From assembly GCA_050012475.1 (NCBI GenBank), contig JBEKHC010000028.1, positions 1-51,531 on the forward strand: a stretch of 51,531 nucleotides of DNA, in the 5' to 3' direction. A program made the translations under genes and the position numbers. Shown here one piece after another: positions 1 through 51,531 of the stretch. The stretch is from Candidatus Velthaea sp. (GTDB lineage Bacteria; Vulcanimicrobiota; Vulcanimicrobiia; Vulcanimicrobiales; Vulcanimicrobiaceae). The first letter of the stretch is position 1; the number at the start of each line of letters is the position of its first letter. The notes under the pieces were generated by a model that was not told the DNA's origin, made no database searches, and saw only the letters and a list, made by a program, of their open reading frames with translations.

Positions 1-229
1 GCCGCTGATTTCCCTCGTTCATTTGTAATACTTCGCGAGAGCCGCGCCGCCTGGTCGAACGGCAAGTCTCAAATCAGTACGAAGTTGTAGCGACGGTGGC
101 GGCGCGTCGCGCACCGGAGTCCTGATTGCAAAGTGATCTGCAATGGCTTCTTTAGCCGCGAGGCGCGTGGACGGCGTCGAACCGTCCGCTGACGCGGATG
201 CGAGGTGTGAGCTTCATGCACGTTCCGGC

Positions 230-278
230 AGGCAAAGTCGCTTAGATCAATTGAAGGCAAAGTCGCTTAGATCAATTG
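230..278. repeat. Exact 24-bp tandem direct repeat (AGGCAAAGTCGCTTAGATCAATTG x2, period 25)
   Basis: Copies at 230-253 and 255-278 read directly from the sequence. Confidence 0.9.
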
Positions 279-412
279 TGGAAGGATCGGCCTTTTTGAG
301 AAATGAATGAAGCAAGCGGTTTGTTGCCGCCACTGGCGCTCCTAGCTCGGTATTCTGGCATGTTAGAATGCGGACACGGGCGTGGTCTGTGAACCGAAAG
401 AAGGCGAACCAC

Positions 413-508
413 ATGTCATCAAAGCCATCTTCGCCCGCAATCGAGCTGGATGAGGACGTGTTTCCGCTCCGGTCATTCACGACTTTGCGCTTACGCCGGC
501 GGGCGTGA
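413..508 (+). CDS. Possible small protein, 31 aa (MSSKPSSPAIELDEDVFPLRSFTTLRLRRRA)
   Basis: Extended -10 TGnTAGAAT at 361-369, purine-rich GAAAGAAGG upstream of ATG 413, TGA 506-508; below the ORF-track size cutoff. Confidence 0.3.
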   Translation: MSSKPSSPAIELDEDVFPLRSFTTLRLRRRA

Positions 509-555
509 GGAGTACGAGCGATTGACATTGGTGGCACGTCACTTCGACAAATTCC

Positions 556-644
556 GTTCCCCTCGTTGTTCCCCTTACGCCCTGAAAAATCGGCCCTTTT
601 CGAGGTCGAAATCGACCCTCGCGACCACCTTTTTTTGTTCCCCT
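556..644. repeat. GTTCCCCT motif x3 (556, 568, 637), resembling integrase arm-type sites next to a tRNA 3' end
   Basis: Repeats seen directly; the role is inferred from their position just past the tRNA-Val 3' end. Confidence 0.45.
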
Positions 645-651
645 CGCCCAT

Positions 652-677
652 AAGAAAAGCCCGTAACCACGGGCTTT
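652..677 (-). terminator. Intrinsic terminator of tRNA-Val(GAC)
   Basis: Stem AAAGCCCGT/ACGGGCTTT with 4-nt loop, followed by a U-rich tail on the minus strand. Confidence 0.75.
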
Positions 678-682
678 CAAGA

Positions 683-757
683 TGGTGCGCGGTGCAAGGA
701 TTGAACTTGCGACCCCCACAGTGTCAATGTGATGCTCTCCCACTGAGCTAACCGCGC
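683..757 (-). tRNA. tRNA-Val(GAC)
   Basis: Reverse complement GCGCGGTTAGCTCAGTGGGAGAGCATCACATTGACACTGTGGGGGTCGCAAGTTCAATCCTTGCACCGCGCACCA; cloverleaf, GAC anticodon, encoded CCA. Confidence 0.97.
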
Positions 758-978
758 ATTCGGATGGGACCGGGATGTGTACGCGTTCGCGCTTAGTCGG
801 TCCTTTCCGGCACGACGCCCGCGGAGAGCCGCCTTGATGCTCGTGCAGAGGGGAACTTCGGTCACCCGATCCCTCCGCCATCCGATGCGAAGGCTCGGGC
901 CCGCTTCACGTCCGATGCGTCTGGGGACGCCCTGGGTCGAGGTCCCTGCCGCAACGTAACGCGAATGACGCTCCGGTA

Positions 979-2442
979 ATGACCACTCCCATCCGTTTCC
1001 CATCCAGCTTCGCGTGCGCACCGATGCTGATCTTGGCGTTCTTCGCAGCCGCGATGGGAACGGCCGTGGCCGCCGAGCCATCGGCGGCCGCGATCGATGC
1101 GCTCATTCCGAAAAGCATACAAGGCGGGATGAGCCTCTCGATCGTTCATGGTGATCGTGTCGTCTACACCAAAGGCTATGGGTGGCGCGATGAGGGGACG
1201 CCCGACAAATTCATCCCCGAGGACAAGAATTATTACGGCATGCCCTGGCAGCGCAAGGCTGCAGCGCGGGCGCCGGCCGATCCGCGCACGATCTACGCGA
1301 TCGGTTCGGTAACGCGACAGTTTACTGCCGCCGCGATCCTGCTCTTGAGCGAGCGGCACCAACTGCGCCTCGACGATCCCGTGAGCCGTTACGCACCGGA
1401 ATTTTCCGACTCGAATCTCACGCTGCGGATGCTGCTCAACCAGCGTTCGGGCCTGGGCGACTTAAATACGCTTACGTTCTTGCAACGAGTGCGCCCACAG
1501 GCGCGACGGCCGGACGGCTCGTTGGATGTTGCGCGCATCGATCGTGAAATCGCGGCGCTCCCGCGCAGCTTTGTGCCGGGCGCGCGCTTTGAGTACAATA
1601 ACTCGAATTATTTCGTGCTCGGTTCGATCGTCGAGCGCGTGACGCATCAGCCGCTCGGGCAATTTCTGGCAACGAATATCTTTCGCCCGCTGGGCATGGC
1701 GCGGACGGCGTTTGCGACCGACGCCGCCGTCGACGACGTCGCCGTGGGGTATCGCGTCGATGTGAAAAACGCCCTGTATCGCGCCTATCCGTGGGATCTA
1801 GCGTGGCTAGGCGGCGCGGGCGCGATGACGTCGACGGTCGAAGACCTGGGACGCTGGAACCTCGCGTTGATCACGCATCGCGTCCTCCAGCCGACCGCGC
1901 TCGCGGAAATGTGGCACGGAATCGATGCCGGGCATGGGCAGGGTTCGTACGCCATGGGTTGGATCGAGGACGCGCTGGGTTCGCATCGCTACCTGTGGCA
2001 CAACGGGCAAGTGGGCGGCTTTCGCGCCCTCAACGTGATCTTTCCCAGCGACGATCTCGCGTTCGCAATTCTCACCAACAATCAAGACGCGAAGCCGGAA
2101 TATCTGCTGCCCGGCATCGCGTCGCTTTATTTCCCGGTGAGCGGCCTCGATCGCATCTTGCCGCGATCGGGCGAAGTGTTGATCGAAGCATCGCTGGCCG
2201 TGGGTCTGGGCGCGCTTGCCATTGCGATCGTCGCGATCGTAACCCTCAAGCGCTTCATCCTGGCGGGAATCGGGCTCGCCATTCTCGCGCTCTGCGCCGG
2301 GTTCTTTCTGCCGACACTCGTTGGCTTCGGGTGGGCCGGGCTCGCGGCGATAACGCCGACGGCAGTGTATCTTTTGACGGCACGCTTCATGCCGAAACGC
2401 CCGGTGGTGCCGAAGAAAACGATCCGCCGCTCGCGCTTCTAG
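979..2442 (+). CDS. Serine hydrolase of the beta-lactamase class C/AmpH-like family with signal peptide and C-terminal transmembrane helices
   Basis: GSVTRQFTA (SxxK position), FEYNNSNY (YxN), WHNG (HxG); hydrophobic C-terminus; start could be 1024. Confidence 0.85.
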   Translation: MTTPIRFPSSFACAPMLILAFFAAAMGTAVAAEPSAAAIDALIPKSIQGGMSLSIVHGDRVVYTKGYGWRDEGTPDKFIPEDKNYYGMPWQRKAAARAPADPRTIYAIGSVTRQFTAAAILLLSERHQLRLDDPVSRYAPEFSDSNLTLRMLLNQRSGLGDLNTLTFLQRVRPQARRPDGSLDVARIDREIAALPRSFVPGARFEYNNSNYFVLGSIVERVTHQPLGQFLATNIFRPLGMARTAFATDAAVDDVAVGYRVDVKNALYRAYPWDLAWLGGAGAMTSTVEDLGRWNLALITHRVLQPTALAEMWHGIDAGHGQGSYAMGWIEDALGSHRYLWHNGQVGGFRALNVIFPSDDLAFAILTNNQDAKPEYLLPGIASLYFPVSGLDRILPRSGEVLIEASLAVGLGALAIAIVAIVTLKRFILAGIGLAILALCAGFFLPTLVGFGWAGLAAITPTAVYLLTARFMPKRPVVPKKTIRRSRF

Positions 2443-2459
2443 ACGAGCAGAGGAGGTCC

Positions 2460-2852
2460 ATGTCCGTTCAGTTTCTGGGGGTGAGTCCGGTCTTAATCGT
2501 CGATGCGGTCGAACCGACGCGCGCTTTTTTTATCGATCGGTTGGGCTTTGCCGTCGTTGCGGAAGTCGAGCACGCCGGCAAACTCGGCTTCACGATGCTT
2601 CAGCGGCACCAAGTTACGGTCATGGTGCAGTCGGATGCCAGCCTGCGGGCCGACACTGGCGAGAACTTCGTGCCCGGCCCGTATCAAGCGTCCATCTACG
2701 TTTGGATCGACGACGTCGAAGCCTTCGTGCCCGAAGTCGCCGACGCCGATGTCGTGTTGCCGCTGCGGCGCACCGCCTACGGGATGCACGAGATCGGCAT
2801 TCGCGAGCCGGGCGGGAACATCGTGGTTTTCGCATCACGTTTGACGCCGTAA
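2460..2852 (+). CDS. VOC/glyoxalase-bleomycin resistance family protein
   Basis: AGGAGG RBS at 2451 then ATG 2460; motifs FFIDRLGF and YGMHEIGIREPGGNIVVF. Confidence 0.85.
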   Translation: MSVQFLGVSPVLIVDAVEPTRAFFIDRLGFAVVAEVEHAGKLGFTMLQRHQVTVMVQSDASLRADTGENFVPGPYQASIYVWIDDVEAFVPEVADADVVLPLRRTAYGMHEIGIREPGGNIVVFASRLTP

Positions 2853-2942
2853 CCAGCGCGAGCGCTGCGGCCGCGGCTGCGTGAGGCTCGGGGTTCGCGG
2901 GTATCGATGCGAACAACGTCCACGCCCCGAAAGGAAGAAGCG

Positions 2943-3407
2943 ATGGCAGCCCGCACCAGTTCGCAGCCGCGCAAGAAGTCCGCGGCAAAGAAGTCCGCGC
3001 CGAAGAAGACCGCAGCAAAGAAGACTTCCGCACGTACGATCGCGAGCGCGAAAAAGGCACCGCAGAGAAAGGCTCCGGCCGCGAAGAAGAGCGGCGCTCG
3101 TGCGAAGAAGGCCGGCACGGCGAAGAGATCGGTCACGAAAAAGAGCGCTTCGCGCACCGCCGGCGCGGCGAAGAAAACGAGCGCGCGCAAGACGTCGACG
3201 GGTCGGCGGAAGGTCAGCCTCGCCAGCGCAAACGACGTTCGCACCGAGATGCACGAGATGCACGAGGGATCGCTCAAGTCGGGCCGCAGCGGGAAGAAGG
3301 TCACGAATCCGAAGCAGGCGATTGCGATCGGACTTTCGGAGGCGCGGCGCAGCGGGAAGAAAGTGCCGCCGAATCCTAATCGGCCAAGCCGCAAGAAGCC
3401 CAGTTAG
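2943..3407 (+). CDS. Lys/Ala-rich histone H1-like protein with C-terminal DUF6496 domain
   Basis: KKSAAKK-type repeats; MHEMHEGSLKSGRSGKKVTNPKQAIAIGLSEAR; RBS AAGGAAG. Confidence 0.8.
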   Translation: MAARTSSQPRKKSAAKKSAPKKTAAKKTSARTIASAKKAPQRKAPAAKKSGARAKKAGTAKRSVTKKSASRTAGAAKKTSARKTSTGRRKVSLASANDVRTEMHEMHEGSLKSGRSGKKVTNPKQAIAIGLSEARRSGKKVPPNPNRPSRKKPS

Positions 3408-4526
3408 CTAAACCGCCCGCCGGCGCTTCGCGGTTCGAACCGACGTTGCGAGCAGGGTTCCGAGACGTTTGTGCTCGTCGCGCGCTCCCAGCTTTTCGAT
3501 GAACGCCAAAACCCGCAGTTCATCCGCGCCGAGCGTCGGCCGGCCGGCCGGGACGCGGCTCTTCGCCGCTCGTTCCACGAGTTCGAGCGAGCCGTTGGCG
3601 AGGAATTCGTCGATGACACCGGGATGGTTATACGATTTTCGGCACACCGCCGGCGTGTTCCCGAGCCGTGCGGACACGGCCTTGATCGCCGCGAGGACGC
3701 GCGCCTTGGCGTCGGCTTTCGTCGCGCAATGTTCCGGCGCAAGCGCCAGCGCGCATGCCAGCGTGCCTTCCCACGTGCGAAAATCCTTGGCCGTGAAATC
3801 GTCGCCGGCGATCTCGCGCAGATACACGTTGACGTCCTGCGATGAGATCGACGCCCGTTCGCCGTCGTCGCCGACGTACTGGAAGAGCTCTTGTCCGGGA
3901 AGATCGCGCACTTGGCGCACGATGCGCGCAAGCCGCTTGTCGCGCACGTCGACTTGGTGTTCGCGTCCGCTCTTCCCGCGAAAGCGGAAGCGCAGCGTGT
4001 CGCCGCTGATGCGGACGTGGTCCTCCTGCATCGTCGTGAGGCCGTACGAATCGTTCTGCTTGGCATACTCTTCGTTTCCGACGCGAATCATCGTTGTTTC
4101 GAGCAGCGAAACGACCGTCGCGAGGACTTTCTCGCGTGGCAGGCCCGAGCGCGCGAGATCGCGGCTGACCGCAGCCCGGATGCCGGGCAGGGCTTTCGCG
4201 AACGCAACCATGCGGTCGAATTTCGTCTCGTCGCGGACCTCGCGCCAGCGCGCGTGGTAGCGATATTGCTTGCGGCCGCGAGCGTCGCGACCGGTTGCCT
4301 GGAGATGCCCGCGCGGATCGGGCGAGATCCAAACATCGGTATAGGCCGGGGGAATCGCCAGTTTGCGGATCCGGGCGACGTCGTCACCGCCGGCGAGCGT
4401 TTTGCCGTCGACGCCGACGTAGCGGAAACCGCCGCGCCGCTTCACCCGTCGAATGCCGGGCCGGTCGTCGCTGACGTAACGCAGGCCGGCGGCTTTGGCC
4501 GAATCGACGGGATCGGTGGTCGTCAC
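3408..4526 (-). CDS. Bacterial DNA topoisomerase IB
   Basis: Motifs IPPAYTDVWI, GRDARGRKQYRYH, IRVGNEEYA, FRGKSG, KDFRTW, LGNTPAVCRKSY; GTG start overlaps the DUF488 stop (GTGA). Confidence 0.92.
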   Translation of the reverse strand: MTTTDPVDSAKAAGLRYVSDDRPGIRRVKRRGGFRYVGVDGKTLAGGDDVARIRKLAIPPAYTDVWISPDPRGHLQATGRDARGRKQYRYHARWREVRDETKFDRMVAFAKALPGIRAAVSRDLARSGLPREKVLATVVSLLETTMIRVGNEEYAKQNDSYGLTTMQEDHVRISGDTLRFRFRGKSGREHQVDVRDKRLARIVRQVRDLPGQELFQYVGDDGERASISSQDVNVYLREIAGDDFTAKDFRTWEGTLACALALAPEHCATKADAKARVLAAIKAVSARLGNTPAVCRKSYNHPGVIDEFLANGSLELVERAAKSRVPAGRPTLGADELRVLAFIEKLGARDEHKRLGTLLATSVRTAKRRRAV

Positions 4527-5059
4527 ACCTGACGTTGTACCCGCTCGTCGTAGATCAGCCGCGAGCCGTCCCGGCGGGCGCCGGGCGTGATGACGTGGGC
4601 GGCTTTCATCGCGCCCACGATGTGAGTGACCGACCCGCCGTGCAGCAGCACGACGGCGTCCGCAACCAAGCGCCGGTGGCAGCGCCACCACAGCGTCTCG
4701 GCGCAGAACATCACCGTCGGGCGGTCGCCGGCGAGCATCAGCAATTCGAGCAGGGCCGAGTCGAATTCGGGTGTCTGCATGAAATCGGCGTAGCCGCGGA
4801 AAGACGCGTTGCGCAGCGAGACATTCGGGGAATCCGGTCGCGCCGTGCGCCGTCCGCCCAACTCGGGCATCGGATAATACCCAATCCCCGCCGCGCGCAG
4901 CGAGTCGGCCAGCGCGGCTGCGCCGAACTGCGGGTTCTGCCGGCTTTCCGGAAAGCGGCGGATGTCGGCCGCGGCATCGATCCCGTTCGCGCGAAGGTGC
5001 GAATTGAACGCCGACGCATCCAGCGTGCCGTGTCCGATGCTGGCGAGATGGATCTGCAC
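4523..5059 (-). CDS. DUF488 family protein
   Basis: SIGHG, DIRRFPxSRxNPQF, LGGRR, SFRGYADFM, CAETLWWRCHRRLVAD. Confidence 0.9.
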   Translation of the reverse strand: MQIHLASIGHGTLDASAFNSHLRANGIDAAADIRRFPESRQNPQFGAAALADSLRAAGIGYYPMPELGGRRTARPDSPNVSLRNASFRGYADFMQTPEFDSALLELLMLAGDRPTVMFCAETLWWRCHRRLVADAVVLLHGGSVTHIVGAMKAAHVITPGARRDGSRLIYDERVQRQV

Positions 5060-5176
5060 TCGGCACCGAGTTCGGCGGGTGGCACGGGTTCCGCCTTGAC
5101 GGGTCAGGACCAGCCTCGGGCCAGCTGCGCCCTTGGGGCTCGCGCTGGGCAGCTTGACGAGAGTCCGACAAAAGCG

Positions 5177-5206
5177 TAGACAGGCGTTCTCGGAAGTCTG
5201 TATAAT
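5177..5206 (+). promoter_or_regulatory. Sigma70-type promoter of the tRNA operon
   Basis: TAGACA (5177-5182), 18 nt, perfect TATAAT (5201-5206), 17 nt before the tRNA. Confidence 0.65.
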
Positions 5207-5223
5207 CCCGAAGTTCGCCGGTC

Positions 5224-5298
5224 GGGCGCGTAGCTCAGTGGGAGAGCATCCGCTTCACACGCGGGGGGTCGTTGGTTCAATCCCAACCGTGCCCACCA
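5224..5298 (+). tRNA. tRNA-Val(CAC)
   Basis: GGGCGCGTAGCTCAGTGGGAGAGCATCCGCTTCACACGCGGGGGGTCGTTGGTTCAATCCCAACCGTGCCCACCA; CAC anticodon, CCA end. Confidence 0.97.
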
Positions 5299-5309
5299 CG
5301 ACCTGTTCT

Positions 5310-5386
5310 GGCGCAGTAGCTCAGTTGGTTAGAGCGCCGCCCTGTCACGGCGGAGGTCGAGGGTTCGAGCCCCTTCTGCGTCGCCA
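5310..5386 (+). tRNA. tRNA-Asp(GTC)
   Basis: GGCGCAGTAGCTCAGTTGGTTAGAGCGCCGCCCTGTCACGGCGGAGGTCGAGGGTTCGAGCCCCTTCTGCGTCGCCA; GTC anticodon, CCA end. Confidence 0.97.
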
Positions 5387-5408
5387 CCTCGACGCCCCGA
5401 GCGTTGCC

Positions 5409-5442
5409 GGAAAACCTTGATTCGATCAAGGTTTTCCTTATT
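5409..5442 (+). terminator. Intrinsic terminator after the tRNA operon
   Basis: Perfect stem GGAAAACCTTGA/TCAAGGTTTTCC followed by TTATT. Confidence 0.8.
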
Positions 5443-5580
5443 CCGGGCCTTCTTGGCAAATCTCAGTAACGCGAGTTCGGTAGCGAATCCTTTGAAGCAC
5501 CGGAGCCGATCTACAGGGTTATTCCTGCCTTCTGGGACAAATTCTCGCATGCTCTCTCAGACGGAAATGCAAGAGCAAGC

Positions 5581-6186
5581 ATGGTGACGCGCGGCTTCGG
5601 CGGCCGCAGACAGCCGCCCGATCGATCCGGACGAATCCCGCCCGGGCAGCACCTCGTCGACGATTTTCCCGTCCTTTCTGCCGGTCCGACGCCCCGCGTC
5701 CCCGACGACAAGTGGACGTTCACGCTCAAAATCGGACCGAAACCGGTTAAGACGTGGAACTGGGCGGCGTTCAACGCGTTGCCGCAATCGACGATCACGC
5801 GCGACATCCACTGTGTAACGACGTGGAGCAAACTGGACACCCAGTGGCAGGGCGTTACGATCGACGACCTCCTTGCGGACGCGCAATTCGAGCCGCCGAC
5901 GCCGTTCGTACTCGCGCACTCTTACGGCGGCTATTCGACCAACCTCCCGCTCAAGGATCTCGTCGGCGGAAAAGCGATGATTGCGCTCAAGTTCGACGGG
6001 CAACCGCTAGTGCCCGATCACGGCGGCCCCGCACGCTTACTCGTGCCGCATCTGTATTTTTGGAAGTCGGCCAAGTGGGTTAACGCGATTCAATTCACGA
6101 CGCGGGACGAGGCCGGATTTTGGGAGCTTCGCGGCTACCACATGTACGGTGATCCGTGGCGCGAACAGCGATTCACGGATGATTGA
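5581..6186 (+). CDS. Sulfite oxidase-like molybdopterin-dependent oxidoreductase
   Basis: RIPPGQ, DIHCVTTWSK (Mo-ligand Cys), HGGPARLLVPHLYFWKSAKWV, GFWExRGYHMYGDPW. Confidence 0.9.
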   Translation: MVTRGFGGRRQPPDRSGRIPPGQHLVDDFPVLSAGPTPRVPDDKWTFTLKIGPKPVKTWNWAAFNALPQSTITRDIHCVTTWSKLDTQWQGVTIDDLLADAQFEPPTPFVLAHSYGGYSTNLPLKDLVGGKAMIALKFDGQPLVPDHGGPARLLVPHLYFWKSAKWVNAIQFTTRDEAGFWELRGYHMYGDPWREQRFTDD

Positions 6187-6931
6187 TGCTTCGCCGGCCG
6201 TCGCCGTCAGCCCGTGGCAGGTGGTGACCGTTGCAAAGATCGTCGCCGAAACCCCGCGCATCAAGTCGTTTTTTCTGAAGCTGTCGCGCCCGTTCGCTTT
6301 TGCGGCGGGACAGCACGTCGACGTCAGGCTCACGGCGCCGGACGGCTATCGCGCCATGCGCAGCTATTCGATCGCCTCGGCGCCCCAGGCCGCGCCAACT
6401 ATCGAACTCGCGGTCGAGCGTTTGGACAGCGGTGAAGTCTCGACGTTCCTCCACGACGTCGTGTCCGTCGGCGATTCGTTGGAAATACGCGGTCCGCTCG
6501 GCGGTTATTTTCTTTGGCCGCAGAGCGATACCGGACCGCTGCTCCTCGTCGGCGGCGGTTCGGGTGTGGTCCCGCTCGTGTCGATGATCCGCCATCGGCG
6601 AACGATCAATGACCGGCGCCCGGCGTTGCTGCTGTACTCGGTGCGAACCTCGGCCGACCTCCTGTATGGTGAGGAGCTTTTCGAGCTCGAGCGGCGTCGA
6701 GACGGATTTACATTCGTTGTCGTTCTGACGCGGGAGCAGCCGACGCGGCCGGGCGACTACGGCCGGCGCGTGGACGCGCCGATGATTGCCGACGTGATTG
6801 CTCGACTGCCGGCCGCACCGAGTTCGGTGTTCGTCTGCGGATCGAATCCATTCGTCAACGCTGCGGCGGACGGAGCCGTGGCGGCTGGTATTCCCGCCGA
6901 GACCATTCGAACCGAACGCTACGGCGTCTGA
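6179..6931 (+). CDS. Ferredoxin-NADP reductase-like FAD/NAD(P)-binding oxidoreductase
   Basis: RSYSIAS, GEVSTFL, GPLGGYF, GGGSGVVP, FVCGS; overlaps the upstream stop. Confidence 0.9.
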   Translation: MIDASPAVAVSPWQVVTVAKIVAETPRIKSFFLKLSRPFAFAAGQHVDVRLTAPDGYRAMRSYSIASAPQAAPTIELAVERLDSGEVSTFLHDVVSVGDSLEIRGPLGGYFLWPQSDTGPLLLVGGGSGVVPLVSMIRHRRTINDRRPALLLYSVRTSADLLYGEELFELERRRDGFTFVVVLTREQPTRPGDYGRRVDAPMIADVIARLPAAPSSVFVCGSNPFVNAAADGAVAAGIPAETIRTERYGV

Positions 6932-7252
6932 CGAGTGCGCGTCGTCCGTTGAGGCTGCGGCCTCGCACTGAGCCGTGCCCGGCTGGAGGGGAGTGGCGAG
7001 GGCGTGGAAACCAGCGGGTCGTCTGCGAACGGACGGCCCGGCGCAAGGTTGGGGTCAGCCCAGCAAAGTTCGAACAAATCGGCGACGGGTGGCGAGAGAA
7101 TGAGGCCCAGTTGCGACCGCGCGGTGTCGTGCGTACTGCCCCCTTGCGCAGCGGCCGAAGTGCACCGCCGTTCCGAGAAATCTAGCGGCGCTTCCGGTAC
7201 CAAGCGCGTACTATTGTAGCACTGCACTATTCGGTACCACGCGAGCGGCATC

Positions 7253-7810
7253 ATGAACGACATCGTCGCGCCAAGGGAAGAACCAAGACTCGACCAGCTT
7301 GTCGAAGAAAGCGATCAATTCCGCACTGCGGCGCTTCGAGAGCGTTTAGTCAGAAGAACCAGACTGACGGCCGAAGACGTCGCGAAACTCGAGCGTGATT
7401 TTTGCCGATTCGAGCATTATCCGCTGCCGCCTCAGCCGGGCGAGTATATCTTTTGCCTCGGTTTAAACGAGCCCAATCAGTATTGGGAGTCCGATTACGC
7501 GGTCATCGAGTACGCTCGCTATATTGGCGCACGCTGCATCGACTGGGCCGAGGCCGTGTTCGACTCGCCGTATGGAGCAGAGGAGCCGGTGCGCCTCGAA
7601 AAGCGCACCCAATACGGCGGTCTGATCTGGAAGAGCTTGCCGTTACCGGTAAAGCTTCGGATCGAGGCGCACTTCATTCGCGCCCGCGCGGAGGCCTGTG
7701 ACATCACGCCGCCTAGTTCGCTGGAGGATGCAGCTCGGTGGCTCGACGATGTCGCACGCGAATTAGAAGAGACCATGCCGGGTCGACAACAGTTAAAAAC
7801 GGTTCCATGA
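7253..7810 (+). CDS. Hypothetical protein, 185 aa
   Basis: Clean ATG-started ORF with globular-protein composition; no family recognised. Confidence 0.6.
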   Translation: MNDIVAPREEPRLDQLVEESDQFRTAALRERLVRRTRLTAEDVAKLERDFCRFEHYPLPPQPGEYIFCLGLNEPNQYWESDYAVIEYARYIGARCIDWAEAVFDSPYGAEEPVRLEKRTQYGGLIWKSLPLPVKLRIEAHFIRARAEACDITPPSSLEDAARWLDDVARELEETMPGRQQLKTVP

Positions 7811-7859
7811 CACGGCAACCGGCGCCGGCCGCTTTGAGCCGGCCAAAGCCCCGGCTCAC

Positions 7860-8298
7860 TCAGCGGATCGGATCGGCGAAGACCGCGCGAATGAACGCAT
7901 AGTAGATCGTGTGACCCGCGACGTCGGCCCGTGCTGCGGGTGCTTCCATGACGCCCAGCACGCGTAATCGCTCGCCCATCCGTAAACGTGCGGTGGGCAA
8001 TTTCACGAAGACATCCGTCGGTTCAGCAGCGGAGCCGCATTGGCCGAGGATGATTCCGGGACGCACAATCCCGTCGACCGCACAGACCAACGCGACCCGG
8101 CTGCCCCGTGGAACTCGAAAAGTCGCCCGTGACCCGGCTCAGGTCGTTCTGCCGGTCGACGGCACGCAAGAAACGCGCCTCTTGGAGGCTGCGCGAGATC
8201 ACCTTCGCGGCCGGCACCCTCGATTGCGCGCGGGCGGGCGGTGCTGCCAAAGCCAAAGTGACCACGAGGGCGACGGCGGCCGCACGGACCCTGCTCAC
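7860..8298 (-). pseudogene. Secreted hypothetical protein split by a single-base frameshift near 8097
   Basis: Signal peptide (MSRVRAAAVALVVTLALAAPPARA) in one frame continues as VALVCAVDGIVRPG...FADPIR if one G of CCGGG is removed; could be a sequencing error. Confidence 0.55.
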
Positions 8299-8990
8299 AG
8301 CTTCGGGCTGTAGGCCGTGATCGTCGAACCGAAAACGTCCGGTCCGAAATCGGTCGTCCCCGGGTACGCGGCATAGCCAAGGTGCGAAAGGCTGAAATAG
8401 TCTTCGATCGTGCGTAAGGTCGAATAGTGGTTGTACGCGACGGCGCTAACCGTTCCGGGTTTGATGAACGGCGAGACGAGAACCGTCCCCGTTCGTCCGC
8501 CGCCGCTGTGGCCGACGGTGCTCGCGTACTCGTCCGGCGGCAACAGTCCGTGCGCGATTTCGAGCGCGGGCAGTCGGCCCAGGCCCGGAAGCTGGGTGTT
8601 TGCGCCGCCGGGTTCGTTGCAGCAGGCGCTGCCGTCGTGAATCGCGGTGTTGCCGTCGGCGCTCCCCAAGGCGGCACCCGATTCATCAAACGTGATCATC
8701 AGCAGTCCGTCGGCCTGAAACGCGGGCGAATGCACGATGATCGGCACCCACTCTTGGAGGAAGGCGTTCTCGTCCGCAAGCGTCGACGGGCTGCCCGGCA
8801 TCCGGCATGGGACATCGTGACCGTCGTTGCAGAGGTTGGGTGTGATGAACGCGTAGTTTGGCCTCGTCGCTATCGATGCGAGGTCGGCGGCCAATGTTTT
8901 GTCGTTGAGCGGAACGACGTTCTTCGCGCATGCGCCGGAGTCGACCAGCGAATGGAAGTAGACGAACGGATTGTGCCGCGCGGCATGCGG
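8295..8990 (-). pseudogene. 5'-truncated phosphoesterase (acid phosphatase/PLC-like)
   Basis: AARHNPFVYF, FITPNLCNDGHD, ITFDES, VSPFIKPG, YNHYSTLRTIED present; N-terminal ENxS motif and signal peptide absent. Confidence 0.75.
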
Positions 8991-9004
8991 AACTTGTTCT
9001 TGCC

Positions 9005-9264
9005 GGCCCAGTATCTTGGATTGTGTAAGCCAGAGATGCAACGATCGACTGCGGTATATTCTTCGTCGTATGACGCTTGCCCTCAACGACGACAAACGAT
9101 GTTCCCCCAATCAAGACGCCCTTCGCGTCGATCTCCCACGGACTGCCGGTCTCACCAACCAGTAATTGCTTACCTTCAACGCGTTCGAGCCCAAAATGCT
9201 CGCGATGAGGGTTGAAAAGGTAAGCAGCGACCTTCTCATACGTTCGCCACATTGTCTCTTGCAT
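9005..9264 (-). pseudogene. 3'-truncated Mrr-like PD-(D/E)xK restriction endonuclease remnant
   Basis: WRTYEKVAAYL...WEIDAKG...VVVEGKRH...LAYTIQDTG, after which similarity is lost. Confidence 0.6.
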
Positions 9265-9519
9265 GATCGACAATGTTACCAAGCCATGGCGCAGGGTCCT
9301 ATTCGAGCAAGATGATTATACGCAGCGCAATCATATCAATATCTACGGCTTTCGCGCCTTGGTAAATGGGGTTTGGGGCGCGATTTATTTTTTGCCTGCA
9401 GGCTTACGCGTCTGCTTTTCCTGAGCGCTGCCCCAACGATAGCTTTCGGCGTTCATCTCGAGGATTGTCGCATGGCGAACGAGGCGGTCGATGGCTGCAA
9501 TGGTCAGCGCTGGAGCAAC

Positions 9520-9690
9520 GAAACGTCCCCCACTGCTCCGTTAGAGACATAAAGGTTGCCGCGCCGATCGAAAGCAATGCACACGAATACCATAACACAT
9601 CGAATTCTTATATCGCAGCATTGTATCGCCAATCGAATAGACGGTGTGGGTCGCGCTCAACGGAGGCGCTACATTTCCCGTGCGGCTTGG
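9520..9690 (-). pseudogene. Decayed NHL/beta-propeller protein remnant
   Basis: GNVAP (9664-9678) and IAFDRRGNLYVSN (9540-9578) in different frames; same repeat style as the 15772-16887 protein. Confidence 0.5.
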
Positions 9691-9824
9691 TCGCCACCCC
9701 TCAGGAAAACCACCCCGGTGGTCGTTCGACAAGCTCACGATAACGCGGTAGCTTGTTGTCCGCCATTGCAGGGACGCGTATGGTCTAAGAGGCGGACGAA
9801 AGCAGCAGGAGCGTTATCTTTTCA

Positions 9825-9882
9825 AAATCGCATTTCACCGCTGGTGTGGCTGGAAATCGCATTTCACCGCCGGTGTGGCTGG
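9825..9882. repeat. 29-bp tandem direct repeat with one mismatch (AAATCGCATTTCACCGC[T/C]GGTGTGGCTGG)
   Basis: Copies at 9825-9853 and 9854-9882. Confidence 0.9.
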
Positions 9883-9997
9883 GTCAGCACCCGTATGTCA
9901 AAATCGCCCGGCCTCAACCGCAGTCGGTTTTCGTTGCTACAGCGCAACGGTCGCGGCCCCACTAGCTCTTCTGGGTCTTAGGGAAAGAAGTGCAGCA

Positions 9998-11224
9998 ATG
10001 ACTCAAGTTGCCGAGCAACCGGGCAGTACTGCGACTGCCATTCACCCATTCCCCAATGTGAATGTTCCGGAAAGCAAACTCACCGAATTACGCAGGCGCG
10101 TTAACGCGACAGAATGGCCTGAACGAGAAACGGTTACCGATGCATCCCAAGGAGTACAACTCGCGACGACCCAGGCTCTCGCGCGCTATTGGGCGACAGA
10201 ATACGACTGGCGCAAGATCGAATCGACATTGAACGCCTTGCCGCAGTTCACCACCGAGATCGACGGGCTGACCATTCATTTCATTCACGTCCGTTCAAAA
10301 CACGAAAATGCGTTGCCGCTGATCGTTACGCACGGATGGCCCGGCTCGATCGTCGAACAGACAAAGATCATCGATCCGCTGACCAATCCCACGGCGCATG
10401 GCGGCAGCGCATCCGATGCTTTCGATCTGGTGATTCCGTCAATACCGGGCTACGGGTACTCAGGCAAACCGTCCGCTTCCGGGTGGGATGTCGCCCACAT
10501 CGCGCGTGCCTGGGTCGTGCTGATGAAGCGTCTTGGGTACGCGAAGTTCGCGGCGCAAGGCGGCGATTGGGGCGCGATCATCACCGAGCAAATGGGCGTG
10601 CAGGCGCCTCCGGAGTTGCTGGGCATTCACGTCAACATGCCTGGCATATTTCCGGTCGACATTGACAAGGCGGCTCAATCCGGGGCGCCGGCGCCGGCGG
10701 GTCTTTCACCCGATGAGAAGATCGCTTATGACCGTTTGCAATTCGTCTATCAGAAGGGAATCGCTTACGGGTACCAGATGGGGCTGCGACCGCAGACGTT
10801 GTACGGAATCGCGGACTCGCCCGTCGGCTTGGCCGCGTATTTCCTAGATCACGACGCGGCCAGCTACGCGCTGATATCACGCGTCTTTGACGGCGCATCC
10901 GAAGGCCTAACGCGCGACGACATCCTCGACAACATCACGATCACTTGGTTGACGAACACGGCGCTTTCCGGCGCCCGTCTCTACTGGGAGAATTGGGGCA
11001 AACTCGGTTTTTTCAATGTCAAAGGCGTGAACATCCCGGCTGCCGTGAGCGTCTTCCCTGATGAACTATACCCTGCCCCGCGGAGCTGGTCGGAACAGGC
11101 GTTCCCCAAATTGATCCATTACAACAAGGTCGCCAAAGGTGGTCATTTTGCGGCCTGGGAACAGCCCCAACTCTTATCGGAAGAGGTTCGCGTCGGCTTG
11201 AGATCACTTCGGACTCAGCTTTAA
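9998..11224 (+). CDS. Epoxide hydrolase (EHN domain plus alpha/beta hydrolase)
   Basis: YDWR, HFIHVRS, HGWPGS, PSIPGYGYS, QGGDWG nucleophile elbow, GGHFAAWEQP. Confidence 0.93.
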   Translation: MTQVAEQPGSTATAIHPFPNVNVPESKLTELRRRVNATEWPERETVTDASQGVQLATTQALARYWATEYDWRKIESTLNALPQFTTEIDGLTIHFIHVRSKHENALPLIVTHGWPGSIVEQTKIIDPLTNPTAHGGSASDAFDLVIPSIPGYGYSGKPSASGWDVAHIARAWVVLMKRLGYAKFAAQGGDWGAIITEQMGVQAPPELLGIHVNMPGIFPVDIDKAAQSGAPAPAGLSPDEKIAYDRLQFVYQKGIAYGYQMGLRPQTLYGIADSPVGLAAYFLDHDAASYALISRVFDGASEGLTRDDILDNITITWLTNTALSGARLYWENWGKLGFFNVKGVNIPAAVSVFPDELYPAPRSWSEQAFPKLIHYNKVAKGGHFAAWEQPQLLSEEVRVGLRSLRTQL

Positions 11225-11239
11225 CTCGTCATTGCTGGT

Positions 11240-11271
11240 GGATCCCAGGAGTTGCAAACTCTCTGGGATCC
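11240..11271 (+). terminator. Hairpin after the epoxide hydrolase, possible terminator
   Basis: GGATCCCAG-GAGT/ACTC-T-CTGGGATCC; no clear U-tract. Confidence 0.45.
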
Positions 11272-11497
11272 TAGGAGTGACCTGGAGGTCTCTCATGTGT
11301 GGCGATGATTGCATTCTAAACGATCGCGAATTGCGGAGGATAGCTGCGGAGTGCATCGCACCGCGAGCGGCTATTTTCTCAGAAACATCGGGTAATAAAT
11401 GAGATCCAGGACTTGGGGCACCGTTGGCCCCACCAGCGCTCCAACCTATTCCATGATGATCTAACGGAAGAGCGCTCTGCCGCACCGCTTCAGCGAG

Positions 11498-11971
11498 GGG
11501 TTTGTCACGGCGATTCCTTACGCGATCGGCGCGACCGCGATGGCCTGCGTGGGGGTTTCATCCGACCGCATCGGGGAAGCGCGTTGGCATGCCGGCGCGC
11601 TGGCGCTCACCGCCGGCGCGGGCATCATCGGCTCCACCGCGCTCGAAAATCCGGTGCTGAAGATGGCAGCACTTTCGATCGCCGCCATCGGTATTTTCGG
11701 CTTCCTCCCGGTGTTCTGGACGCTCCCGAGCGAGTTCCTTACCGGGACGGCGGCCGCAGGCGGCATCGCGCTCATCAACGCGATCGGGAATCTCGCCGGC
11801 TTCGCCGGGCCCGTCGCGATGGGCTACATCAAGGGCGCGACGGGAAGCTTCAGTCTCGGCCTCATTTTCATCGGACTACTCGCCGTCATGTCGTGCATAT
11901 TGACCTTTGCGCTGGGATTCAATCGCAGTCATCAACGGGCGCCGAGCGGCGGAGCGAGCGGCGCCGGTTGA
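11498..11971 (+). pseudogene. 5'-truncated MFS transporter (ACS/tartrate-type), C-terminal part only
   Basis: GFVTAIPY...SSDRIGEARWH...FWTLPSEFLTGTAAAGGIALINAIGNLAGFAGP; only about 157 codons. Confidence 0.8.
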
Positions 11972-12273
11972 AAGCCAGTTCCAATGGCTGGCGAGTCCTC
12001 GACATTCGCCGCTCGGTGCGCCCCGCCCGGGCGCGTGCTTTTCCGCATGCGGCCGTTCGAGCGGGGACGGTTCGCCTCGGATCACCGCGAATTCGAGAAC
12101 GGCCGAGCCGATTCTGCGCACCGGCTAGGCAACATGACGCAGTCGGAACGCCGTGAGCCGCAGGGGAAAAAAGCACGCAGCGAGCTATAAATCCGTAATT
12201 GCTGACTTCATGAGGGCTCGCGGCAAGTGGTAGAGCGTTTGAGGCCCGCGCAAACGGGAAGCGGCGCGCACTG

Positions 12274-13155
12274 ATGAATCGAGACGATGTAAGCACGTTT
12301 CGGCGACGCGCCCTGCTCGTCGGCATATTGCTGTTCGTTGTTGCAGCTGCCTACATCTTGACGTTTGCTGTAACCGAAGTCGTCATCGTCTTCGGACAGG
12401 AGAAGTTTTCGTCGGCTCCGGGCGGCGCCGATCCCCTGACCCTCTATCTCGACGTCACCGCGATCGATCCGGTTCGACATTCGATGGCGCTTCGACTCGA
12501 TGTCGCCCACGGCGCGTCAACGCGCGGCCTGCAGTATTTCGGCAAACTGGATCGCGACGTGGAACTCGAAGTAAGCGACGGCGAAAGCGTGCAAACGTTT
12601 CGGCTCCGCCCGAGCGTGCCGCTCTCCTCGCTGCTGTTCGATGCCGGCTTGCAAGGTGAGCTCGGTAAATACCCATTCGACTCGTTCTCGACGAACGTCA
12701 CGCTCAACGCAACGGAGCTTTCGGCGAATAATACCCGCCGAGGAATTCCGTTGCGCGTCACGGTCTGGGAGGGCGTGCCGGCTTGGTATTTGAGCATTGA
12801 GAATATGCGGCCCGCCGCCACGACACCGGAATTGACGCTGGCATTCGGGGTGCAGCGGCCGCGAGCGAGCGTCTACTTCAGCTGCGTGATCTACGGCTTG
12901 ATGGTGCTCATCGCGCTTTGCTCGCTCGTCATCGGATCGTTGACCTTCGTGGGCAAGCGCCGGATCGAGGTAACGCTCATCGGTGCGCTCGCCGCAATGG
13001 TGTTCGCGCTGCCGATCTTGCGCAATGTCTTGCCCGGTGCGCCACCGTTGGGCGTAATCGCGGACGTGCTAGTCTTCCTCTGGGCCGAGATCGCCGTTAC
13101 GATCGGCCTCGCGTTATTCGTCACGGCATGGGCGTGGCGAGGAACACGGCCATAG
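12274..13155 (+). CDS. DUF4436 family membrane protein
   Basis: N-terminal TM helix, YPFDSF, C-terminal FALPILRNVLPGAPPLGVIADVLVFLW. Confidence 0.8.
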   Translation: MNRDDVSTFRRRALLVGILLFVVAAAYILTFAVTEVVIVFGQEKFSSAPGGADPLTLYLDVTAIDPVRHSMALRLDVAHGASTRGLQYFGKLDRDVELEVSDGESVQTFRLRPSVPLSSLLFDAGLQGELGKYPFDSFSTNVTLNATELSANNTRRGIPLRVTVWEGVPAWYLSIENMRPAATTPELTLAFGVQRPRASVYFSCVIYGLMVLIALCSLVIGSLTFVGKRRIEVTLIGALAAMVFALPILRNVLPGAPPLGVIADVLVFLWAEIAVTIGLALFVTAWAWRGTRP

Positions 13156-13218
13156 CGCAACCGACGCGGCGCAGTACGCGGGAGGCAACGAAGCGAGGGG
13201 ACCCGTAACACCCCGACG

Positions 13219-14391
13219 GTGAAGTGGATTCGAATAGCCTTTCTGGCCCTCGCTTTGCTCGGTGCGGCGGCGCAAACGTCGAGCGTCGTGGCGGCGGATA
13301 CGCCTCAGCCGACGTCAAGCCCGACGTTCCCGCTTCCCAGTGCCATGTTTACCGGCAACACGCCGTTTCATCGCACCGTCGACTCGTTGATGAACGCCGG
13401 CGCGAAAGTTCTACCTGCGGAAGTAACGGAACACTGGTGGGCTGCGGGCATCAAAACCGTGACCGAACCCGGTCAATCGCCGCCCGTCTATATCGCAAAA
13501 GCCAGCGATCCGGCGTACGTCTTTGCATGTTCGGCTGCCGGCTTCAAGGGCGTCGGCGTGGGCTGCAATGCCGCGGGAAAAATCGTGCACTTCCCGGCGG
13601 GCGCAGTCGTTCAAGAGCGAAACCGCGACAAGCACATCGCGACGATCGATCTCACCACGGCAACGGAGATCGACGGGTGGGGAGGATTCAACAATAGCAA
13701 CAACACCGGCCCGGCGCAGTGTGAGCTGGGGGCGGGCAATCCCGGCACCGTAAACTGCGCCTGGGGCGGCTACTACGCGTTGAACGGCAGCGGCTTAGCC
13801 ACCGACGGCACGGATGTTTACAGCAACGGAGACGCCGCGGGATACGCTATGGGCATCTTTGAGCTGACGGCTCAAGATCTGCTCAACGCCGCCAACGGAA
13901 CGCCGATCGCGCATGCGCTGGGCATGGGCGTGACCTGCATCGACCCGCCGCGCGGGAGCCCGACCGCGGGCGTGTATCCGAGTTTCCGTCGCAAGTCGGA
14001 TGCAAATTGCCAACCGGACCGCGAGCCCAACCTCATGTACGGCGATTTGCTCGCGCTCAAGCCGAGCGTCAATGTTGCGAACCTTGGCGGGAGCGTCTAC
14101 TGTCAAGCGATCTTGCATGCGCTGCAAACGTACGGCGCGTATGTCTTCGACGTCGGCCCCGGCTACGGGGCATCAATCCAGACGGAGAATCCGGACGTCG
14201 AGACGCAGGAGTACGGGGCGTATCCGAATCCTTGGTACACGGTGATCGAGCCGCAGATGGCTGCAGCCGGCGAAGGCTCGAATCCTGGCCCGCGATTTCG
14301 CTTTAGCTCGTGTCTCAACTATACGAGCCTGGGCGTATGGGAAGCCGTCGAACTCAATCATGGCGGCACTGCAGCGCTCCCGCCGAAATAG
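13219..14391 (+). CDS. Secreted hypothetical protein, 390 aa, Gly/Cys-containing
   Basis: Clear signal peptide; long coherent ORF; no family assigned. Confidence 0.75.
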   Translation: MKWIRIAFLALALLGAAAQTSSVVAADTPQPTSSPTFPLPSAMFTGNTPFHRTVDSLMNAGAKVLPAEVTEHWWAAGIKTVTEPGQSPPVYIAKASDPAYVFACSAAGFKGVGVGCNAAGKIVHFPAGAVVQERNRDKHIATIDLTTATEIDGWGGFNNSNNTGPAQCELGAGNPGTVNCAWGGYYALNGSGLATDGTDVYSNGDAAGYAMGIFELTAQDLLNAANGTPIAHALGMGVTCIDPPRGSPTAGVYPSFRRKSDANCQPDREPNLMYGDLLALKPSVNVANLGGSVYCQAILHALQTYGAYVFDVGPGYGASIQTENPDVETQEYGAYPNPWYTVIEPQMAAAGEGSNPGPRFRFSSCLNYTSLGVWEAVELNHGGTAALPPK

Positions 14392-14519
14392 CGGCCGGCG
14401 CGCGCCGGCCGCGCGAGCCGCATGTAGACGCCGCTTCAGATTCTCGTTGCACGGAAGACCGAGAAAACGGCGTCTTGAACGGCGGCATGCCGGCTCCGTA
14501 AAACGTCGCAGAGGCTGAA

Positions 14520-14830
14520 TCGCACGCTCGGCCCAGCCGGCGCGATCCGATGTCAGCGCCGAGCGTCCATGCCGGATGATGGAACGCTTGGCTCGACGCC
14601 GGTCGCCGAGATATTGGTTACGCCCGTCCGGCGATCACCCCATCGATCTCTGCCCGCTCCGTGAAGGGAACTTGAGAGACGGCTACGCAGGCCACGCGCG
14701 GGTTTGAGGAAGGGCGTCGAGGCCGGGCGGTGAACCGGACGAGTCGGTCTTTTCCCGAGTCCAGGCAGCCGTATTGGGGGCCCAAAGGCGGGTTAAAGCC
14801 AGGAAATGAGATCCCCGCGTAAGCACAAAT
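14520..14830 (+). ncRNA. Candidate structured non-coding RNA or leader upstream of tRNA-Phe (unassigned)
   Basis: Lies in the largest gap of the six-frame ORF track; several nested helices found by eye (see findings). Confidence 0.35.
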
Positions 14831-14849
14831 TTCTTCTACAACGAGCCGC

Positions 14850-14922
14850 GCCGAGATAGCTCAGTCGGTAGAGCACAGGTCTGAAAAACCTGGTGTCGCG
14901 AGTTCGATTCTCGCTCTCGGCA
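14850..14922 (+). tRNA. tRNA-Phe(GAA), CCA not encoded
   Basis: GCCGAGATAGCTCAGTCGGTAGAGCACAGGTCTGAAAAACCTGGTGTCGCGAGTTCGATTCTCGCTCTCGGCA followed by CAT. Confidence 0.96.
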
Positions 14923-14929
14923 CATTTCA

Positions 14930-14964
14930 AAAACCCCGTGAACTCAGCGTTCCCGGGGTTTTCT
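14930..14964 (+). terminator. Intrinsic terminator after tRNA-Phe
   Basis: AAAACCCCG...CGGGGTTTT stem with U-tract. Confidence 0.75.
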
Positions 14965-15067
14965 GTGCATGCAGTTTCGAGCGTCTATGATGGCGGATTC
15001 GCGGAGCCGCATCGCGCGGTACGGCATTCCTATGTCATGCTTCAAGGAGGGTTCGCTTGGTTTATGG

Positions 15068-15083
15068 TCGAACACCAGTTCGA
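15068..15083. promoter_or_regulatory. LexA (SOS) box of the GAAC-N4-GTTC type
   Basis: Perfect palindrome TCGAAC-ACCA-GTTCGA ending 2 nt before ATG 15086. Confidence 0.7.
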
Positions 15084-15085
15084 TT

Positions 15086-15529
15086 ATGAGCCGAGCCCCT
15101 CGTACTCGATGCGGAAAATGCGGTGAACCGAAGCCAATTGATGCCACGGGCCGTTCGCGTTGCCGACCGTGTCTTCGCCAAAGCGGTCGAGCCTATTACG
15201 AGCGTAGCGCGACGCGAAGGCAGAAAATGAGAGCCGCGTACGTCCTACGGCGATACGGCACGTCGATCGAGCAATTGGAGTCATTGCTCGAGCGACAACG
15301 ATCACGCTGTGCGATTTGTGGATTGTTGTGGCACGATTGCAAATCCGCAAAGAGCGTTAGGCACGAGCGTCACTTCTTGCAGCATTTATGCGTTGACCAC
15401 GACCATGTGACCGGTGCGGTCCGCGGTTTACTCTGCAACGCCTGCAATACGGGGATCGCCTTGTTTGCAGAAGACGAGCGGCGGTTTCACGCGGCGTGCG
15501 CATACGTACGCGCTAAAGCTCTGCGCTGA
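15086..15529 (+). CDS. Endonuclease VII (HNH-fold) domain protein with N-terminal Zn-finger
   Basis: CxxC pairs, RCAICG, VDHDHVTGAVRGLLCNACN. Confidence 0.88.
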   Translation: MSRAPRTRCGKCGEPKPIDATGRSRCRPCLRQSGRAYYERSATRRQKMRAAYVLRRYGTSIEQLESLLERQRSRCAICGLLWHDCKSAKSVRHERHFLQHLCVDHDHVTGAVRGLLCNACNTGIALFAEDERRFHAACAYVRAKALR

Positions 15530-15771
15530 GCGACCTCGACGGTGCGTTTTCGCCCACCGTCAGCGTCGCGCACCTATGCGGCGGCGCTCATTTTGCAGGG
15601 TGAGAAGACCTGCCGCAGGCCAGACTTTCGGACCGACTCGAAGTTCGGCAGTCATTGGCTTCGCGCGACGGTGGTCGTTTCGGGCGGAAAATGGTGTCGG
15701 CCCGGCTGCATGCTTGCGGCCGGGCCGTTTGATCCTCGCGACGGAACGCATGCGCTGTCGCGCGACCAAAG

Positions 15772-16887
15772 CTATTTGCCTTCGTAGATCCCGCTGGGGG
15801 TACTCAGGCCCGTTGACGGTCCGCTCAGGACGCGCAGGGGGGCGACGTTGCCGGATGAATCGTGCGTGTAGACGTAGACGGCGTCCGTTGCGCAACCCGA
15901 TTGGATCGAGTGCGATACGTAGATGTTTCGGAGATAGCCGAGCGCGACTTGCGTACCGCAGGTATCGCTGGTAATCGTTCCGACGATGGCCGGCGCGAAG
16001 CTCGCCGGCAGCCCATAGTCCGCGCCGTTGCCGGCGGTGTTTTCGGTAAAGCGAGTGATGCCCGTCGGCGTTGTCAGAAGGTACGTCTTGGTCGTTGGGT
16101 CGTCCGCGATCCCGGAGCTATATTCATCGTTCACATCATAGATGGAATTCAGCGACGTTCCGTTGTAGAACTGCTTCGGCAGCGTGCGAACACCGGCCGA
16201 GAACGCGATGCAGCACTCGGCAAGGTTCGATTCGATGATGTTTTTGCCGGTCGAGTCCGACGCAAGTTCCAGGGCCCAGAACGCGATCGTTCCGTTTGCA
16301 AACGGGGCTTGGTTTCCCTTCGAATTAGGCGGGAAGCGGAGCAGCGTGGCGCCTTGTCCGAGCGGCATGGTATCATCGACGGCAAAGATCTTGCCGGTGG
16401 CCTGATCGACGGTCATCCCGACGACGTGATGCAGTCCCGTTGCGGGACCCGCGATTTCGCGGATCGGCGCGACGTTTCCGTCGGCACCGTGGGCAAACAC
16501 CAAGATGCTCGCCGAACTGAACCCGCCGTTGGCCACGTACAGATTACCGGCGGCGTCTTCGGAGAGCTGGGCGGGACTGTTGAGCTGGGTCCGCTTTCCG
16601 TAGATCACGTGCAGCGGGGTGGCATTCCCGGAGACATCGTGGCGATAGACCGTGATCGAGTTGTTCTGCGTGTTCCCGACATACAGCAGATCGTTACTCG
16701 ACGGCACGGACAGCGGCTGCAGCGGCGTTGCGGCGTCGCTCTGGGCTTCGTTGACGGGAGCCGTTTGACTGGAAGAGCCCGCCGGCAGGGTGGGGGTCTG
16801 GGGCAGCGGTCCGGAACTCGAACCGCCCCCGCTGCAAGCGGCGAGCAGCGCCAGGATCGGAACGACGGAAATTAGGCTTTTCTTCAT
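15772..16887 (-). CDS. Lipoprotein with NHL-like beta-propeller repeats
   Basis: Lipobox LAAC; repeats GNATP/GNVAP and DAAGNLYVAN. Confidence 0.85.
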   Translation of the reverse strand: MKKSLISVVPILALLAACSGGGSSSGPLPQTPTLPAGSSSQTAPVNEAQSDAATPLQPLSVPSSNDLLYVGNTQNNSITVYRHDVSGNATPLHVIYGKRTQLNSPAQLSEDAAGNLYVANGGFSSASILVFAHGADGNVAPIREIAGPATGLHHVVGMTVDQATGKIFAVDDTMPLGQGATLLRFPPNSKGNQAPFANGTIAFWALELASDSTGKNIIESNLAECCIAFSAGVRTLPKQFYNGTSLNSIYDVNDEYSSGIADDPTTKTYLLTTPTGITRFTENTAGNGADYGLPASFAPAIVGTITSDTCGTQVALGYLRNIYVSHSIQSGCATDAVYVYTHDSSGNVAPLRVLSGPSTGLSTPSGIYEGK

Positions 16888-17200
16888 GGAAGTTCGTCCT
16901 TCGAACGAAAACGGGACGGCAACGTATCCTAAGATTACATGAGATCGGACGCGCTCGGTCCCGGGGACAAGGTCGGTAACACTGGTGCAAAACGGCTCTA
17001 TTTTGAATTGGTGCCGGCAGCCGCCACGCCGGCGAGAATTTCAGCGATTAAGCGATTATTTGAGCACGAATTTGACACGCGTGCGCAACGGCCGGCCGCC
17101 TTGTTCTGCCGGCAAAGCAACAGGTCCGGAGCCGGGATTGCGGGGCGTTGCAGCAGTCCACGTCGGGCGGGTAAGACCCGTGCCGGGCATTGCGACACTC

Positions 17201-17416
17201 ATGGCGGTACTCTCTCTGGACAGCGCGGAAGGCGTGACTTTAGTATCGCAGCCCGCTCCGGCAGGGTACAGGCACACCCGGACGCTCGACCCGGACAGTT
17301 TGCCGGACACTCTCCCGCTCGATCTCCGCGGCAGCCGGCGCGAGGGGCCGCTGCGCCCGCGACGTCCAAATCGAAGAACCATGGGCGGCCCGAAGATCCG
17401 TCGTCACGCGGCTTGA
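17201..17416 (+). CDS. Possible small hypothetical protein, 71 aa
   Basis: ATG 17201 within ORF 16985..17416, ending 5 nt before the next gene. Confidence 0.25.
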   Translation: MAVLSLDSAEGVTLVSQPAPAGYRHTRTLDPDSLPDTLPLDLRGSRREGPLRPRRPNRRTMGGPKIRRHAA

Positions 17417-17421
17417 ATTCG

Positions 17422-18099
17422 ATGCCGCAAATCTTGCTGCGTACGCTGTTCGCCGTGACCCTGTACGGTTTGTTGCTGTTCGTTCCGGCCTGGACGCTGG
17501 ACTGGTGGCGTGCATGGGTCTTGCTGGCCTTGATTTTTGCCGGCATGATCGCGACGCGATTGTGGGCCTTCGGTGCCGATCAGACGTTGCTCGAGGAGCG
17601 CCGCAAACCGCCGCTTCAGCAAGGTCAGCCGTTAGCGGATAAAGTGCTCGTCATCGGATTCGTGATCGTGTTTCCCGCGTACATCGCGTTTCTTCCGCTC
17701 GACGTCTTTCATTTCCACGTGTTCGGCAAACCGCCCATCGGCGTGTCGTCGCTCGGATTGGTGCTCGCGTGCGGCGGGTGGTGCGTCATCTCGCTGGCTT
17801 TTCGCGAAAACGCCTTTGCCGCTGCGATCGTGAAACCGCAGGAAGAACGCGGCCAGACGGTCGTCGACAGCGGCATCTACGGCGTGATACGGCATCCGTT
17901 GTATGCCGGAGTCGTCCTGGCGCTCGTGGGCGTCGCGCTGTGGCTGGAATCCACCGCCGGCGCGCTGCTCTCGATCGTTCCGATCGCGATGATCGTGATG
18001 CGGATCGTGGTCGAGGAGAACTTCCTGAGGCGTCGTTTGAGCGGCTACGACGCGTACGCGCGGCGGGTCGAGCGCCGGTTGATCCCCCTCGTTTGGTGA
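17422..18099 (+). CDS. Isoprenylcysteine carboxyl methyltransferase (ICMT/PEMT) family membrane protein
   Basis: ENAFAA...QTVVDSGIYGVIRHPLYAG...EENFL...GYDAY...RLIPLVW. Confidence 0.88.
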   Translation: MPQILLRTLFAVTLYGLLLFVPAWTLDWWRAWVLLALIFAGMIATRLWAFGADQTLLEERRKPPLQQGQPLADKVLVIGFVIVFPAYIAFLPLDVFHFHVFGKPPIGVSSLGLVLACGGWCVISLAFRENAFAAAIVKPQEERGQTVVDSGIYGVIRHPLYAGVVLALVGVALWLESTAGALLSIVPIAMIVMRIVVEENFLRRRLSGYDAYARRVERRLIPLVW

Positions 18100-18209
18100 G
18101 CGGCCGACGTACGACCCGGTCGAAACGAGATCACACTTCCCCGATGTCTAGCCGCACGGATGACCAAAGGCTCATGACGGTCAGGCCTTTCTCGCGGAAG
18201 ATGGAAGGT

Positions 18210-20594
18210 ATGATTCGCCGCCTTACTGCTGCCACTTTTCTCGTTGCGCTCTTATCGGGGTGCGGCGGCGGCAGCTCGTCGGTGCCGCAGACGAGCCCAA
18301 CGGCGGCGGGCAACGCCAACGCCGTCATTTCGATTTCCGTGCCGGCCCCCGCGAGCGGTTTGCCTTCGGCCAAGCAGCGCAGTCCGCAGTACGTGTCCAT
18401 GAATACCCAATCGGTGTCGGTCGCCGTCAACGGCGGCACGCCGGTGATCGCGAACGTGGCCGCGAATTCGTCGAGCTGCACGGCCGCAAGCGGCGGCGGG
18501 AGAACGTGCTCGGTCACCGTCACTGCCCCGATCGGCACGGACACGTTCACCGAAATCCTGTACGCCAGCACGAACGGAACCGGCACGCCGCTGTCACAGA
18601 ACCAGACGACGGCAACGATCGTTGCGGGCAAATCCAACGTCGTCAGCATGACGCTGGACGGTGTCGTTGCCTCGATCGCACTTGCGTTGAGCAACGCGAC
18701 GCCCGCGCAGGGGACGGCGGCGTCGATTCCGTTGACGGTAACGACCGAAGACGCGAGCGGCGCGGCCATCATCGGGAACGATCCCTTCACCAGCGCGATC
18801 ACGCTCACCGATTCGGATAAGAGCGGCGCCACGACACTCTCGAAAACGACCCTTTCGTCGCCGGCCGATGCCAGCGGTTTGACCGTCGCTTATACGGGCG
18901 CAGCAATCGCTTCGGCCACATTTAGCGCCACGGCGACCGGCGTCAGCGCTGCCAACGTCACGCCGGCGACACTCACGCCTTCGACCGCGACGGCCACGTC
19001 ATTCGTCGATTGGCCGACCTACGGTTACGATGTTGCGCGCAGCGGCTTCAACCCCAATTCCACCGCTATTACTCCGGCGTCGATTTCCCAAATGCACATC
19101 GGCTGGCAACTCGCGCTCAACGGCTCGACCCAAAGCCAGCCGATCGTCGCGACGAATGTTGCCGGACACAAAGCGCTGCTGATCGTCGCCAATTTTGCGA
19201 TCGCTCAAGCTTACGACGCGCTCACCGGCGCGCTCGTTTGGCAGACAACGCTCCCGACCCAGGACGTTCAAGACTGCGGTCTGGCCGGCGTTTCGGGGAC
19301 GGCGCAGTACGATGCGAGCCTCGGGGCCGTCTTCATGGCCGCCGGCAACGGTGCCGTTCCCAATCACGTGGTGCTCTACCGTCTCAACGTCGCCAACGGC
19401 AGCGTCACCAGCCAAGTCGACGTTACCCCGACGCTGCAGGCCGGCGAGGCCAACAAGTCGGCGACCGGACTTACGCTGGCGAACGGCCGCATCTATGTCG
19501 GCACCGGGTCTGATTGTGAAGGCACGGTCACCGGTGCGTATCCCTCGTGGCGCGGCCGAGTGGTTTCGGTCGATCCGAACAGCATGACGCTGCTGAGCAC
19601 GGTCTTCACGACCTGGCAAGTCCCGGTTGCGAGCGGCATTTCGACGAGCCCCGGCAACTACGGCGGCGGCGGCGTCTGGGCGTGGGGCGGCGTGTCGTCC
19701 GACGCGAGCGGCAATATCTACTTTGGCGGCGGCAACGGCGAGACGAATGCTTCGACCGATCCGCAAACCGCTGCGGCGCCGTTCCTGACGACCGATGACG
19801 AGCAGATCGGACTCGCGGAACATCTCGTGAAGATGTCCGGCGATCTGTCGACGATCGAAGGCTCGAATTATCCCGGCTTCAATTTCGCGATCGGCGGCAA
19901 CGACGAGGACTACACCGGCACGCCGGTCGTGTTTAATCCCGGCGCAACCTCCGGCTGCGGACCGCTCACGGCGACGCAGGGCAAAGGCGGCACGCTCGTC
20001 ATCAACAATGCCTCCGACTTGAGCGAGGTCAGCAGCTTCGCGTTCTCGGTTCCCAGCGGCGCCGCGTACTACGTCGGAAATCCCGGCTTCTCACCGACGA
20101 CCGGCTACTTGTACGCCGCGATATCCTCGTCACTCAACGGAAGTTTAGGCTACCCGCCCGGACTCGCGGCGATCGGCGCGTGCGGAACGTCGGTCATTTG
20201 GAAAGCGCAATTCGGGCCCGATTCGAGCCTCTACGGGGAGAATCCGCACCCGATGCCGCGCTCGGCTCCGACCGTCACGGCCGGCGGCGTGGTCTTCATG
20301 GGCACGCCGTGCACGCCGAATGGAAGCGGCGGATGCGGCGCGGCCAGCGGCACCCCTGGCGGTGCGCTGTGGGCGGTCGATGCGACGACGGGTACGGTCC
20401 TCAACAATGCCGAGCCGCTGATCATCACCGGCGACAACATCCGGATGGCGCCCAGTGCTGACGGACTCTGGCTTTACGTGCTAGACGACAGCGGCAATTT
20501 CTACGGCCTGACGATCGATCCGACGGTCCAGGCGGTTGCCGCGAAACGCGGGCACCGCGTCGCGCGGCGGTTCATCCTGCACGAAACCCACTAG
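18210..20594 (+). CDS. Large lipoprotein with Ig-like N-terminal region and PQQ-enzyme-like beta-propeller
   Basis: Lipobox LSGC; DWPTYGYDVARSG, AYDALTGALVW, GGGVWAWGG, LWAVDATTG. Confidence 0.85.
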   Translation: MIRRLTAATFLVALLSGCGGGSSSVPQTSPTAAGNANAVISISVPAPASGLPSAKQRSPQYVSMNTQSVSVAVNGGTPVIANVAANSSSCTAASGGGRTCSVTVTAPIGTDTFTEILYASTNGTGTPLSQNQTTATIVAGKSNVVSMTLDGVVASIALALSNATPAQGTAASIPLTVTTEDASGAAIIGNDPFTSAITLTDSDKSGATTLSKTTLSSPADASGLTVAYTGAAIASATFSATATGVSAANVTPATLTPSTATATSFVDWPTYGYDVARSGFNPNSTAITPASISQMHIGWQLALNGSTQSQPIVATNVAGHKALLIVANFAIAQAYDALTGALVWQTTLPTQDVQDCGLAGVSGTAQYDASLGAVFMAAGNGAVPNHVVLYRLNVANGSVTSQVDVTPTLQAGEANKSATGLTLANGRIYVGTGSDCEGTVTGAYPSWRGRVVSVDPNSMTLLSTVFTTWQVPVASGISTSPGNYGGGGVWAWGGVSSDASGNIYFGGGNGETNASTDPQTAAAPFLTTDDEQIGLAEHLVKMSGDLSTIEGSNYPGFNFAIGGNDEDYTGTPVVFNPGATSGCGPLTATQGKGGTLVINNASDLSEVSSFAFSVPSGAAYYVGNPGFSPTTGYLYAAISSSLNGSLGYPPGLAAIGACGTSVIWKAQFGPDSSLYGENPHPMPRSAPTVTAGGVVFMGTPCTPNGSGGCGAASGTPGGALWAVDATTGTVLNNAEPLIITGDNIRMAPSADGLWLYVLDDSGNFYGLTIDPTVQAVAAKRGHRVARRFILHETH

Positions 20595-20613
20595 TCGGGG
20601 CCGGGGCCCCGAC
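20594..20613. terminator. GC hairpin between convergent genes
   Basis: GTCGGGGC-CGGG-GCCCCGAC. Confidence 0.5.
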
Positions 20614-20615
20614 GC

Positions 20616-21035
20616 TTAGGAGGCCGGGCGCCGTTCCAACAGGCGCGCGGCCTCTTTGAGCCCGGCCCGAATGGCGCTGGGCGCCGGAGGGCAGCCGGGC
20701 ACCACGACGGTCGCTTTGAGTTCGACGCCGGCTCCCGGACCGGCGTTGGGCGCGCCCGCCCACGGGCCGTCGCCGGTGGCACAATCGCCGACCGCCAGAA
20801 CCAAAAACGGTTCGGGCGCGGCTTCGAGCGTGCGCCGCGCGGCCTCGCGCATCGCGTCCGTCATCGGCCCCGTTACGGTGATCACGTCGGCGTGCCTCGG
20901 CGACGCGACGACGTCCCAGCCGTCTTTGGTGATGTCGTAAAACGGATTGGTGAGCGCGTTCATCTCGTGCTCGCAGCCGTTGCAGCTGCCGCAGACCAGG
21001 TGCCGAATGCCCAGCGAGCGTTTGAAGGCGCTCAC
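20616..21035 (-). CDS. hyfI: Group 4 hydrogenase/Ehr small subunit (HyfI/HycG/NuoB-like)
   Basis: GSCNGCE, ASPRHAD, GDCA, PGCPP: all four [4Fe-4S] cysteines present. Confidence 0.9.
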   Translation of the reverse strand: MSAFKRSLGIRHLVCGSCNGCEHEMNALTNPFYDITKDGWDVVASPRHADVITVTGPMTDAMREAARRTLEAAPEPFLVLAVGDCATGDGPWAGAPNAGPGAGVELKATVVVPGCPPAPSAIRAGLKEAARLLERRPAS

Positions 21036-21036
21036 G

Positions 21037-22443
21037 TCAGCGGTCCGCGCACGCGTAGCACAAGTTGAAGCTCTTGTTGACGAGCGGAAAATCGGGCACG
21101 ATGTTGGCTTCCATCGCGCGCAGGACCGTCGGCCAATTGCGATACGACGCCGAGATGAAATGCACGCGCGCCAACTGCCCGGTGTCGTCGCACGTGATGG
21201 AAACCGTTTCGGCCCCGCGCGCGCCTTCGGTTACGGTCGTGACCGTGCCGCTGCCGGCGCGCAGAGTCCCAGCGGCGGGCGGAGCGTGACCGTCGAGTTC
21301 GGCGAACGCGCGCTCGATGAGCTTGAACGACTCGCCGATCTCCAGGCGCTTCACCGCGCAGCGCGCCGCGACGTCGCCGCCGGTTTCCGTGAAACATTGC
21401 GGCGGCGCCGCACGGTACGCGCCATACGGGGCGCAGCTGCGAATGTCGATCGTTCCGCCTGATGCACGCCGCGCCGGCCCGACGGTTCCGAACGCCCGTG
21501 CCGTCTCCGCACTGACGTGGCCCGCGCCCTCGAACCGGCGGACCAGCGAACGATTGCGGAACAGCGCGTCGAGGTAGCCGTCGACGTGGCCGCGCAATTG
21601 TTCGATGTGCGTCGCCAGCGCGTGCGGATCGAACGATTCGGCTGTGCGCACGCCGCCCGGAACGATTGCGTCGAACGCGAAACGATGGCCCGTGGCTTCG
21701 GCGCAGATCCGGTGCACGCGTTCCTTGAGCGCGAGGCCCTGCGTCTGGCCGTGGCCGTATCCGGCGCCGGCCGACGACGATGAGAGATCGAAGATATGGT
21801 TGTAGAGGCGCTCGAGTTCGGCGAAGATCAAACGCGTCCACTCCGTGCGTTCGTCGCAGACGACGCCGGCAAGCGATTCGAGCGCCCGCGCGTACGCCCA
21901 CGAGCGAGCCACCGAACACGCAGCGCAAACGCGCGCGACGCGCGGGGCCGCGCCGACGGCGTCGAGCCCTTGCAGAAAGCGTTCGACGCCGCGCCGGCTG
22001 TACGACAGCTGGGCGTCGAGATGGAGCACCGTCTCGCCGCCGCTGCTGAAGGTAAACCGGCCCGGTTCGATGATGCCGGCGTGAACCGGACCGACCACGA
22101 TGATGTTGACGCCTTTGCCTTCGGCGGTGAGCGCCGGCGGAATCGTGCCGTCGCCGGCGATGAACAGCGCACGCTCGTTGGGCAACCCGGTGAACGCGAC
22201 ATCGCGCGTGTCGCGCATCTCGCGCTCGTGCCAATCGAAAAGCGGAATCTCGCCGGCGACCGAAACGCTCGGCCGGCCCGGTGCCGGGCGCGGCGAGGCG
22301 AGGTCCAGCACGCCCTGCGCGTCGACGAAAAGATAGTGCAGCAGGTGCGCTGCGGCGTATGCCCCTAGGGGCTCGTGCGTCGCGCACGTCGCAATGACGG
22401 CGCGGTCCAGTTCGGAGCTCTCGACGAAGGTTTGACGATACAC
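21037..22443 (-). CDS. hyfG: Group 4 hydrogenase/Ehr large subunit (HyfG/HycE, NuoC+D-like), 468 aa
   Basis: WHEREMRD, GPVHAGIIEPGRF, RVCAAC, ELERLYNH, EGARG, VPDFPLVNKSFNLCYACADR; GTG start 2 nt after the hyfF stop. Confidence 0.88.
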   Translation of the reverse strand: MYRQTFVESSELDRAVIATCATHEPLGAYAAAHLLHYLFVDAQGVLDLASPRPAPGRPSVSVAGEIPLFDWHEREMRDTRDVAFTGLPNERALFIAGDGTIPPALTAEGKGVNIIVVGPVHAGIIEPGRFTFSSGGETVLHLDAQLSYSRRGVERFLQGLDAVGAAPRVARVCAACSVARSWAYARALESLAGVVCDERTEWTRLIFAELERLYNHIFDLSSSSAGAGYGHGQTQGLALKERVHRICAEATGHRFAFDAIVPGGVRTAESFDPHALATHIEQLRGHVDGYLDALFRNRSLVRRFEGAGHVSAETARAFGTVGPARRASGGTIDIRSCAPYGAYRAAPPQCFTETGGDVAARCAVKRLEIGESFKLIERAFAELDGHAPPAAGTLRAGSGTVTTVTEGARGAETVSITCDDTGQLARVHFISASYRNWPTVLRAMEANIVPDFPLVNKSFNLCYACADR

Positions 22444-22445
22444 GC

Positions 22446-23855
22446 CTAGCGCACCGCTACCGCGAACGCGGCGATGCTCTTGGAGGCAAAGGCGAAGAAC
22501 GGCGCCAGCGCGAGCAAGAGCGCGGCGGTCGCTGCGCAGCCTACGGCGAAAAACGCCGGGACCGGCGAGCGCTTTGCCCGCGGCCGCGCGACCTGCGCGC
22601 CGGATTCGGTATCGATGGCCAAGCGCACCAGCGCGATGAACGCCAGCAGGACGCCGGCAAGCGCGCAGGCGAGCGCCGCCCAGGCATGGGCCAGCGCCGC
22701 AGCAGCGACGATCAGTAATTCGGAGATGAAGATGCCGAAGGGCGGCAAGCCCATCAAACCGATGAGGGCGCTCAAGAAGAATTTGCCGCTCGCGTCGTTC
22801 CAAAGCCCGTGGAGTTTGCCGATCGTCGTCGTCCCGCGATCGTGTTGCACGATCCCGACGGCCAAAAACGCGAGCGCCTTGGTGAACGCGTGGTTGACGA
22901 TATGGTAGATCGCAGCGAACGCTCCCAGCGGCGTTCCCAAACCCAGCGCGATGGCGACTAACCCTGCGTGTTCGACCGTCGAATACGACAACAAGCGTTT
23001 GACGTCGCTCTGGGCCAGCATGAGGATCGCCGCGACGAGGATCGACAAGCTGCCGACGAAGAGCAACGTCCCGTCGAACACGCCGGGTGCAACGAGTGCC
23101 GCGACTTGCTGCGTGCGCACGATCGCGTAGAGCGAGCAGGAGACGAGCAGACCCGAGAGCAGCGCGCTGATCGGGGCCGGCGCCTTTGAATGCGCGTCCG
23201 GAAGCCAGGAATGCATCGGCACGAGCCCGGCCTTGGTACCGAATCCGAGCAGCATCAAGAGCAGCGCGACGCGGCTGAGATCGGGCCGTAAGCGGCCGGC
23301 GTGCCGCGTCAGGGCGTCCCAGGCGAGCGCGTCGTTCGGAGCGATGTCCGCGCCCATGCCGGCGCGGCCTAGCAAAAGAATCCCGATCAGCGCGATCGCA
23401 ATGCCGAAGCTGCACAGCATGAGATACTTCCAAGCCGCCTCGAGCGCGGCTTTCCCGCCGCTGAACCCGACCAGAAACGTCGTCGCCAGCGTCGTCGCCG
23501 AGATCCCGATCCACACGCCGCTGAACGTCGTGCTCGTCACCGCGACGAGCATGCTGCTCCAAAAAGCGCCGAGCAGGACGAAATATGCCGGCCGGCTCGA
23601 CCAGCGCGCATCTTCGTGCTCGGTCTTGGGGAAAATGCTCAGCGAGTACAGCGTGGCCAAGAAGCTGAGGAGCGAGATGATCCCCGCGAAGAGCGCCGAG
23701 AGCGGATCGATGTGCGGCAACGCCGCAAACGTCAGCAGCAGGGCGATTCCCGCGAGCACGCCGCGAATCAAACGCAGCGAGGGCGAGGGCAGCCGGAACA
23801 GCAGGGTCGAGAGCAAGGCGCCCGCCAGCGGCGCGCCGACGGCGAACGCGATCAT
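22446..23855 (-). CDS. hyfF: HyfF-like proton-translocating membrane subunit
   Basis: LEAAWKY, GFGTKAGLVPMHSWLPDAHSKAPAPISALLSG, KRLLSYSTVEH. Confidence 0.9.
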   Translation of the reverse strand: MIAFAVGAPLAGALLSTLLFRLPSPSLRLIRGVLAGIALLLTFAALPHIDPLSALFAGIISLLSFLATLYSLSIFPKTEHEDARWSSRPAYFVLLGAFWSSMLVAVTSTTFSGVWIGISATTLATTFLVGFSGGKAALEAAWKYLMLCSFGIAIALIGILLLGRAGMGADIAPNDALAWDALTRHAGRLRPDLSRVALLLMLLGFGTKAGLVPMHSWLPDAHSKAPAPISALLSGLLVSCSLYAIVRTQQVAALVAPGVFDGTLLFVGSLSILVAAILMLAQSDVKRLLSYSTVEHAGLVAIALGLGTPLGAFAAIYHIVNHAFTKALAFLAVGIVQHDRGTTTIGKLHGLWNDASGKFFLSALIGLMGLPPFGIFISELLIVAAAALAHAWAALACALAGVLLAFIALVRLAIDTESGAQVARPRAKRSPVPAFFAVGCAATAALLLALAPFFAFASKSIAAFAVAVR

Positions 23856-24457
23856 CCGCGCAACTCGCGCATCGAACGCACGTCCAGGTTGGGGTTGAAC
23901 GCGATCAGCGCGCGGGCCAGCGAGAGCGCGACCACCGTGGCAATGACGGCGTCGAAGGTGTCGGCGATCTCGATCGCGCCGGGCAATCCCGGCGAGAACA
24001 CCGCGCCGGCCAACGTGATCGCGCTGCCGAGCATCAGCAGTCCGATCACGTGCGCGAGCAGGTTGCGGTGCAGCAGCACGATGAGCGTGCTGGTGAAGAT
24101 GGCGTAGAACACGACTCCGGCGGCGGCGACGTTACTGAAGGCGGTCATCTGGCGAATCTCGTGCGCGGCGAGCAGCGTGCCGACGACGAGCAACAGCCGC
24201 CAGGCGAGATTGATCGATGGGGCGAGATCTTCGGGCACCTTGTATTTGCGCACGATGTAGATGAGCGCGGCCGGCCCCACGACGAGCTTCACGACCGCGA
24301 GGGCAGCGAAAAACGACAGCGCCGTCCACGAATGCTCGCGCGGAAAGGCCAGCCACAAGGTGCCCGCGGTGAAGCTGGCATACGCGATCAACGCCGAACG
24401 CAGCCGCGAATCGATCGCCAAGAGCGCCGCCGAGAGGAGAATGAGTCCGATTACCAT
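23852..24457 (-). CDS. hyfE: HyfE-like membrane subunit
   Basis: Multi-TM ORF between hyfC and hyfF with overlapping start/stop; C-terminal MRELRG. Confidence 0.75.
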   Translation of the reverse strand: MVIGLILLSAALLAIDSRLRSALIAYASFTAGTLWLAFPREHSWTALSFFAALAVVKLVVGPAALIYIVRKYKVPEDLAPSINLAWRLLLVVGTLLAAHEIRQMTAFSNVAAAGVVFYAIFTSTLIVLLHRNLLAHVIGLLMLGSAITLAGAVFSPGLPGAIEIADTFDAVIATVVALSLARALIAFNPNLDVRSMRELRG

Positions 24458-25311
24458 GTGCCTAGACCCGCGATGCGCAGCCCGATGCTCGCAAGCGCGA
24501 GCACCGTCGCAGACGCGAACAGCTGCGGTACCTCGAACAGCCGCATCTTGGCGTAGATGCGTTCGACGAGCGGGATCATGAGGATGAAGGCGACGATGTA
24601 GAGCAGCGTCAAGCCCGACGTTCCGGGCAGCATCCGGGCACCCAGCACGAAGAACGCCGCTTGCCGCACGTACGCGGCCAATTGCAAGAGCGCGAGTTCC
24701 CAGCCGCTGTATTCGAGCACGAGTCCTTCGTGAATCATCGTGAGTTCGTAATGGGTCTCCTGATTGTCGACCGGGATGCGCGCGGTTTCCGACAGCATCA
24801 CCAGCAGCAGCGCGCCGGCGGCCAGCACGCCCGCAATGGGGGTCGAAGCAGCCGAAACCGCATCAGGTGAAGCCGATACCGCGCTCGACAACAAGGCCAG
24901 GATGAGCGGCGCCTCCGTGAGGCTGGCGAAGGTCATCTCGCGGCTGGCCGCCATCGCCGAAAAGGCCGAGCGGGCATCGAGCGCGGCGAGCACGAGCACG
25001 AATCGGCTCAGCGCGAGCAGTAGCGCCATCGCCACGGCGTTCACCGCGGTCGACCCGGGACGGAAGACCGGCGGCACGAGCGCCGCGAACGTGAGCGCGA
25101 CGCCCAGCACGATGCCCGGCGTCGCGATGACCAGCGGCGACGTAGCGGCGGGGACCAGCGCTTCCTTCGACCACAGTTTGCGCAGATCGCGATAGGGCTG
25201 GATCGGCGTCGGCCCCGGACGGCCCTGGAGTTGGGCGCGCAGGCTGCGCAGCAGCCCCTGCACCAGCGGCGCAAGCACGACGAGGCAAACGAATTGGAAG
25301 CCTTCGTTCAT
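24451..25311 (-). CDS. hyfC: HyfC/HycD (NuoH-like) membrane subunit
   Basis: QGRPGPTPIQPYRDLRKL, ASRE, ETARIPVDNQETHYELTMIHE. Confidence 0.9.
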   Translation of the reverse strand: MNEGFQFVCLVVLAPLVQGLLRSLRAQLQGRPGPTPIQPYRDLRKLWSKEALVPAATSPLVIATPGIVLGVALTFAALVPPVFRPGSTAVNAVAMALLLALSRFVLVLAALDARSAFSAMAASREMTFASLTEAPLILALLSSAVSASPDAVSAASTPIAGVLAAGALLLVMLSETARIPVDNQETHYELTMIHEGLVLEYSGWELALLQLAAYVRQAAFFVLGARMLPGTSGLTLLYIVAFILMIPLVERIYAKMRLFEVPQLFASATVLALASIGLRIAGLGTW

Positions 25312-27182
25312 CGCGCGACCACCAGCAAAATGAGCACGGCAACGACCGCGTACACCAAGTAGACGCGCAGCAGTCCGGCTTGCACGATGCGCGAGCGTCG
25401 CGCGAGCCGCTGCGCGGCGGCCGCGATGTTGCGCGCGACTTCGTCGAAGACATACCGTGTGCTGAACGCATACCGGATGCGCAGCGGAAACCAGCGCGAG
25501 GCGCCGGTGTCGCGGATGCGCTGATGTTCGGGAAAGAGCACGAAGGCGAAGATCCGCCGGGTCGGCTTTGAGAACGCGGTCGCCGTGTACTGCGAACGCG
25601 GCGTCACGGCCGAACCGCAGGTCCAGGTCGGCACCCTGCGCACGCCGCGCCGGCGCGCATAGAGGATCGCGCCCACCGCCCCGAGCACCGGCAATGCGCC
25701 TAGCAGCAACGGAAGCCCGGGCAGCGCGCCGGGATCGAAGGCCGTCGATCCGCTCATGACGCCGCCGGCTTCGATCATGCGCCGGTACAACACCGACGGC
25801 GCCAAACCGAAGACGATGCAAAAAACGGCCAGCCAACCCAACCCCACGATCGACACGTCGGGCCGTTCGACGGGGATGTCGCGCACGGAGCGTGGCTCAC
25901 CCAAGAACGCGATGCCGAAGAGTTTCACGAACGCCAGTGCGGCGAGGCCGCTGGTCGCGGCGAGGTTCCCGATCGCAAGCACGATGAGGGCCGCCAGCGC
26001 CGGCGGTGCGATCGCCAGCGCGCGGATGAAACTGGTGAAGACGAGCCATTCGGACGCGAAGCCGGTCAGCGGCGGCAGCGCCGCGGCGGCCGCGCAGCCG
26101 ATGAACAGGAGCGGCGAGGTCAACGGCAGCACGCGGCGCAAACCGCCCAGGTGTTCGAGGTCGGTGGTGTGCGCGGCTTCGGCGACATTCCCCGCGGCCA
26201 AGAACAGCAAGCTCTTGAACACCCCGTGGCTGACGGCGTGGACGAGCAGCGCCACGAGGGCCAGTTCGGTCAGGACCGGTTCGTGCAATGCGGCCATGAT
26301 GACCGCGAGTCCCAAGACGCTGGCGACGATGCCGAGATTTTCGATCGAGCTGTACGCCAGCAGACGCTTGAAATCGGCGTCGATGGCCGCGTAGAGCGCG
26401 CCGGTAATCGACGTCAAGAGGCCGATGAAAACGATCCAGACGCCCCAGGCGATCGGAATCGGCGCGACCAGCCCGAAACAAGCGAGCAGCAACCCGTAGA
26501 CAGCGACATTGAGCATCACGCCGGAGAGCAGCGCCGAGGCGTTGGCGGGTGCCACCGGGTGCGCGAGCGGAAGCCAGAAGTGGAGCGGAACGAGTCCCGC
26601 TTTCGAGCCGAACCCGATCAATATCAGTGCGATCACGACCGAACGCTGGACCAGCGGCAGGGCTGGCGCCGCCTGGGCGATGTCGACGAAGCGGAAGCTG
26701 CCCGCGTGCGCGCCCAGCAGCGTCAGTGCCGCGACGATGCTCAGTGCACCCAGCTGACTGACCAGGATGTACGACAACAGCGCACGCCGCACGTCGCGGC
26801 GCTCGTGATGCGTGCCGACCAGGAAGGCCGAAACGAGCGACATCGTTTCCCAGGCCAGGAAAAAAGCGGCGACGCTCTGCGCCAACAACACGCCGATCAT
26901 GGCCAGCACGAAGACGGCCAAGCGGAGGCCGTCGTTGACGGCCCCGCGCCGCAGTCCCCACACCGCGACGGCCGGCACCACGAGCGCGACCAAGCCCAGA
27001 AACGGCACCGCCAGCGTCGTCGAAGCAAACACCAGTCGCAACTCGTTGGGCGCGATCGGCGGCGAGATCTCGAATCCCGGTGCTGCGTGCATGACGATGG
27101 CCGTCACCGCAACGAGGGCAGCCGCCAGCAGCGCGCCAAACCCCAGCAGACGGCGCGGCTCGAAGTCAGCGAAGCGAATCAA
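25308..27182 (-). CDS. hyfB: HyfB/HycC (NuoL/MrpD-like) membrane subunit
   Basis: AWETMS, KAGLVPLHFWLPLAHPVAP, KRLLAYSSIEN, WTCG...QYTATAFSKP. Confidence 0.9.
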   Translation of the reverse strand: MIRFADFEPRRLLGFGALLAAALVAVTAIVMHAAPGFEISPPIAPNELRLVFASTTLAVPFLGLVALVVPAVAVWGLRRGAVNDGLRLAVFVLAMIGVLLAQSVAAFFLAWETMSLVSAFLVGTHHERRDVRRALLSYILVSQLGALSIVAALTLLGAHAGSFRFVDIAQAAPALPLVQRSVVIALILIGFGSKAGLVPLHFWLPLAHPVAPANASALLSGVMLNVAVYGLLLACFGLVAPIPIAWGVWIVFIGLLTSITGALYAAIDADFKRLLAYSSIENLGIVASVLGLAVIMAALHEPVLTELALVALLVHAVSHGVFKSLLFLAAGNVAEAAHTTDLEHLGGLRRVLPLTSPLLFIGCAAAAALPPLTGFASEWLVFTSFIRALAIAPPALAALIVLAIGNLAATSGLAALAFVKLFGIAFLGEPRSVRDIPVERPDVSIVGLGWLAVFCIVFGLAPSVLYRRMIEAGGVMSGSTAFDPGALPGLPLLLGALPVLGAVGAILYARRRGVRRVPTWTCGSAVTPRSQYTATAFSKPTRRIFAFVLFPEHQRIRDTGASRWFPLRIRYAFSTRYVFDEVARNIAAAAQRLARRSRIVQAGLLRVYLVYAVVAVLILLVVAR

Positions 27183-27477
27183 AACTTGCCCGGTTTCTGA
27201 CCAGCTGGCGCTCGTACACGTCGCGTGCGATATCCAAGAGTTTCCAAATCGACTTGTCGGACACGCTGTACCAAACGTAGGTGCCGTCGCGGCGTGCGAC
27301 CACGAAATCCTTGGCGCGCAAGGCCGAGAGATGCTGCGACGCCGTCGATTGTTCGAGGGTGAGCTTCTCTTGCAAGTCGCGCACCGTCAATTCGCCGTCA
27401 CGCAAGGCGTCGAGGATTCGAATCCGCGTCGGGTGCGACAACGTCTTGAAGAACTCAGCCTTGAAATGGCGAAGCAT
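27166..27477 (-). CDS. ArsR/SmtB family regulator, Rv0081-like
   Basis: KAEFFKTLSHPTRIRIL...SQHL...RRDG; heads the hyf-like operon; no Cys. Confidence 0.9.
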   Translation of the reverse strand: MLRHFKAEFFKTLSHPTRIRILDALRDGELTVRDLQEKLTLEQSTASQHLSALRAKDFVVARRDGTYVWYSVSDKSIWKLLDIARDVYERQLVRNRASFDSLR

Positions 27478-27486
27478 GAAGTCACT

Positions 27487-27515
27487 ATATTAGGATATTT
27501 GAATATTCGCGTCAA
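27487..27515 (-). promoter_or_regulatory. Promoter and candidate ArsR operator of the hyf-like operon
   Basis: Minus strand TTGACG, 17 nt, TAATAT, overlapped by the imperfect inverted repeat ATATT-N10-AATAT (27487-27506). Confidence 0.55.
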
Positions 27516-28411
27516 GCGTTCCTCGACGGACGGCGGCGCTGCACTGCGGCGTTGTGAGCTGCCGCGTGCCGGGTCAAACCGGACTCGCTCGGTGCGCTTC
27601 TCGTGTCAGACGAGATCGGTGCCGAGTCACACGCTTGACACACACCACGTGTCGAGGTCGACCGTTCGTGCCGCTCGCTGCCGGGTTGTACTTCGCATGG
27701 CATCACCGCCGATTCTTTTCTCGGTGTCGTCATCGTCGGCGACGACTTCGACGCCCTCGCTCGTACGGCGCGTTCAAGCTGGCCCAGACGTTCGACGCGG
27801 TCAGCGGTCGCTCGCTGTGCATCTAAAGGGTACTCCTGCGACGCCCACTTCGACGGCTTTCACCATCGGCGGCGAACCCAGCGAACCGCAGCGCGTCTGG
27901 TGATTCGGCCGGGTCGATCAAGTGCTGGTTCACGGTGCAATGCTCGCGCTTGCCGTGCAACCGTTGTCGAAGGTTATCCCGCCTGCAAATGGCGCATCGG
28001 GCGTGCACGCGCACCGGACGACGATGACCCCGTTGCATTACCAACGTACTCAATAGGGCGCGGCGGACGCCGTCATGAGCAACATCGCATCCGACGGTGT
28101 TACACCCGTTACAACGCAGCGATTGCATCGCTCAAATGGTCTCGATGACGTTTGCTGCAGCCGGCGTCACGTGCATGTTGTGAACCGTAACACAACTCCA
28201 TCATCGATCCGGTAAAAAAATAAGTTTCTGAGAAAGCCGCTGCGCCTATTGTGCCCCAAAGCACTGGCCGCGGATTACTGCGTAGAACATTATTCTAGGA
28301 CTTCATTCGGCAGTATCGCGATCCATTGTGGGATCCGTTGTGGTATGTCCGCACGCGATGCTCGACCCAGGCTCCGATCGTCGGAGACTCGCAGACTCAT
28401 GAGGAACATGT

Positions 28412-30118
28412 ATGCACGATAGAATCAATCGGGCAGCGTTAGCATGCCTTGCATTCGTTACCGCGTCGTCGCCCGCCGTCGCGCAACAGACGCGCGGACC
28501 GGCCGTTCAAGTAAACGGCGGTGCCGCGGGTTCGCCCGGCGGATTGCTCCGAGAATTTCGCCCGATCGGCGGGGGCGGCAACGACCTCAGAAATCCGGCG
28601 CTCAATGCGGTTCCGGGCAATCCCGAGTTGGCATTGACGCCGCTGTTGTTCGCGCCCGGCACCAACGACGGATTGATCGCCGGCCCCAATCCTCGAACGA
28701 TCAGCAACGTGATCGCCGGGGGCTCGGGCGCCGGCGGACAAGACGCTCAAACAACCGATCCCGTGCTTTCGGCCTGGATGTACGTGTTCGGTCAATTCGT
28801 CGACCATGATATCGATCTCGAGGAAACGCCTGCGAATTCGGCGGCGATCAACATCGCTATCCCGGCGGGAGACCCGACATTCCAAGCCGGGACGGTCATC
28901 GCGATGACGCGCGATACGCGCAATCCGGCCACCAACACGATCGTCAACACCGTTGCGGGTTATCTGGACCTCTCGCAGCTCTACGGCTCAACCGCGGCGG
29001 TGGCGACCTCGCTGGTCAATCCCGACGGCACGCTGCAAAGCTCGTACAACGGTCTGGCGCTGCCGGTTGTGAACAACATGTTCGTCACCGGCGACCCACG
29101 CGTGATGGAAAATCCGGAGCTCACGGCGGTGACCACGCTTTTCATGCGCGAACACAACTTCTGGGTCCGCAGTCTCAAGGTTCGGCATCCCAACTGGACC
29201 GCGGGCCAGCTGTACGGTATGGCCAAAGCGATCACGACGGCAGAATATCAAAACATCATCTACTCCGAATATTTACCGGCGCTCCTGGGGCCGGTGCTGG
29301 GACCGTATCGCGGCTACGATCCGACGGTCAACGCGCAAGTAAGTCAAGAGTTTTCGACCGCCGCGTTTCGCATGGGTCATTCACAAGTCTCGGACACGCA
29401 AGAGGGTCTCGGCCCCAACGGAAACGTGCTTTTCACGGAGTCGATCGCGCAAGCGTTTTTCAATACCGCCTCCATCGACGTGGCCAACGGCATCGATCCG
29501 CTGCTGCGCTCGCTCGGGGCGGATTACTCGCAGGCAACCGACCCTTACACCGTCGCGGCACTGCGCAATCTGTTGGTTGCGGGCTTGGTCGGGGGAGACG
29601 TCGATCAGATCGACCTCATCGCGATCGACGTGCAGCGGGAACGGGACGTCGGCCTCGGCACGCTCAATCAGACGCGGCGCGCGATCGGCATGCAGCCGTA
29701 CGCGTCGTTTGCACAACTGACGAGCGATCCGGAGCTCCAGCGGGATTATGCCGCGGTTTACGGCTCGATCGACAACGTCGATCTCTTCATGGGCGGCTTG
29801 GCCGAAGCTCATGCGCCCGGCGCCAACGTGGGACCGACATTTCAATTCATCATCGCCAACCAGTTCTCGCGCTTGCGGACAGGCGACCGATTCTTCTGGC
29901 AGAACCAGGGCTTCGACGCGCAGACCGCAGCGATGATCTCTTCGGCGACCGTGTCCACGCTGTTGCGCCGTGATTCGACGGTCGCGAACGCACCGTCAAA
30001 CGTCTTCATCGAAGCGCCGGTAACCGCAGTACGACATGTCAAAGCCCACGTTGCGCCGCCAGCCGTCATCGACGCGCACGGACGCCGCGGCAAGCCGTTC
30101 CTCAACGACGGCACCTAA
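28412..30118 (+). CDS. Secreted animal-type heme peroxidase (peroxidase-cyclooxygenase superfamily)
   Basis: FGQFVDHD (distal His), GDPRVME, FMREHN, AAFRMGHS (proximal His), GDRFFW; signal peptide; RBS GAGGA. Confidence 0.9.
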   Translation: MHDRINRAALACLAFVTASSPAVAQQTRGPAVQVNGGAAGSPGGLLREFRPIGGGGNDLRNPALNAVPGNPELALTPLLFAPGTNDGLIAGPNPRTISNVIAGGSGAGGQDAQTTDPVLSAWMYVFGQFVDHDIDLEETPANSAAINIAIPAGDPTFQAGTVIAMTRDTRNPATNTIVNTVAGYLDLSQLYGSTAAVATSLVNPDGTLQSSYNGLALPVVNNMFVTGDPRVMENPELTAVTTLFMREHNFWVRSLKVRHPNWTAGQLYGMAKAITTAEYQNIIYSEYLPALLGPVLGPYRGYDPTVNAQVSQEFSTAAFRMGHSQVSDTQEGLGPNGNVLFTESIAQAFFNTASIDVANGIDPLLRSLGADYSQATDPYTVAALRNLLVAGLVGGDVDQIDLIAIDVQRERDVGLGTLNQTRRAIGMQPYASFAQLTSDPELQRDYAAVYGSIDNVDLFMGGLAEAHAPGANVGPTFQFIIANQFSRLRTGDRFFWQNQGFDAQTAAMISSATVSTLLRRDSTVANAPSNVFIEAPVTAVRHVKAHVAPPAVIDAHGRRGKPFLNDGT

Positions 30119-30236
30119 TTCGGGGACGATGCCGGCAGCGTGAATAGCGCGGTGCCGATGCCGTCAAGGAGAGCGGGGCGGCTGGATCGAGCATCGATTC
30201 GGCCCTCCCGCGACGGTTGCGGGACGCGCGGGCGGC

Positions 30237-31007
30237 TCACAGATCGTAATCGATGGTGACGGGAGCGTGATCGGAAAAGCGTTGCTCGCGATAGATCGAC
30301 GCGGCGCGCACCCGTCCGGCAAGATCGGGAGTGATCAGCTGGTAGTCGATTCGCCAACCGAGATTGCGTTCGAATGCGTTCGGCCAATTCGCCCACCAGG
30401 AAAATTCGCGGGTGCCGCTATTGACAACGCGAAACGCGTCGACCCAGCCGACGCGGTCGACGACGTCGTCGAACCAGCGCCGTTCGTCGGGCAGAAAGCC
30501 CGTCGTCCGGGCGCAGGCTTTGGGATCGAACACATCGATGTCGCGGTGTGCGATGTTGTAGTCGCCGCACACGATGGTTGCGACGTTGCGGTTCTTGAGC
30601 GTGACGAGCGTGGCGATGAAGCGGTCCAGAAACGCATACTTCACCGCTTGCCGAGCCGGACCGCTGGTACCGGACGGAACGTAGAGCGATCCGATCGTGA
30701 GGTCGCCGAACTCCATGCGCACGAAGCGTCCCTCGACGTCCACGTCGCTCAGCCCCGTGCCGCGCTCGACCGCGGCGGGTTTGCGGCGGCTGTAGATCGC
30801 AACGCCGCTATAGCCTTTCTTCTGCGCATCGACGAAGGCGTAATGGTAGTCCGGAAGATCGATGGCTTCGGGCGGCAGCTGGTGTTCCTGCGCTTTGGTT
30901 TCCTGAATGCAGACGACGTCGGGCCGCTGCGCGTCCATCCAGCCAAAGAAGCCCTTGCGCGCAGCCGCACGGATACCGTTGGCGTTAAAGGTGATGACGC
31001 GAAACAT
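30237..31007 (-). CDS. xth: Exodeoxyribonuclease III
   Basis: TFNANGIRAA, QETKA, GYSGVA, YVPSG, GDYNIAH, GWRIDY, SDHAPV. Confidence 0.95.
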   Translation of the reverse strand: MFRVITFNANGIRAAARKGFFGWMDAQRPDVVCIQETKAQEHQLPPEAIDLPDYHYAFVDAQKKGYSGVAIYSRRKPAAVERGTGLSDVDVEGRFVRMEFGDLTIGSLYVPSGTSGPARQAVKYAFLDRFIATLVTLKNRNVATIVCGDYNIAHRDIDVFDPKACARTTGFLPDERRWFDDVVDRVGWVDAFRVVNSGTREFSWWANWPNAFERNLGWRIDYQLITPDLAGRVRAASIYREQRFSDHAPVTIDYDL

Positions 31008-31099
31008 CGTTGGCGTGTGTTCCGTTCGCGGCGACGTGCTCCCGCCCAGCGATCGCGGCCGGGACGCACGCGTCACCGGCCGCGACGGATGGGCCGCGA

Positions 31100-32074
31100 C
31101 TATTTTGAGTAGAGGTAGTTCTTGACGTCGGCGCTGTCGACGTTGTCTTTGGTGATGATGGCTTCGCCGGTGCCGTAGTGCTTCTCGAAGTCGCGCTTGC
31201 CTTTGAGGTATTGCACGCCGTACTGGACGCCCAGTTCACCGATATGATACGGGTCTTGCGCGACGAGTGCGGCGATCGTCCCGGATTTCACCGCTTCGAC
31301 TTGGGTCGGCTCGGCGTCGAACTCGACGAGTTTGAGTTTTCCCGACAAACCGAGTTCATTTGCTGCCGCCGTGACGCCGCCGCCGGTCACGACGTTGGTG
31401 GCGAACACGCCGGCCAGGTCGTTGTTGGCGGCGACCAAACCCTTGGTGACGGTGTTCGCGCGGGTCGGATTGTCGCCCGTGAAGGTCACGCCCAGGCTCT
31501 TGATCCCCGAATATTTGGCCAGCTCCTTATTGAAGCCCTCAACGCGCTCGTCGGTCGTGCTGATGCCGGGGGAGACGCTGACGACAGCGACTTTCCCGGT
31601 TTTGTTGATCGCACCAGCGAGTGCGTCGGCGACCTTCTCGCCGCCCGCCACGTTGTCGGACGAGATCGTGGTAACGGCGACGGACGGGTCGCTCAAGGTC
31701 GTATCGACCAAGATCACCGGGATGTGCGCGGCCACGGCGCGTGCGATCGGCTCCTGCAGCGCGACTTTGTCGGTCGGCGCGATCAGGATCAGGTCGGGTT
31801 TCTGCGCGATCGCCGCGTTCAGATACGGCAGCTGGGTGGATGGGCTGAAGGCTGCCGGCGAACCGCTGAACTGGACGGTCGCGCCTTCCTTTTGCGCTTC
31901 GGCCTGAGCGCCGTGGTTCATTGTGATATAAAAAGCATCGGACGCGATGCCCGCGATGAGGACGATTTTATAGGGCTCGGCAGCAGTCGCGCGCGGCATG
32001 CTGCGCGGGACCGTCAGCGTGCCCAGGCCCGCGAGAGCGGCCAGCGCGGTGACGGTAAGTAGTCGCTTGGACAT
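31100..32074 (-). CDS. Sugar ABC transporter substrate-binding protein (RbsB-like)
   Basis: Signal peptide; PVILVDT, SDNVAGG, FDA, QDPYHIG. Confidence 0.9.
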   Translation of the reverse strand: MSKRLLTVTALAALAGLGTLTVPRSMPRATAAEPYKIVLIAGIASDAFYITMNHGAQAEAQKEGATVQFSGSPAAFSPSTQLPYLNAAIAQKPDLILIAPTDKVALQEPIARAVAAHIPVILVDTTLSDPSVAVTTISSDNVAGGEKVADALAGAINKTGKVAVVSVSPGISTTDERVEGFNKELAKYSGIKSLGVTFTGDNPTRANTVTKGLVAANNDLAGVFATNVVTGGGVTAAANELGLSGKLKLVEFDAEPTQVEAVKSGTIAALVAQDPYHIGELGVQYGVQYLKGKRDFEKHYGTGEAIITKDNVDSADVKNYLYSK

Positions 32075-32113
32075 GAGTCGCGTTCTCCTTTTTGGATGAA
32101 ATGCGGTCGAGTC

Positions 32114-33172
32114 TCAGGTGACCCGGCGGCGCCGGATCTGGTCGACCAGGACGGCAACGATGATGATTGCGCCGACCACGACGTCTTGCCAGAACGACGA
32201 GATCCCTTGGATGGTGAATCCATAGCGCAAGACGGTTGGAATGAATGCGCCGATGACGGTACCCACGATCGAGCCGGTTCCGCCGAACAGGCTCGTGCCG
32301 CCGATGACGACGGCCGCGATAGCGTCGAGATTGTCGAGGCTGTGCCCTTGGATGTCGGTCGAATGAAAGCGCGCGAGGTCGAGCACGCCCGCTAACCCCG
32401 CCATGAATCCCGCGAAGACGTAGACCCAAATGACGTGGCTGTTGACCGGAACGCCCGCTAGGCGCGAACCCTCGAGGTTGCTGCCGACCGCGAAGGTTCG
32501 GCGACCGAACAGCGTGCGCGTCAGAACGACGTGCGTGACGACGGCGACGAACGCCGCGACGACGACCAGCGTCGGCAAACCAAAGATGAGGTTGCCGTTG
32601 CCCAGCGTGTTGGCGAAACTCCCGGGAATCGGCGGAATCGCCGATTGGCCGGCGGCCCCGCCCGAACTCACCAAGTCTCCCAGCCCATTGGCGATGCTGA
32701 AGACACCCAGCGTCACGATGAAGGCCGGCATGCGCAACCGCGTCACCAGCACGCCGTTGATCAAGCCGAAGAGCGTGCCGACGCAGATGCCCGCCGCAAT
32801 TCCCAGCGGAATCGCGATTGCCGCATTGGGAAACTGGCCGCTCGCCACGAGCGCCGGCGGGCCGCCGGTTTGCGCCATCGTCCACGACGCGATGACGCCC
32901 GAAAACATCAGCACGGTGCCGACCGAAAGATCGATGCCGGCGGTGACGATGACGAACGTCTCGCCGATCGCGAGCAGCAAGATTTCGGCGGTGTCCCAGG
33001 CGATGTTGATGAAGTTGGAGCGCTCGAAAAACGCGTGATTTGGGCTGATGATACTGAAAAATGCCAGCAGCGCGATGAGCACCAGGAAAATGTAGAGATT
33101 CATCGAGCGAGTCAAGACGTTGCCCGGCTTGCTCGCCGGCGTCGTTTGCCCGGGTGACGCGGGTTGGCTCAC
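32114..33172 (-). CDS. Sugar ABC transporter permease (RbsC-like)
   Basis: GIDLSVG, PAFIVTLG, AIAAVVIGGTSLFGG. Confidence 0.92.
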   Translation of the reverse strand: MSQPASPGQTTPASKPGNVLTRSMNLYIFLVLIALLAFFSIISPNHAFFERSNFINIAWDTAEILLLAIGETFVIVTAGIDLSVGTVLMFSGVIASWTMAQTGGPPALVASGQFPNAAIAIPLGIAAGICVGTLFGLINGVLVTRLRMPAFIVTLGVFSIANGLGDLVSSGGAAGQSAIPPIPGSFANTLGNGNLIFGLPTLVVVAAFVAVVTHVVLTRTLFGRRTFAVGSNLEGSRLAGVPVNSHVIWVYVFAGFMAGLAGVLDLARFHSTDIQGHSLDNLDAIAAVVIGGTSLFGGTGSIVGTVIGAFIPTVLRYGFTIQGISSFWQDVVVGAIIIVAVLVDQIRRRRVT

Positions 33173-33176
33173 CCCG

Positions 33177-33965
33177 TCAGCTTTCGATCTTCGCGACGTA
33201 ATCGGCCGTCGCGCCGGTCATGAACGCGACGACGTCGGTCATCGACGTTTCGGCGCGCCGCATCTCACGCACGGTCCGCCCCAACCGCAAGATCGTGATC
33301 CGGTCGGCAACCTCGAAGACCTCGGGCATACTGTGGCTGATCATGATCACCGCGATCCCCGAACTCTTGATCCGTTTGATCAGATTGAGCACCATTGCCG
33401 ATTCGCGCACGCCCAGTGCCGCGGTCGGCTCGTCCATGATGACGATGCGTTTGCCCCAGGCCGTGGCGCGCGCGACCGCGATGGCTTGCCGCTGGCCGCC
33501 CGAGAGCGTGAACACCGGCTGCTGAACCGACGAAAGGCCGACGTGGAGATCGTCGATTTCCTGACGCGCGCGCTCGCGCATGAGACGGTCGTCAAGAAAG
33601 CCCAGCCAGCCGAGCACGCCGCCCAGCCGCGCCTCGCGCCCGAGAAAGAGATTCGAGGCAACGTCAAGTGCCGGCGCGAGCGCCAGATCCTGATAGACCG
33701 TCTCGATGCCGTGATCGCGAGCGTCTTGCGGCGACGTGAAGCGAACGGGCGTCCCGTCGAGGGTGAGTTCGCCCCCGTCGGGCTCGAATGCGCCGGAAAG
33801 AATCTTGATGAGAGTCGATTTGCCGGCGCCGTTATCGCCCACGAGCGCGGATACTTCGCCCGTGTATGCGCGGAAGTTTGCGTCGCTCAGTGCCGTTACG
33901 CGCCCGAAGGTCTTGGCGATTCCACGCGCTTCGAGAATGGGGGTTTGTTCCGTCGCCGCCGTCAT
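33177..33965 (-). CDS. Sugar ABC transporter ATP-binding protein (single ABC domain)
   Basis: GDNGAGKST, LSGGQRQ, IMDEPTAALG, ISH. Confidence 0.93.
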   Translation of the reverse strand: MTAATEQTPILEARGIAKTFGRVTALSDANFRAYTGEVSALVGDNGAGKSTLIKILSGAFEPDGGELTLDGTPVRFTSPQDARDHGIETVYQDLALAPALDVASNLFLGREARLGGVLGWLGFLDDRLMRERARQEIDDLHVGLSSVQQPVFTLSGGQRQAIAVARATAWGKRIVIMDEPTAALGVRESAMVLNLIKRIKSSGIAVIMISHSMPEVFEVADRITILRLGRTVREMRRAETSMTDVVAFMTGATADYVAKIES

Positions 33966-34016
33966 CTGTGCGCAACGTTTGCGCTATGAGATTTGGTACC
34001 TGTGTCGTGGTAAAGC

Positions 34017-34448
34017 TTATTTGGCTAGGGGGCCTTCGCGCCCGAGAGCCGCCCAGCAGCCTTCTTCAAAGGAGCGAAAGCGGAGCGGAGCGGCAGGGCA
34101 CTGGCTTAGCCGGGTGAGGTGATCGGCGCGGGCAATGCTGTACGCCATCTTATGTGCGGAACAGTCGAGGGTGCAGGAATAGCCGTGGAACGTTGAGGCT
34201 TGCGACACGGAAACGGCAGCGGCTGCGCTGCCCGTCGTCGTCGGCGCGACAGAAACACCGGATGCCGTCGATGTCCGATCATCGTCGGCGACCGTTGCGG
34301 CCGGCGCGGGCTGTGGCGCGACCGACGACGACGAGTGGCTGAGACCGAACATGATCATTACCGCGACAACCACGGCGCCGACGATTGCGGTCTGCTTGGG
34401 GAGGAACCCCCCGGACGGTTGGAGTGTGACCTTGGCTTCCGCTTCCAT
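34017..34448 (-). CDS. Membrane-anchored hypothetical protein with a small 4-Cys C-terminal domain
   Basis: RBS AGGAG; one TM helix; FHGYSCTLDCSAH...C...SFEEGC. Confidence 0.7.
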   Translation of the reverse strand: MEAEAKVTLQPSGGFLPKQTAIVGAVVVAVMIMFGLSHSSSSVAPQPAPAATVADDDRTSTASGVSVAPTTTGSAAAAVSVSQASTFHGYSCTLDCSAHKMAYSIARADHLTRLSQCPAAPLRFRSFEEGCWAALGREGPLAK

Positions 34449-35684
34449 GCTCCTACGATAGCTTGGCGGTCCTAGCGTCAATAGGGGATAAAGTCCTAGG
34501 TCCGGCGGCCTATCGATAAGTGTCGTCCCAGGTGTAGATACAAGGCGCTCGGGCGCGCAAAAGCGGGCCTGCAAATGTGGTATGACGGGTGACGCTAACG
34601 CTCGTCGTGTCGGCGTTTCCGGGACGTCCGGCTCGCCCGCGGTTCGCGCGAAGAAAGCACGGATTGTACGCACGAATCGTGCCCCGCTCGACGGCATCCG
34701 AACCGGCAAAAGGCAAGGCCCGAAAGACAACTGAAGGAGTTCCTCACTTGATTCGGGCCGTGGAGCCAAGAGCGCCCGTGGCTTCCCGGAGACGCGATGG
34801 CGTCGGGGCTCGGCGGGCAAACCCAGCGCGGCCGCCCTAACCTTGCGCCCATAGCCGAAGCATCGGATCGGACCTTCCCGTGCTCCCGGGCGCCTAAGCA
34901 GCAAGCGTCGTCTCGATCGATTCGTTCATGGGTGCGGGTAAACGTTCGGCACCGAGGATCGCGCAATCGAGGCATTGCACGAGGTGGCCGAGGCGGGCAT
35001 CGCTGGGCTCATCGTGTGCGATGCGGCAGTCGGGGCAAATGCACGGATATTCCATGCAGTCAACATACGAGGGCCGAGTGCCAAGTGTATGTCACTCTGT
35101 CACGCTCGTTGCGCCGCGTCCGGCCGATGCAGGGCGTGAATCATGCGACGACGCCGCTCGTACGTGATGCCGAACCACAGCGACGGTGCTGGAAACGGAT
35201 CGCCGGCGGGCTTCGGGCATCGGGCCGCGGTGTGAGACCTTTCGGCGCAGCTCAGCGCGGACTGAATGTCCCGCCGGATACCGCTGGCGGCTGGTCCCGC
35301 GGGGAGGTGATGCGCGAAAAGGTCCGCCGGCCGGTACCCCGCGCCGAACGCGACGTCCGCTGGCAGAAGGCGCGTTGAAGTTGGTGCGTTGTGCCCGGAG
35401 TCGTTCTTGATGAACCGAGCGCGGAGACGTGGCGACGTCAGCCGTCAGGTGAAACTCCGCTTGCAGGCAAGAAGAAGAACGCCGTGCAGCGACGATGCGC
35501 GATCGAAGCAGCGATTCGTTCGCACCGCAGGCGTTGACGCGGGGACGGCGCGGGGCGAAATCATCGCACGATAAAGGAACCGGCACGTCCGCGTGCGAGA
35601 ACGGTAACTCGGTGACGAGCGCAACGCGTTCGTGCTGCTTGGCCGGGCAAAACGGCGTGCGGGCCTTTCGGAAAGGACGGACGG

Positions 35685-37331
35685 ATGACGACTCAAGTGA
35701 GTGCAAACGCCAAAGCGGCAGCTTGGACCGCCCTCGAGACCCATTATCAGCAGGCGCGCGCGCTGCAGTTGCGCGATCTCTTCGCGCAGGATCCGGGGCG
35801 CGCGGAACACTTTACGGTCGAGGCGGCGGGCATCTTCTTGGACTATTCCAAGAATCGCATCACCGAGCAGACGTGCAAGCTGCTCGTCGAGCTCGCCGGG
35901 GCCTGCGGATTGCGCGCGCGCATCGACGCGATGTTTCGCGGCGACAAGATCAACCGGTCGGAGAACCGGGCGGTGCTTCACGTTGCGCTGCGCGCTCCGA
36001 GCGGCACGTCGATCGTGGTCGACGGCGAAAACGTGGTCCCGGCGGTCCACGCGGTGCTCGACAAGATGGAAGGTTTCGCGAATAGCGTGCGCAGCGGAGC
36101 ATGGAAAGGTCACACCGGCAAACCCATCGCCAACGTCGTCAACATCGGCATCGGCGGCTCGGACCTGGGTCCGGTGATGGCGTACGAGGCGTTGCGCTAC
36201 TACAGCCGGCGCGACCTGACGTTTCGCTTCGTCTCGAACGTCGATGCGACGGACTTTGCCGAAGCCGTGCGCGACCTCGATCCGGCGCAAACGCTCTTCA
36301 TCGTCGCCTCGAAAACGTTCACCACGCTCGAGACGATGACCAACGCGCACCTCGCGCGACAGTGGTCCGTCGGCGGCTTGGGCGGCGACGAAACAGCGGT
36401 CGCCAAGCATTTCGTGGCCGTCTCCACGAATGCCGAAAAGGTCGCGCAATTCGGCATCGACACCGCGAACATGTTCGGGTTTTGGGACTGGGTCGGCGGC
36501 CGCTATTCGATGGACTCGGCGATCGGCTTGTCGACGATGCTGGCAATCGGACCGCCGAATTTCCGCGCGATGCTCGCCGGTTTTCACGAGATGGACGAGC
36601 ACTTTCGCGGCACCCCGTTCGAGCGCAATTTGCCCGTCCTGCTGGGCCTCTTGGCGGTCTGGTACAACGATTTCTTCGGCGCTCAAACGGTGGCCGTGCT
36701 GCCGTACGAACAATATCTCAAACGGTTTCCCGCCTACCTCCAGCAGCTCACGATGGAGAGCAACGGCAAACACGTCACGCTGAGCGGCGACCCGGTGAGC
36801 TGCGATACCGGCCCGATCTATTGGGGCGAGCCCGGAACCAACGGCCAGCATTCGTTCTATCAGCTGATCCATCAGGGAACGCGCTTGATTCCGTGCGACT
36901 TCATCGCTTTCATCGAATCGCTCAACGATCTGGGCACGAGTCACGACATGCTCTTGGCAAACGTCTTCGCGCAAGGCGAAGCGCTGGCATTCGGCAAGAC
37001 GGCGGCGGAAGTGAAGAGCGAAGGGTCGCCGGATTGGCTCGTGCCGCACCGCGTCTTCGAGGGAAACCGGCCGTCCAATACCCTGCTGCTCGAGCGTCTC
37101 ACCCCGGCTGCGCTCGGCAAGCTCGTCGCACTCTACGAGCACAGCGTCTTCACGCAAGCCGCAATCTGGGACATCGATGCCTTCGACCAGTGGGGAGTCG
37201 AATTAGGAAAAGTGCTCGCCCAACGGATCATCCCGGAACTCGACGGCGCAAAGAAACTTCCGCTTGCACACGATTCGTCGACGAACGCCCTCATCGAGCG
37301 CTATCGCACGCGCAAGCCGCAGCGACATTGA
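35685..37331 (+). CDS. pgi: Glucose-6-phosphate isomerase
   Basis: [44 protein letters not shown]. Confidence 0.98.
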
Positions 37332-37393
37332 ATGCGCAGCGAAGTTGTTGACGGTCACGCTGCGAAGCCCGCGGCGGTGGGTATAGGATCCAG

Positions 37394-37798
37394 ATGAATA
37401 AGTTTCGTTCCACGATCCTGGCTGTTGCGCTGTTCGCGGGCGGAGCCGGGCAACCGGCGCTCGCCCTGGACAATCCGCTGATAGTCGACCTGCAAACAGT
37501 CAAGAATGCGCAATCCGAAGCCTCGGCGACGATCTTCGGTTCGGGATCCAACGTGCTCGTGAATGTCACGGTGCGCGGCGGCGGCGTTCCCAAGGCCGCA
37601 GCGATCACGCTCAACGACGGCAGTTGCGCGAAACCGGGCGACATCGCTTTCGCGCTCTCGGGGCTTTCCGACAATCAGTCGCTCACCAAACTCGATCATT
37701 CGCTCACCGACGTTGCCGGCAAAGCAAAGTCGCTGGTGATCCATCAGACGTCGAACCTGACGTCGCCGGCCTACGCCTGCGGGAAGGTGACCGGCTGA
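37394..37798 (+). CDS. Small secreted protein, CHRD/SOD-like beta-sandwich (tentative)
   Basis: Signal peptide; GSC...IH...ACG pattern. Confidence 0.65.
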   Translation: MNKFRSTILAVALFAGGAGQPALALDNPLIVDLQTVKNAQSEASATIFGSGSNVLVNVTVRGGGVPKAAAITLNDGSCAKPGDIAFALSGLSDNQSLTKLDHSLTDVAGKAKSLVIHQTSNLTSPAYACGKVTG

Positions 37799-37999
37799 GC
37801 GTCACTGCGCAGACGCAGGAATTGCCCGCATTGCTCCCAACCAACATTTTATGGTTGCCGATCGTTCGGCACGGTGTGATTCCCCGCTAGGGGACGTCTT
37901 TTGCCGTCGCGCAGCGATCGCAGAATCTGCGTCGCGCAAACGTGCAAAGTAGAGAATGATTCCATTCGGACGCCCGACGTGGGCCTGAACAGTCGTCGT

Positions 38000-38578
38000 A
38001 TGCGGAACATTGCGGGCCTCGCGTCGGTCGGCGTTCCGTTTGCCATCGTCGTCCACCTCATTGCCGAAGCGGCGGCGCTCGGACACGACGGCCTCGATGT
38101 CGACTTCGTCGCCCGGCACGGCTATTTCGCGGCGCTCGTCTCGGCAGCGGTCTGGTGGTTCGCCGCGACGGTCGGCGTCGGAAAGCCGAGCGCCGAACGC
38201 CGTCGCCGGTGCGCGATCCTGCGCGCCGATCTGGCGGCCCTGCGCGGTTCGCGCGGACTGCTGGTTTTGGGTGTTGCGCAGCTTGCTTTTTTTGGGACTA
38301 CGCAGGCCGTCGAGGGTGTGCCCATCGCATCGGGAGCCGCGGCGTTGGGGTTGGGCATCGCCTTTGCCGGTTCACTGCTCTCGGCGTGCGTGGTCTTTTT
38401 CTTCGGCCGCTCGCTCATCGTCGCCGGTCTCGAAGCCGCCATCGGTTGCCTGCCGTCGCGCTTGGCGCCGGCGTCCATTGCGCGCCGGAAACGCGCGGTC
38501 GTCGGGCCGCGCCGCGCGGCGTCGGCCTTCACGTTGTTCGTTCCGAATCGGCCGCCCCCGTTCGCATCCCAAATCTGA
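38000..38578 (+). CDS. Membrane protein with C-terminal RPPP motif, putative arrest leader for the downstream TonB-dependent receptor
   Basis: About four hydrophobic segments, His residues, basic linker, then VPNRPPPFASQI-stop 33 nt before the receptor start. Confidence 0.75.
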   Translation: MRNIAGLASVGVPFAIVVHLIAEAAALGHDGLDVDFVARHGYFAALVSAAVWWFAATVGVGKPSAERRRRCAILRADLAALRGSRGLLVLGVAQLAFFGTTQAVEGVPIASGAAALGLGIAFAGSLLSACVVFFFGRSLIVAGLEAAIGCLPSRLAPASIARRKRAVVGPRRAASAFTLFVPNRPPPFASQI

Positions 38579-38606
38579 TTACGTAAGCTCGCTTCAGAGA
38601 GGGATG
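38565..38606 (+). promoter_or_regulatory. Hairpin sequestering the TBDT Shine-Dalgarno sequence
   Basis: CATCCC (38565-70)/GGGATG (38601-06) and TCTGA (38574-78)/TCAGA (38594-98) enclose AGAGGGA. Confidence 0.55.
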
Positions 38607-38611
38607 GTCTC

Positions 38612-41074
38612 GTGGGTTTTTTCCGATGCGCACTGCGTGTGGCAGGCGCATGTGCGGCAATTTTTGTGTACGTCGTTTTGGGCCTGGCTGCCGCATCGGC
38701 GCAGTCGGCGGCGGAGCTTTCAGGAACGGTTTCGGCGGGAACGAATCCCGTTGTCGGAGCGGCTGTCACGGTCCAGGGCAGCAATCTCACCTTGCACGCC
38801 AAAACCGATGCGCAAGGAAAATTTCGGTTGGCCGGCGTGCCGATCGGCGCGTACAATGTGAGCGTCGCGAGCCCGTCCGGTGCGGCGTCGTTGCGCGTCG
38901 AGCTTACATCGGCGGGCGCCGCTGTCACGCTGGCGCTCACGCACCTCAAAGAGATCGGGCGCACCTCGGTGACGTCGCGTCCGTCGCTGGGCGGCTCGGG
39001 CACGGATTTGAGTTTGAACAGCGAGCAGCTCAGCCGTTCACCGGCCAGCGGCAGTCTCTCGGGCTTGCTGCTGCAGCTACCCGGTGCGGCACGGGGTGCC
39101 AACGGCGTCGTGCACATCAACGGCGATCACGGCGACATCAACTATATCGTTGACGGCGTTCAGATTCCGCAAGAACTCAACCGCACCATCGGAACGGAGT
39201 TCGACCCGAACGACATCGCGTTCGTCGAAACCCTCCAGGGCGCGTATCCGGCCCAGTACGGCGAGCGTTTTGCATCGGTCATCAACGTCAACACGCGCAA
39301 CGGCAGCGGGGCGCCGGGTTTCGTCACGCAGTTCAACGCCGGCTCGTTCTTTGCCCTCGACGCGGATGTCGCCTATCATGCGAACATCGGCAAGAGCGCC
39401 TTCGTGATCGCGGCACGCAATGAGTCCGGCGATCGGGGACTCGATCCGCCCGATCCGGACTCGCCGCACAACTCGTTCAGCAACGCCAACCAGTTTCTGC
39501 GCTTCACCGCGCCGCGCGGCAACGACTTCGTCAACCTGACGGTGAGCCACGCCTATCAGACCTACCAAATCCCCAACGACATCAACGGCGGGCAGCCCGC
39601 GACGACCGACGACAACGAGACGCAGGACGATCTGTTGGCCGCAATTCAGTATCGGCATCCGCTGGGCGATCACGGCTCGCTCTCGTTCGGACCATCCTTC
39701 AAACGCTCGCAGATTCGCGACACGGGCGATCCGACGAACGATTTCATCTACGGCGAAGCAACCAATCCGGGCGCGCCGACCGATTGCGCGCAGGCGCTGC
39801 TCTCGCACGGCCCGGTCGTCGACGGAATCGTCACCGATCCCGTCGCCAATCCCGCCATCGACGGCGGCAAAGGGTATTCCAACGCGACTTGCGCGTTCTC
39901 GCTGTTCGGCAAACGGACCGCGGTCGACACCGGCGGCAACCTCGACTACGACAACCGCAGCACGCATCACGACGTCCGCTTCGGCGGTCTGTACGATGCG
40001 ACGCACGTCGACAAGACGTATGCCGTCTCGCTGCAGCCGGGCAACTTTCTCGCGCCGATCTTCACACCCCAAACGCCAGGTCTCGCGTACACCGTTGTCG
40101 ACAATTCTCCCAACAGTGGTCACTTGGCGGCCGTCTATCTCCAAGATTCGTGGAAGATGGGCGACGCATACCAGCTCGACTACGGACTGCGCAACGACAC
40201 CTTCGGGGTCTCGTCGGCGCAATTTGCGGCCGGCTACGGGATGACCAGTCCGCGCCTCAAGCTGACGCGCTTTCTCGGCAAGCGGGACAGCGTCTACCTG
40301 TATTACGGCAGGTTCTTCACGCCGTTCTCGCTCGAGAATGTCTCGCCGATCGCGGCGTACACCCTCAATCTGCCGCTGCAGTCGTCCGTCGCGCAGTTCG
40401 ATCTCAAGCCGCAGCGCGACTCGGTCTACGAAGTCGGTACACACATTGGGCTGGGCAAGGGCGATCTTGGCGTTCGGGTCATGCAGAAGAACGCGACGGA
40501 TCTCATCGACGATACGCAAGTCGGCGTCACCGATCTGCATCAGGACATCAACTATTCGCTCGGCCGAATCGCAACCCAGACGGCGTACTACCGGCTGCCG
40601 CTGGCCGGGGCGAGCCGCTTCTATCTCTCGGCCAGCCACACGTACTCGGTCAACAAAGGTTGCGAAACGCAGCTCTTGGCCCCGTGTTTCGGTCAGACCA
40701 GCGATTGGACGCCGGCGGATCACGACCAGCGCGTCGACGTCACGTCCGGGATCATCGCCAACGACCGCAGCGGCGGGTGGATCGCGGTCGACGGTGAGTA
40801 CGGCAGCGGCTTGTCGTCGGCGCAGAATCCGACCGGCGGCATCACCTGCGCCGGGTTCAACGAGGCCGTTGATATCGGCGGTCCGTGTAAGCGCACGCCG
40901 CATCTTACCTTCGACGTGCAGAAGGGCATCGCGATGGGACCGGGTGTGGCGCTGACGCTCAAGATGCAAAACATCTTCAACGATCTGTACGAAGTGACGT
41001 ACCTCAACGCGCAAGGGAACCACTACGCCCCGCCGCGCACGTTCGAGGTGGGCTTGCGCTTCAATACGAAATAG
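38612..41074 (+). CDS. TonB-dependent receptor with N-terminal carboxypeptidase-regulatory-like domain
   Basis: Signal peptide; TDAQGKFRLAGVPIGAY; plug motifs YIVDGV and PAQYG; barrel-type motifs YGLRND, SPRL, NIFN...PRTFEVGLRF. Confidence 0.9.
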   Translation: MGFFRCALRVAGACAAIFVYVVLGLAAASAQSAAELSGTVSAGTNPVVGAAVTVQGSNLTLHAKTDAQGKFRLAGVPIGAYNVSVASPSGAASLRVELTSAGAAVTLALTHLKEIGRTSVTSRPSLGGSGTDLSLNSEQLSRSPASGSLSGLLLQLPGAARGANGVVHINGDHGDINYIVDGVQIPQELNRTIGTEFDPNDIAFVETLQGAYPAQYGERFASVINVNTRNGSGAPGFVTQFNAGSFFALDADVAYHANIGKSAFVIAARNESGDRGLDPPDPDSPHNSFSNANQFLRFTAPRGNDFVNLTVSHAYQTYQIPNDINGGQPATTDDNETQDDLLAAIQYRHPLGDHGSLSFGPSFKRSQIRDTGDPTNDFIYGEATNPGAPTDCAQALLSHGPVVDGIVTDPVANPAIDGGKGYSNATCAFSLFGKRTAVDTGGNLDYDNRSTHHDVRFGGLYDATHVDKTYAVSLQPGNFLAPIFTPQTPGLAYTVVDNSPNSGHLAAVYLQDSWKMGDAYQLDYGLRNDTFGVSSAQFAAGYGMTSPRLKLTRFLGKRDSVYLYYGRFFTPFSLENVSPIAAYTLNLPLQSSVAQFDLKPQRDSVYEVGTHIGLGKGDLGVRVMQKNATDLIDDTQVGVTDLHQDINYSLGRIATQTAYYRLPLAGASRFYLSASHTYSVNKGCETQLLAPCFGQTSDWTPADHDQRVDVTSGIIANDRSGGWIAVDGEYGSGLSSAQNPTGGITCAGFNEAVDIGGPCKRTPHLTFDVQKGIAMGPGVALTLKMQNIFNDLYEVTYLNAQGNHYAPPRTFEVGLRFNTK

Positions 41075-41199
41075 CGGAGCTTCGTCGAGCTCCCGGGGCG
41101 CCGGCCAATTCGCGCCGGCGCCGGAGCGGGCGTTAAATGCGCGTTAGATTGGGCGGTTCGGGCATTCGTTTGTGAACGCGCTGCGCTATGATTGAGGTC

Positions 41200-42681
41200 A
41201 TGGATGACGCCCTTCACCCGTTTCGGCCGCAGGGCGCATTACCGGCGGCGCCGCTGGCCGCATACCGCGGCCCCTGGAATGCGCGTCTTGCCGCGCACCT
41301 CCTGCGACGGGCGGGCTTCGGCGGCGCGCCGGCAGAGATTGCGCGGTTCGCGCAGGGGTCGATGCATGATGCCGTGACATCGCTGGTACTCTTTCCGTCG
41401 GCGGCGAATCTCCCGAGCGGTCCGGACGATCTGCCTTCTGACGGCGAACTTGCCGCGCGCATCTTGGCTGTGCGCGCTGGGGAAGAGCCCGGTGCGGCGC
41501 CCGATGCGAACGCCGTGGCGATGCGCGAACAGCTCAGGGCACTGGTGCGCCGGGCAATCATCTCGCTGCAGCTTTGGTGGATCGACCGCATGATCGCGAC
41601 GCCTGCACCGCTGCAAGAAAAGATGACGCTGTTCTGGCACGGTCATTTCACGACGGCGGCGGTGCAGAAAGGTGTTTCGCCGGCCGCGACCCTCGCCCAA
41701 AATGCCCTGTTCCGGTCGTTCGCGCTGGGAAACGTGCGCGAATTAACGCAGCGCGTTGCCGTGGATCCCGCCATGCTGCGCTACCTCGACAACATTCACA
41801 ACGAAGCAGCGCACCCCAACGAGAATTTTGCGCGCGAGCTCATCGAACTGTACACCCTGGGCATCGGCAACTATACCGAGAGCGACGTGCGCGAAGCCGC
41901 GCGCGCCTGGACCGGCTTGCGCATTCGCCGAGCCACCGGCGAAGTATACCTCAACGAGCGGCTCCACGACGCCGGATCGAAAACGTTTCTGGGGCGCACG
42001 GGAAACTTCGGCGGTTCGGAAATCATCGACATCATCTTCCAACAGCCTGCCGCGGCACGCTACTTTGCCACAAAGCTGTTGACGTTCTTCGTGTATGCCG
42101 ACCCCGAACCGGAACTCGTCGATGCCGTGGCCGGCCTTCTGCGCACGCACGATTTCGCGCTCGCGCCGGTCATGACTGCGCTCTTGTCGTCGAACGTCTT
42201 CTACTCGGCGCGGGCGTACCGGGCGCTGGTCAAGAGCCCGGTCGAGTTCGTCGTCGGCAGCTACCGGCTCTTCGGCGTTCCGGCGGCGCAGCCCGAAGCG
42301 CTGGGAGCGCTGCGGCGGATGACACAGGTCTTGTTTTATCCGCCCAATGTCAAAGGTTGGCCGGGCGGCAGCGCATGGCTCAATACGTCCACGGTGCTGG
42401 CGCGCGAGAATTTCGCCAATGCGCTCATGACCGCGAACGTCGTCAACGATTCGAGTTGGCTGCTCGCGGCCGGCCCCGGCAACGTGGAGCGGGCTGCTGC
42501 CGCGATCGTCGACGCCATCGTTCAGAACGACGTTTCGACGGCAGCCCGCAGCCGGCTCGAAGCCTACTTAGCCGGAACCGATAGCGCGGCGCTGGGCGCG
42601 CTCTCGGCCGAGAACTTCGACCAGCGGATGCGCGGCGGCGCGTATCTGACGATGGCGATGCCCGCCTACCAACTCGCGTGA
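41200..42681 (+). CDS. DUF1800 family protein
   Basis: HLLRRAGFG, EKMTLFWHGHF, PAMLRYLDN, NENFARELIELYTLG, KSPVE, PPNVKGW; start could be 41188. Confidence 0.92.
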   Translation: MDDALHPFRPQGALPAAPLAAYRGPWNARLAAHLLRRAGFGGAPAEIARFAQGSMHDAVTSLVLFPSAANLPSGPDDLPSDGELAARILAVRAGEEPGAAPDANAVAMREQLRALVRRAIISLQLWWIDRMIATPAPLQEKMTLFWHGHFTTAAVQKGVSPAATLAQNALFRSFALGNVRELTQRVAVDPAMLRYLDNIHNEAAHPNENFARELIELYTLGIGNYTESDVREAARAWTGLRIRRATGEVYLNERLHDAGSKTFLGRTGNFGGSEIIDIIFQQPAAARYFATKLLTFFVYADPEPELVDAVAGLLRTHDFALAPVMTALLSSNVFYSARAYRALVKSPVEFVVGSYRLFGVPAAQPEALGALRRMTQVLFYPPNVKGWPGGSAWLNTSTVLARENFANALMTANVVNDSSWLLAAGPGNVERAAAAIVDAIVQNDVSTAARSRLEAYLAGTDSAALGALSAENFDQRMRGGAYLTMAMPAYQLA

Positions 42682-42694
42682 GAAAGTGCGACGC

Positions 42695-43921
42695 ATGATG
42701 AAGCGCTCCCGGTTTCTGCTCGGCTCGTGTGCGGGATTGAGCCTGGCCGCGAAGGCCGACAACCTGTTTGCGCGGTCGCTGGCGAGCCCGGCGCTGCCCG
42801 ATGCGTCCGCCGGCGCAGCGGATCGGGTGCTTGTCGTCGTCAACCTGCAAGGCGGGAACGATGGACTCAACACCGTCGTGCCGTATGCTCAGCCGGCGTA
42901 TTACCGCTATCGGCCGACGCTCGGCGTGGCGCCGAACGACGTGCTGCGCATCGACGCAGCAATCGGCTTGAACCCGGCGCTGGCGCCGCTCAAAGCGTTG
43001 TACGATCGGGGGTTGGTCGCCATCGTTCAGGGCGCAGGGTACCCCAATCCCGATCATTCGCATTTTCGGTCGACCGAGATTTGGCAAACGGCCGTGCCGG
43101 ACTCGTATGCGGCGACGGGCTGGCTCGGCCGGTATCTCGACACGGCAGGTGTTCCCGAGCAGAACCTCTTCAACGCGGTTGCGCTGGCACCGGTGCTGCC
43201 CGAAGCGCTCATCGCGCGCAGCGTGGATGTGCCGGCGATCGATTCGTTACGCGGCTACGGGCTTGCCAGCGATCGCAATCGCAGTCAGCGCGCGGCGTTC
43301 GCCGGCGTTGCAAGCGACACGCGCTTGCCGTTTACCTCGCCATTTTTGGCCTCGGTCGCGCAGATCGAGGACCAGGCCGAACGGGGCGCGGCGGAGCTTC
43401 CGAAGCTCGTCGGCGGTTATACGACGACGGCCCAATACCCCGCCACGCCCTTGGGCCGCAGCCTGGCGCTCGCGGCGCAAATCATCGGCAGCCAATTAGG
43501 CACGCGCGTGCTGTACGTGCAGCACGGTTCGTTCGATACGCACGTCTCGCAAAAAGTCACCCAGGATCGTCTGCTGCGCGAGCTTGCCGACGGGCTCAGC
43601 GCGTTTTACAACGATCTCGCCGCTCACGGCAACGACCGCCGCACGCTGACGATGACGTTTTCGGAGTTCGGCCGCCGCGTGGCGGAAAACGCGAACCGCG
43701 GAACCGATCATGGCGAAGCCGCGCCGATGTTTCTGATCGGCGGCAGCGTGCGCGGCGGCGTGTACGGGGCGCATCCGTCGCTCGACCGGCTCGACAACGG
43801 CGATGCCGTCTTCACCGTCGACTTCCGCAGCGTCTATACGACGGTGGTGGAGAAGTGGTTCGGCCGCCCGGCGACGAGCGTCATCAGCGGTTCCTTTCCG
43901 TCGCTCGCCATGCTCGCGTAA
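42695..43921 (+). CDS. DUF1501 family protein with Tat-like leader
   Basis: GGNDGLN, SHFRS, FDTH, FSEFGRR, GTDHG, DFRSVY. Confidence 0.92.
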   Translation: MMKRSRFLLGSCAGLSLAAKADNLFARSLASPALPDASAGAADRVLVVVNLQGGNDGLNTVVPYAQPAYYRYRPTLGVAPNDVLRIDAAIGLNPALAPLKALYDRGLVAIVQGAGYPNPDHSHFRSTEIWQTAVPDSYAATGWLGRYLDTAGVPEQNLFNAVALAPVLPEALIARSVDVPAIDSLRGYGLASDRNRSQRAAFAGVASDTRLPFTSPFLASVAQIEDQAERGAAELPKLVGGYTTTAQYPATPLGRSLALAAQIIGSQLGTRVLYVQHGSFDTHVSQKVTQDRLLRELADGLSAFYNDLAAHGNDRRTLTMTFSEFGRRVAENANRGTDHGEAAPMFLIGGSVRGGVYGAHPSLDRLDNGDAVFTVDFRSVYTTVVEKWFGRPATSVISGSFPSLAMLA

Positions 43922-44158
43922 GGGCACGGGTTTCGATTTCTTCGTGCTCGCGGACACGGCAACGTTCGCCCTGGGGCATGCGTCGATCGCGACCGCCCGC
44001 CGCGATCTGTCCGCCCGACCCCGCTAAATCCGGCGGCGATTATCTTGCCGTCTGACGAAGAGAAGAAGCAGCCAGTTCTGCCGCTTTTGCCAATCGTCGT
44101 CGCGTGGATCGCGACCCGGCGGCTTGCGGCTGACACCATGCACCTGAGGTAAACACCG

Positions 44159-44608
44159 ATGCCCGAAGAGATCGTCCCACTCATCAGCTCCAGCGTAGCG
44201 GGCCCGCTCGGCATCCGGCACTTGCCGCGCCTGTGGCTCAAGATCTCGCTTTACGCCTCCGGCCGGCTGCCGGAGGGCTACCGGCACGGCGCCGGTGGGT
44301 TCGACGAGCTGCTCACCGGCAGCCTCGGCATCGACAACGCGCGCTTCGTCGCCTATATCGAGAACGAGAAGCCCAGCTATCTGCAGCTCGAAGCATGGGT
44401 AAACGAGCACGCGCGCAACCTCACGCCGGAGTCGGTGGCGGCGTTCAACCACAAGATCCTCACGCGCGACATGAACGCCGAGATGGCCGCCGAGCGGCGC
44501 GAACGCTTCGGCATCGCCGACCCCACGTTCGCGCATGGGGTCAGCCTCAACGATCTCGACGACTGGGACGAGGCACACCGCCGGCTCACGAACGTCGAGG
44601 GCCCGTAG
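44159..44608 (+). CDS. DUF5069-like protein
   Basis: GPLGIRHLPRLWLK...GRLPEGY...LNDLDDW; RBS GAGGT. Confidence 0.75.
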   Translation: MPEEIVPLISSSVAGPLGIRHLPRLWLKISLYASGRLPEGYRHGAGGFDELLTGSLGIDNARFVAYIENEKPSYLQLEAWVNEHARNLTPESVAAFNHKILTRDMNAEMAAERRERFGIADPTFAHGVSLNDLDDWDEAHRRLTNVEGP

Positions 44609-44742
44609 CTGCAAGAGGTCCCAACCGCTTGCGGCGAACAGTGGCGCCCGCCGCAGACAACCTTGCTGCCCGGCTTGATGTCAAAGTTCGAGGCCATTGC
44701 GCTGCACCCTAAACGCCTTCGGAAGCCACAGACGCTTCCCGT

Positions 44743-46632
44743 TCAGGGCGGCGACGGATTCGTTTTCGGGCGCGGATTGAAATCGGCCGGGATAAAATTT
44801 TCGATGTGCATCGCCCGGTCGACCGGAACGATGCCGATCGCCGCGCAGCCGTATCCGGTCTGCTGAGGCAGCGTTCGCACCAGCGCATCAGGCACGATGG
44901 CGAGCCGGGCCGGCAGCGGCGGCGCGGTGCCGCGCAGCCGGTTGGGGTCGAAGGCCGAGAGCAGGTCGCTGATGCGCGGATCGGCATCGACGGGGCCGAA
45001 GTCGCCGGGGCCGAACAGCGAGCGCGCGTGGTCGGCAGCGCGTTTTTCGTCCGGCAGCGCTTCGAGCGGGGTCAACCCGAAGACCGTATCGACCAGCTTG
45101 ACGACCGAAGCGTGGTCGCCGATGTCGTGCACGATCGCGTGCGTCTTGGCAAACGGAGAAATGACGATGAGCGGCACGCGCGGTCCGTCGCTTTGAGGTG
45201 CTTCACCGGGGATCTGATGCCGGATGCGCGGCACGACGTGGTCGTAGTCGCCCTCGGAATCATCCCAAGTGAGCACGATCGCGCTTTGCTTCCAGTACGG
45301 GCTGCGCGCGATTCGATTGACGAGATCGGCGACCATCGCCTCACTGATCTGACTGTCGGAATACGCCGGATGATCGTCGTCGCCGACGAAGCGCGTCTGC
45401 ACCGCGGTGTCGGGATCGGCCGGCTTGAGCCCGAGCAGATTCCGATACCCGCCCTTGAGGTAGAAGACACCCTCCGGCGGCAGGGCGCGTCGATCGATCG
45501 CGCGCCGGAAATCGTCGAGACCGTGGAGATGCGCGGACATCGCCGGGTTGTTCGCGACGTAGCCGAAATATTGCGGGCCGTTGTGATGGGTGACGTATCC
45601 GGCATGCCGGCCATCGGCGGTCTCCGGTCCGTCGTCGGGATTGCTCGGTTCGCGGTCGTAGCCTTCCTCGTACCACGCCCAAGGTGTCGCGGCGGCGCCG
45701 GTTTGCGAGATTGCCCCGACGTCGTCACCGACGTCGCGCAGATCGCCCGCGCCGTCGCGGTCGCTCTTCACCGTGGCCGCGAGCTGTCCGCCCATGAGCG
45801 TCAGCGGCAAGGATGCGAACGTGAGATTGCGCTGCGTGCCGTAGCCGGGGAAATCGGCGGGATTTACCGGCATCTTGCCGCTGGCCGTCGTGTCCGACGG
45901 CGAACCCCAAAACGGATCCGAGTCGTCAAGTACCGGAACGCCGGCACCGGCATCACCGTTGGCGCCGCCGGCGGCTTCGTCGGGGTGCAGGATGCGTTGG
46001 GTAATGCCGGTTTGGGCTGCGATGATCGAAAGGTTGCCCGGCGTCGATGGCCCGGTCATGAGTTGATAGACGTGATCGAAGAGGGCGAAGCGATTGGCAT
46101 ATTGCCACAGAAACGGCACCGTGTCGCAGTCTTCGTACGCCATCGTGAGTTCGCCGAATTGCTTGGCCTGCAGCGATGGGTTGCCCGTCGGAGAGAAACG
46201 CCGTTCCTCGGTGAGTGCGAACCGGTCCATCTGCGGAATGCCGTCGACGATATCCATTTTCGTGACCAGCCCGGTGTGCGAGTGATCGACGTCGTCGGTA
46301 TCCGACGCATATTGCACCGGGCCGATCCGAAATGGATGGATCGCCAGCGTGGTGCCGTCGGTGTCGAGCAGCGGTTGGGCGAACCCGGCGGGTAAGGCCG
46401 GAGCATGCGAAAAGAAGCCTTCGGCACCGGGAAACGTGCCGAAGTACGAATCGAACGAGCGGTTCTCTTGGTAGATGACGAAAACGTATTTGATTTTTTG
46501 GCGCACGAGTGCGCTGAGCGATTCGCCGTTCGACGCACGTGCCTGGGGCGCAAAAGCGGACCCCGCCGAGAGCACCGTCAGGACGAGCGCGGCGAGCGCT
46601 GGCGCGATCTTGCTGCTGGACGGACGAAACAC
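44743..46632 (-). CDS. Secreted phosphoesterase (phospholipase C/acid phosphatase AcpA family)
   Basis: IKYVFVIYQENRSFDSYFG, GPSTPGN, DDHP, WDDSEGDYDHV, GPRVPLIVISPFAK. Confidence 0.9.
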   Translation of the reverse strand: MFRPSSSKIAPALAALVLTVLSAGSAFAPQARASNGESLSALVRQKIKYVFVIYQENRSFDSYFGTFPGAEGFFSHAPALPAGFAQPLLDTDGTTLAIHPFRIGPVQYASDTDDVDHSHTGLVTKMDIVDGIPQMDRFALTEERRFSPTGNPSLQAKQFGELTMAYEDCDTVPFLWQYANRFALFDHVYQLMTGPSTPGNLSIIAAQTGITQRILHPDEAAGGANGDAGAGVPVLDDSDPFWGSPSDTTASGKMPVNPADFPGYGTQRNLTFASLPLTLMGGQLAATVKSDRDGAGDLRDVGDDVGAISQTGAAATPWAWYEEGYDREPSNPDDGPETADGRHAGYVTHHNGPQYFGYVANNPAMSAHLHGLDDFRRAIDRRALPPEGVFYLKGGYRNLLGLKPADPDTAVQTRFVGDDDHPAYSDSQISEAMVADLVNRIARSPYWKQSAIVLTWDDSEGDYDHVVPRIRHQIPGEAPQSDGPRVPLIVISPFAKTHAIVHDIGDHASVVKLVDTVFGLTPLEALPDEKRAADHARSLFGPGDFGPVDADPRISDLLSAFDPNRLRGTAPPLPARLAIVPDALVRTLPQQTGYGCAAIGIVPVDRAMHIENFIPADFNPRPKTNPSPP

Positions 46633-46787
46633 GACGGCTCCTTGGGGTGCGGCGCTGTTTTGGCGTTCGGCGCGGCCGGTTCGGATGGCCTTTCCCGATC
46701 GGTGGACGCAGGGTATCGCCGCTGCCGCCGACCTGCGGGTCGTGCGCGCGCGGGCGAGCGGAGACGGGAGGCCGAAGCTGCCGTCTC

Positions 46788-47654
46788 ATGGACGAGTTTC
46801 ACTTCGCCGGCGATCAGCTCGCGGTAACCGTCAAGGCGCAGGGCGCCGAACTGCGTTCGCTCGTCCACGCGCGATTCGGCGAGATGCTCTGGCAAGCCGG
46901 CCCGATCTGGCCGCAGCACGCGCCCAATCTCTTCCCGATCGTGGGTCAGCTCGCGGGCGACACCTATCGCTATGGCGGCGCAACGTACGAGCTGCCGCGG
47001 CACGGTTTTGCGCGCCGGCAACGCTTCACGTGGATCGCCTGCAGCGCCGGCGGCTGCGAGCTCGAACTTCACGACGACGCACAAACGCAAGCGGCATACC
47101 CGTTCGCGTTCCGGCTGACCATCGCATACGCGGTCGCCGGCGACACCCTGAGCGTCACGTACCGCGTGCGCAATACGGGCGACGACGTCTTGCCGGCGTC
47201 GGTCGGCGCTCACCCGGCGTTTCGCTGGCCGCTCGCCGCGGGGATCGCAAAAGCGGCGCACACGCTGACGTTCGCGCAGCCCGAGCCGGAGCCGATCCGC
47301 CGGCTGGACGACGGCCTGCTCAAATCCGAAACGTTCGCCACGCCGATCGTCGGGCGCACCCTGCAGCTCGACGAGTCGCTGTTCGACGCCGATGCGATCA
47401 TCCTCGACCGCCCGGCAAGCACCTCGGTGCGCTACACGGCGCCCGGCGCGCCGCTGATCGACGTCGAGTGGGAGCGCTTTCGCGAGTTGGGGGTGTGGTC
47501 CAAACGCGGCGGCGACTTTCTGTGCATCGAACCGTGGTACGGCTATGCCAGTCCGGTCGGGTTCGATGGCTCCTTCGAGCGCAAACCGGGATTGCTGCTG
47601 ATAGCGCCGGGCGAAACAGAGGTTCTCACGTTGCGCATTCGGATCGGGGAATAG
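46788..47654 (+). CDS. Aldose 1-epimerase family protein (LacX-like)
   Basis: GAEL, APNLFPIVG, RHGFAR, YPFAF, GAHPAF, CIEPW. Confidence 0.92.
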   Translation: MDEFHFAGDQLAVTVKAQGAELRSLVHARFGEMLWQAGPIWPQHAPNLFPIVGQLAGDTYRYGGATYELPRHGFARRQRFTWIACSAGGCELELHDDAQTQAAYPFAFRLTIAYAVAGDTLSVTYRVRNTGDDVLPASVGAHPAFRWPLAAGIAKAAHTLTFAQPEPEPIRRLDDGLLKSETFATPIVGRTLQLDESLFDADAIILDRPASTSVRYTAPGAPLIDVEWERFRELGVWSKRGGDFLCIEPWYGYASPVGFDGSFERKPGLLLIAPGETEVLTLRIRIGE

Positions 47655-50184
47655 CCGCTTCCCACGCGGCCGGCTCGTCGAGCCGCACCGACGGCACCTG
47701 CGGTCGCGCACGCTGCCCGGCACGGTTGAACCGGCCTGCCAACGCGACGCGGGCGTGAGCTCCTCCCCCGCGCCGTCGCGTGACGTTGAAATTGCGCGCA
47801 ATCGCGTCGATCAAGAACAGGCCGCGCCCGCGTTCGCTGAAGGGGTCGACGGGCAGCCGGGGGTGGAGCGCAAAGCCTTCGCCGTTGTCCATCGTGTGAA
47901 GGATCGGCGTTCGACCGCGCATATCCAGCGTGACGTCGATTTCTCCGGCCGCGTAACGGACGACGTTGCCCAGCAATTCGCCGAAAATCAATTCGGCCCG
48001 GAATCGATCGTCGGGCGAAAGGCCGCGCGCGCGCAACACGTCGACGAACTCGTGCCGAGCGGCGTGCGCCTCATCCGCGTCGTTTACATCGAACGTCCAG
48101 CGCACGGTCGGGCCGTACCCCGCGGCGGCCGGCAGTTGCGCTTTGGCCAGGAGCTGCACGACGAGCACGGCAATATCGTCGCCCTTGCGTTCGACTTCGG
48201 TGACGGTCTTGTTGCGAACGGTCCCCAACATCGCCGCGACGAGCGCACGAGCGGGATTCTTGCGGGGAAGCGCTGCGGCGGCTCGTTTGAGCAGCGCTTC
48301 CCCGGCCGCAAGGTCGCGGTTCCATTCCGTTAGACCGTCGGTGTAGAGAATCAGGTCGGTTCCCAGCGGCATGTCGATCACCGACGCCGGCGCTTCGTTT
48401 CGCTCGCGAAGACCCAGCGGCAGACCCGGCTCGCCGATCACTTCCTCGATCGATCCGTCACTGCGCCGCAGCAGCGGGCGCGGGTGACCCGCGAAGGCAT
48501 ACGTCAAGGTGAGTTCGATGGGATCCAAGATACCGACGAACGCCGTAACAAAACTTTCGGGGTGTTCGACTTTGAGATTCTGATCGGCTGCGTCGAGCAC
48601 GGCAATCGGTTCGGCATACAAGTGCGCAACGCCCCGGATGACCTGCCGCATCGATGCCATGACCATCGCCGCTTCCCGGCCGGTGCCGGTCACGTCGCCG
48701 ATCGATAACAGAATTCTGCCGTCGGCGAGCGCGACGGCATCATACCAGTCGCCGCCCAGCCGAAAATCGTTATTTGCCGCCCGGTAGATCGCATCAAATG
48801 CAATCCCAGCGATCTGCGGGAGAGCTGCGGGCAACGCCGTCTCCTGAAAGGTCTGAGCCATCGTCCGTTCGCGGCTGAGTTCGAGTCTGAGCCGGTCTTT
48901 CACGGCCTCGGCTGCCTCGTTCGCCGCTTGGGCCAACGCCTTGGCTTCGATGAGCGACTTCATCTCGCTGATGTCGCGCCCGGTCTCCGAGATGCCGATG
49001 CATTGACCCGCCGTGCTCCTGATCGGAGAAAGCGTCAGCAACACCGCAACCTCGCTGCCATCGCTCCGCTTGCGCAGCGTTTCGAACGGCATGACGCGGT
49101 CGCCGCGCTTCAGACGTTCGCAGATCTGCGCCTCCGCGTCGCGACAGCTCTCGGGGATCAAGTCGTACATGGACGTGCCGATGGCCGTCGCCGCCACGAT
49201 CCCGAACAACCGTTCCGCCCCGCTGTTGCATGCGGTGATGATACCTTCGAACGATTTGCTCATGATCGCGTCGTCGGACGATTCGACGATGGCCGCCAAA
49301 CGCGAACGCGCTTCCTCGAGTTGCTTGCGCTCGGTGATGTCCTCCGAGATGCGCAGAACATAAGCCGGCTTGCCGTTTTCGTTCAGCAGCCGGACCTTTC
49401 TGGTATGCTGCCAGCGCTCGCCGGCTCGCGTGCTGATGCGCTCCTCGGGAACGTCGAGCGCTCCGTCGCGGAGCGTCGCTCGATCCGTCGCCTGGTACGA
49501 AGCCGCCTCGGTCAACGGATACAGATCGAGGTCCGCCTTGCCGATGATGTCGTCGCGCGAGGTGCCGAAGTATCGTTCGCCGGTTCGATTGATCCGAAGA
49601 TAGCGCAGATGTTCGGCGTCTTTGAGAAAGATGCCGTACGGGATGTTCTCGAAGATCGCATCGAGGAGTTCCTCGGCCCGCTTTTGGTCGCTGAGATCGG
49701 TCGCGACCAAGCAGATGCCGTCTTCGGCATCTTGAAGCGGGATTGCGCTGAGCGACAACTGGACGGGCAGGACCGTTCCGTCGGCATGGAACAAGCGGCT
49801 CTCGGCGCGAGCGTCTTGCGTCAACGCAAATCGGGCTAGTTTGCGGAAGCTCTGCCGGTCCTGCGCGCGCAGCACCGATGTAAACGGCGACCCGGTGAGC
49901 CGTTCGGCCGGCCGACCCACCATTTCCGCCAATCGCTTATTGCAGAAGAGGATGATGCCGTCGGAGGTCAGCGTCGCTGCCCCCTCGTGCATTCGCTCGG
50001 CCAGAATGCGATACGGTTCCTCGGCGCTTTGAAGCGTGAAAACCTGCGTACCTTGCGGCCCTTCGACCACCACTGCGTCGACTTCACCGTCGCGAATGCC
50101 GTGCACGATCGCTTCACATTCGGTTAGCCGGGTACGGACCTGCTCGAGTTCGGCACGCAGGGCTCGCTCGGCGTCGCTTTTCAG
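47626..50184 (-). CDS. Signal transducer: coiled coil, three PAS domains, SpoIIE/PP2C phosphatase and RsbW-like HATPase
   Basis: IRDGEVDAVVV; PAS ends TDLSDQK, EDITERK, RDISEMK; GGDWYD, GDVTG, AGHP, YTDGL, DDIAVL; ELLGNVVRYA, DNGEGF, RGRGLFLI; start inferred at CTG 50184 (first GTG 50106). Confidence 0.85.
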   Translation of the reverse strand: MKSDAERALRAELEQVRTRLTECEAIVHGIRDGEVDAVVVEGPQGTQVFTLQSAEEPYRILAERMHEGAATLTSDGIILFCNKRLAEMVGRPAERLTGSPFTSVLRAQDRQSFRKLARFALTQDARAESRLFHADGTVLPVQLSLSAIPLQDAEDGICLVATDLSDQKRAEELLDAIFENIPYGIFLKDAEHLRYLRINRTGERYFGTSRDDIIGKADLDLYPLTEAASYQATDRATLRDGALDVPEERISTRAGERWQHTRKVRLLNENGKPAYVLRISEDITERKQLEEARSRLAAIVESSDDAIMSKSFEGIITACNSGAERLFGIVAATAIGTSMYDLIPESCRDAEAQICERLKRGDRVMPFETLRKRSDGSEVAVLLTLSPIRSTAGQCIGISETGRDISEMKSLIEAKALAQAANEAAEAVKDRLRLELSRERTMAQTFQETALPAALPQIAGIAFDAIYRAANNDFRLGGDWYDAVALADGRILLSIGDVTGTGREAAMVMASMRQVIRGVAHLYAEPIAVLDAADQNLKVEHPESFVTAFVGILDPIELTLTYAFAGHPRPLLRRSDGSIEEVIGEPGLPLGLRERNEAPASVIDMPLGTDLILYTDGLTEWNRDLAAGEALLKRAAAALPRKNPARALVAAMLGTVRNKTVTEVERKGDDIAVLVVQLLAKAQLPAAAGYGPTVRWTFDVNDADEAHAARHEFVDVLRARGLSPDDRFRAELIFGELLGNVVRYAAGEIDVTLDMRGRTPILHTMDNGEGFALHPRLPVDPFSERGRGLFLIDAIARNFNVTRRRGGGAHARVALAGRFNRAGQRARPQVPSVRLDEPAAWEAAIPRSECAT

Positions 50185-50537
50185 GACGGCGCTTTCCGGC
50201 CGGTGTTTTTGGGCTGGATATCGAGCCCGTACAAGACCTTTTCGTGGTCCGAGAGATCGCCGATGATTCGCCGCAGCGGCAGCGGCAGCGACTTGATCAA
50301 CGTCGGCGCAGCCAGCACTTGTTCGTCCTTTGCCAGCGCCGGCCGCTGGTGAATGTCGATGACCTCGAGATCGTAGCGGCCCTCCAGTTGCTCCTTGCAA
50401 ATGGTGCTGATATTAAGGATCGCGCGGCGCGACCGCGCGGTCGCGCCGGTCACGTACAGCCGCAGCACGTAGGTCGGCGCCGCCGGCGCGCCGTCGCCGC
50501 TCGCCTGCGTCGATTTCTTGGGCGACCTGCTCGTCAC
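50181..50537 (-). CDS. kaiB: KaiB family protein (second copy)
   Basis: [45 protein letters not shown] start overlaps the upstream stop. Confidence 0.92.
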
Positions 50538-50860
50538 GATACGAGTCCGCCGGGCTGAATATCGAGCCCGACCAGAACGCGTTCGGCGTCCGAAAGGTCG
50601 CCGATGATTTTCTTGAGCGGCGTCGGCAGCCGGCGCACGAGCGTGGGGACGGCGAGGATTTGATCTCCAGCCGCGAGCTTGGGACTCTTCAAGAGGTCGA
50701 TGACCTCGATCTTGTATTTGCCCGGCAAGAACTGGTCGCAGATCCGTTGCAAATTGTTGAGGGCTGCGATCGAGCGCGGAGTTCCCCCGGCGATGTAGAG
50801 GCGCAGATTCCAGGTGTCCTCGCGAGCCGGCTGTCTTTTTGTCGCGCTGCGACCGCTCAT
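50534..50860 (-). CDS. kaiB: KaiB family protein (first copy)
   Basis: [39 protein letters not shown]. Confidence 0.93.
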
Positions 50861-51531
50861 GCCCGGGCCTGCTCCATCTCTTTGCGGTCGGCGTCGAGCT
50901 GCTTGTCGAGCAGATCGGTTTCGCGCGCGCTGCGCAAGAACGCTTGTTCTTCCAACTCGAATTGCGAGCGCATGATGGCGATCTGGGCCTCCAATTGGCG
51001 ACGCCGCTGCTCGAATTCAACCGACTTGCGCTCGGCTTGCGCGCGGCGTTCGGCGCGCTCCGCTCGTTCCTTGGCTTCCAACGCGACGCGGGCCGACCCG
51101 GTGAGCAACCCGGCCGCCCCGACGTACACGTCGAGCAATTCCACGCCCTGATCGGTCATCACGAATTCGCGAATTTGGTTCGAATGGGGCATCCCGCGCG
51201 ACTTGAGCACGTACAATCCGCGATTGCGCTCGCCGTTCGATTCCAAATTGCGCAGCAGAAGCCAGGCATCCATTTGCGAGGAGACCCCGATTTCGCTCAG
51301 TTCGGGCGAGCTGTCGCCGGTCGTGAGGCTGGTGAACATCGCGGTGATCTGATCCGACTTGAACATATCGATCAGCCGGGTCACCATCGACTTCACCTCT
51401 AAACGATTTCCGACGGAAACGAAATTGGTGATGGGGTCGACGACGACCACACTGGGACGGAACGACTTGATCGCGTCGTGGATGGTCACCAAGTGCCGTT
51501 CGAGGCCGAACGTTCCCGGCCGCGCCGTGTA
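50857..51531 (-). CDS. kaiC: KaiC family ATPase, C-terminal part (5' end outside the window)
   Basis: [49 protein letters not shown], then a coiled-coil tail; frame open to the window edge. Confidence 0.93.

Follow-up and report, generated by a model that had tools for sequence, protein, structure and literature searches.

A four-helix membrane leader ending in RPPP is a probable ribosome-arrest attenuator of a TonB-dependent receptor in Vulcanimicrobiota

Introduction

Metal-sensing arrest peptides so far comprise two tested cases, CruR and CutF, and a few predicted ones. CruR (Bp2923, DUF2946/PF11162), encoded upstream of bfrG in Bordetella pertussis (PMC9426467), resembles the leader described here in being an upstream ORF with a C-terminal R-x-P-P motif before a TonB-dependent transporter (TBDT) gene, in the restricted distance that separates the sensor motif from the arrest motif, and in the proposal that its ligand lifts the arrest and shuts uptake down; its arrest has been demonstrated (PMC12992588). 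It differs in that the protein is poorly structured, has 145 aa, and carries CxxC and RAPP, and in that the spacer is 162 bp long and termination depends on Rho (PMC9426467), whereas our leader combines four predicted transmembrane (TM) helices, a His2Glu2 set, RPPP, a 33-nt intergenic gap, a covarying anti-Shine-Dalgarno (anti-SD) hairpin, and no DUF2946 match. The CutF-cutO pair of Rhodobacter capsulatus (bioRxiv 2022.11.11.516240; 2025.02.05.636593) offers a further parallel: a nascent chain senses metal in the periplasm, there is a C-terminal PPP stall, and a stem-loop covers the downstream SD. However, CutF is secreted, belongs to DUF2946, and has CxxxC, and copper induces its stall along with a detoxifying enzyme. 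The published survey of proteins resembling CutF kept only those of <150 aa with a signal peptide and thus excluded the leader family.

SLIV_18480 and other four-TM RAPP/RGPP arrest peptides of Streptomyces lividans share with our leader four predicted TM segments, conserved His residues proposed as a metal site, a C-terminal RxPP, and a metal-related downstream gene, and their arrest has been demonstrated (PMC12992588). Compared by published description rather than by sequence homology, SLIV_18480 is larger (arrest Arg at 273), has a predicted His3Met copper site and RAPP/RGPP, and belongs to a monoderm host with no TBDT. SecM, MifM, VemP, and ApdA/ApdP likewise use a stalled ribosome to open an SD-sequestering stem-loop, an Arg-x-Pro-Pro core, and release by pulling, but their targets are Sec/YidC genes and they monitor translocation, without a ligand site (PMC10987492).

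Here, we analyzed a leader-receptor pair in a 51,531-nt stretch (the window) of contig JBEKHC010000028.1 from Candidatus Velthaea sp. An earlier note on this DNA had read the locus as a ribosome-arrest attenuator of a TBDT, and the RPPP motif, gene adjacency, and covarying hairpin all speak in favor of that reading. By analogy, the leader would work like CruR, CutF, and SLIV_18480, but from a non-DUF2946 family; the system is thus less distinct than the note implied, since SLIV_18480 and CutF had already been published.

Results

Leader protein and family. The leader ORF, its RPPP codons and FASQI-stop end, the GTG start, and the 820-aa receptor (Table 1) are as the earlier note described. An in-frame CTG at 37985 may be an alternative start, because close homologs carry ATG or TTG at the same position in their upstream sequences. 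Family hydropathy and the AF2 model agree on four hydrophobic segments, bearing out the proposed number of TM helices (predicted at residues ~4-27, 42-58, 84-105, and 114-140, with a basic cytoplasmic helix at 64-80). The four-helix core is well folded in the model (pLDDT 85), and the RPPP tail is of low confidence.

Table 1. Positions of leader, hairpin, and receptor features in the window
Feature	Position	Strand	Remarks
Leader ORF, 192 aa	38000..38578	+	Four predicted TM helices, basic cytoplasmic helix, basic tail
H19-x3-E23	38054..38068	+	On TM1; candidate metal ligands
H40	38117..38119	+	Outer end of TM2; candidate ligand
E105-G-x-P	38312..38323	+	Outer end of TM3; candidate ligand
TM4 plus linker	38324..38548	+	E105-R184 distance constant
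RPPP, putative arrest motif	38549..38560	+	Conservation; analogy to CruR
Anti-SD arm CATCCC	38565..38570	+	Within last leader codons; folding and covariation
Inner helix 38574-38578 (TCTGA)/38594-38598 (TCAGA) with loop	38574..38598	+	Folding; homologs' loop C/U-rich, G-poor
Receptor SD-like sequence (38598-38604) and hairpin 3' arm	38598..38606	+	Folding
TonB-dependent receptor, 820 aa	38612..41074	+	CarboxypepD_reg, Plug, and barrel domains; start GTG
Small hairpin	41076..41093		Directly 3' of receptor stop; terminator-like on minus strand only

Judged by its sequence, the leader belongs to an uncatalogued protein family of the Vulcanimicrobiota (Eremiobacterota) and is not a DUF2946 protein. 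It has no family match in Pfam or NCBIfam, and PF11162 matched neither the leader at E<=1, nor any of the 52 members of alignment A2 at E<=0.1, nor genome G000 (94% complete). With 192 aa and four hydrophobic helices, it also departs from the DUF2946 pattern of <150 aa, a single export signal, and poor structure. Structure searches with the leader model gave a best E of 1.6 against the PDB (Foldseek) and, by VIA-align, a best Z of 6.7 (rmsd 5.2, 116 aligned), the matches being unrelated helical proteins; in the ESM Atlas, the only clusters were unnamed ones from Vulcanimicrobiota, the nearest named cluster, DUF6412 at 0.82, being a lead only. Metagenome scans made with alignment A1 were biased to the close clade. 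The best DNA matches were soil and peat metagenomes; no RNA data set with the leader was among the matches listed, and in four DNA runs the RPPP codons and hairpin arms carried no substitution or indel among the best-supported rows listed.

Across 183 non-redundant members (25-68% identity), the best-conserved positions are R184-P-P-P187, H19, E23, H40, and E105 (with G106). In aligned homologs, H19 is kept in 170/171, E23 in 160/170 (H in 8), H40 in 172/174, and E105 in 178/180, and positive-inside topology prediction places all four residues on the periplasmic face. The ligands suggested earlier therefore stand only in part: the His of GHDG (H29) is conserved in just 15/150 homologs and was discarded. 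Similarly, the absence of CxxC holds for the 192-aa leader itself, but 26/183 family members have this motif directly after E105-G106. The distance from E105 to R184 is fixed at 78 +/- 1.6 residues across the family, despite poor conservation of residues 138-170.

RPPP motif. RPPP is present in 171/183 members, as the arrest reading anticipated, with RAPP in five and neither in seven, and in most members only 3-8 residues follow it. Like the RAPP-type arrest peptides, the leader is thus a small (<300 aa) membrane protein with R-x-P-P near its C-terminus. RPPP is rare in the proteome (13 of 3,947 crude gene calls, versus 65 with APPP), and the leader has the only C-terminal one. Proline at the second motif position was nearly fully permissive in ApdP in Bacillus subtilis (A132P, equivalent to RPPP, gave 2.4 units versus 1.9 for the wild type), intermediate in Escherichia coli, and partly permissive in ApdA (A121P) (PMC12992588). 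In the XPPP series without EF-P, RPPP was the strongest staller, and in the NlpD context EF-P relieved the RPPP stall (PMC4176338); EF-P is present here, which counts against a stall holding. From these analogies we infer that the leader stalls the ribosome at RPPP, and, as in CruR (PMC12992588), the stall is expected with Pro186 in the P site and Pro187 in the A site.

Anti-SD hairpin. The pairing of CATCCC with GGGATG (38601-38606), extended by TCTGA/TCAGA, appears in both the MFE and the centroid structure. The stretch 38563-38615 folds at -16 kcal/mol with a z of only -1.6 (about -2.5 for two longer stretches), so that the hairpin alone is only modestly beyond chance; it is conservation across homologous sequences that makes this predicted structure real. 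From 95 loci with a receptor, 76 were non-identical, 75 had an in-frame start, and 61 remained after dereplication. In these, cognate anti-SD/SD duplexes averaged -14.2 kcal/mol versus -9.1 when swapped (0/10,000 permutations reached the cognate value), and the structure named above had 25 double-change cells versus 11.5 on shuffling (0/500; best at slide 0), permutation counts that overstate significance because kin loci are not independent. The cognate duplex also beat a nearest-relative swap in 50/61 loci. RNAalifold on MAFFT alignment A3 recovered only three consensus core pairs.

The pairing is tied to the RPPP codons rather than to the stop. Its probability at the SD peaks +4 to +11 nt after the last Pro codon, while the spacer ranges from 44 to 113 nt and the stop varies; the anti-SD position has an sd of 5 nt relative to RPPP versus 28 nt relative to the stop. 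Where the tail is 33-123 nt long (eight loci), the anti-SD remains at +7 to +12, and in five loci the leader ORF runs past the receptor start and ends some 65 nt into the receptor gene. These observations rule out termination-coupled reinitiation as a general mechanism.

An SD-sequestering stem within reach of a stalled ribosome and before a co-oriented target is a further trait shared with RAPP-like upstream ORFs. A modelled stalled-ribosome footprint reduced the cost of opening the ribosome-binding site (RBS) by 5.4 kcal/mol, versus 0.2 in 334 control gene pairs (drawn from 3,947 genes called by a crude codon model of our own). The effect was at least 2 kcal/mol in 52/61 loci versus 44/334 controls, and the family mean drops at -1/0 codons. 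The nine loci below 2 kcal/mol include a subclade (L005, L076, L080, L086, and L106) in which the first arm pairs upstream of the SD. At our locus, the footprint reaches to about 38569 with Pro186 in the P site, covering the outer anti-SD helix as proposed earlier but not the inner TCTGA arm. Given this geometry and covariation, we infer that a stall would open the receptor RBS.

Receptor and genomic context. A homolog of the TonB-dependent receptor lies 3' of the leader in 95/106 leader hits with the motif, upholding the predicted adjacency. The 11 exceptions are six contig ends and loci L050, L101, L102, L103, and L104; the distant leader L101, which lacks H19 and H40, precedes an RND efflux/MntP cluster, and the distant L102 a cytochrome c/multicopper oxidase pair. 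Across 57 loci, leader identity correlates with receptor identity (Mantel r 0.39). The receptor is His-rich, with 12/20 His kept in at least 85% of 34 aligned sequences and six invariant. No solved-structure relative of it was found, and its single-sequence AF2 model is unusable (pLDDT 29.5).

Nramp genes occur in 11/41 loci, although these cases are not independent and most share a YmdB-linked block, and ZnuA-like genes in 3/41. Neighbors within the window (PGI, DUF1800/DUF1501) are not metal genes. A Fur-type palindrome precedes 15/77 leaders, all of one subclade, and in 4/5 genomes searched it also precedes a Fur-family plus Zn/Mn ABC operon, which fits expression when starved. At our locus, a look-alike at 37949 scored 2.2 (threshold 12) and was rejected as a Fur-type box. 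Upstream of the leader, no sequence scored as a sigma-70-like promoter. An Rfam gathering scan of 35000-45000 gave no match and hence no known riboswitch.

Discussion

We propose with moderate confidence that the leader is a cis-acting ribosome-arrest translational attenuator of the TBDT, through which a metal, most likely Zn, Mn, or Fe, turns the receptor off. During a ribosome stall at RPPP, the nascent leader would insert its four helices into the inner membrane; the stalled ribosome would keep the anti-SD arm single-stranded and the receptor RBS open, so that the TBDT is made. Binding of a divalent metal to the candidate periplasm-facing H19/E23/H40/E105 site would compact the bundle or complete its insertion, pull on the fixed-length tether, and free the stall. 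The released ribosome would terminate six codons on, the hairpin would refold, and receptor translation would end, a shut-off to which Rho, acting on the C-rich spacer, may add. Our confidence in the stall-gated hairpin step is high; metal sensing by the leader is likely and, given a metal, it very probably switches the receptor off. Zn, Mn, or Fe is favored over Cu from context (Nramp, a ZnuA-like ABC system, and the Fur-family box of one subclade). Of the ligands listed earlier (Ni, Co, Zn, or Cu), Zn thus fits, while Ni, Co, and Cu are less supported for most of the family.

The family supplies a natural, invariant RPPP, a motif not queried in the published RAPP/RGPP screen, and its covarying anti-SD, fixed in position relative to the stall codon, is unusually clear. 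Its candidate metal site, compact, embedded in the membrane, and tethered at fixed length, would cleanly test whether folding driven by a ligand within the membrane can pull a ribosome off its stall, and the leader offers a way into the function of an unannotated receptor family in a soil phylum that is widespread and mostly uncultured. More tentatively, and with the balance against it, the leader could represent one branch within a superfamily of four-helix sensor leaders that spans the phylum and replaces two-component/anti-sigma signaling for TonB receptors, the RxPP stall sensing the force of ligand-driven bundle folding. If so, one scaffold with a periplasm-facing pocket would have its ligands rewritten by branch (His2Glu2; the same plus CxxC; His/Asp-rich with RGPP; carboxylate-rich with RAPP), and RPPP would be a naturally selected, tunable arrest core.

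Among other explanations, it is unlikely that the stall monitors a non-metal signal, be it membrane insertion capacity (as in MifM/VemP), periplasmic pH via His/Glu protonation, or EF-P/Pro-tRNA supply. A polytopic nascent chain on a fixed tether, the soil and peat matches, and the EF-P dependence of PPP stalls (PMC4176338) would suit such a signal, but the regulated gene encodes a His-rich TBDT rather than a Sec/YidC component, the conserved set is two His and two Glu with CxxC added in a subclade, and metal-homeostasis neighbors recur.

The polarity of CutF, in which the ligand causes or prolongs the same stall against EF-P and so induces the receptor, is quite unlikely here. The PPP stall, EF-P, and anti-SD stem-loop do act in the inducing direction in CutF (bioRxiv 2025.02.05.636593), EF-P is present, and the L101 and L102 leaders precede efflux and oxidase genes; against this, the target is an importer, L101 lacks two of the candidate ligands, and the box before the unit in one subclade is of the repressor type and common to a metal ABC importer.

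Distinctly improbable is a leader that serves as a functional receptor partner, such as an inner-membrane metal chaperone or permease, with a hairpin that merely couples translation through termination. The well-folded core with conserved ligands and the correlated identities of leader and receptor would be expected of a partner, but the anti-SD tracks RPPP and not the stop, five leaders overrun the receptor start, and no other use readily suggests itself for an invariant RPPP in a tail of low confidence. The leader may nevertheless be both switch and partner.

Finally, control chiefly by Rho-dependent termination, with a secondary hairpin, is highly improbable despite the CruR precedent (PMC9426467) and an excess of C over G in the spacer without its arms (60/61 loci versus 175/334 controls), because the spacer is just 44-60 nt in 30/61 loci, SD/anti-SD covariation points to selection on the pairing itself, and G-poor loops may simply avoid competition with the anti-SD.

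A proposed leader-receptor switch with a conserved RPPP motif

The leader's motif and candidate ligands are conserved, a receptor gene is adjacent, and a covarying hairpin is tied to RPPP; the observation is real and well supported. The positions proposed in the earlier note for ORF, motif, hairpin and receptor start were confirmed (see table). The 192-aa leader ends in NRPPP-FASQI, and the 820-aa TonB-dependent receptor (TBDT) downstream carries Plug, barrel and CarboxypepD_reg domains. A ribosome stalled at RPPP would open the receptor RBS. A periplasmic divalent metal, most likely Zn, Mn or Fe, would occupy a His2Glu2 site, driving folding or membrane insertion that pulls on the chain and ends the stall, whereupon the hairpin would shut and uptake cease. 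We regard this whole mechanism, a metal-released stall controlling receptor translation, as rather probable.

Leader searches returned 50 homologs and then 68 representatives, one being a false repeat-protein match. Relatives bearing names are nearly all Vulcanimicrobiota/Eremiobacterota, Atlas matches are unnamed Vulcanimicrobiota clusters, and no Pfam or NCBIfam family fits; fold searches turned up no convincing relative. A profile run over 401 genomes from the phylum matched 117, confined to two families; in 13 of these the match covers the C-terminal third only and probably reflects different RxPP leaders, and six genomes marked as unpublished count in this tally alone. Among 183 non-redundant members, the most conserved columns are P186, P187, R184, H19, E105, H40, G106, P185, and E23. 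The motif, whose conservation the earlier note wished to see checked, reads RPPP in 171, RAPP in 5, and is missing from 7. All four candidate ligands (H allowed at E23) are kept in 165 of 169 complete members; the GHDG histidine (H29), also put forward as a metal ligand, is not conserved across the family and drops out. The AF2 model (pLDDT 85) places helices at 4-27, 42-58, 64-80, 84-105, and 114-148, with a low-confidence tail. Basic residues are commonest in loop 2, at 6.1 per sequence, and in the tail, at 5.6, and loops 1 and 3 hold most of the acidic residues; the positive-inside rule therefore predicts H19, E23, H40, and E105 all on the periplasmic side, where we infer that they make up a single site. 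A CxxC added after E105 in 26 of the 183 members falls on the same predicted side. E105 and R184 are spaced by 78 ± 1.6 residues (174 sequences), yet positions 138-170 are the least conserved core stretch; we read the segment as a tether under length constraint. CxxC-RAPP spacing is likewise constrained in CruR (PMC9426467).

Genomic context points to metal uptake

Of 106 leader matches (redundant loci counted), 95 have a receptor homolog whose start is no more than 600 nt from the motif, which bears out the expected TBDT adjacency; six of the other 11 are contig ends. The unit mostly consists of two genes alone, with variable flanks. Conserved histidines in the receptor (34 sequences compared; 12 of 20 kept at ≥85%, six of them invariant) suggest that it transports metal ions. 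Where flanks are long (41 loci), an Nramp gene occurs in 11, most of which share one syntenic block and so do not amount to 11 events, and a ZnuA-like gene in 3. A Fur-family-type palindrome, absent at the window locus, lies directly 5′ of the leader start in 15 of 77 leaders versus 1 of 1,540 shuffles (L061, L064-L067, L069-L073, L077, L088, L092, L098, and L105); most members of this subclade carry CxxC. The same palindrome precedes a Fur-family gene plus Zn/Mn-type ABC operon in four of five genomes searched (L111, L113, L131, and L132; ABC cluster A-I), for whose binding protein NCBIfam cannot separate Zn from Mn. In the A-I alignment, Glu replaces what we take to be the usual first His ligand. 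One leader subclade adjoins PCuAC, and the metal may therefore vary by branch. That the leader responds to a signal other than a metal is unlikely. Two distant RPPP leaders lie 5′ of an RND efflux and MntP cluster, with Cys where the His set stands (L101; E 4e-9), and of a cytochrome c and multicopper oxidase pair (L102; 4e-8). Close loci L001 and L002 lack the 134-aa exported protein, and PGI is immediately 5′ of the leader.

RPPP as a putative arrest motif and relation to known leaders

Published work makes arrest at RPPP plausible. ApdP A132P gave 2.4 units versus 1.9 for the wild type in Bacillus subtilis and was intermediate in Escherichia coli, ApdA A121P was partially permissive, and random screens recovered RxPP with x = G, A, S, or P (PMC12992588). 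Without EF-P, RPPP was the strongest staller of an XPPP series, and EF-P rescued stalling there (PMC4176338). The window's genome encodes EF-P. RPPP is rare across its proteome, which adds to the plausibility, and the leader is the sole C-terminal case among crude gene calls.

CruR has the same type of target and polarity, CutF (bioRxiv 2022.11.11.516240; 2025.02.05.636593) shares periplasmic sensing, PPP, and an anti-SD, and SLIV_18480 shares four TM segments and a His site. By the DUF2946 tests (CruR/CutF), the leader falls outside that group. CutF polarity of the switch is improbable. The Fujiwara screen was limited to RAPP/RGPP proteins, and its TBDT leaders are nearly all signal-peptide proteins (PMC12992588); the CutF survey took proteins of <150 aa with a signal peptide. 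"RPPP," "Eremiobacter," and "Vulcanimicrob" are absent from the main text and searched supplements of PMC12992588, whose source data may nevertheless list the few RAPP members by accession. Literature searches, with most subscription papers outside reach, returned no publication on the family.

The anti-SD hairpin follows the motif

Over a dereplicated set of 61 loci, duplexes between the 22 nt 3′ of RPPP and their own SD region average -14.2 kcal/mol versus -9.1 for swapped partners, and none of 10,000 permutations reached the cognate energy; cognate pairing beat the nearest-relative swap in 50, and windows upstream gave -7.6 to -8.8. The SD varies between subclades and the anti-SD arm in step, although spacers range from 44 to 113 nt and can carry inserted hairpins. 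On 30 short-spacer loci, aligned on sequence only, the named structure had 77% of cells paired (69% after shuffling) and 25 double changes (11.5 after shuffling), with 0 of 500 shuffles as good and the optimum at slide 0. The covariation sought in the earlier note is thus present. The RNAalifold consensus retains no more than the three core pairs, and the window hairpin alone (genome GC, 64%) gains modest stability over shuffled sequence (z, -1.6 to -2.6).

Ribosome footprints reach about +15 from the P-site codon. SD pairing peaks at +4 to +11 past the last Pro codon, the ribosome edge with Pro186 in the P site, a register assumed by analogy with CruR. Masking this footprint lowered RBS opening energy at the window locus from 17.4 to 7.3 kcal/mol. 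On average the drop was 5.4 for family loci, with ≥2 at 52 of 61 and little effect at nine, versus 0.2 for controls, where 44 of 334 gene pairs reached ≥2. The position of the arm is set relative to RPPP (sd, 5 nt) and not to the stop (sd, 28 nt), and five of 61 leaders read through the receptor start, which speaks against coupling by termination. That the leader is a partner protein of the receptor under plain translational coupling is quite improbable. Spacers are C-rich and G-poor in 60 of 61 loci versus 175 of 334 controls, compatible with Rho as back-up; control chiefly by Rho is very improbable. In eight loci (L003, L004, L013, L014, L032, L038, L041, and L046), the leader stop is gone and the ORF extends 36-40 codons beyond RPPP, crossing the receptor SD and start out of frame, with the hairpin kept. 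L050 retains leader and hairpin, but the gene 3′ of them (after 1741) is not the receptor: a receptor-like signal sequence start precedes an unrelated protein, presumably of M16 peptidase fold. L095 (G376:C8) is a tandem pair of units, the second leader overlapping the end of the first receptor.

Further leaders in the same genome

Besides a paralogous unit, the window's genome (G000) contains two or more further four-helix RxPP leader families with their own conserved acidic/His sets.

Features in the window and elsewhere in its genome (C, contig; L, locus)
Feature	Location	Strand	Remarks
Exported protein, 134 aa	window 37394-37798		between PGI and leader; no Pfam match
Leader ORF	window 38000-38578
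RPPP codons	window 38549-38560
Receptor GTG	window 38612
Paralogous leader (L129)	G000:C1:7088-7666	-	ends YRPPP; H19/E23/H40/E105 kept; GCP after E105
Third leader copy	G000:C190:263-448		N-terminal fragment ending after TM2
Second four-helix family (L127)	G000:C148:6038-6697	-	ends RAPP/RGPP
Second four-helix family	G000:C109:1333-1986	-	ends RAPP/RGPP
Third four-helix family (L126)	G000:C35:5372-5989	-	ends RGPP/RAPP; receptor-like gene 3′
Fur-family and peroxiredoxin-like genes	G000:C8 about 1950-3030		divergent, strong palindrome between; probable PerR arrangement

The C148 family (120 homologs) has invariant E28, D42, E113, E116, and H142; the L126 family conserves H15, D19, D32, H36, D105, and D118. 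Profile comparison by hhalign is at most suggestive of relatedness among the three families (C148 versus RPPP leaders, 73%, a weak similarity; L126 versus C148, 93.6%, and versus RPPP leaders, 73%), values open to inflation by hydrophobic composition and the common motif. If they form one superfamily, membrane sensor leaders would be the phylum's general means of receptor control. The L127 leader has a receptor-like gene 3′ and its own anti-SD hairpin. The L129 receptor paralog is 52% identical, with a PCuAC copper-chaperone gene convergent downstream, as in L106. The first RNA arm of the L129 subclade pairs 5′ of the SD, and the switch there may accordingly be a different one.
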